Assembly (NCBI GenBank): GCA_951406725.2
Contig: OX597814.1
Span: 224,502,001 to 224,566,000 of the forward strand
From: Octopus vulgaris
Taxonomy: Eukaryota
Reading direction: 5' to 3'
Length of the DNA stretch: 64,000 nt
Made by a program: the position numbers and the translations under genes. The notes beneath the pieces were generated by a model. The model had not been told where the DNA came from, did not search any database, and worked only from the letters and a program-made list of their open reading frames with translations. Shown here in pieces: positions 1 to 64,000 of the stretch. Every line of letters begins with the position of its first letter. The first letter of the stretch is position 1.

Positions 1-2
1 TA

Positions 3-68
3 GGCAAGGATGTATGGTCCTCAAGAAACCACGATCTCAACCCGTTGAATTTTTCTGTTTGGTCCATT
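3..68 (+). mobile_element. Tc1/mariner-superfamily transposase fragment
   Basis: Translates as GKDVWSSRNHDLNPLNFSVWSI, a decayed WPxxSPDLNPLDFxVW catalytic-domain motif; cut by the window edge. Confidence 0.6.
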
Positions 69-289
69 TATCCACCCCGAAAGGATGGAAGGCAAAGATG
101 ACCGAGGTGAAAGTTAAATTGTGAATGCAATGTGCCAGAAAACTTAATACGAATTGATATTAATAAATATTGCAAGACATTTAATCCGACGCATCTGAAT
201 TTTCTGTTGGTACTAATGGAGTTCATCATCTTGAACTAATGATGGTTTTTATGAGATATCAAAAATGCCTTTGTTTCATAAGCGTGGAG

Positions 290-460
290 CTAAATCTTGG
301 TTTCGGATTTTGCTACAAAGCCAGCAACTTCGGGGAGGAGGCAAATCGATTGCATCGATCCCAGTGCTCAACCGGTCCTTATTTGATCGACTTCGAAAGG
401 GTAAAATGTAAAGTCGAAGTCGGTAGAATTTGGACTGAGAACGTAGAGGTGGACGAAGCA
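290..460 (-). mobile_element. Diverged copy of SINE family 1
   Basis: Degenerate match to the core (atcgacc...aaagtcga...gaattt...agaacgta) seen intact at 7714-9041. Confidence 0.6.
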
Positions 461-715
461 TTTTATTGCCTTCATGCCTTTCCTTGGACACATTATCCAT
501 TCGTCTTCTTACTGACTTACCGACATTGGTTCTTGCGAATGATATAAATTATTAAAATACTAATAATTTATCTGATTTAAAAAAGAAAAGCAGATTCTTA
601 TGTAAACCATGAACGAAATCATCCATGAAATAGCTTCACTGAAATAATCTATTTGTAAAATATTTGCATTTCAATTGTCAGGAAATGCTATGTAAGGAGT
701 TTTCACTTAAATACA

Positions 716-771
716 AACATACATGCATGCATACATACATACATACATACATACATACATACATACATACA

Positions 772-802
<31 letters not shown>

Positions 803-828
803 GTACGTGTGTGTGTGTGTGTGTGTGT
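716..828. repeat. (TACA)n followed by (TG)n microsatellite
   Basis: Direct reading. Confidence 0.95.
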
Positions 829-2229
829 AGAAACCATTAATGTAAAGTCATGAAACAGTAGTCGCATTACATTTTACTTGAAAGGGGCTCTGCAATTTAT
901 GGCGCTCGAAGTCAGTAAAATAAATATTATCTGTAAACTTCACCTCTGCGGTTGATTTATGCAGCATATTAACTCTCTGTTGTGTAATATTATCGGATTA
1001 TTTTATTATTCTTTTATTTCTAAATATGTTTTCAAGCTACGTTTTTTTTTTCTCTCTCTTCATCTTCCAAGAAAGTCTGAAATCTTCAGAGTTGGAACAG
1101 ACTATGACCGATTGGTTCCCTGGAGTGAACAAACAAACAAGTTAGCGAGCAGACATGAAGGATATCTCCAAATTTATGACTACAACAGTTGAGAGTTATT
1201 TTTACAAATAATCTTTTGGAAATCGCCTTTAAACTACTACGATGTAAGATGAGCTTTTAGTTATTTTGACAGAAAAATTATTTAAAGAATCTTCGGTTCT
1301 CAAACTGCTTTTATGCTTTGAAAATTCTCAGTAGATCTTTTTAGTTTACAAAATAAAAAAGATAAATAATATCTACATCCAGCTTTTTTTCGTGATAGAG
1401 GGAAAATATAGGTTACTTGCATCCAGTTATAGAAATGATGTGGGAGTAGGTGTGTATTAGCAAGTTTATTTTTAACGTGTTTAATGTTGGCATTAAAGAG
1501 AACAAATTGTTTATTGGTTATTCTTTGTTAAGTTTCTGCCAAGTAAACTATATCGGTTCCTTCTGACAGTCATTGAGAGATCTCATTGCATTACTGATTA
1601 CGCACAACAAACACAATCGAGAAAAAACAGTACCACTTGGTTAAAGTGATTGAATGAAATACTGTAGTTCTTTTATATCTGTGTGTATATAAAGAACCAA
1701 AACGTATTGGATGTTACACATATAAGGAATGTAAATATATAGTTTTGTTTGCATAGTAAATAAGATTTTCTTTCACTGATTGCCATAAGAATGCTGTGAA
1801 TGCAACATGGTTGAATATTAAGGTTGTTCAGAAATGAGTGTATTAAAAAGAAAATTTTCCTTGTTCTTCTTAGCGACATCAGTTCCGGAACATTAAGGCT
1901 ATGCTACTTACTTTAAAATCTTTCAATAAGTTCATAATGTCGGTAAATAAAACGGATAAAGAAAGAATAAAAACTATCCACAAAACAAGTTTCTGAACAC
2001 GTTTTGGGTGAGAAATATAAAAGAGAAAAGGACAATATAAATTTATCTTATGCAGATATTTTTTTGCTTGGCTTGAAAGAGGCTGTGACCATGATTTTCG
2101 TGGGCTCTTTCCCAACTAAGGAAACTGATGCTGTTACCATTCCACTTAAACTGTTGCATGTCAACGACATGCAAAAGTGTACGTACGAAAAGGCTTGAGA
2201 GGGAAGATATTTCTAGATAATGAACGTTC

Positions 2230-2560
2230 TTGGGAAGAAGGATTCGACTTAGTGGTTAATGTAATGCCCGGATGCTAGGAGAAGACAAGATTAGCCAGCT
2301 CCGAGTTGTAAAGGCAACTATTATAGCAGCAGTAGAAAAGGCACAAAGAAAAGACAGTATATCTGTTTGGCGATCGTCTGTGAGAGACTTAATTCTAGTC
2401 AGTCGCACGACCTTTTCTGGATGCTTTATAGGTTGTCTTAGTGTGCAGCAGCTGTGTTAAAAATATGGGAACAATACTCATTTATGGGTGTTACGTGAGC
2501 TTTGTTGAAGGATAATAATTGTTGAGGATAAAATATTTTCTGGCTCTGTATTGAAAGCCA
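2230..2560 (-). pseudogene. Decayed CR1/Jockey-group LINE ORF2 C-terminal fragment
   Basis: Across frameshifts the minus strand gives KAHVTP-EYCSHIF...IQK...RL, resembling the LYKAxIRPxxEYCSxIW...IQ region. Confidence 0.5.
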
Positions 2561-2824
2561 GTTTTTAAGGATTAGTCCTAACACACGAATTCACATCGAT
2601 AATATTGCAAAACGAAACAATATACAGGCATCGTATTACCACAACATTTATGAATACAACGAAAATCAAGTTATACGGTGCGACAGTTTGTTCGCTCAGA
2701 TGGTGGCATAAACATTCTGAAAAGAGTCGTCATAATAGGAAATAAAATATGGACGTGGAAATAAGAAAAATTAAAGACAACTATCATTTTGGACTTAATC
2801 ATCGGCTTCGAAAATTAAAGCCAT

Positions 2825-2893
<69 letters not shown>

Positions 2894-2894
2894 C

Positions 2895-3176
2895 ACCACG
2901 GACTCTCCCGTCATTAGACGACGTATGAAGGTTCGGCAATTTTTGCCGAAGAACCACTCAGATAATATGTTTATACTGATCAAATGTTTGTGTTCGCATT
3001 AGTTCATTCCCTCCATCAAATCAACAACACCTGTACAGGTGCAACGGGTGCAACATGTCAGATGACGAAATGATGGCAAAGCAACGTGAATTGAAGAGCA
3101 CAACGCAACGCTCAGTCTTGGAATCGAAACCACTATCTTGCAATTGTTAGTGCAACCACTAAGACGTGCGTCTTCA
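2895..3176 (-). mobile_element. Old tRNA-derived SINE
   Basis: Minus-strand head tagtggtt...ggtttcgattcc (A/B-box-like); tail resembles gtcgtc..gacgg.gagt of family 2; ends at a (TG)n tract. Confidence 0.55.
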
Positions 3177-3353
3177 TTACATATATATTTATATGTCTGA
3201 CTAGCAGGATGAAGCGGCTGACCTCCCCTGTTCGAAAGTCTATAATGGACGCAGATTGTGTGTCAAATAGCTAGCTTGAGGCGGTGGCCTCTTGGAGCTA
3301 ATCATCGACAGCTTTAGTCTTATATTTATAAGATTGCCATATTAGTATGGCGA

Positions 3354-3400
<47 letters not shown>

Positions 3401-3540
3401 TATGATAATATATTAATAAAAGGAATTCCAACCTTGTCTGATTTTCACGTTTTATTTACAATCTTATAATGATATACAATAAGATAATATAATATAATAA
3501 AATAAAATAAAATAATAGAATGTTAAATGTTCATTCTGAT

Positions 3541-3585
3541 TGAACTAGTACTTTCATGCATTAAATTATGCAATCTTCAGGTTCA
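3541..3585 (-). ncRNA. Minimal type I hammerhead ribozyme motif (Penelope-type)
   Basis: Minus strand: UGAAC-CUGAAGA-U-UGCAU-aauuua-AUGCA-U-GAA-AGUACU-A-GUUCA. Stem I UGAAC/GUUCA, intact core, stem II UGCAU/AUGCA, palindromic stem III AGUACU, CUA cleavage triplet. Confidence 0.8.
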
Positions 3586-3661
3586 TGTAGTAGTGGTGAC
3601 AGTCATGCTTCACAATTTTTGACTCAAAAATTGTGAAGCATGACTGTCACCACTACTACAT
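3585..3661. repeat. Perfect inverted repeat, 38-bp arms with 1-nt spacer
   Basis: 3585-3622 is the exact reverse complement of 3624-3661. Confidence 0.97.
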
Positions 3662-3750
3662 ACCAGCCTCCCCTCTCCATGCCACCGATGTTATCCTAGG
3701 GAAAGGCAAAAGCCGATACAGCTTGGCACCAGTGACGTCGCAGCTCATTT
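3659..3750 (-). mobile_element. Internal fragment of SINE family 3
   Basis: cataccagcctcccctctcc...cttggcaccagtgacgtcgc matches 35990-36080 and the reverse complement of 44365-44460. Confidence 0.85.
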
Positions 3751-3751
3751 A

Positions 3752-4045
3752 TTAACGTGCAAGTGACTGAGCACTCCACAGACATGTGTACCCTTAACAG
3801 CGTGATTCAGGGTGTGACAAGGCTGGCCCTTTGAACTACAGGTACAACAGAAACAGGAAGAAACAGTGAGAGAAAGTTGTGATGAAAGAGTACAGCAGGG
3901 TTCACCACCACCCCCTGCCGGAGCCCCGTGGAGCTTTTTAGGTGTTTTCGTTCAATAAACACTCTCAATGCCCGGTCCGAGAATCGAAACCGCGATCCTA
4001 CGACCACGAGTCTGATGCCCTAACCACTAGGTCATTGCGCCTACA
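3752..4045 (-). mobile_element. tRNA-derived SINE family 2, 3'-truncated
   Basis: Head ggcgcaatgacctagtggttagggc...ggtttcgattc; near-colinear with 19672-20060 and 27832-28212. Confidence 0.9.
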
Positions 4046-4163
4046 CACATGCACACACACAAACACACACACACATATATATATATATTTACATATATAT
4101 ATATACATATATATACATATATATACATACATACATACATACATACATACATACATACATACA

Positions 4164-4194
<31 letters not shown>

Positions 4195-4207
4195 GTATAT
4201 ATATATA

Positions 4208-7021
4208 TTAAATACAAAAATAGGACAAGAATGCAAAACATCCAGACAGACGATACAAAGAAAACAAGAACGGGTCATTCGGAGCTTTCTATGATTATCT
4301 TTGCAATTTATGCTGGTTATACTCGAGGTTGCTCCAATCTGGCCAGCCCCAAGGAAAACCTAAGCTAAGAGCATTAGATTCCTTGGAAGAAAGCAGCGAA
4401 TGTATAAGAAAACAAAGACGGAAAAAACAGAGAATATTACACAAATACAAATGCAAATAACAGCACATAACAACAGGTGTCTTTCGACTAAGGACGATTT
4501 AAATTAAACTGGCGTGTGTGGAAGTAAAGCCTTACGGCAGGGACATGGTATTTGGCAGGTACAGGGAAATATATAAATGTTGCACGGATGGTAGTCGAAT
4601 CAAGAAAGAAAGGTCGGTTATTTTGTTCCATACGTGTAGAAATACAGAAAAAAATAGAAGTTGAAAATGCACAGAGAATAGTTCAAATGTTTTTTATTAA
4701 TTTATTTAAAGCTTTTACAGGTTTCACGGTTAACACTGATTTTCAAAAAGTTCAAATAGAAAGACGTGGCTTATGTTACACTATCCTTGCTTCTGACTAG
4801 TATGTGAAGCTTGCCCTATTTCTATAGGGGGTTCATAGCTCAAATTAGTATATGCTTCGAATAGGATTTGATTATTAAAGGATAGTAACATGACTTGTCT
4901 TAAAAATCTTTTGTAGGTTCCCCGCTAGGTGAAATGACAATGTTTGGTGTCGTAAGTTAAGGCTGACACAGTTGACTAAACATGTCCACACAGTTAATGC
5001 ACCGAATGTTTTCTGTCAACAGTTTGAAGAGAATGAACAGAGGATGAAGCTTATAACGTTTTGCACGTTTCCCGCTACGTCTGTGCGTTACTGTCATGTG
5101 AGAGTATATTTTGCGCCTAAAAGAAGACCGTCACGGTTGAGTGAACATGTTTAGCTATAATCAAGGAACTCCAAATTTAATCTGTCTGGTGGGAGAGTGG
5201 ACAGGAGTCGTTCGTAGTCCACTGGCTAAAGTTAAGGTTGTTAGCTTTGTAGATTCCTTGTGATAAGTGGCAGAATGAGATTTGGTTGTGAATAGTTATT
5301 TGTGTATGTGCTCTGTTAAAGTTTGTTATGTCTTGGTTTGTATTTTTGTTTGAAAGTATTTTCTTTGTTTATCCGTGCTTCATCTGTGGTTTTCGCTGAA
5401 CATAGTTAGTGGGAAGACCTGGAATTTGGGGGATTTATATTTTGCACATATGTCTATGTGTCCATTCCGTGGAATCTTTTTAGTACTGAGTTCTCGTATT
5501 TGTTGTGAATGGTCAGACTGTTTCTTAGAATAAGTTTTGTTTCACCTATATAATCTTCATTACATCTTTGTCATTTGATAACGTATATGAAATTCCTTGA
5601 AGAACACGTGATTTTTTTTACGGTATAAGTCTCTCTTGATTTCAATTTGTATGCTGTGTCTTCAATAAGGTTGATGCAGGTCCTGCAATCGAGGCGACTA
5701 CACTTTTTGACTGTGTAGGAACTGTGTGTATGTGTGTGTGTGTGTGTGTGTGTGGGGGGGTTTATCGCACTTGTGAGGAGTTTTTTGAGGGACTTTGATT
5801 GTCCTTTACTTTTGAATATTTTGTGTATTTCGAATGCTTGTTTCATTCTTCGGTCTTGCTTTAGTAGTAGCATGTTCTGGTGGATAATATTGTAAACGTC
5901 TGTTTCATGGGCTGTGTGTTGTAATAAAGGGTAGAGTATTGGATGTATCTGGAGCGTTTATCGTTTTCCGTACTTCTTCGATATTTATTGCCTTGGCACG
6001 TTCTATTACATTGTCTATTAACATTAATGGATATTATCTATTAACTAGAACTTGGTTTTAGCTCCGTGAGTCTTTTGTTGCGAGTTTCAGGGTTTGAGAC
6101 AATTGTGCAGATTCTTCTTGCTAGATTAAAGAGGATCTTATTCTTCGTGTGTTTAGGATGGCATGAGGAGAACAATAAGTATTGTTTAGAAAGTGTTTGT
6201 TTGTAATGAATATCTGTTTCAATGCTTTTATCTCTTTTGATGATTAGTATATCCAGGAATGGTAGTTGAGTTTTACTGTATTCCATTGTAAAGTTAATAT
6301 TGTTTATGCTATTGATTAGATTTTTGAAATCGATAAGTTCTTCAAATGTGTGCGTCCATAGGATTAGGCAGTCATCTAAGTAACGTTTCCAGTTTCTAGT
6401 AGATATTTGTGGAAGTTCAAGCCATATATTTCGATTGTTCATATATATGGACCTCCATGTATGCCATGAATAGATTGGTGTAAGTTGGAGTAACTTTTGT
6501 CCTCATCGTAGTTCCAGATCGTTGTAAATATTGCCATCGAAGTTGTTTTAGAGAATAAACTTTAATCCTTCAGGGATGAAACTCTTTTCAGTTCTGTTTG
6601 GAATTTCTCAATTTCTCTAGTTCATATTGGTGTGGGTTTGTGGTATAGAGGTTTACCACATCAAAAGATGCAATAATGGTATCATTCTTTATGGATTTTG
6701 TGAGGTGGCTTAACAGATCCAGGTCGTCCCTCACAAGACTTGGTATGTATTTTAAATAGTTGCTGAGTCTGTGTCTTTCACAGTTCGGGCCTGCTACAAT
6801 TGGCCTAAATTTAAGGTCAGTGGGATATTGTATGATTATGCAACTTGAAGTTGGTTCTTTACATGAGAGTTTGAATTTATGGATTTTGGGGAGACCACAG
6901 AAGTAGCTAGTCTTGCAGTCAAAACGGGTTAGGTAGACACATTCTTTGGTTCTTAAAACTTTTTGATGTCTGTGAATGAGTGTGTTCAGTTTGGTCGTTG
7001 CCTTTGATTTTTGGTAATTAT
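4208..7021 (-). mobile_element. Decayed Penelope-like retroelement (RT + GIY-YIG endonuclease + 3' terminal region), 5'-truncated
   Basis: RT motifs CGLPKIHK, FRPIVAG, SFDVVNLYT, WKRYLDD, FTMEYS..LPFLD, SCHPKHTK (ORFs 6588-7076, 6041-6442). CxxxxCxxC then NFIYVIK*QRCNEDYIGET (5540-5600) is a GIY-YIG motif. Many stops and frameshifts. 4208-4450 recurs at 35010-35240 and 41300-41590. Confidence 0.92.
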
Positions 7022-7102
7022 TCATCTTTTCGTCGTGATATAGATAGTGTATATATATACATACATATATATACATATATATATATGTGTGTGTGTGTGT
7101 GT

Positions 7103-7162
<60 letters not shown>

Positions 7163-7166
7163 GTAC

Positions 7167-7250
<84 letters not shown>

Positions 7251-7713
7251 ATCTAACGATCACGATTTCGGCCTAATTTGTTCATATCTTTGGTGCGACA
7301 AGAACCGTGAATATTTCCTCAATTTTACTGCCTATATATATCCTTAATAATATCCAGAGTAATTGTTATCCATCCATTCATCCATCCATCCCATACATAC
7401 ATACATCATATTATGTTAAATTATGTTATATATACTCTGTATGTAGAAATGTGTTTGCCACTCTATATGTGAGCGTGAGAATGGGAGTGGGTTTGCTCAA
7501 TCGACCATATATTCTCACCACACCTAAATGCTCTCAGTAGTTTTATTAAACTTCTCCACATCCTGTAAAGTGTTGTTTTACATCAAGCTATTTTGTTATT
7601 GAAACTTCATCGCCGCCTTCTTCCTCTTTCTCTTCTGTGATTCGTCACAATTATCATCATCATCATCATCATCATTATTATCATTATTATTATTATCATT
7701 ATTATTATTATTA

Positions 7714-9041
7714 AGGCGGCGAGCTGGCAGAAACGTTGGCACGCCGGGCGAAATGCTTAGCAGTATTTCGTCTGTCTTTATGTTCAGAGTTCAAATTCCG
7801 CCGAGGTCGACTTTGCCTTTCATCCTTTCGGGGTCGATAAATAAAGTACCAGTTACGCACGGAGGTCGATGTAATCGACTTAATCCGTTTGTCTGTCCTT
7901 GTTTCTCCTCTCTGTGTTTAACCCCCTGTGGGTAATAAAGAAATAGGTATTTCGTCTGCCGTTACGGTCTGAGTTCAAATTCCGCCGAGGTCGACTTTGC
8001 CTTTCATCCTTTCGGGGTCGATGTAATCGACTTAATCCGTTTGTCTGTCCTTGTTTCTCCTCTCTGTGTTTAACCCCTTGTGGGTAATAAAGAAATAGGT
8101 ATTTCGTCTGCCGTTACTTTCTGAGTTCAAATTCCGCCGAGGTCGACTTTGCCTTTCATCCTTTCGGGGTCGATTAAATAAGTACCAGTTACGCACGGAG
8201 GTCGATATAATCGACTTAATCCGTTTGTATGTCCTTGTTTGTCCTCTCTGTGTTTAGCCCCTCGTGGGTAGTAAAGAAATAGGTATTTCGTCTGCCGTTA
8301 CGTTCTGAGTTCAAATTCCGCCGAGGTCGACTTTGCCTTTCATCCTTTCGGGGTCGATTAAATAAGTACCAGTTACGCACGGAGGTCGATATAATCGACT
8401 TAATCCGTTTGTATGTCCTTGTTTGTCCTCTCTGTGTTTAGCCCCTCGTGGGTAGTAAAGAAATAGGTATTTCGTCTGCCGTTACGTTCTGAGTTCAAAT
8501 TCCGCCGAGGTCGACTTTGCCTTTCATCCTTTCGGGGTCGATTAAATAAGTACCAGTTACGCACGGAGGTCGATATAATCGACTTAATCCGTTTGTATGT
8601 CCTTGTTTGTCCTCTCTGTGTTTAGCCCCTCGTGGGTAGTAAAGAAATAGGTATTTCGTCTGCCGTTACGTTCTGAGTTCAAATTCCGCCGAGGTCGACT
8701 TTGCCTTTCATCCTTTCGGGGTCGATTAAATAAGTACCAGTTACGCACGGAGGTCGATATAATCGACTTAATCCGTTTGTATGTCCTTGTTTGTCCTCTC
8801 TGTGTTTAGCCCCTCGTGGGTAGTAAAGAAATAGGTATTTCGTCTGCCGTTACGTTCTGAGTTCAAATTCCGCCGAGGTCGACTTTGCCTTTCATCCTTT
8901 CGGGGTCGATTAAATAAGTACCAGTTATGCACGGAGGTCGATATAATCGACTTAATCCGTTTGTATGTCCTTGTTTGTCCTCTCTGTGTTTAGCCCCTCG
9001 TGGGTAGTAAAGAAATAGGTATTTCATCCGTCGCTACGTTT
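7714..9041 (+). repeat. SINE family 1 tandem array: one head, then 7 core-tailA units, five exactly 184 bp
   Basis: Junction aaagaaatAGGTatttc at 7945, 8097, 8281, 8465, 8649, 8833, 9017. Single head aggcggcgagctggcagaaacg at 7714. The core gcctttcatcctttcggggtcgat..aagtaccag resembles the conserved central domain of MetaSINE-type SINEs (from memory). Confidence 0.95.
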
Positions 9042-9144
9042 CATATCACTAGTTTTATATTCTACATTGAAATTTTGTCTCCTTGAACTTGTATTCACAA
9101 ATCATCTGCTGTGCGTATGTGATGGCATTATTTTCCACAACAGA

Positions 9145-9355
9145 AGGCAGCGAGATGGCAGAATCGTTAGAACGCCGGGCGAAATGCTTAGTAATATAAC
9201 GTCTGTCGCTACGTTCTGAGTTCAAATTCCGCCAAGATCGACGTCGCCTTTCATCCTTTCGCGATCGATAAGTCATGTACCAGTTGAGTACTGGAGTTGT
9301 TGTAATCGACTTAATCCCCTCCCTCAAGCTCCCCTTGTGGAAAAAATTTGAAATC
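9145..9355 (+). mobile_element. SINE family 1, older single copy
   Basis: Head ggcagcgagatggcagaatcgttag plus a diverged core and tail. Confidence 0.85.
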
Positions 9356-9409
9356 ATTATTACTGTTGTCGTCGTTGTCATCATTGTCGTTGTCGTCGTC
9401 GTTGTTATA

Positions 9410-10000
9410 TTATGAAAACTCTTAGCTTTATTTTGATGGATATGATGGAAAGTGTCAGCTGCCCCCAGCCTGCAAACTAAGGTGACACTTGTTTTTTGAT
9501 CATGCTTCAAGAACTCTGCAGGGAATTCTTGCACTTCCAAGACATGGTGATTTTTGTAGGTGCTCTATCTTTACATTTGTAGGAATCTTTTTGAGCCACT
9601 TTGGCACTTGAGCGCTGTTGCTTCCAAATGCGCCATTCACTATTGGTATCACATCCACTCCCTTCATTGCCCACAACCTGCTTATTTCCTACTTCAGTTC
9701 ATCATGGCTGTTCATTTTTACTTCTTTCTCTTCGATCCTGTTCTCACCAGAACACGCTGTGTCAATTATCAGGCATTTTTTTTCCTTTTCTGTTCACCAC
9801 AACAATGTCGGGTTTCCGATGTTTAATCTAATGGTCAAACAGAATCATTGCATACCACAAGATTTTGCAATGCTCATTCTCAGTAACTCATTCTGGGATT
9901 TGATAACACCACGTCTTTGATCTTTCTAGGTCAAAATTTCCGCAAAGCTCAACAATGGATCAGTCTTGCCACATTGTCATGTCGCCTTTTGTATTCACGT
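9410..10000 (-). pseudogene. R4/Dong-clade non-LTR retrotransposon 3' fragment (restriction-like endonuclease)
   Basis: Minus strand: EYKRRHDNVARLIH...ENEHCKILW...DH*IKHRKPDIVVVN...CLIIDTAC..ENRIEEKE (RHD, KPD, D motifs). The 3' end runs into an AAC/GAC trinucleotide tract. Confidence 0.85.
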
Positions 10001-10185
10001 CAGGCGTTCACAAACGATGAGCCACGCTGTTTCACCTCTTCAGTTTCTCTCTGGTGAAAACTCCTGTCTACTTTGAGATTGAAGTTATAGAAGATTTACA
10101 AACGGATCTTCATTTGTACTCAACTGAATGAAAACGAACATATCTATTGATTTCATGACAACGACTAATATACACTTCATATATA

Positions 10186-10432
10186 CGGGGTTGGCCAAAA
10201 GTCGCTCGACAGTAAATCAGAATTCCATAAATACTTAACATTCAATTCTATTTATTCATTCCAATTATGAATGTTTAATAATTGAATGCCGTGAGTTAAA
10301 ATCACCGCTTTTTTTTTCTTCAACATTTGTCTATTTATTAGCGAAGTCTCATATTAAATAATTTGATGTTTTAATCTTGGAATTAAATGGGTTTTGATTT
10401 ACTATCAGGGGACTTTTGGTCAACCCTTCATG
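10186..10432. mobile_element. Tc1/mariner-type MITE
   Basis: Imperfect TIRs cggggttggccaaaagtc / gacttttggtcaaccct, TA at both ends, no coding capacity. Confidence 0.7.
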
Positions 10433-10437
10433 TATTC

Positions 10438-10473
<36 letters not shown>

Positions 10474-11514
10474 ATGTGTAAAGGTAAGGTCCAAAGATCA
10501 AGGTGTAAGAAGTTAATAAACTTCGAACAGTCCGTAGAAGGTATAAAAAACAACTTTCAGGAACAAAAATGGTCTATTAACGTAGAAGGTTGTAAATTTT
10601 TCCCGTATCGAAGTTCAATAAGCTGAAAAAGTTATTTTATGGTTTACGGTTAGCAGCTGGGATTCCCAAAATTAGGGAATGGAGTAGATAAAATCCAGGG
10701 TACGTGGGTTTTAAGCTAGCAGAACCTCGGAAGCAATAATTACTCAAACGAGAGGTAATCCGCTAGCTACTCATCAAGCCAAAGATACCTTAATTAAATA
10801 AAGTTTACATTGTGATCAAGGGATCCCATGTTAACTCGCAGGATATTCGATCGATGTATACATAAGTACATATGCATATATATACACATAAATATACATA
10901 CAAACACAGACACGTATATCTATATTTGCATTGTGGAGTCACTGAATGTTTTGGATCTTACAATATATACCCTTATTATTTAGGGCAAGTATAACAACAC
11001 CATATCATAAATCTCAACTTCATGTTAGCGCTGCATAATGATATCATATGTTATACACACACACACACACACACATGCTCATACATATAAATGTATGTAT
11101 AAATGCAAACACTCATATTCTAGTACATCCATACTTAAATCCTAAAAGTAATAACGCCCATAAAATAACACTGAGTGTGTATTTGTTCAATTCACCAAAG
11201 CACACGTACCAATTTTAGCTGTGGGCGTATTTTACTAGCAGTTTCTGTGAAAGTGGAGTTTTACAGAAGATCCACTTCCCATGAAATTCTCCCGATGGAT
11301 CAACGCTTGAAAACCAGCCAGTTAATCTCAGATGACGTGACATAAAATACAAGTTTGTAATGGAATTGGTTAGGCCCAGTATGAATTTATAAATGCATTA
11401 AACTTTAGCAATATTTTCCCTGTATTCTGTATTTGTTGTACAGGATGATGTTACCAGCTATTAACAAAAACAACAACCAGGATAATAATAATTATATTAA
11501 TGATAATAGTAAAT

Positions 11515-11909
11515 CCTTTCTATTACAGGCACAAGGCCTGAAATTTCGGGGAGGGAACCAGTCGATTATATCGACCCCAGTGTTTCACTGGTACTTAATT
11601 CATTGACTCTGAAAGAATTAAAGGCAAAGTTGACATCGGTGGCATTTGAACTCAGGACGTAAAGACGGACGAAATACCTATTTCTTTACTACCCACAAGG
11701 GGCTAAACACAGAGGGGACAAACAAGGACAGACAAACGGATTGAGTCGATTATATCGACCCCAGTGCGTAACTGGTACTTAATTTATCGACCCCGAAAGG
11801 ATGAAAGTCAAAGTCGACCTCGGCGGAATTTGAATTCAGAACGTAACGGCAGACGAAATACGGCTACGCATTTCGCCCGGCGTGCTAACGTTTCCGCCAG
11901 CTCGCCGCC
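11515..11909 (-). mobile_element. SINE family 1 dimer (head-core-tailA-core-tailB)
   Basis: Same gaaatagg/tatttcgtc junction near 11675; the distal core is more diverged. Confidence 0.9.
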
Positions 11910-12064
11910 GTGATATTAATGACAATGATAGAGAACCTTTACTGAAAAACCTATTACATGTTTATTTAGTTATCAGGGATGTTATCTTCAAGTTTAGCAA
12001 CAAGTCTCTTCAAACCTCCAGATTCTTTCTTGGGATTCTTGCAAAATATAGGAAGGTAAAGAAA

Positions 12065-26370: not shown

Positions 26371-26765
26371 CATGCATACACATACACATACACGCATACA
26401 TACATACATACATACATACATACATACATGCATGCATACATACATACATACATGCATATATGCATACATACATACATACATGCATACATACATACATACA
26501 TACATGCATGCATACATACATACATACATACATGCATATATGCATACATACCAACCAACATGCCTAGATAATCAAATGCACACACACACACTCATAGTCA
26601 GATGAAGGCGAGCAAGCCCAAATTTTGAAATCGCTTTCAACCTTTTCCCTCCTAAATTCAAAGATACGTATTCTTCCAAGTACTGAGTAAACCTTCAGTT
26701 TAATGTGAAATTATTTTCATATATAACTTGACATTATTGTGTATGTATGTGTGATATATATATAA

Positions 26766-26851
<86 letters not shown>

Positions 26852-27207
26852 ATATTTGGTTTTCTTAATAATATCTGGAACACTCTGACATGAAGATGAC
26901 GCCGCCAAGTTTGTCTTTCATACAGCATCCTCTTGATCAAAAACATTCAAACCATGACTCCCACCTCTTATTTTTACTAATAAAGTATCTCTGACATCGT
27001 GATTTAATATGTCTTTTTAAGATGATAATATAATATATTCTTTTGGGATATATTTAACTGCTAGTTGTTAATATTCGATCAAACAAATACAGTTATTGAC
27101 TATTGCTGCTATGAAGTAAACTGCTACGGTGATGTTGCATTGAATCCAGCAACCAACAGTGAAACAGTGAATCATTATAGATTGCTAATGTAATACTTCA
27201 ATAATAA

Positions 27208-27505
27208 ATATAATGTCGCCCTTTTCAAACCTAGCCAGGCTCATGGGCCCGGTTTCCTGGTTTCTGTGGCGTATGCGCTTCCTCCAGCTGGACGGGACGC
27301 CAGTCCATCGCAGCGTTAGCCAAGAAACAGGAAGAAAGAGTGAGAGTAAGTTGGGGCGAAAGAGTACAACAGGGGTCGCCACCACCCCCTGCCGGAGTCT
27401 CATGGAGCTTTAGGTGTTTTCGCTCAATAAACACACACAACGTCCGGTTTGGGAATCGAAACCGCGAGTCAGCTGCCCTAACCACTGGGCCATTGCGCCT
27501 CCACA
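27208..27505 (-). mobile_element. SINE with family-2 head and a different 3' half
   Basis: 27325-27505 matches family 2; it then continues ctgcgatggactggcgtcccgtccag...cagaaacc instead of the family-2 tail. Confidence 0.85.
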
Positions 27506-27831
27506 ATGTAATACTTTATCCAACTATTAACCATTGTATCGAATATTTATTCCTAAAGCATAATGTTACTTTTAGTGGAAATATAACTGAGGAAAAGTGA
27601 ATTAAACCCTGATTAGATTTCATAAATAAATGCCAAGGCATAAAAATTGGACACTATGTAGAACTAATATAGAACCTGGTAACTGTAAAAATTGCAGAAA
27701 ATGATTCTCTGAACCAGCAGCAGTCACTTGACTATCGACATGAATTCCAAATTAGAAAGTATTGAATTTTATTTATTTACATTGAAAATGGCTTCCAGAA
27801 GTGTTCTCGGCAGTTACACACTGCAATTGTG

Positions 27832-28212
27832 GAAGCACTCCGTCGGTTACGACGACGAGGGTTCCGGTTGATCCGAATTAACGGAACAGCCTGCTCGTGA
27901 AATTAACGTGTAAGTGGCTGAGCACTCCACAGACACGTGTACTCTTAACGTAGTTCTCGGGGATATTCAGCGTGACACAGAGAGTGACAAGGCCGGCCCT
28001 TTGAAATACAGGTACAACAGAAACAGGAAGTAAGAGTGAGAGAAAGTTGTGGTGAAAGAGTACAGCAGGGTTCGTCACCATCCCCTGCCGGAGCCTCGTG
28101 GAGCTTTAGGTGTTTTCGCTCAATAAACACTCACAACGCCCGTCTGGGAATCGAAACCGCGATCCTATGACCGCGAGTCCGCTGCCCTATTCACTGGGCC
28201 ATTGCACCTCCA
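27832..28212 (-). mobile_element. Full-length tRNA-derived SINE family 2
   Basis: Colinear with 19672-20060. Confidence 0.92.
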
Positions 28213-29299
28213 CACACTGCAATTATCATCTTCTGTACCTACTTAGAGTAAAGCTGAGCGGGCCATTAAGAATTAAGTGTACTCGTTATAGGTTTTTTTT
28301 TCACGCTATACATATCATCTTCACTTGAAACACACGTGTCAAACAAAATATGATTATTGGTCCATCTTCTTAGATGGTAACCGTCTCCTTGTGCTTCCTT
28401 GTTGCCAATAATATTTCTGACTTTCCATCCATGACTTCTCCGATGACTACTCTGTCTCGTTGCAGATCTACATGGTTTGAAGCACTGATGACAAACGAAA
28501 GGTGTAACTTACTGTGCCCTTCCAGTTGTTTAGGTCTGCACACGTCGTCACTCTTCCATCGCCATAGGACTTTCAGTACACGGAATGGCAAATTATGTCA
28601 TTATAAAGATTATTGTAATAAACGCTTAGGCCAAAGCGAGATGACCAGTTATCACGTGAATCTGAAAGTTTTACATCAGTGTCCCGCTCCTGGAAGAATA
28701 TACATGCATACATAAATACACACACACACACCATGTTTATACATACATATACATATATATATATATACATACATGTACATACACACACACACATATATAT
28801 ATATAAAATACATACATATATACATACATATATTTGCATCCATCCATACACGCATGCATACACACACACATCCTTTTCTTTTTTGTCCAAGCTTACTGAT
28901 TCCTTATCTTTCGCTCCCTTTCCTTGCTGACCCTCTTTTCGTGATATATGTTTGGCTATTATCTTTTCTCGTTGATGTCTGCCCTCCAGTTTATCAAAAT
29001 AAATGCAATGTGTTTGAGTATAATTTCATCAGTAATAACAACAACAACAACGATAGTAATAACTCTTATTTTCACCACCCGAGACCATTCATTCCTACAA
29101 TAAACATGTTACAAAACCTATACAAAATCCTATGAGGAAGTACAAAACAGTTTTATGAAACGAAAGAGGCGGAGGAAGCGATGTTACACAATATATGGAA
29201 ATATATGAAATATTTTAATTACACAGTTAATAAAATTTACTATATGATTACGTATGACATAAACAGAAATTGAAAAAGCTATAAACTTAGATAAACTTA

Positions 29300-30086
29300 G
29301 ACACCCTCCCCCCACCATCTATCTCCTGCATTTTGTCTTGGATCAGAATGTTACTTTCATCTTGGATTCTTCGAATCCTGTTTAAGTCAAGTTTTGTTCA
29401 AGTAGTGAGTTCTTGTTGGGTGAGTTGTATCTCTTGTTTTGTTCAAGTAGTGAGTTCTTGTTGAGTGAGTTGTATCCAATTATGGGTGGCTTATCTGGTA
29501 TTCTTTGAAGGAATCTATCCAGACTCCGTTTAAAGTTGATGGGATCCTTTTCCTCTTTGATCTCCCTCGGGACAATGTTAAATAGGGCAGGGCCTGTTGA
29601 GGAAAAGAGTATTATGTTGCAGTGTACATGTATGCTGTGATCTTGAATTGGGCAGGGGACGTATGGCCCGTGGTCCCAGTCTTGGATGAACCTTAAAGCT
29701 AATGTTAAGGTCGTTTGGGCAAAGTTGGCGGTATATTCTCCACATCGTACAAATGATGTACCGCTCACGGCGACGCTGGAGGGAGTAACGTTTCAAGGCT
29801 TTAAGGCGATCCCAATAATCGAGAGCAGCCATGCCTTCAATTCGTTTAGTGAGTGCCCTCTGAGGTGACTCAATCCTGGAGATGTTTTGTCTTGTATGGG
29901 GAGACCACAGTGGGCAGCAGTATTCGAGGTGTGGCCGTACAAAGGAGGAGAAAAGTGGTATGATGACACCTTGTTCTCTGGACCGGAAAGTTCTTAAGAT
30001 CCAGGAACTCATCCTACGAGCTATATCGACCTTCTTGTTGATGTGTGCACTCCAACTGAGATCGTCATCAACAATTACACCCAATT
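29300..30086 (-). mobile_element. CR1-clade LINE 3' fragment (ORF2 C-terminus + 3' UTR)
   Basis: LGVIVDDDLSWSAHI...FVRPHLEYCCPLWSP...YWDRLKALKRYSLQRRRER...GPALFN..P..IK...FKRSLDRFLQRIPDKP. Confidence 0.93.
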
Positions 30087-30097
30087 GTAAAGAAAAT

Positions 30098-30300
30098 TAC
30101 ACCCTCTCCCCACCATTCTGATCGTCAATGTATCTCCTGCATTTTGTGTCTTGGATCAGAATGTTACTTTCATCTGGGATTCTTCCGAGGCTTATATCGA
30201 ACTCTCTGTGTTCTGCTTCACTTGTATTTTGTTCTGCTCTTTCCAGGATCTTTTCTTCTTAACATAGGTGTGGCTCCCACTGTCCACGTCAGTCTTCAAC
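30098..30300 (-). mobile_element. Second copy of the CR1 3' UTR abutting the 5' break of the previous element
   Basis: 30100-30190 matches 29303-29373 (tatctcctgcattttg..tcttggatcagaatgttactttcatct.ggattcttc). Confidence 0.8.
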
Positions 30301-30619
30301 TCACAAATCTTTTTTCAGCACTTTCAATAACTGTACAGAATAGGTGAGAGCTACTTGTTATTACAAAGGGTAGGCTCTTTGGCTTTTGAAACTGAAGCAA
30401 GTCGATAGATGGTACTCTAAAAATAACAGCAACCATGTAGTCTTCTCTTCTTATTTCTTTACTGCTCCCAAGAGGCATGCACACAGTAGGTTGCAAAGAA
30501 AGATGATGATAAATCAGCACTCGACGTTAGCCGCATTTTCACTGTTCCTGATATCCATATAATATATCATTAGCCTATGCACCAACTAACTCTACCTGTC
30601 TCCTCACTTATCATCAACT

Positions 30620-30819
30620 AGGGGACAAACAAGGACAGACATAGGTATTAAGTCGATTATATTGATCCCAGTGCGTAACTGGTACTCAATTTATCCACCA
30701 CGAAAGGATGAAAGGCAAAGTCGACCTCGGCGGAATTTGAACTCAGAAGGTAGCGGCAGACGAAATACCGCTAAGCATTTCGCCCGGCGTTCTAACGTTT
30801 CTGCCAGCTCGCCGCCTTA
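30620..30819 (-). mobile_element. SINE family 1 single copy
   Basis: Head and core match; partial tail A. Confidence 0.9.
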
Positions 30820-31520
30820 GTCTTCCCTTCATGTGCTTGCTGTACTTGGTGCCATCACAGCATCACCTGCTGTCTGTAACTTTCCTTCTCACCTTTCCTG
30901 GATAAATTTATCCGGTAAAGAAGCACTACTTTTTGTAACGCACCTCGCCTACTCTTTCTACATCTTCCGGAGGTGGCTCATTCAAACCAAATATTTGCAA
31001 AGGATGCTTATGTTGTTGTTCTTGGTGTTATCACTGCTGTATGTAACCATTTTTTTTTTTTCATTGAAATTAATATTTTTGACGCTAATCTTTTTTCTAT
31101 CTTCTGTTATGCATCTGCAAATGCTTGGGTTCGAAGCACTATTTATAAGACCAGGCACCTTCTTTTAAATGACTTACTTCGGTCGATGTAGTTCATATCC
31201 TGTACACTAATGCTGCTTCAATTTTGGAGCATTTTTTTGCTAATTCTGAGGATGTCTTCTGGCAACGTGCGTAAATAGAGTAAATAGTTATTTGCAAAAT
31301 ATGTGTAAACAATTTAAGATGCCTAAAGACGACTGTTTCCTTACTCCAAGCAATGGTAGAGATATTCAACTGTTCCAACCTCTTTGAATGTAAACAGAAC
31401 AAAAGCAACTTTTTTCTCTGTGGAAAAAATTATCTGCAGTGACAAACTCAGTGACAAATGACAACTATAATAACAATAACAACAACAATAACAACAACAA
31501 TCATAATAATAATAATAATG

Positions 31521-31572
<52 letters not shown>

Positions 31573-31576
31573 AACA

Positions 31577-31735
31577 CTTTTCTACTCTAGGCACAAGGCC
31601 CGAAATTTTGGGGGAGGGGAGCCAGTCGATTAGATCGACCCCAGTACGCAACAAGTACTTAATTTATCGACCCCGAAAGGATGAAAGGCAAAGTCGACCT
31701 CGGCGGAATTTGAACTCAGAACGTAAAGACAGACG
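31577..31735 (-). mobile_element. SINE family 1, 5'-truncated tail-B copy inside an (AAT)n tract
   Basis: Core plus tail gccttgtgcctagagtagaaaag; AAT repeats on both sides. Confidence 0.9.
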
Positions 31736-31746
31736 ATAATAATAAC

Positions 31747-31833
<87 letters not shown>

Positions 31834-31995
31834 AACAATGTCCCCTACTTTCTGAAGCGTTAACATGGGTGTGATTTTTATTCGAAGCGAAGAAAAATAT
31901 ATTGTCATAATATATATTTCATCATCATCTGCATCATCATCATCGTCATCATTGCCATCATCATCATCATCATCATTATCGTCGTCATCAATGTT

Positions 31996-32272
31996 CTCTT
32001 CTTCTTCTTCGTCTTCTTCTTCTTCTTCTTCTTCTTCTTCTTCTTCTTCTTCTTCTTCTTCTTCGTCTTCTTCTTCTTCTTCTTCTTCTTCTTCTTCGTC
32101 TTCTTCTTCTTCTTCTTCTTCTTCTTCTTCGTCTTCTTCTTCTTCTTCTTCTTCTTCTTCTTCTTCTTCTTCTTCTTCTTCTTCTTCTTCTTCTTCTTCT
32201 TCTTCTTCTTCTTCTTCTTCTTCTTCGTCTTCTTCTTCTTCTTCTTCTTCTTCTTCTTCTTCTTCTTCTTCT
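31996..32272. repeat. (TCT)n tract with sparse TCG interruptions
   Basis: Direct reading; explains the poly-S and poly-R ORFs. Confidence 0.97.
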
Positions 32273-32495
32273 TTCTTCCCTCCTTCTTTCTCTCATTCCA
32301 TCACTATTTCCAACACGCTACTTAAACAACATGTTGTATAGATATTTCTCATGGGACTACTGGCTTGAGATTGTGTATATATGATATTTTCCCCAGATAA
32401 ATGCTCCAAGAATGACTCATGTTCAGTTCTGTTCTTCTTAACACTATTTGTCTTTTCTTATTCTTCACTTCCCCATCTCTCTGTCTCTCTGTCTC

Positions 32496-32538
<43 letters not shown>

Positions 32539-32614
32539 GTCTCTCTCTCACTCTGCGCATACGTAGACCTAAATATATCATAAATCTATGTTACATCATT
32601 GGGAGAGTGTCGAT

Positions 32615-32647
<33 letters not shown>

Positions 32648-32803
32648 CACACTAACACACACATATATATGTATAAAGGGATATGGACGTACCAATAGAC
32701 ATACATATATAAACTCATATATGTGTATGTATGTATGAACCTATATCTTCGCTTTCTTATGCATTTCCCCAAACCAAAATAGGCCACTACATATAAACCG
32801 CCC

Positions 32804-32916
<113 letters not shown>

Positions 32917-35009
32917 TTATGTATGTATGTATGTGTGTGTATGTGTATGTGTGTATATGTAAATGTACATATAATATCTATGTATATGTATGTGCGTGTG
33001 TGTGTTCATTGATGCATACATACAAACACACACACACACACACACACACCTATATATATACATTCAAACATGTATTTTATAAAAAGTTTGTAGATAAAAT
33101 AAGTAGGATGCGGATATTTTTCAAGTTTGCCTTTCCCATTATAATGCAAATTTTACAAGCTAGTTTAACAAGCTGTAAGAGAAATATAATATGGTTCGAT
33201 CCTCCATGTTGAAAGTTTTTAAAGTATTTGTATATACATTTCTCTCATTATTAGATTAATATTTCAAGGCGGCGAGCACACCGGGCGAAATGCTTAGCGG
33301 AATTTCGTCTGCCTTTACATTCTGAGTTCAAATTCCGCCGAGGTTGACTTTGCCTTTCATCCTTTCGGGGTGGATAAATTGAGTACCAGTTGCGTACGGT
33401 GGTCGATCTAATCAACTGCTCCCTCCCCCAAAATTATATAGAACAAAAACAGCAGTTGTTGCTTCAAAGACAGCACAATATTACTGATAAATTATCACTA
33501 TCCAACACTCACACAGAGAACTGGTCACGTCAACAAAGAGCTTGTAGTTTCAAAACTACCCAGAAATATCTACGAATTTATTCATACCTTTTTAAAGCGA
33601 GGGTACAAAGACTCTGTAACATTAAATGACTAGAGTTGGTGCATGTAAATGACCGGAGTTAGAGTATATGTTTAAGAGTAGATTTACCCAGCATGCTCCT
33701 TCTGATGCAAAGATGAAACAAGCATTCTGGAATCTGAAAGATAGTCGTTTTAGATATACCACTTTAGTCTAGAATATACTAGATACAGACAGCATTCAGT
33801 ACTATTGCTTTAAGCTAGCGATTCCGGAACCAAGGGAACGAGTTCCCCGACATTAAATGGAATGTGCTTAGTAGGGCCATCCTTTGCTTATTTAGAGCTC
33901 GCAATTACCAAGTCTATCTCAGTGAAAACCTATCTATCTCAGGAAAACCTATCTATAATATATAATTGCATCTGATGAACTTCAGACTTTTGTCGATAAT
34001 ACCCGAGAAAATTTAGCTCGACTCCAGTTGGTCCCATGTAAGTTCCAGAGTAGACTTCTGTTTGCTCGAAGGGTGATAATTTTTTCGCTCATTGAGAGCC
34101 AGCAACAAATACATCAAACAAAGTGTATGCACCCAGACACATGTTTACAACAGATGTTGCTGTGTCATCTGACGTCGCTTAGTTGTCAAATGTTGTAGGT
34201 AAGCAAGCAAAGGTGCTGTGCTGAGCTGTTCCTTCCGCACGTGTAACAAAACCAAGAATATCTGCTTTCGATTTACTGTCACTGTACTGCCAAGTACAAC
34301 ATGCGATTTAAATTGATTATTGGATTCGAGAACTATTGGCCCTAAACATCTGATATGATATTCACTCGTCACCGAAGTTGTTTGTATTGTCAGACGCCGA
34401 GATACTTTCACAATTATACTCTCATCACTTCATGTTTACTTGTGAAACAGTCTTCTTCCATTTTCCTTCTGTATATTTCATGTTATATTTTGTAATATAT
34501 TGTTTGTCTATAATGAACTGTCTTCTTTTGACACCACAACTTTTTATCAGAAATCTGCCACATTCAGACATCTTCTACTGTTTAATTCCCAGCAAAATGT
34601 TCTTATTTTTCGCATGTTTATTGCTAAACACTTTGCTGACGACATTCTTTTGCTCGGCCATACATTTGTTTTGGCATGCTACAAATTATTTTAAGATGCA
34701 AACTATTTTTTTTATTGTTTCGCAAGTCAAATTGCTCATTGGAGACGTTCTAGAAATCAACAGGTTATGACCTTGTAACCACTTAGGAATTCAATTCCAT
34801 GTGAAATGTAAAAGTACCACGAATAACAATATAAATGAACTACTTCTGTTAGAGATAGTTTTTATATAAGACACTGAAGAAGAAGAAAAACTACACATGC
34901 ATCGCAAAATACGTGAAACATAGCAGCGAGCAGACAATTACAGGAGTCAACCAAATATTTAGATGTGACTATAATAAGATTAAGATAATGATACTCCTTG
35001 TTTCTGATA

Positions 35010-35240
35010 GAAAGATTTCTTCTAAATCTTCTTTGGGGATGGCCAGATTGGAGCAATCTCGAGTATAACCAGCCGAAATTGCAAAGATAATCTGGAACTC
35101 GACTGAGGATAGAAAACTCCGAATGATCCGTCCTTGTTTTCTTTGCATTGTCTGCCTGGATGTTTTGTTGTCCCTTTTTTGTATCACCTAGCTGTCTGGA
35201 TATTTTGCGTTTTTGTCCCATTTTTGTATCTTTTATATAT
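35010..35240 (+). mobile_element. Solo Penelope-associated terminal repeat
   Basis: Reverse complement of 4208-4390; next to (TA)n; includes ctgaggat...ccgaat, partly deleted in the 4290 copy. Confidence 0.8.
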
Positions 35241-35285
35241 AAAAAAATATAGCGGCCTACGTGCACTTTGGTCTGTTATATGTAA

Positions 35286-35365
<80 letters not shown>

Positions 35366-35909
35366 TTGTACGACTCTATTATTTTTTTCTATTCTTTCAT
35401 TCTTTCCTCTCCTTTCTATCGACCCTTTTCACGCTTACTTCGTTCATTCTACTCTTCCTTTCTCCTTCCTCTCTCACATCTCCTGGCTTTTTCTTCATGC
35501 TCACTTTCCCTCCTCTTTCACTTCACTGAGTCTCGTTCGTTTCTTCTCGCCCCTCCTTAATTCTTCTATCCCTCTGCCTCTTCTCTCCCCACGTGACATG
35601 TGTTCGGCCAAGCCTGACCTTTCTTTCTTGAATGCGTTCACCAGTAATATCAATACATCTGATATGACTTTGTCTTGTACGATAGCAGCGACAGTTAAAT
35701 CCTACTCTTCATTGGGTAACTATAAAAGTGATGTGTATCTTGTCCAAAGAACGCACTCCACCCACACTTCCACACAGATTCACTCACCTACGTGTGTGCA
35801 TGTAAGAAAATTCTTCTAATTACTTTTTCAAAGCGATGTGACAAAACTTAAAATTCCATTAAAAACAAATTCATTGGATTTTGCTACATTTGTTATCTAG
35901 AGACGTAAA

Positions 35910-36220
35910 ATGGAATTGCGCCTAGAAAGTTCCCTTCCGAGGAGCAAGTCTAAGCAACGATGCTTATGGAAGACCAGCAGTCGCCCATGCATACCAGCCT
36001 CCCCTCTCCACGCCACCAGTGTTATCCCGGGGAAAGACAAATGCTGATACAGTTTGGCACCAGTGATATCGCAACTCATTTCTAAAGCTGGATGAACTGG
36101 AGCAGCGTAAAATAAAATGTCTTACACAAGAATTCAACACAGAGCCAGGTGTGGGAATCGAACTCACTACCTCATAATTGAGGGCCCGGTGCCCCTACCC
36201 ACTGAGCCATTCGCCTGCCA
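35910..36220 (-). mobile_element. tRNA-derived SINE family 3
   Basis: Homologous to 44228-44560; head tggctcagtgg...gagttcgattcc. Confidence 0.85.
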
Positions 36221-36896
36221 GACACTTAAGCGTGTAAAAAGTGCAGATGTATCAATATGTCGTGAGATTACAATGATGCTCTATCTTGGGTCTGGTCCGA
36301 ATGCTGACAACATATTGATAATGTCACTAGAGGCACTCAAAGCACCTGGTTGTTGTATCAAAGTGTGAGGCATCATATAACTACTGCTTCTCTTTTAAAC
36401 GACGGGAACTGTGCCTTGTATACAGCAGAAACACATTATATGAGGACACTCAAAGCCAAACAATATGAACAAAAAATATGTATCTGTTTTTCTCCATTTT
36501 TTTCTGTCTTGTTTGCAGCTGTTTCCTTGTTTTCTCTGTTTCCGTCTCTGAGACTCAATCATAAGTTTTTCTTATATTTGTATCTAGTCTTCATTGTATC
36601 TATTGCCTAACAACCACACCCAGAAATTGTTGACGCCCCTCGAGGGCGTACTTCTTTTCGGGGCGTCGAAATCGCAATAATCTTTAGTAAGAGAGCTGAT
36701 GATGTTTTAATATCTGCCTATTTTCTCAGTTTGTAACGTGTCAGGTGTTCTTGGTCACTTTTTATGTCTGTATGTATGTATGTATGTATGTATGTATGTA
36801 TGTATGTATGTATGTATGTATGTATGTATGTATGTATGTATGTATGTATGTATGCATGCATGTATACATACATACATACATACATACATACATACA

Positions 36897-36932
<36 letters not shown>

Positions 36933-37349
36933 TAGGATTACATTGGTTCAGTGATAAAAGACTTGTCCTGCTAACGGGAGATGTGCGTTAGAGTCCCACG
37001 GGTAGCCTTCAATCTCTTCTACTCATACGGCTTTATCTGGACCCCATTGCTTGACTAGTATTTATTTTATCGACCTCGAAACGACGAAAGGAAAAGTTGA
37101 CCTCGTCGAAATTTGATCTCAGAATGTAAAGATGAACAAAATGGCATTAAGCATTTTGTCCCACGCGCTAATAATTCTGTCAACTCGCCACCTTTTGTCG
37201 GTGGAAAATACATCAACCGCAAGACTTGACTAGTTCTTATTTTATCAACATCTTGAAGGATAAAAGGCAAAGTGGTCCTTGGAGAAATTTGAACGTAAAG
37301 TCGGACGCTAACGATCCTGCCAACTCGCTACATTTTGTTGGTGGAAAAT

Positions 37350-38175
37350 AAACCTTTCTACTCTAGGCAGAAGGCCTGAAATTTGGGGGGAGAAGATAGT
37401 CGATTCTTTTCTACTCTAGGCACAAGGCTCGAAATTTTTGGGGAGGGGGTCAGTCGATTAGATCGAACCCGGTACGTAGCTGGTACTTAATTTATCGACT
37501 CCGAAAGGATGAAATTTGAACTCAGAAGGTAAAAACGGACAAATACCTATTTCTTTACTACCCACAAGGGACTAAACACAGAGAGGACAAACAAGGACAG
37601 ACAAACGGATTAAGTCGATTATATGGACGCCAGTACGTAACTGGTACTTATTTAATCGACCCCGAAAGGATGAAAGGCAAAGTTGACCTCGGCGGAATTT
37701 GAACTCAGAACGTAACGGCAAACGAAATATTATCAAGCATTTCGCCCAGCTTGCTAACGTTTCTGCCAGCTCGCCGCCTTGTAAAGGGATAGCCGATTAC
37801 ATCGACCCCAGTACTCAACTGGTACTTTATTTATCGACTCCGAAAGGATGAAGGGCAAAGCCGACCTAGGCGGAGTTTGAACTCAGAACGTAGCGACAGA
37901 CGAAATATTATCAAGCATTTCGCCCGGCGTTCTAACGATTCTTATTTCTTTATTGCCCACAAGGGGCTAAACATAGCGGGAACAAACAAGGACAGACAAA
38001 CGGATTAAGTCGATTACATCGATCCCAGTGCGTAACTGGTGCTTAATTTATCGACCCCGAAAGGATGAAGGGCAAAGCCTACCTCGGCGGAATTTGAACT
38101 CAGGACGTAGCGACAGATGTTATATTACTAAGCATTTCGCCCGGCGTTCTAACGATTCTGCCATCTCGCTGCCTT
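37350..38175 (-). mobile_element. Nested cluster of SINE family 1 copies
   Basis: At least four cores, heads near 37779 and 38172, both tail A and tail B present. Confidence 0.9.
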
Positions 38176-38552
38176 CTGTTGTGGAAACTAATGCCATCAC
38201 ATACGCACAGCAGATGATTTGTGAATACAAGTTCAAGGAGACAAAATTTCAATGTAGAATATAAAACTGAAAATACTCTGATGAGATATAGCAGATCTTT
38301 TACATCAATCAAGTTTACATGAATGTGTTTGTAAAGTCAACTGAATAATGTGTGGAATTGGTTCAAACATGCTATATTTGTGTTGGTAAAGTCAAAATAT
38401 TTATCGGCAGATAATTGATAGCAGCAGAGAATAAATGTAAATAACTTGCATATTTTAAAACTAGTACGAGTTATTCTGTCGGGAAAGGTTTTTTCTTGCT
38501 CATTTAAAAAAAAAAATTAAACTAAGCGATTCTATTGTGTTGAGACTGAAAC

Positions 38553-38588
<36 letters not shown>

Positions 38589-38693
38589 GACAGACAGACA
38601 GAGATAGACAGACAGACAGAGAATAAGTAATTAGGTCATAACTACCGATCAAAGAGATTCTACTGATGTCAAGCGAATCAGGCAAGAAATGTA

Positions 38694-38912
38694 CGAGGGG
38701 TGCTGAAATGTTCCTGGCTTTGGGCAAAAGAAAATACAGGAAGATCAGTTAATTATGATTTTATTCAACATATTCCCCTCTCAGATTCACACACTTATTG
38801 CAGCGGTCCTTTCATTTTTCCTAAGCCCTGTAAAAAAAAACTCAGATGATTGGTCCTCCAGCCAGGCCTTTCGCGATACTCTAAAAGCCAGGAACTTTTC
38901 AGCACCTCTTCG
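38694..38912. mobile_element. Mariner-derived MITE with TA duplication
   Basis: TIRs cgaggggtgctgaaatgttcctggcttt / aaagccaggaacttttcagcacctcttcg flanked by TA; minus strand retains the transposase C-terminus KDRCNKCVNLRGEYVE*. Confidence 0.9.
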
Positions 38913-39006
38913 TAAGACTGAACAAATTTTCATTTGCTAAACATTGTCAAAACTAGACCCTACATAATTCTGTTTCTGATCGAATAATATTTGGCTACAA
39001 CGATAC

Positions 39007-39241
39007 CTATTTCTTTACTACCCACAAGGGGCTAAACACAGAGAGAACAAAAAAGGACAGACAAACGGATTAAGTCGATTATATCGACACCAGTGCGTAA
39101 CTGGTACTTATTTAATCGACCCCGAAAGGATGAAAGGCAAAGTCGACCTCGGCGGAATTTGAACTCGGAACGTAACGGCAGACGAAATACTGCTAAGCAT
39201 TTCGCCCGGCGTGCTAACGTTTCTGCCAGCTCGCCGCCTTC
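39007..39241 (-). mobile_element. Full-length SINE family 1 monomer (tail A) with target-site duplication
   Basis: Flanks tggctacaacgatac (38992-39006) and tggctacaataatac (39242-39256), 13/15 identical. Confidence 0.92.
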
Positions 39242-40182
39242 TGGCTACAATAATACTGATAACGATAGCGCATATGAAATTAACGAGAGTTTTTATTGAA
39301 CTAATTCTACAATGGCTCACAGCCTGTTAGTCTGTGTCTAATATGTCTGATTGGCTAAAATAGTACACGTAACAACGATGAAACTAAAGGTCTTCTACGT
39401 AAGACCGCAACAGATATGATAAGATATATTTAAAAAATTGATAACGTTCTTATCATTTTACAGTCTTATTCTTACTTCTAAGAATCGATAAAAACTGACA
39501 TTTGCATGTCAAATCCAATTCATTTCCTTTACTTGTTTGTCATAACAATCTAAAAATTTTACATTTTGACCTTGTCTGTTCTGAGTTCAAATCGTTCTTA
39601 ATTGTCTTTACTTTTCAATCCTCCACAGTCAATAGCAAACAATCGACTATGCCTTTCTCCAGCAATGTACGAGCAAATGTTTATATCACATTACTGGTGT
39701 CCGTGTCGGCCCGAGGCTATGGTACGAGACACTTGCTTGAACGTCTCCACTTTTTGCATCTCTGCATATAAACATGATTTGTATTTCATACCCAAACTGT
39801 TATATTTAATATCTCTAACTTGTTTATCCACACAATTGCCTCTACACACATTTATCTTTATATGTGAGATCATAACACATAAAAACATGGAGAAAATTGT
39901 GCACCTATGCAAATAAAGGTGCTAATTTAAAAAAATAATAATAAATGCATAAGACTATGCATCTGAAAAATGTGTAATTCTTAGAGGTATGTGCATAACT
40001 GAATACTTCTATTTACGTTTGCGTATGTGCATGCGTTTCAATATGCAAGTGTTTAATTACAGGCGTCATTTTGTGCACTTAAATACACATATATTCAATA
40101 GAGACATAAAGCTATAACATATATACATATACATGTATGTATGTATATATATCTATAATATATATATATACAACATATAAAT

Positions 40183-40237
<55 letters not shown>

Positions 40238-40238
40238 C

Positions 40239-40985
40239 ACGTGGTTTAATCAAAAGGTATCTGGACTGTTACAATAGTAACGAAGCTAAAGCACTCAAAG
40301 TGAAGCCGCTTGCCACATATTAACCTTGAACTCCACTGTGCATGCGCAGTTTTAACGTTCTAGCCCATTTCCCTGTTTAGAGCAGTGCTTGGAAGGAAGG
40401 TGTGTAGCATGTGATCGTCGCATTGACCATGGCAGAGAAAGTTAAACAGATAATCTGCATCAAATTTTGCCATTTGAATATGAGACCCGCGTCTCATATT
40501 CAAATCTTCAATGATAATGGACTGGACTGAACCGAATCGTCACTAATCTGTACATCCTCTAATAACTCACGGATGGTGATTCGGCGATTTCTCCTCACAG
40601 CTGCACGCACATCTACGATGTTTTTCCTCAGTTCTGCTGGTTGCGGGTCTCCCAGAACGTTCGTCAATATCGGCATCTTTCGGCCATCTTGGAAACGTCT
40701 GAAACTCTCATACACTTGTGTGCGGCTTATACACTCCTCTCCATACACTTTCTGCAACGTTATATTGGCCTCTGACCAGGTATTGCTATGACAAATTTCT
40801 CTGTCATGATCAATGCGACGATCATACACTACACACCTTCCTACCAAGCACTGCTGTAAACAGCGGAATTAACCTAGAACGTTGAAACTTAGTGTGGATG
40901 CACAGCAGAGTTCAAGGTCAATTTTTGCCACGCAGCTTTACTCTGTGTGCTTCAGCTTCATTACTATGTCAACAGTCCAGATGAC
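40239..40985. mobile_element. Mariner derivative built from two inverted 5' ends
   Basis: 40260-40440 is the imperfect reverse complement of 40795-40982. Left arm encodes MAEKVKQIICIKFC; minus strand encodes HTH region LQKVYGEECISRTQVYESFRRFQDGR...RRITIREL. Confidence 0.88.
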
Positions 40986-41217
40986 CCCTAGATAGAAGAT
41001 AAACTGTTTGTACTTCAAATTTTTATTAATTTTTACTGATATTTGATAAGATGAGATTCATCATCGAAACCAATGATATTTTCTTTATATAATTTTAAAA
41101 ATCATTTTATGAAATTCCTTCTTAAATTGAAATGTCTTAGATTTACTTCTGTACTATTTCCACCTACATCTTTTATATATAAAAATCTGATTTGTATAGA
41201 ACTAATCTTTTTTCGAC

Positions 41218-41273
<56 letters not shown>

Positions 41274-41299
41274 AACATATATATATCTGAAGTCGTAAG

Positions 41300-41590
41300 A
41301 CACCCGCTGTTTTGTCCTGTTATTACTATTCTTGTTTTTTATTTCTATTTTTTGTTTCTTGTGGCATCCTGTCCTTGTTTCGTATACATTCGATCCTTTT
41401 TCCAAGAAATCTAATGCTCGTAGCTTAGTTTTTCTTTGGTGCTGGCCGTATCGGAGCGATATTAGGATTAATCAGCCGAAATTGCTAAGATGATCCGGTT
41501 CCCGACTGAAGATTAGAGGCTTCGAATGACCCGTCTGTTTTTTTGTGTCGTCCCTTTGTGTGTTTTTGCGTTCTTGTCCCATTTTGTAAT
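41300..41590 (+). mobile_element. Diverged solo Penelope-associated terminal repeat
   Basis: ccaagaaatctaatgctc.tagcttag...cagccgaaattgc...cgactgaaga...cgaatgacccgt; homologous to 35010-35240 and the reverse complement of 4208-4450. Confidence 0.75.
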
Positions 41591-41609
41591 TTATATTTAA
41601 TTTCTATAC

Positions 41610-41642
<33 letters not shown>

Positions 41643-43235
41643 CATATATACACACATATACTTTCATACACACAAAAACATACATATATAAAATACTTCG
41701 TGCATATGCAGCCCCCAAATGCATATTTATGTACGTCTGAGCGTATATAAACTTGTGAACTATCTCTATGGTGTATTCGTATAATTGCTTCTTGCTTGTC
41801 AGTATACACACACACACACATACATACATACATACATACATACATACATACATACATACATACATACATACATACATACATACATAGGTACACACATACA
41901 CATATATATAAATATATACACACACACACACACACGCATGCATATGCATGCATGTATGTGTGTAAATGTATATGTAATTGTAGATATGTTTTATTTTCCC
42001 AAGCTTTCAGTGCGGGTTAACTAGTCCACATTTATCATTGTCAAAATAAATTCATTGCTTTTATAAACAGACGAGTAATAAAGAAATGCCTGTTTTGGCT
42101 TACTTTTTTAAGGTTGGTTATGTTATCATAGCTAAGTATAATTAGTAGATTCTATCGTAGAACATTCACTCTGGGAGGATAATGACTGATTCTCGGGACC
42201 GGTGTTTTCTAGAGTTGTTAGCTGTTCTTCATTCCCAGATCTGCCTTGATCGTGCTGACTTATGATCGAATGCACACCAGTAGTGGGAATTCCTTCTTTA
42301 CTGATGTACTGCATCTAGGATTTGCAATGTGTAATGTCTCCTTTATTTACAGAGAATAGCGTATGATTTGAGGAAGGTTTGGCTGCGATTCCTAACAGGT
42401 CGAGCAACCATTGAGAGTCTCCCTTTTTGGTGAAATGTGGGGTTTGTCATGAACTTCAAAATTGGCTGACATTTTTCTTTTGAAAATAAAAAAAAATTAA
42501 AACGACTTTTTGTAAACAGTACATTTAAATTATTTTATTGAATTGTCAAAATTTACCTTTCATTTATTCAAAAGGAAAAAATTAACAACAGTAATAACTT
42601 GTACGCCCAAGAATCATGGAGTATTTTCATAAAACCTGTTATCAGATCTCCACAATGAGAGTCATATTATTCAATTTTCTCTCTGTTATGGTTTTTGTAA
42701 ATAAATACCCAAGCATTTACTGTAAAATCAACCAAAATGGAAAGAACTAAGGGCATTCAGTGATAGGTTTTAATTTTGTTGCAATGGTAATAATACATCT
42801 CACCTATGTCAGCTGCATCAGTGTTAATGTATTTGTTCTGGTACTCACGTGACCTGGTTACGTCGGCATGTCGATGATGAAGTGGTCTTAGATAACACTC
42901 TTAAATATCCAAGTTTATTTATGGTAACATTATGCTTTGCTGGTGATATTAAATATGAACTTGGTCTTTTCAATACGGATTTCCATTTCCAAAATTTTTA
43001 GGGTGTTTGGTTTGAAACAAGGCATCAATTTTGTAAGTTCATTCTAACTTTCAGCTAATATATCAATAGAAAAATATAGATTCAAGCGATGTAAGAGATA
43101 TGTAGAAAAAATGATATTCATTTATTTTTATATATTCATTAGCAAGTTAATTTGACTGTAACCATAAAGTGATGCAACCAAAGGTTTCGGTTTCGGAGTA
43201 AACAGACGTTGGAAATACGATTAAATACGAAGTGA

Positions 43236-43274
<39 letters not shown>

Positions 43275-43280
<6 letters not shown>

Positions 43281-43518
43281 CATCTAGTTTCAGCTCACGA
43301 GCTGTGGCCATACTGGAGCATTGCCATTTGGTGCTGATACATAATTTTACTTCACGAATGCTTTTTAGCAATTGACATTTGGTGCATGAGAGAGTTTGAT
43401 GCAGCTGCCCTCATCTGCACCTCCTGCCGCGTAGTTGGTTCATCTGGGACACCTGACAGGAAGTGTTCCAGCTTTATTTTGAAGACACCTACATCCACCC
43501 CATGCAGGTCTCTCAGTT

Positions 43519-43520
<2 letters not shown>
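43275..43520 (-). mobile_element. CR1-clade LINE extreme 3' end
   Basis: ELRDLHGVDVGVFKIKLEHFLSGVPDEPT...AAASNSLMHQ, then a 3' UTR ending tgctccagtatggccacagc...ctgaaactaga. Confidence 0.8.
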
Positions 43521-43560
<40 letters not shown>

Positions 43561-43580
43561 ATATACGGATGGGCGGATAG

Positions 43581-43658
<78 letters not shown>

Positions 43659-44227
43659 GAGGTAGGAATGTAAATATCTTGATTTCTGTGAGCACCGGTC
43701 GAAAGACTGTCGTGAATAAGTGTAAAGGCTTTTGGTCGTAAAGGGTACTTTGTATTAGCTACAAGAGTCTCGTTGCTGAAATGTGTTTGTCATGGATAGA
43801 AGGCGATAAGGCTGCTCGCTACAACGGTTGTCTGAATTTTCCCCGCTTTCACCAATTAGGTATACCTGTTGATATACCATCTTACAAATCGCTGACTGGC
43901 TGAATAAAACTAATTCAACTAATCAACCCGTCAAGTAATTCTCTGAATGAAAGTTTGTACGGCTAGCAGGTCATAAATGTAGTTCACTTTTATTAGAAGA
44001 GGTTCATTGCACATCCATATAATCGGTGGGTTGTATCTAATTGTCCCATACATTGGCAATGCTAAGATATTCTTGTACTGCAGAAGGTATCAACTATGTT
44101 CTGGTGGGAGGGGGTCATTCTATTATCCTACAACGTTAATTTCCACAAGTACTGCGTTCGTACGTTTTTAACAGAGCCGTCAAAAACATTTAACAAAATT
44201 GAAGCATAATATATATTTCATCATAGT

Positions 44228-44560
44228 GAAGGCGCATGGCTCAGTGGTTAGAGCGTCGAGCTTACGATCGTGATGTTGTGAGTTCGATTCTCGGACCGGG
44301 CTGCGTGTTGTGTTCTTGAGCAAGACACTTTATTTCACGTTGCTCCAGTTAACTCAGCTGTAGAAATGAGTTGCGACGTCACTGGTGCCAAGCTGTATCG
44401 GCCCCTTTGCCTTTCCCTTGGATAACATCTGTGGTATGGAGAGTGGAGGTTGGTATGCTTGGACGACTGCTGGCCTTCCACAAACAATCTTGCTCGGACT
44501 TGTACCTTGGAGGGTAACTTTCTAGGTGCAATCCCATGGTCATTCATGACAGAAGGAGCT
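44228..44560 (+). mobile_element. tRNA-derived SINE family 3 (CORE-like segment ttgtgttcttgagcaagacactt)
   Basis: A box tggctcagtgg, B box gagttcgattc; further copies at 61531-61860 and 35910-36220. Confidence 0.9.
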
Positions 44561-46308
44561 CTCCTCCATACTGGATTATAGTTCATAATAATCCCTTTAA
44601 ACCCAGTCAAATATTTCAACAAGTCATTTAATATACTTGTATATCTACTGTGCAAATTGGAAAAAAAAAACTTACCTTGCCTGCACTACTGGTGAACCCT
44701 TTTACTTATTGGTCATACTTCTTTATTTAAGCAAGGTACTACATCTTATGCGCTGGATATGAATGCACTGAAGAATTTGAAATCAAAATGAAATCTTAAG
44801 TTATGTAAATAACAAAATAAACCAAAAAGTGTAATAATCAAGACTATTGAAAAGGTTGCAAGACGCAACGGAAATTTTAGGAAGATAAAAATAAGAAATA
44901 AGTGGAAATTTTACCCGTGAGTGTGTTAAATTATAAGGCACAAAAAGAAAATGACTCTCCCCAGACACAACAGAATATGCTTCAACACACGAACTCATAT
45001 ATGGAATCTTGCAAACCAAATCCAAAAACGAAATGTAATAATCAAATTTGATAGAAAAACCTGGAAATTCTATTGAGCTCGTCTTAAAGCTCAGCTAAAA
45101 TTCATGAGTCACGTTATTATAATTTAGATTTTTAATCAATCTTTTGACTTAGCATTTTCACGAAACACTCTTAGTTTACAGATAGTTTAAAAGTCAAACA
45201 ACCAAGCATAATAGACTAACCCAGTTTTAAGTTACATTTTGAATGTAATAATTTTGTCCATTCTCTGTGAAACCATATATTGTTTCACCAAGTATTTGTT
45301 GCGAATGTTAATGTTCTATTGTTTCAAACAAGAATTATATAACACATTGTAGCTATTCCACTTTTGTGTATACTTCTCTGATACACAACATTAAAAAAGT
45401 TCTTTGGAGTCTTTAGGAGTTCATGTAACACTATTATTATTATTCAGCGTGAAATTGAATAAACTCATGCGATTTTCTCTCAATGTGTAATCACTTTATT
45501 AAGCCTGAAGTTACTCATTTACTGGTTTCAATATATGGCCTATCACGATTCTGGAGGACTTCATACACGGTTTTGGTCGATAATATCGAAGCCAGTATAA
45601 ATTTAGGTCACGTATTTAATTTATAGGTTTCTCAAACTTCTAGATAACATGACATCAAAGAACACAACACCGCTTTTTTTCTTTAAAAATCAGTGTAAAC
45701 ATAAACACAAGTGCATACACAAACAGACGTATTTATACATATATACATACAGCATATACATACATTCATATGTGTGTGTCTATGTATGTGTGTCTATGTG
45801 TGTGTACACACATATTTACATAGATACAAATATATATATATACATTCATACATGCATAAACACACACCCACACACACGCACACACACAAACACACACACA
45901 CACATATAGTCAACAGATGAGAACCAGAGATTCTCAGTATAGAAGGCACTTAATAGTGATCAAATGATTCAAACCTAGACTCCGATGTCTTTACAGGAGG
46001 TCAGTTCCAGGGGGTAAAGAATGGCTATATATGGGGGATGAAGTCGAGCAGATATAGAGGTAATTATACGGATAAACAAACTAGATATATTAATCATAGC
46101 AGTTTGAGCATGAAATACAAAATATGTATATGTGTATAGATGCGAAACCAGAAAAAGCAAAAAGTGGAGAGTTTCAAACGATGAATATTTAAGTATAAAT
46201 ATATAGATATTTACATTAATAGATTCAACTTACACAGATTACAAACGACTGAGGAATTATACATATATACATCTTTTGTATTTCATAGCCAAACTGTCAT
46301 ATTTAATA

Positions 46309-46882
46309 CTAGTTTAAAAGCCGCACTCATTGTGGACTTTTAGGCTAGCTCCTGCGGAGGGCTAGTTGAGCATGCGGCCCAAAACTAAGAAGAGAAATAA
46401 TAAGCATTTATTGGTATCCTACCATCTCAGATTTATATCACATTTGGAGAATTTTGCATCATTGTGACGTCTGGAGATCACAGGTTTACCATTTGGTGTG
46501 ATTATAAAGAGACTGTGGCCATCTCCAACTCTGGAACGGCCAATATAGAACTGACCATGAGAAAAGCACTGCTTCGTGAGGTGAAGTCCAACAATTTTCA
46601 GTGAGTGTCCTTCACTCTTCTTAATTGACATTGTTAAACTAACTCTTACTGGAAATTGAAGTCTCTTAAATTTAAAGGGCATGTCTACTAGAATCAGTGG
46701 AATTCTTGGAATAAACATATTTTCCCCTTTTCTTCCAAAATAGGTGGATGCACTTGCCTGACAATTAGTCTTGTTCCATTGCACAGTTTTGGGGATCCAG
46801 ATTTCTCAAAAGTATGATTGGGACTCCTTTCTTCAATGTCAGTTTGTGAGAAGGCCTTCCAGGAGGATCCAAAGAGTTAAGT
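46309..46882 (-). mobile_element. Helitron 3' fragment (Pif1-type helicase C-terminus + CTAG end)
   Basis: NSLDPPGRPSHKLTLKKGVPIILLRNLDP..LCNGTRLIV...FIPRIPL...FKRLQFPVRVSLTMSIKKSEGHSL...FSHGQFY...SRV; a degenerate hairpin then CTAG/T at 46312-46308. Confidence 0.9.
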
Positions 46883-47229
46883 TATTATTATAGACGATAT
46901 ATATACACACACATACACACATATATATATATGTGTGTGTGTTTGTGTGTATGTATAAATGAATCTTTGGCCTTTTTTGATTCTCATTTGTAGTAATTTT
47001 CCTTGCTGTATATTACTGAGAATAGTATTTGAGAATAGTATGAACGTCAAGCACTACCTTCCGCCTGCTTATAAATCCGAGTTCTTGTTAGAAATCATCG
47101 TCGCCATTAAATGATAGTCTGTATGACAAGAATTTAGACGAATCAGTCATCCTGAATTTGGTGATATATTTAGTCAGATTAGAGTAATTTCACACTTGGT
47201 AAATTATAGGTATTAACTATATTGAAAAA

Positions 47230-47560
47230 GGCTGGGAGAATAGTCAGCACGCCGGACAAAATGCATAGCGGCCTTTCTTCCGGCTCTTTACGTTCCGAGT
47301 TCAACTTCCGCCGATGCTGACTTTACTTTTCATCTTTTCGGAATCCTTGAAGTAAGTACCACTTGAGTACTGGGGGTCGATGTAATCGACTTAACCACTC
47401 ACCTCTCCTGAAGTTGCTGGCCTCGAGGTTGATTTTGTCTTTCATGTTTTCGGGATCGATAAAATAAGTACCACATGAGCACTGGGATGGGGGGGGGGGG
47501 GTGATGTAATCAACTTACGGCCCTTCACCACAAAATTTAAGGCCTTGTGCCTATAGGATT
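47230..47560 (+). mobile_element. Old SINE family 1 copies (tail B)
   Basis: Degenerate head, two cores, tail aggccttgtgcctatag. Confidence 0.7.
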
Positions 47561-48032
47561 ATCTGTATTGCAAAAGAAGGATCACAAAGAGAGAAAAAGA
47601 AGGCAGTGCAAAAGATAAGAGAGAAAGTAATAGAGATAGATAGAGAGGGTGAAATTAGAAAGAGAGCGAGGCCGGAAGATATTTGAAGAGCGAGTTAAAG
47701 GGGGTGAAAGGTAAGATAAGTAAATAAGTAGAAATATATAATAGGAAGAAGAAGTAATATGTGGAACGCGATATAGACGTGAAAATAGCAGAAAGATTGG
47801 GTATTTTACCATTATATGACGGGGAGAGTTGTCAGCAGATAACCACGTGACTCTAAAAAACGAGAGTTACAGATGAAAGGTAGACAGAAGGACAAACTGA
47901 TAGTTAAATATATTGAGAGGCAAAAATAACAGATCCTAACAATGACCCACAAGAAAACAAAGATTGTCAGAGACAGAAACTGGAGTGAAGACATACGATG
48001 GTAAAGAGAGAGAGGGAGAGGGAGATAGGGGG

Positions 48033-48064
<32 letters not shown>

Positions 48065-48355
48065 CAGACAGACAGAGACAGAGACAGATACAGAGAGAGA
48101 GAGAGAGACAAAAAAATTGAAGTATAGAGAGGAAGACAGGTCATAAATATGTAACCAGAAAGGATATTACTAATTAGGAGATAACAATTAGAATCCATTA
48201 AGAGAATTATGAAAATATGTAAAGCATTCCAGAATTTTAGGTTTTAGTATGTACAGATAGACACATACAGACACACAACCATGTTTATATCTACATACAC
48301 GTACACAATTACATGCCTACATACATTGCCTACATGTACAATCTATCTATCTATG

Positions 48356-48389
<34 letters not shown>

Positions 48390-48698
48390 TCTCTATATAT
48401 ATGTATGTATATATATATATATATATTCTTGACTTTTAGTTGTTTGCCTGGTGCAGAGGTTGCAGGCCTCTTTTCAAGTCATACTCTTGGCTCCAAGCAC
48501 CTAATGAAGCAGGCGGCCTGTGGCGGGTCAGCACCTTATTAACTGGGGGCTGCCCAGCTTGAGGTGGGCAGTAGCTAACCAATAGGACACGGAGGTCCCT
48601 CCCAGTCACAGCAGGAAATGTATCAGGACATGAAATGTAAAAGCCGGACTAGACTACTTTATGCGCAACTCCATTGTCTCCCGAGACAAAAAGGATGC

Positions 48699-48778
<80 letters not shown>

Positions 48779-49627
48779 CGTGCTTACGTATATGCATATA
48801 GTAAAAGAATTTTTGAAAGTTCAACATATAACATTATCGGGTTTTTTTATCCGAATACCAGCAGAGTTTTGTTTCCTTTTGTCACAAACCATATGGAAGA
48901 AAGATTAAATAATTACAATTAAAATGAAAGACATATATACATAGAGGCATCAAGACATATACACTTACATACGTGCATACATACATGCATGTATACATAC
49001 ATACATACATACATACATACATACATACATAAATACATACATACATACATACATACATACATACATACATACATACATACATACATACATACGTATAACT
49101 ATAAAACTGATGTTCCAACGAAAGGTCTTGTTCCTGGGATGGAGACAGGCGTATCTTTTTTTTCTTTTTCTTTTAGAAAGAAACTTTAAAAAGACCCAAA
49201 GATTTTAACATATAGACAGACAGTTAGAGAGACAATGGAAAAAATAAAAATAATCAAGCAAAAAATTGTAGCAATAAAAATAAATGCAAAGAATATTTTC
49301 GCGTGTCAACCGTGGCCATCCTGAAAAGCATTTTGAAACCCAATTCTGTTTGTTGTGTAACGAAATAGTATTTCTCTCAGCCAGACATTAAGCCTACAAG
49401 AAGTTCCCACCCTAATCTGGCTGACTGGCTTGTCGCATGTGTCTGCGTGTGTGTGTGTGCGTGTGTGTTTGTGTGTGCGTGTGAGTGTGAGTGTGTATGT
49501 GTGCAAATGTTTGTAGGATTGCGCGTATATATGTGTATATATGTCAGTATGTCTGAGCCCTGACTGTTTGCAAACAGCTCAAAGATATTTGATATATTTG
49601 CTTTGTGTCGCCATTATATATATATAC

Positions 49628-49773
<146 letters not shown>

Positions 49774-50267
49774 ATATATACACATGTATATATACACATT
49801 ACATAATGCATATACGTACATATATATATATGTGTGTGTGTGTGTACGTACATACCCACACATATATGTGCATAGATACGTGCACGTGTATAAAAGTGTT
49901 TGTTGCGTGGGCAGTAATTTTTTGTTTTTTCTTCTTTTGAAAAAATAAAATATAAATCATTTACCATTTCTAAATTATGTGAATACGTCAAAGTGTGTGT
50001 AAATTTATATATATTCTCGGGATGCATGTTCCTCTCTAACTAGATCTTCTCAGCGGAATGTATCCTATCACGTATCTAGCAGCTTTCAAGATTATATTGT
50101 ATTCGTGTGAAATTTAGTTCATAATTTATGAATTTAAAATAATGAAAGTGAAAATTTTTCCCGGGGTTGTCTTATGCATAGAGGGCGCATAGGTAAGTAC
50201 AGGCTAACATTCTGAATTTTTAATCAATTGAACTTATCCCTTCCATATATGTATGCATATATGTATG

Positions 50268-50351
<84 letters not shown>

Positions 50352-50917
50352 TTGTTTACTGTCAACTTAACGTGACAGTCCTGTAAGGGAATTTCACCAC
50401 CGCTGTTTAGCCTTAGGAAGCATCGACGCTTCCTGTCGGCTTTGACACATTTCCTGTGTTCTTATCAATTCAGTAATGAAAAATTAAATTATACCATTTA
50501 GAAAAATTACATATTATAGAAAGATTAAATATAAGATAAAACATATAACAATGATTAAGTAATATACAAAATAGTAAATAAAACGTATATATTTTTTTGT
50601 AATTTATCCTCCACCTTCCTTTCTATTGGACTTTCCTCTGTTTCGGAAGAAGAGCGTTGTTCGAACGTCTGCTAATACTTTACATGTACCACGTACTCGC
50701 GTTGTTGTTTTTTCAGGTTTGTTCTTCGTGCAATGCTTCGTTCTTACAAGAGAGACGTGTTTTTTCCTGACCGTTTAGGTTGTCAGTGGATTAGAGTTGT
50801 AAAAACCGTCGTCTCGCTATAATCCGCCGCTGGTTCTTATAAAGTTTCTGACGCGCTTAATAATTTTGCAGTAATAAATCTCAGAGTGAGTTATAAACAG
50901 TAGGTACAACACATCGT

Positions 50918-51134
50918 GACGTATATTTGCCATTTAAATATGGCTAACCCCTAAGGGTGGATGCTACTGTAGTTTGTAGCTTCAGGAGGACACCTCCGCC
51001 AGCTGGCTATAAACACAATATAGGGCACAGAAAGTGTGTCTATAGCCAGCTGGAGGAGGTGTCCTCCTGGGGCTACAAACTACAGTAGCATCCAGCCTTA
51101 GGAGTTAACCATATTTAAATGGCAAATATACGTC
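50918..51134. repeat. Long inverted repeat, about 100-bp arms with a short spacer
   Basis: gacgtatatttgccatttaaatatgg...gctggctata.acac mirrored with several mismatches. Confidence 0.95.
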
Positions 51135-51153
51135 TTAATAATTTTCATTATGC

Positions 51154-51205
51154 ACTAGCAGTATCGCCCGGCGTTGCTCGGGTTGTAAGGGAAATAACTA
51201 TATAA
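51154..51205 (-). mobile_element. Helitron-type terminus
   Basis: actagcagtatcgCCCGgcgttgctCGGG: on the minus strand a GC-rich hairpin about 10 nt before CTAG/T. Confidence 0.7.
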
Positions 51206-51719
51206 AAGAAGTGGTTCTGAGTCAACGAAGGGCTTGCTCGGGACGACTGATCTCTTTTGAAGACTTTATGCATACGTAATCTATCAAAGTGGCAAATGAA
51301 CATGGGAAGCCCACTCTACCTTGTAACCATGAGATGTGGATGTTTGATAACCGTCAGATATTTTAGCGACAACAGATATTTCATTCCTATTGCCGTTGAT
51401 GCTGTCCATCAATTTTTTTTTTTACTGACGACCAGGAGTCGGATTGGACTTATGAATTCCTTGTTACTGACGTGACGTAGATTGCGATTATTCAAAAAAA
51501 CAAAACTGAACCAAAGAATTGGCTACTTTGTGGCTAAATTAATTATGCTATCATAAAATAAACGATAAACATAACTTTCTAGATCCAACCTTCATTTTAA
51601 AACAAACTGATGGTAGGTTGTGGCCCACAGTCAATTCGGGGGGTAGATCGACTTTCTGTCGATTCAACACTCATCTAAAATATCAACTGCAGACAGCAGG
51701 ACGGGCCAACGAAGGAGTT

Positions 51720-51847
51720 TGCAGGAGTGGCTGTGTGGAAAGAAGCTTGCTTACCAACCACATGGCTCCGGGTTCAGTCCCACTGCGTGACACCTTCGGT
51801 AAGTGTCTTCTACTATAGCCTCGGGCCGACCAAGGCCTTGTGAGCGG

Positions 51848-51888
<41 letters not shown>

Positions 51889-52297
51889 CGCAGGAGTGGC
51901 TGTGTGGTAAGTAGCTTGCTTACCAACCCACATGGTTCCGGCTTCAGTCCCACTGCGTTGCACCTTGGGCAAGTGTCTTCTGCTATAGCCCCGGGCCGAC
52001 CAAAGCCTTGTGAGTGGATTTGGTAGACGGAAACTGAAAGAAGCCCGTCGTATATATGTACATATATATATGTGTGTGCGTGTATGTTTGTGTGTCTGTG
52101 TTTGTCCCCCTAGCATTGCTTGACAACCGATGCTGGTGTGTTTACGTCCCCGTCACCTAGCGGTTCGGTAAAAGAGACCGATAGAATAAGTACTGGGCTT
52201 ACAAAGAATAAGTCCCGGGGTCGAGTTGCTCGATTAAAGGCGGTGCTCCAGCATGGCCGCAGTCAACTGACTGAAACAAGTAAAAGAGTAAAGAGTA
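51720..52297 (+). mobile_element. SINE family 4: partial head (51720-51850), (TA)n, full copy (51888-52297)
   Basis: Head ggagtggctgtgtggtaag...ttcagtcccactgcg, segment caccttgggcaagtg, internal TA/TG microsatellite, tail ggcggtgctccagcatggccgcag...ctgaaacaag. Confidence 0.92.
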
Positions 52298-53345
52298 AAA
52301 TATATATATATGCGCGTGTGTGTATATGTGTATTATATTTTGTGTGTGTATGTGTTTATGTGTGTGTGTTCTATCTAATAAAAGTATCGACCAAATCTCT
52401 TGAAATTAATGTCCTACAGTAACAAACAAAAAACTGAGACATTTTAGGTAATGTGGTCCTTATATGCTATATTAGAACAAATGACTGGCATGACCCGGGC
52501 ATTCTATGTTTAAAATGCCTATGATAATTGCTCCTCTTGGTCAGAGATGATTTTAGACTAAACAATAATAACAACCTCAGGAAAGAGAACCAGAACGAAG
52601 ATATATTTAAAGTAAATCGCCGTCTGTAATAAATTGCTGAGATGTAAGGAAGGTCAAGCTTCGTTGAAAATGAGCACAATTTATAGAAATTACTCCTGTA
52701 GATTATTCCAGGTCACACGTTTCTACGTGATTATTTATAACTAGAACATTTTGTAATTTAATCATCTCATTTTCCTTTTCTTTTAATTTACTACTTTCAA
52801 GTTTCTTCTTATGTTCTTGAAATCAGTTTCCTGAAACAAGACACGTCCTCGTTTCGAAACACATATACAAATAGGTATATATTTGTATGCGCATACAGCT
52901 AGCTTTCCCAGAATATCTCACCAAATTGCATTATAGGCTAATATATTGAAGTGAGAAAACTATAGTGGAATATAATTGTTATTTATGATAATACATCTTT
53001 TTATGGCAATTTGCTCTATCTTAAGTAACAGGCCATTTGTTTCAAGTGTGCGCTGCTACCTTTTGCCTTGCCGGAATCATTGGTAAAGGGTCTTATTAAG
53101 AACAGGAAAAACTCTCTTATTTCTTTCCCACTGGAAACAATAAAACAATTTGAATTATTATATACTTTGGCCTCTAATTTGAATGCAATTTTCTTCTCTC
53201 AAAACGTCTTCTTTTATTCTGTCTGTTTGCTACTCTTTTGCCATCTATCAAAAATGCTACACCCATTTTTGAGTGTAGCATTTTTGATTGATGGGTGTAG
53301 TAGACATGAATTCATATCTATAAGTGTATATACAAACTTACGCGC

Positions 53346-53392
<47 letters not shown>

Positions 53393-53849
53393 TACATATA
53401 CATAATACATATATATATACATAAAGACGCACGCAAGTACACATAAATTTAGAAGAATACCGAGAGAAAAATATCTGAGTAGTCAAATACATAGACAACA
53501 ATACATCTAGGTTTATATGTGACTCTACTGTTTACATATGTTCAGAAATAACTTGGAGCGAGTCAAAGTGTCGATGGTTCATATTCTGTCACAGGTAGCG
53601 TTAAGCGTTTCTAAACATTCTTCACTGTTTATTTGCAAATGTCTACAACTTACATTCTGTAATGAATTAATTTAAATTTCAGAATGGTCTTCTCTGCTTT
53701 TTCTGACCAAAATTGACCATTAGACAGGTATTTTCACCTTAGTATGTGTCTAGTTTTCATTTTGTAAAAATGTTGGTTCATTACATATGCTAACACCGAC
53801 ATAACTATCTCCAAGTCTTTCAAAAACGGTAAGACCTACTGGATAATTG

Positions 53850-54615
53850 TTGGGTCATCCAGTAAATAATGCGGTTTTTTCAATTGCATGAACTTAAAGT
53901 CGAAGACGAAGGGGAAAAACTACCTGCATCAACTTGCTATAAAAGCAGGTAGTAATTTTACATTGTCCTTATTCTTAGTGCAAGTTTGGAAGAGTGCAGT
54001 TCGATTTTAACAGTTATTTTTTCAAAGCTATAATGAAAATGACAAAGGAGCCATATTGGGTATGTTTTGCTTTATGAGTTCAATAAAAGCAGCAACGCAA
54101 CGGAAAGTGCGAAGAATATTAATGCAGTGTTTGGGGACCGGACAGACAATAAGCGTATGCCAGTATGAATGGTGGTTCCAGAAATTCTGAACCGGAAACT
54201 ACAGCCTAGAAGACGATCCTCGTCCCGGAAGATCTATAGAGCTTGACAAAGACGCCCTGCAAACGCTGATGGAACATTCCAAATGCTGGAGTAGTTTAAA
54301 TAGGAAACGATGCGCCACCCACCATATTCGCCGGACATTGCCCCATGTGATTATCATTTACTCTACAATCTTCAAAATCATTTGGACAGAAAAAATATGA
54401 ATTCTGTAGACGAGGTCAGAACAGTACTGGAGAAGTATTTTTCATCGCGGACAAGTAAGTTTTGGAAGTGAGGCCATGCGAGTCTACCGGATAAATGGAA
54501 GAGCATTGTAGAAAATAAAGGAGAGTATATTTTATATCAAAAAGAACTTTGTTTATTGTAATTTTGAAAAATAAAAGAAGTATAATAAAACTGCATTATT
54601 TATGAGATGACCCAA
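53850..54615 (+). mobile_element. Internally deleted mariner element
   Basis: TIRs ttgggtcatc..gtaaataatgcggtttt / aaaactgcattatttat..gatgacccaa. N-terminal LYEFNK..NATESAKNINAVFG...WWFQKF...LEDDPRPGR joined to C-terminal HPPYSPDIAPCDYHL...LPDKWKSIVENKGEY. Confidence 0.92.
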
Positions 54616-55568
54616 TATATACACACTGTCTGAAAAATGTAATAGTCACGGTTGGAACGACTATGATCATAAATCTGTTCAATGAGAGAGGAAATTAGAT
54701 GCAATAATAATGTAGGGTAACGAAAACAATAATCTATTACTGCAGTCATTGGGAAAACTGCAGATTATGTAAATTCTGCTATCTGCATATCGATATTTTG
54801 CTATTAATACACTTGTATGGTCAATTATCAGATTTTCACTCAGAAATCTATAGAATCTAGATAAATCAAAAGAATTTTTTTATCTGATATTCCGTTCTAT
54901 TATGTAATAAAATCTTTTATGATCACTTCTGGTTAAAGACAGGTTTGATGCTACGGAGTAGATAGACTAAGCGATCGCCCGGCTCATAAGTTCGGAAGCA
55001 CCATGAATAATTTAAACGAAATTTCTCTGTCCAATTGAAAACACGAAAACCTAATAGCAAAAAGATCAGATTAGGTTACTCCCGGAACACTAGCTGGAGA
55101 ATATGAGTGGTTGGGGACTGAGTCGAGAAGTTTCTGTGGTGCTCTCACCTGTCACATGATTTGGCGTGAATTTTGCCCATTAACAGATTTACATAGTCAT
55201 ATTCAGGAACATAAGACCATACATTTCTTGCTCGTAAATTATAATCATTACAGTTTCCTTATTGCATTTTATAGCCACTGTAATAAGGGTGGGGACTGGA
55301 AGAATCGTTAGAAAAATTAGAGAAAAAAGACCTCATTGTAGGGTCAGACTACGTCACTGAATACTCTAATACCGAGCCTTGTTGTATATGCATGATTACC
55401 TGGTGAGAGGTAAAATATTTTCTATTAAGTCATTAAGTTTATAAGGTTAGTCTTTGCATATAACTTGGCAAAATACATTAACGATCTGAAGCTTCTTCAG
55501 CGGTTTCCCGGCTTAATGTTTGCGGTTGATGAAAAGATTTCTAATTTTCTGGTTGCCTTTATCAATAT

Positions 55569-55897
55569 CTATAAAGCTGAAATGCGAAAAAGTTGTTTGA
55601 TTTCTTGGTTATTTGTCTCATTTTGGGATGGGAACGTAGATGGGGTCGGATTGGAACCAAAATTTACACTGGGGGGTAAAATGGGGGTGAGCAATGGTGT
55701 GAGGGGGGTTGCAAGTCGCTCGGGGCTACCGTTTTGTTGCCATCGTGAGGAATATGGGAAAAATTGAGTTTTATGGGATAGACAGGTTGTGCTGTTTGAA
55801 TAATGGTGGATTTTCGTGTTGCTGCAGGGGCTAGAGGCGGTTATCTTTAATTGTGGGTGTAAAAATTCGGGGTATTTTGGAAAGGGGGCGACATCAG
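55569..55897 (-). other. Candidate host exon (Pro/Ser/Thr-rich), unverified
   Basis: Long polypyrimidine tract and ccatag acceptor at 55898, then about 109 open codons to TAG; non-repetitive and richer in GC than the flanks. No recognisable domain. Confidence 0.25.
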
Positions 55898-56466
55898 CTA
55901 TGGAGATGATGAGGAGAAAAGAAAGACTGGAAGAAAAGAAAGAAGAAAAAGAAGATAAAAACGAAGAAAAACTAAAAAAAAAGAAGAAAAAGAAAAAGAA
56001 GAGGGCAATAAAAAGAACCAGGCAAAGAAGACGAACAACAGAAAAAAGGGAAAAGGGGACAACACGCATAAAACGACACCACCACCAAAACCCGAGCGAA
56101 GCACGGGTCAAAATAGTTGGTCTACTTAAAATCTTATTCTGTTTGCCATGACTTGTGTTTGAGTCTGACACTTTAAAACTACGTAAAGAGATGAGGGATG
56201 TAATCGGAATTTTTGATCTAATTCTAATTTTGGCTGAAGGCCAGCAATTTTGGTGTGAGATGGAAGACTATTACATCGCCCCAAACCCGATGTAATACGG
56301 TTAGGGTAGAAATGCAAAGTTGACATCGATAATATTTGAACTCAGAACGTAAAGTACGGAGAAAACTCTTAGTAAGCATTTTGTCCAACGCGCTAACTGT
56401 TCTGCCACTTTCGGCCATCTTAGCAATAGAACGAAACAGGAGGTATCTATTGAAATCTTTGATATG

Positions 56467-56681
56467 ACTCCTTTACTCTTTTACTTGTTTCAGTCATGTA
56501 ACCATGCTGGAGCACCGCCTTTTAGTCGAGCAAATCGAACCCAGGACTTATTCTTTGTAAGCCTAGTACTTATTCTATCGGTCTCTTTTGCCGAACCGCT
56601 AGGTTACGGGGACGTAAACACACAAGCATCGGTTGTCAAACGATGTTGGGGGGACAAACATATACACACACACACACACAT

Positions 56682-56724
<43 letters not shown>

Positions 56725-56862
56725 TACGACAGGCTTCTTTCAGTTTCCATCTACCAAATCCACTCACGAGGCTTTGGTCGGCCCGAGGCTATAGTAGTAG
56801 ACACTTGCCCAAGGTGCCACACAGTGGGACTGAACCTTGAGCCATGTGGTTGGTAAGCAAGG
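56467..56862 (-). mobile_element. SINE family 4 copy
   Basis: Reverse complement of most of 51888-52297. Confidence 0.92.
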
Positions 56863-57611
56863 GTTATCTAAAAAGAACCTTACATATGGAACAAAATCGG
56901 AGTCCTATTCATTTTTTTTTTAGCATAATGAAACAAGCTCGAATGTTACACTTTCTACAATCTTAACTGTCGAATGTCATCGAAGTCTGTCAAAATCTTA
57001 TACATAATGGATCAATGTTATGAATATCTATAAATCCATGTACCAAGACAAAACTAAGATTCTTTATAGAATATGGAATCTCTCAAGGACAAGCTGGTCA
57101 CTGGTAATGCTAGTTTACCGGTGGGTGGATTCTACGTTGTGCTCGTTTTGATTTTGATTTTTACTACAAAGCCTGGGAACATTTGATTCATGTAACACTC
57201 TGTGTGTTGTTTATTTTTCCCGGGGGTGATATAAGCTGTGTGTATATGTTGAGTATATTTCTTTATGGTTTTACAGTTTGATCAACAAAATTAGTTTCGT
57301 GTTTGTAATTGAGACTTTATGTTCATTTTAATTTAATTTTGAAAAGTTACGTTTGTACCCAAGAATCTAATATCTCTTTCCAGAATCTTTTCTCTGCCTT
57401 TCGGCTTTTTTATTTTTATTCTTATCACTCTTTTCCTACTCCCCCCCCTTCTCTCTCTCTCTTTCTCTCTCCACCCGCTCCCTCTTGCCCTCGGCAAATT
57501 TATCTCTTTCTCTCTTTCGTTTACTTCTTTTTACTTATTTTTTTCTTCTTAATCCATTTCTATGTTTCTTTGCCTCTCCTTCTCGCCTACAGTTGTGTAT
57601 GTGCCCGCATG

Positions 57612-58655
57612 TACATACATACATAGATACATACATAGATACATACATACATACATACATACATACATACATACATACATACATACATACATACATACAT
57701 ACATACATACATACATACATACATACATACATACATACATAGATACCTACATACATACATACATACATACATACATACATACATACATACATACATACAT
57801 ACATACATACATACATACATACATACACACATACATACATACATACATACATACATACATACATACATACATAGATACCTACATACATACATACATACAT
57901 ACATACATACATACATACATACATACATACATACATACATACATACATACATACATACATACATACATACATACATACATACATACATACATACATACAT
58001 ACATACATACATACATACACACATACATACATACATACATACATACATACATACATACATACATACATACATACATACATACATACATACATACATACAT
58101 ACATACATACATACATACATACATACATACATACATAAATACATACATACATACATACATACATACATACATACATACATACATACATACATACATACAT
58201 ACATACATACATACATACATACATAAATACATACATACATACATACATACACACATACATACATACATAGATACATACATACATACATACATACATACAT
58301 ACATACATACATACATACATACATACATACATACATACATACATACATACATACATACATACATACATACATACATACATACATACATACATACATACAT
58401 ACACATACATACATACATACATACATACATACATACATACATACATACACACATACATACATACATACATACATACATACATACATACATACATACATAC
58501 ATACATACACACATACATACATACATACACACATACATACATACATACATACATACATACATGCATACATACATGCATACATACATACATACATACATAG
58601 ATACCTACATACATACATACATACATACATACATACATACATACATACATACATG
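57612..58655. repeat. About 1-kb (TACA)n microsatellite with variant units
   Basis: Direct reading; explains the 239-400 aa IHTY/MYVC ORFs. Confidence 0.98.
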
Positions 58656-58949
58656 CATATATATATATGTGTGTGCGTGCATATATTTATGTATATGTAT
58701 GTATGTGTATGAAAATGAGTGCGTGTGTGTTTTAACCAGAGCTCACGCGTTCAAAGTGGTTTGAAGTCAGACTGGATCTATGAGATGGTAACTCAAGTTA
58801 TCAGAAAAAGCATATTTGACAACAAGACTAATTCGTTTAAATTTCATTTCGCAAACTACACGAACATGTAAGCACACACATACACAAGTACGAAAACCAA
58901 AATCGTGTGAAAATTGAACGATTTATTTTTTCCCTTCTTTCTATTGTTT

Positions 58950-59368
58950 CTTATTTCTTTACTGCCCACAAGGGGCTAAACGTAGAGGGAACAAACAAGG
59001 ACAGACAAACGTATTAAGTCGATTATATCGACCTCAATGCGTAACTGATACTTCTTTAATCGACCCCGAAAGGAAGAAAGGCAAAGTTGACCTCGGCGGA
59101 ATTTGAACTCATAACGTAGCGGCAGACGAAATACCTATTTCTTTATTACCCACAAGGGGCTAAGCACAGAGAGGACAAACAAGGATAAACAAAGGGATTA
59201 AGTCGATTACATCGACCCTGGTGCGTAACTGGTACTTAATTTATCGACCCCGAAAGGATGAAAGGCAAAGTCGACCACGGCGGAATTTGAACTCAGAACG
59301 TAACGGCAGACGAAATACGGCTACGCATTTCGCCCAACGTGCCAACGTTTCTGCCAGCTCGCCGCCTT
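58950..59368 (-). mobile_element. SINE family 1 dimer (head-coreA-coreA)
   Basis: Junction gaaatagg/tatttcgtc near 59133. Confidence 0.92.
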
Positions 59369-59429
59369 TTATAGTTTCTATGGTTCGAGCATTCAACATA
59401 ATGCCCTACGTCCTTTTATAATCTGGTTC

Positions 59430-59830
59430 AAATCTTGGTTGTATCCTGGACAAAATACTTGGCGACATGTTGCCCGTCTTTACGTTCTCAGTTTGAGCTC
59501 CGTCGAGGCCGATTTTGCCTTTCATCCTAACTGGATCGATGAAATAAGTACCAGTTAAGTACTAGGATCGATGTAATCAATAATCTCCCTCCTACCAAAG
59601 TTTAGGTCTTGTGCCTATAGTAGAATGATTATTTTTATCATAAAGGCGGCGAGCTGGCAGAATCGTTAGCACGCCGTGTCTTATCTGTCTTTAAGTTCTG
59701 AGTTCAAATTCCGGCGAGGTTAACTGAACTTTCCATCCTCTCAGGGTGAATAAGATAAGTACCAGTTGAACACTGGGATCGATTTACCATCTCACCCGAA
59801 CATGCTGGCCTTGTGCCAACATTTGAAACC
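59430..59830 (+). mobile_element. Two older SINE family 1 copies
   Basis: Degenerate cores; head aggcggcgagctggcagaatcg at 59644. Confidence 0.75.
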
Positions 59831-59925
59831 GTTATTATTATTTGATACAGGGAAAGAAACATATATACATACATACATACATACATACATACATACATAC
59901 ATACATACATACATACATACATACA

Positions 59926-59956
<31 letters not shown>

Positions 59957-60618
59957 GATATATTGTGACACATATCTGTATGGCAAAGCGTTAGGCATGT
60001 ATGGAAGGTGAACTTCTCTGAATCGAGAATCGAAACCGGGGTGCGGATACAAGTCACTATAAGTTAAGTTACGGTGATTCGCCACTAATAATTTCACCTT
60101 ATGATGCGGGTACGACAGAACTGGTAGACGTCTCACAAGATATCTTGTCGCGTTTATTTATGTTCCTTTGCGATCTGAGTTCAAACTTCACCGACGTAGA
60201 CTTTGCCTTGCCGGCGTAAATGAATTGGAGTACCAAGCAGGTACAAGACTCGACGTCGTTTCCATATCTCAAACATTTTTGCCTTATTTTACAAGAATAA
60301 AGAAAAGCCCGGGATGAGCAGAAACGGTTATTGAACTAAATGCTATTTCATATTTAATCTCGTGCTCCTACGTTCTGAATTCAAATTTCTTCAGTATCTA
60401 CTTTGCATACATACATACATACATACATACACATCAGTACATACATACATACATACATACATACATACATACATACATACATACATACATACATTACATA
60501 CAAAAGCGAAAGAATTTTAAATGCATTTGAGTGTTTATTCACGTTCTGAGTTCAAATCTAGATGAGCTTGATTTTGTTTCTACATTCGGTCGACTAAATA
60601 CATACATACATACATACA

Positions 60619-60649
<31 letters not shown>

Positions 60650-61121
60650 GCATACATACATGCCAAAGACATACATTGGTGTTACATGATGGAACATACA
60701 GAAGCTGTTGAGTGATGTTCTCAATGTTATTTCGTATTTCATATCAACCATCGCAGTTCTGTGCTGAAATCTCGCCGGTGTTAACTCTGTCTTATATTCC
60801 TACGGAGCATTTAAAAGAGGAAGCAATAGATTTACAGTCGTCGACAAAGTTGGATGTGTCTCTCCTTTGAAAATGCGTGACGTTTTTACCCTTGTGAAAA
60901 GCTCTTAGCACACTGTTGTCAAACAAAGTGCGAAAATGTCTACTGCAAATAACTGCAGACAATAACGTCAGTTGCTTTCACTGTAGTCAGGGTTACACAT
61001 CTTTTACAAAGCAAGAACGTGTAACTAAGATCTTAATAACATAAAAAAAACAATAATTATAACAGTAATGAAAACAAGAAAACAGAAAACAAAAAATAGC
61101 AATATATATTATTAATATTCT

Positions 61122-61511
61122 TTTCTACTCTAGGCACAAGGCCTGAAATTTCGGGGGAGGGGGCAGTCGATTAGATCGACCCAAGAACGTAACTAGCACT
61201 TAATTTATCGACTCCGAAAGGATGAAAGGCAAAGTCGACCTCGGCGGAATTTAAACTCAGAACGTAGCGGCAGACGAAATAGCTATTTCTTTGCTACCCA
61301 CAAGGAGCTAAACACAGAGAGGACAAACAAGGACAGACAAACGGATTAAGTCGATTATATCAACCCCAGTAACTGGTACTTATTTAACCGACCCCGAAAG
61401 GATGAAAGGCAAAGTCGACCTCGGCGGAATTTGAACTCAGAACGTAGCGGCAAACGAAATACTGCTAAGCATTTCGTCCGGCGCGCTAACGTTTCTGCCA
61501 GCTCGCCGCCT
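61122..61511 (-). mobile_element. SINE family 1 dimer (head-coreA-coreB)
   Basis: Junction gaaatagc/tatttcgtc near 61282; tail B at 61122-61165. Confidence 0.92.
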
Positions 61512-61530
61512 TGCAACATATTAATAATGT

Positions 61531-61860
61531 GAAGGCGCATAGCTTAGTGGCTAGAGTGTCGGACTTATAATCATGAGATAGTGAGTTCGATTCCTGGACC
61601 GGGCTATGTATTCTGCTCTTGAGCAAGACAATTTACTTCACGTTGCTCCAGTTTACTTAGCTGTAAAAATGAGTTGTGACGTCACAGGTACGAAGCTGTA
61701 TTATTGGCCTTTGCTTTTAGTTTGGATAACATCGGTGGCGTAGAGAGGGGAGGCTGAAATGCATGGGCGACTGCTGGTCTTCCACAAACAACCTTGCTCA
61801 GGCTTGTACCTCGGTGGGGAACTTTCTGGTCGCAATCCCGTGCTCATTCATTTGGTAACC
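61531..61860 (+). mobile_element. SINE family 3 copy
   Basis: Colinear with 44228-44560. Confidence 0.88.
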
Positions 61861-62987
61861 AAATCTTCAAGAGTAACAACAACAACAATTATAACACACA
61901 AAAAGGAAAACGACGGAATCAACTTTGAAACCTTTCGAAATGGCAAATCGTAGCAACTATTGTTGTAATTAAAAGTGGGGTGGGGGAAGTCTCTGTGCTT
62001 GTTCTAAATATCAAGCGTTAATTAGGGGCGAGGATTGAATTATTGTCATTAGATGCCTTTTACCTCAGTTTTCTCTGGGTAATTTTCATGAAAACACACG
62101 CGTACAGACATAAAGACACAAATCCACATATATACATACATGTATATAAACAACCACAAACACACACACACATGCATACATGTCTATGAATGTAACTATA
62201 TATGAGAATGTGAGCGGGTGTCTGTCTATCTGAGTATGTGTTTGCGGTGGTGACGGGGTTGCATAGAAGATTGCTATATCCTGTAATTACTGAGGAACCG
62301 TAAACATGTCTAACAAACTTCATAAACAAATACACCCAAATACATTTTATGCAGTACAGATGTAGTGGCTCATGGCGATAAGAAGTGTGTGCGTGCATGT
62401 ATGGTTGTATGTATGTATGTATGTATGTATGTATGTGCATATGAATGTATGTATGTATGTATGGTTGTATGTATGTATGTGCAGCTATATATGAGTTGTA
62501 CACATACGGATATATTCTATGCACACAAATACCTAAACACACACAGAAACATAGCCAAACATATGCATACACACATATTTACACACAAGCACATAAATAT
62601 ATATATATGAGGGAGAAAGAGAGAGAGACAGACAGACAGACAGATAGACAGACAGAGAGGGAGAATTAGAAAGAGACAGTTGAAGAGTCAGCTATGTGCA
62701 TGTACTGTAGTTTCATATGTAAGTATGAAACCTCGAAATCTTCCACTCAACTAGAACCACACAAATGCCCACACATTTGAAATTGCTTCTCGTTGCTCTT
62801 TCTTCAGCCAAACTAATTCTTTCTGTCCTCTTCTATCGTTTTTATTTCCCTCATATATCCATTTTATTCTTCTCCTTCCAACGACCGCCTCTTCCCGCTT
62901 TTATGTTTCTCCTTCCCTTTTGTTTGTGCATTGAAACCCTTACATCTGCCTAATACATTCGTTCTTCAATTCCCCTCAGTATATATA

Positions 62988-63912
62988 CCGTAAATCCTCG
63001 AGTATAGTCCACCCTTGAGTATAATACGCAGGGATTTTTTAGAGGGCTGTACCTCTGAAAAACCTAAACCTTGTGTATAATACGCACCCCTTCTCTAACT
63101 TGAGTCAAGGAGGGCTATATAACGTCCTTGGTTTGTAAAAATGTATACGGTTACGTCCTTTATTATTGTTGTATATATAACATAATGCAAACATGTAGCT
63201 TTTCAAATTTTCTTCCGGCGGCCCTATTACCATGCTCTTCAGCATATGATATAACTTCAAGTTTAAAAATAGCTGAATAAGATCTACGAGGCATTTTATG
63301 GGCATGTAATATATAAAATGTTTTATTGGAGATTAATGTACAGGTTTAAGTCCCGCTTATAAAAAACAAACCCTAGTAAAGACCCACAGTAGTTCAAACA
63401 TTTAATACTGGTATTTAATTAAGTATCTATTGTTTGCCACAGTAATGATGCAAACTGCCAATACAAACAGTAGGATGAACTATTTAGCGCTAAACTATTA
63501 AGCACAATTTGTGAGTAATTAAGCCAGCAGCACCTAGTCGAACAAATACTTCCGCACATGCGTAATACATTAATGGTGATGTTCTTAACTGTTATATGGG
63601 AATGTAAATATGTTTGCAAATTGTTTTTGTTACATGTTATTCTGTGTTCTGAATACTTTTATTTTAATAAATGTTGCTTACTGCAAGTTATGGATGATTC
63701 TTTTATGACTTCATTGCTTTCAGGCATTGCTTAAGGTATTTTCGTTCCCGACATCACAAAATGCGTCTGAATAAACATTGCCGGAGAGCAAATAGAGACT
63801 CGGACATTGCTTAGAAAATATTTTTCATTTTAACTTCGTATATAGTACGCACTAGGGATTTTGACCTCTAAACTTTGGGGGGAAAATGCGAATTATACTC
63901 GAGGATTTACGG
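62988..63912. mobile_element. Non-autonomous Tc1/mariner-superfamily (Tc2/pogo-like) DNA transposon
   Basis: Perfect TIRs ccgtaaatcctcgagtata / tatactcgaggatttacgg flanked by TA; subterminal repeats gtata(a/g)tacgca at about 63019, 63075 and 63839. Confidence 0.9.
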
Positions 63913-64000
63913 TACTTCTTATATTGTATGGTACTTTTTATATTGAATGGCCTAGTGGTTAGGGAGTTGCATTTACAATCGCAAGATCGTTGTTTTCATG

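Follow-up and report, generated by a model that had tools for sequence, protein, structure and literature searches.

Copies of a SINE-like family in Octopus vulgaris joined at one fixed core position to other, on the whole older, copies of the same family, with a seven-unit tandem array at one locus

Within a window of 64,000 nucleotides from Octopus vulgaris (the whole stretch of DNA that was analysed, and to which all positions refer), A-type tails of a SINE-like family run directly into the core of another copy of the same family, and they do so at one fixed point: 13 of the 16 tail-A ends are joined to core position 49/50, seven of them in a tandem array at 7714-9041 and six at five other loci, making six loci in total. 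The distal partners, i.e., the copies that stand behind the junction, are of mixed type and on the whole older than the tail-A units in front of them. We give about an even chance to the explanation that a young tail-A RNA ending in a piece of its own core primes at that piece and lands in older copies, with unequal exchange then expanding the resulting stacks.

The family occurs at ~20 loci and covers ~7.0 of the 64 kb; a complete element consists of a head of 49 nt, a core of 118 nt and a tail, for which there are several types (A, the older A', B and C). We take it to be an octopus-type tRNA-derived SINE. Read by eye, the head has a tRNA-like A box and the element both A and B boxes; with regard to the SINEBase yardstick of at least 60% identity to a tRNA over 60 nt, ARAGORN predicted 0 tRNA genes in the window, and Rfam gave no tRNA match for 7600-9400. 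In every copy, core positions ~92-140 contain GTCGA repeats which are self-complementary, allow alternative pairings and have no Rfam match, a part of the core which may resemble a domain of Sauria SINEs. In tails A, B and C alike, CCC/GGG or GGC/GCC arms enclose a CTTGT motif, an arrangement that resembles a LINE-recognition stem-loop. Neither tail-only matches nor a LINE partner were found in the 64-kb window, for which 72 stop-to-stop frames were listed. Searches by sequence pattern turned up 2 matches in metagenome, 0 in viral and 1 in prokaryote collections, all of them due to chance and without the element. Set against the SINEBase description of a SINE (short, interspersed, at least 100 copies), the family is short and interspersed, and 540,833 contig records of the public run X1 align to it; target site duplications (TSDs), also considered by SINEBase, are convincing at one of the nine loci tested, weak at five and absent from three. 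Octopus tRNA-derived SINEs that have been named include OK, OR1 and OR2 (PMC4824008, PMC4758252, PMC3531059). For the O. vulgaris assembly 11.6% SINEs are given (PMC13282606), which is near the share of the window covered by the family.

The window DNA itself is AT-rich and dense in microsatellites, some of them very long (~264 TACA copies at 57612-58667, ~204 AAT copies at 17486-18097 and ~105 TATC copies at 14680-15098). It also holds a second dispersed repeat family of ~380 bp whose members are 80-92% alike (19680-20062, 27835-28214, 3751-4192 and 27323-27505), two more dispersed families of 300-400 bp (44226-44547, 61529-61851 and 35910-36216; and 51915-52293 and 56471-56861) and long palindromes, perhaps MITEs, at 50918-51134 (217 bp, 88%) and 3585-3661 (77 bp, 99% self-complementarity). 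The array adjoins an ATC/ATT repeat at 7650-7713, tails B and C often run into ATT repeats, and a headless tail-B copy at 31565-31742 (minus strand) has ATT repeats on both sides.

The array (locus a) and the DNA directly behind it are made up of the following features.

7714-7762, plus strand: single SINE head of the young type (element positions 1-49), 1/45 differences
7763-7946, plus strand: unit 1, B-type core start and tail A, 184 bp
7947-8098, plus strand: unit 2, 152 bp, 32 bp lost between two GGTCGAT direct repeats, 6 differences from unit 1
8099-9018, plus strand: units 3-7, five core-tailA units of 184 bp, 0-2 pairwise differences
9019-9041, plus strand: old-type core stub of 23 nt that closes the array, 4 differences from the young core in ~22 nt
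9051-9230, plus strand: patch of 180 bp, 94 bp of it unique DNA and the rest a head with core start; matches 38089-38268 (opposite strand) at 177/180
9231-9350, plus strand: remainder of an old core with tail C, 20/87 differences from 38002-38088, the stretch directly after the patch source

A reading of this DNA made from the letters alone (the sequence-only reading) had described one head followed by seven headless units, five of them nearly identical and 184 bp long. Both statements were confirmed: six units measure 184 bp and one 152 bp, the 23-nt stub comes in addition, and the five near-identical units are units 3-7. TRF reports a period of 184, 5.6 copies and 98% matches. There is no tail B at the end of the array, which closes with the old-type stub followed by the 180-bp templated patch. 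This patch was probably inserted here, splitting the distal unit of the array, in which case 9231-9350 would be the continuation of the stub, i.e., the true distal unit. The two members of the patch pair (9051-9230 and 38089-38268) lie 29 kb apart with one end within SINE homology, and the pair looks like a recent templated repair insertion.

The substitutions T148G and G150A are common to units 1 and 3-7, and the pair is absent from every other copy in the window; units 1 and 2 have tail changes in common, and units 3-7 two further changes. As these private changes are common to units of the array, they point to local amplification and not to seven separate insertions, and this local origin of the units is well supported. 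The sequence-only reading had proposed that repeated rounds or unequal exchange turn the SINE into a satellite. The seven units of the array arose by local duplication, and locus c (below) fits two rounds; with 1.3 kb and seven units this is a short tandem array and no satellite in the usual sense.

The other loci on which the argument rests all lie on the minus strand.

11678-11910, minus strand: locus b, young head-core-tailA with a lineage-specific head variant
11505-11677, minus strand: locus b, old headless core with tail B, 10/102 differences
22336-22751, minus strand: locus c, head and two unlike tail-A units, which differ at 14/184
21975-22335, minus strand: locus c, core-tailB without head, which runs at head position ~17 into an older tail-C copy
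37405-37779, minus strand: locus d, head-core-tailA running into a headless tail-B core that has lost 22 bp
37783-38174, minus strand: older tail-A' copy joined via a second junction (head 16/17) to a tail-C-type copy
39007-39239, minus strand: locus f, young tail-A monomer in unique DNA, with a target duplication (13/15 match) that starts GTAT directly behind the tail
58952-59367, minus strand: locus g, young head-core-tailA running into an older core-tailA' without head, units differing at 26/184
61115-61511, minus strand: locus h, head-core-tailA joined to headless core-tailB

The two A units of locus c (22336-22703) have no private change in common, which would fit two separate insertion rounds. 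At 37783-38174 the copies that flank the second junction have the rare changes A97G, T105C and G50A in common (positions 17-105), resembling a 90-bp duplication around the tail-A' insert; this pattern may record homologous 5' joining or local conversion. Further family fragments are chained behind the dimer of locus d at 37030-37450 (minus strand), one of them joined from tail B to core position ~160.

Outside the array the tail ends that carry the junction lie at 11679, 22337, 22521, 37548, 59136 and 61284, within 1-3 bases of where the sequence-only reading had placed them. That reading also had several arrays ending in tail B, which holds for four loci (11505, 22171, 37408 and 61120) but not for the array at 7714. 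Three tail-A ends behave otherwise: that at 39008 runs with GGTAT into unique DNA, and two older ones read AAATA-AGAA, continuing into unique DNA at 58952 and into head position 16/17 at 37943. The 8-mer GTATTTCG is present 17 times in family copies (seven of these in the array) and one time in the remaining 57 kb. The older tails are joined to other copies where their own ends match, AGAA at head 16/17 and GAAT at head 17 or core 160. The junction site coincides with the loop end of a 12-13 bp hairpin in which the 3' part of the head pairs with the core start (12.9 expected pairs), and this hairpin loop may have helped the first event. Pol III terminates at runs of T; as neither the array nor the dimers of loci b and h contain four T in a row, Pol III could read through the junction. 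A model in which the tail end pairs with the top strand at the target as an R-loop was set aside, older tail-A' copies having the same end without use of the 49/50 site.

To look for the junction genome-wide, contigs of four public runs (X1, X14, X13 and X16) were aligned to the monomer locus at 38890-39350 with 80% likeness required, a setting under which joints from further family copies also appear. The joint figures come from 15 listed of 1121 joints and are lower bounds, contigs are not copy counts, and run X16, RNA by guess and available as contigs only, has no bearing on expression or circles. Among the tail-A-end joints listed, the 49/50 class accounts for 99/113 contigs in X1, 52/60 in X16, 6/9 in X14 and 9/19 in X13. 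The sharp junction peak that had been predicted for nested insertion is thus present in the window, and the same class dominates the best contig run. In X1, 35/99 of these listed joints are the exact 184-base joint. The other 64/99 pick up again 11-21 nt inside the core, with unknown letters in the gap; since the consensus of loose ends at these two places is of B/C type, such joints may represent old-type core starts. The second junction (head position 16), present in the window at 37943, was found among the joints listed in all four runs (5, 3, 10 and 8 contigs). A further 884 loose ends in X1 lie directly behind GTAT and give a core-start consensus with only 0.43 agreement, and hence many tail-A ends run past GTAT into other DNA. 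Ordinary insertion would duplicate 14 nt and leave a second head, giving a joint between core position 63 and a new head; the joints listed include this one in 3, 0, 1 and 3 contigs, too few to count.

The ratio of tail-A to head depth is 0.64 in X1, 0.12 in X14, 0.31 in X13 and 1.27 in X16 (contig depth, not copy number), which hints at a lineage-specific rise of tail A. The head variant of locus b (11910) makes up 18.6% of the depth in X1 and <0.3% in X14 and X13. On the flanks of locus f the contig depth is equal on both sides in X14 (55.6) and X13 (7.08), with no element-free joint among the 15 listed; this equal depth may represent a single contig without the element.

The distal units had been predicted to be older than the tail-A units, and overall they are: over six loci and 118-bp cores, with 16 polymorphic columns omitted, distal cores differ from the consensus at 40/575 positions and proximal cores at 17/611 (p=0.001), the distal value being higher at 5/6 loci. 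However, two loci carry this result. Without locus a, whose distal unit is a reconstruction across the patch (stub, 180-bp patch, old core with tail C), p rises to 0.037, and without loci a and b the counts are 17/386 and 12/407 (p=0.34). The greater divergence claimed for the distal unit at 11515-11680 was upheld, 11560-11677 differing at 10/102 positions against 2/102 for its proximal unit. An age gap that comes from two loci, in a set of only six, counts against nested insertion.

The distal tails are B, A' and, as we would reconstruct locus a, C, and the partners thus come from several subfamilies. A single clade for all six distal cores was rejected (p-AU 0.0012), and the dimers are neither of one type nor of one clade, as would be expected if they all went back to one ancestral dimer. 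That origin, which the sequence-only reading had named as the outcome that would overturn it, is therefore rejected for the six taken together but not for the four tail-B dimers, whose distal cores as one clade give p-AU 0.08 (0.17 for three of them) and of which 3/4 have G119A; in the distal-core tree 1/20 inner branches is well supported. The tail-B clade that was not rejected counts against nested insertion as well, as do the weak TSDs of the multimers, whose flanks are AT-rich with cross-pairs scoring equally, such that no ageing is possible from them. TSDs around whole dimers, also proposed as a mark of one ancestral dimer, do not give a sharp test, because nested insertion likewise leaves the TSD of the old copy around the dimer. 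By contrast with the multimers, the monomer at locus f, the only young monomer in the window, has a TSD with a 13/15 match that 0/16 cross-pairs equal (shuffle p 0.01).

The heads do not fit the earlier proposal in its original form. At 7714 and 11910 they differ from the young consensus at 1/45 positions, beside distal cores that are 10-15% diverged, and the claim that the old head of the target is kept fails at both loci. Insertion of young tail-A copies at a GTAT within existing copies was thus upheld by the sharp junction and by the mixed, on the whole older partners, but not in respect of the head: with young heads at loci a and b, nested insertion needs the old head to be replaced. The model can be saved if the head copy of the cDNA invades and replaces the old head. 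A comparable step has been proposed for R2, whose cDNA, carrying 27 nt of the upstream target, would invade it (PMC6895275).

For the RNA 3' end, the priming by annealing, the LINE partner and the resolution of the heads, we infer the following course of events. A young tail-A subfamily would have acquired its own core start behind its tail, the RNA running on with GGUAUU(UCG...), and the partner LINE would prime reverse transcription where nicked DNA anneals to this RNA extension. The main target of the extension, GGUAUUUCG, would be the family itself; as its best genomic matches are family copies at 49/50, new copies would end up within older members of whatever subfamily. The cDNA's 5' end, homologous to the head or core of the target, would join by strand invasion and leave one head, old or new. 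Once two cores stand in tandem, slippage or unequal exchange at the DNA level could expand the 184-bp unit, as at 7714. The GTAT-start TSD of the monomer, together with the older tails that join at matches to their own ends, makes the rule look like priming by annealing to an RNA 3' extension.

Other routes could lead to the same arrangement. It is somewhat unlikely, in our judgement, that dimeric or multimeric master loci (head-core-tailA-core-tailB) were retroposed whole, with monomers made via internal priming and unequal exchange acting later. Such masters would account for the base-exact junction and for the lack of an internal T4, and they explain the young heads without a replacement step; the tail-B distal cores (p-AU 0.08, G119A in 3/4) agree with them, as does a TSD-like 13/14 match that flanks the dimer of locus b, though 2/16 cross-pairs score equally, and dimeric SINEs are well known (PMC10702118, PMC3531059). 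They are harder to reconcile with distal tails of types B, A' and probably C, with the rejection of one clade for the six, and with loci a and b, where the distal unit is ~4-5 times more diverged than the proximal one from at most 10 nt after the junction. Masters may well act alongside nesting, because any new stack can become a source. Repair at the DNA level alone, in which a break in an old copy is mended from a dimer that bears the junction, the ends annealing to different cores and one unit being gained without RNA, seems distinctly unlikely. It accounts for both the exact junction and the mixed partners, the 180-bp patch looks like such repair across 29 kb, one of its ends lying in SINE homology, and the distal core of locus h begins A-like and finishes B-like; but the switch points should then scatter over the 118 bp, whereas old-type changes start within ~10 nt of the junction at loci a, b, c and d, and a monomer with a TSD in a unique GTAT target is left unexplained.

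The joining might also take place in RNA, reverse transcription starting on any family RNA, stalling at or running off the head hairpin and switching to a tail-A RNA, or a loop-cleaved RNA being ligated to a tail-A end. We hold this to be quite improbable: the young heads and the position of the junction at the loop of the 12-13 bp hairpin would be expected, and RtcB ligation before retrotransposition has been demonstrated for U6/L1 (PMC6789731), but copies that are 10-15% diverged would have to be frequent templates during tail-A activity, and the multimers as wholes should be flanked by young, clean TSDs, where those found are weak. Rolling-circle copying, an alternative named by the sequence-only reading, would have the transcript cut in the head loop, the 184-nt unit circularised and reverse transcription running round it to write identical units. 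Units 3-7 are indeed near identical, the unit size is within the range of animal retrozymes (PMC7761336), and the two termini of the 184-nt unit pair with one another (10.4-10.8 expected pairs, 0/100 shuffles as high for each of three units, in a test picked after the pairing had been seen). Against this, the alternative found no ribozyme support, with no Rfam ribozyme family at E up to 5 and no CTGANGA hammerhead core on either strand; 5/6 loci hold one or two A units unlike each other and unlike the older distal unit, the array units have private changes in common with unit 1, and in an intact monomer the partner of the core start is the head and not the tail (12.9 vs 0.05 pairs). The two matches that Rfam did return are both due to chance, and fold stability above shuffles is absent (z -1.41 for the whole monomer, -0.02 for the unit). 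We regard the rolling circle as very improbable. Very improbable, too, is a far-reaching form of the insertion reading, by which the young subfamily would be self-homing: a 3' guide would lead it to the hairpin site of its own family, about a million older copies would be colonised, heads overwritten, 184-bp satellites seeded, and the headless unit, with its paired ends, released as a ribozyme-free circular RNA and copied round.

Zepp of Chlorella reportedly inserts into earlier Zepp copies, giving rise to tandem stacks. Zepp is an autonomous telomeric LINE (named as telomeric in PMC10088271), whereas the element described here is a SINE spread through the genome. R2 resembles it in having a fixed insertion site, the 3' junction here being likewise fixed in the window and in the contigs, and in that invasion of the upstream target by the cDNA has been proposed with no duplicated upstream sequence (PMC6895275). 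However, R2 is autonomous and reaches its 28S rDNA target via a protein (PMC6895275), while the octopus element is non-coding, targets its own family and would owe its specificity to RNA-DNA annealing. The non-LTR retrozymes of animals likewise form tandem units of 150-300 bp, but are defined by hammerhead ribozymes and circular RNAs (PMC7761336), and the units here lack a hammerhead.

The anatomy of one head followed by headless units is already published, from squamates (PMC10702118) and the blood clam (PMC11481361), where the arrays (the SINE-derived satellites sSat1-3 and those of the clam) are treated as duplications within or between copies. In sSat1-3 tandem units of part of a SINE end in one longer terminal unit that reaches the SINE end; the units are 70-290 nt long and homogeneous in long loci, and unequal recombination and insertion at the same locus are named as possible origins (PMC10702118). 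Judged by the features that define sSat, the array at 7714 has an extended terminal unit, at least four middle monomers and homogeneous units (3-7, 0-2 bases apart). Unlike it, sSat1-3 loci have up to hundreds of units, where the octopus array has seven, and a subtelomeric tendency, and the part of PMC10702118 available describes neither a fixed self-priming junction nor an older distal partner of another subfamily. The arrays of Scapharca broughtonii, also a mollusc, have the form TSD-(SINE)n-TSD, in which a first SINE with a full head is followed by 4-15 units truncated at one position of the tRNA head (PMC11481361). Their internal tails are truncated and the last is complete, which reads as internal duplication of one copy (PMC11481361), whereas here tail A is complete in the internal units and the last unit is of another, older subfamily. 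What is distinct in the octopus family is therefore the full and different tail on internal units, the older end partner from another subfamily and the one fixed junction genome-wide. No description of a fixed self-priming junction was found in the literature searched, mostly without subscription papers and Repbase, and neither PMC9795677 nor the SPLASH preprint has a passage with SINE as a whole word.

Conversion of interspersed into tandem repeats is usually guessed from its end products. In the octopus a single genome may hold the stages next to each other: a monomer at a GTAT site, a dimer on an older copy, a stack of four ages and a fresh array of seven units. If self-targeting is true, age estimates would be biased, because headless cores are scored as separate truncated insertions. 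And if a SINE sets its target via the RNA behind its tail, one accident would be enough to create a self-reinforcing target bias, which would spare genes and rejuvenate old copies.
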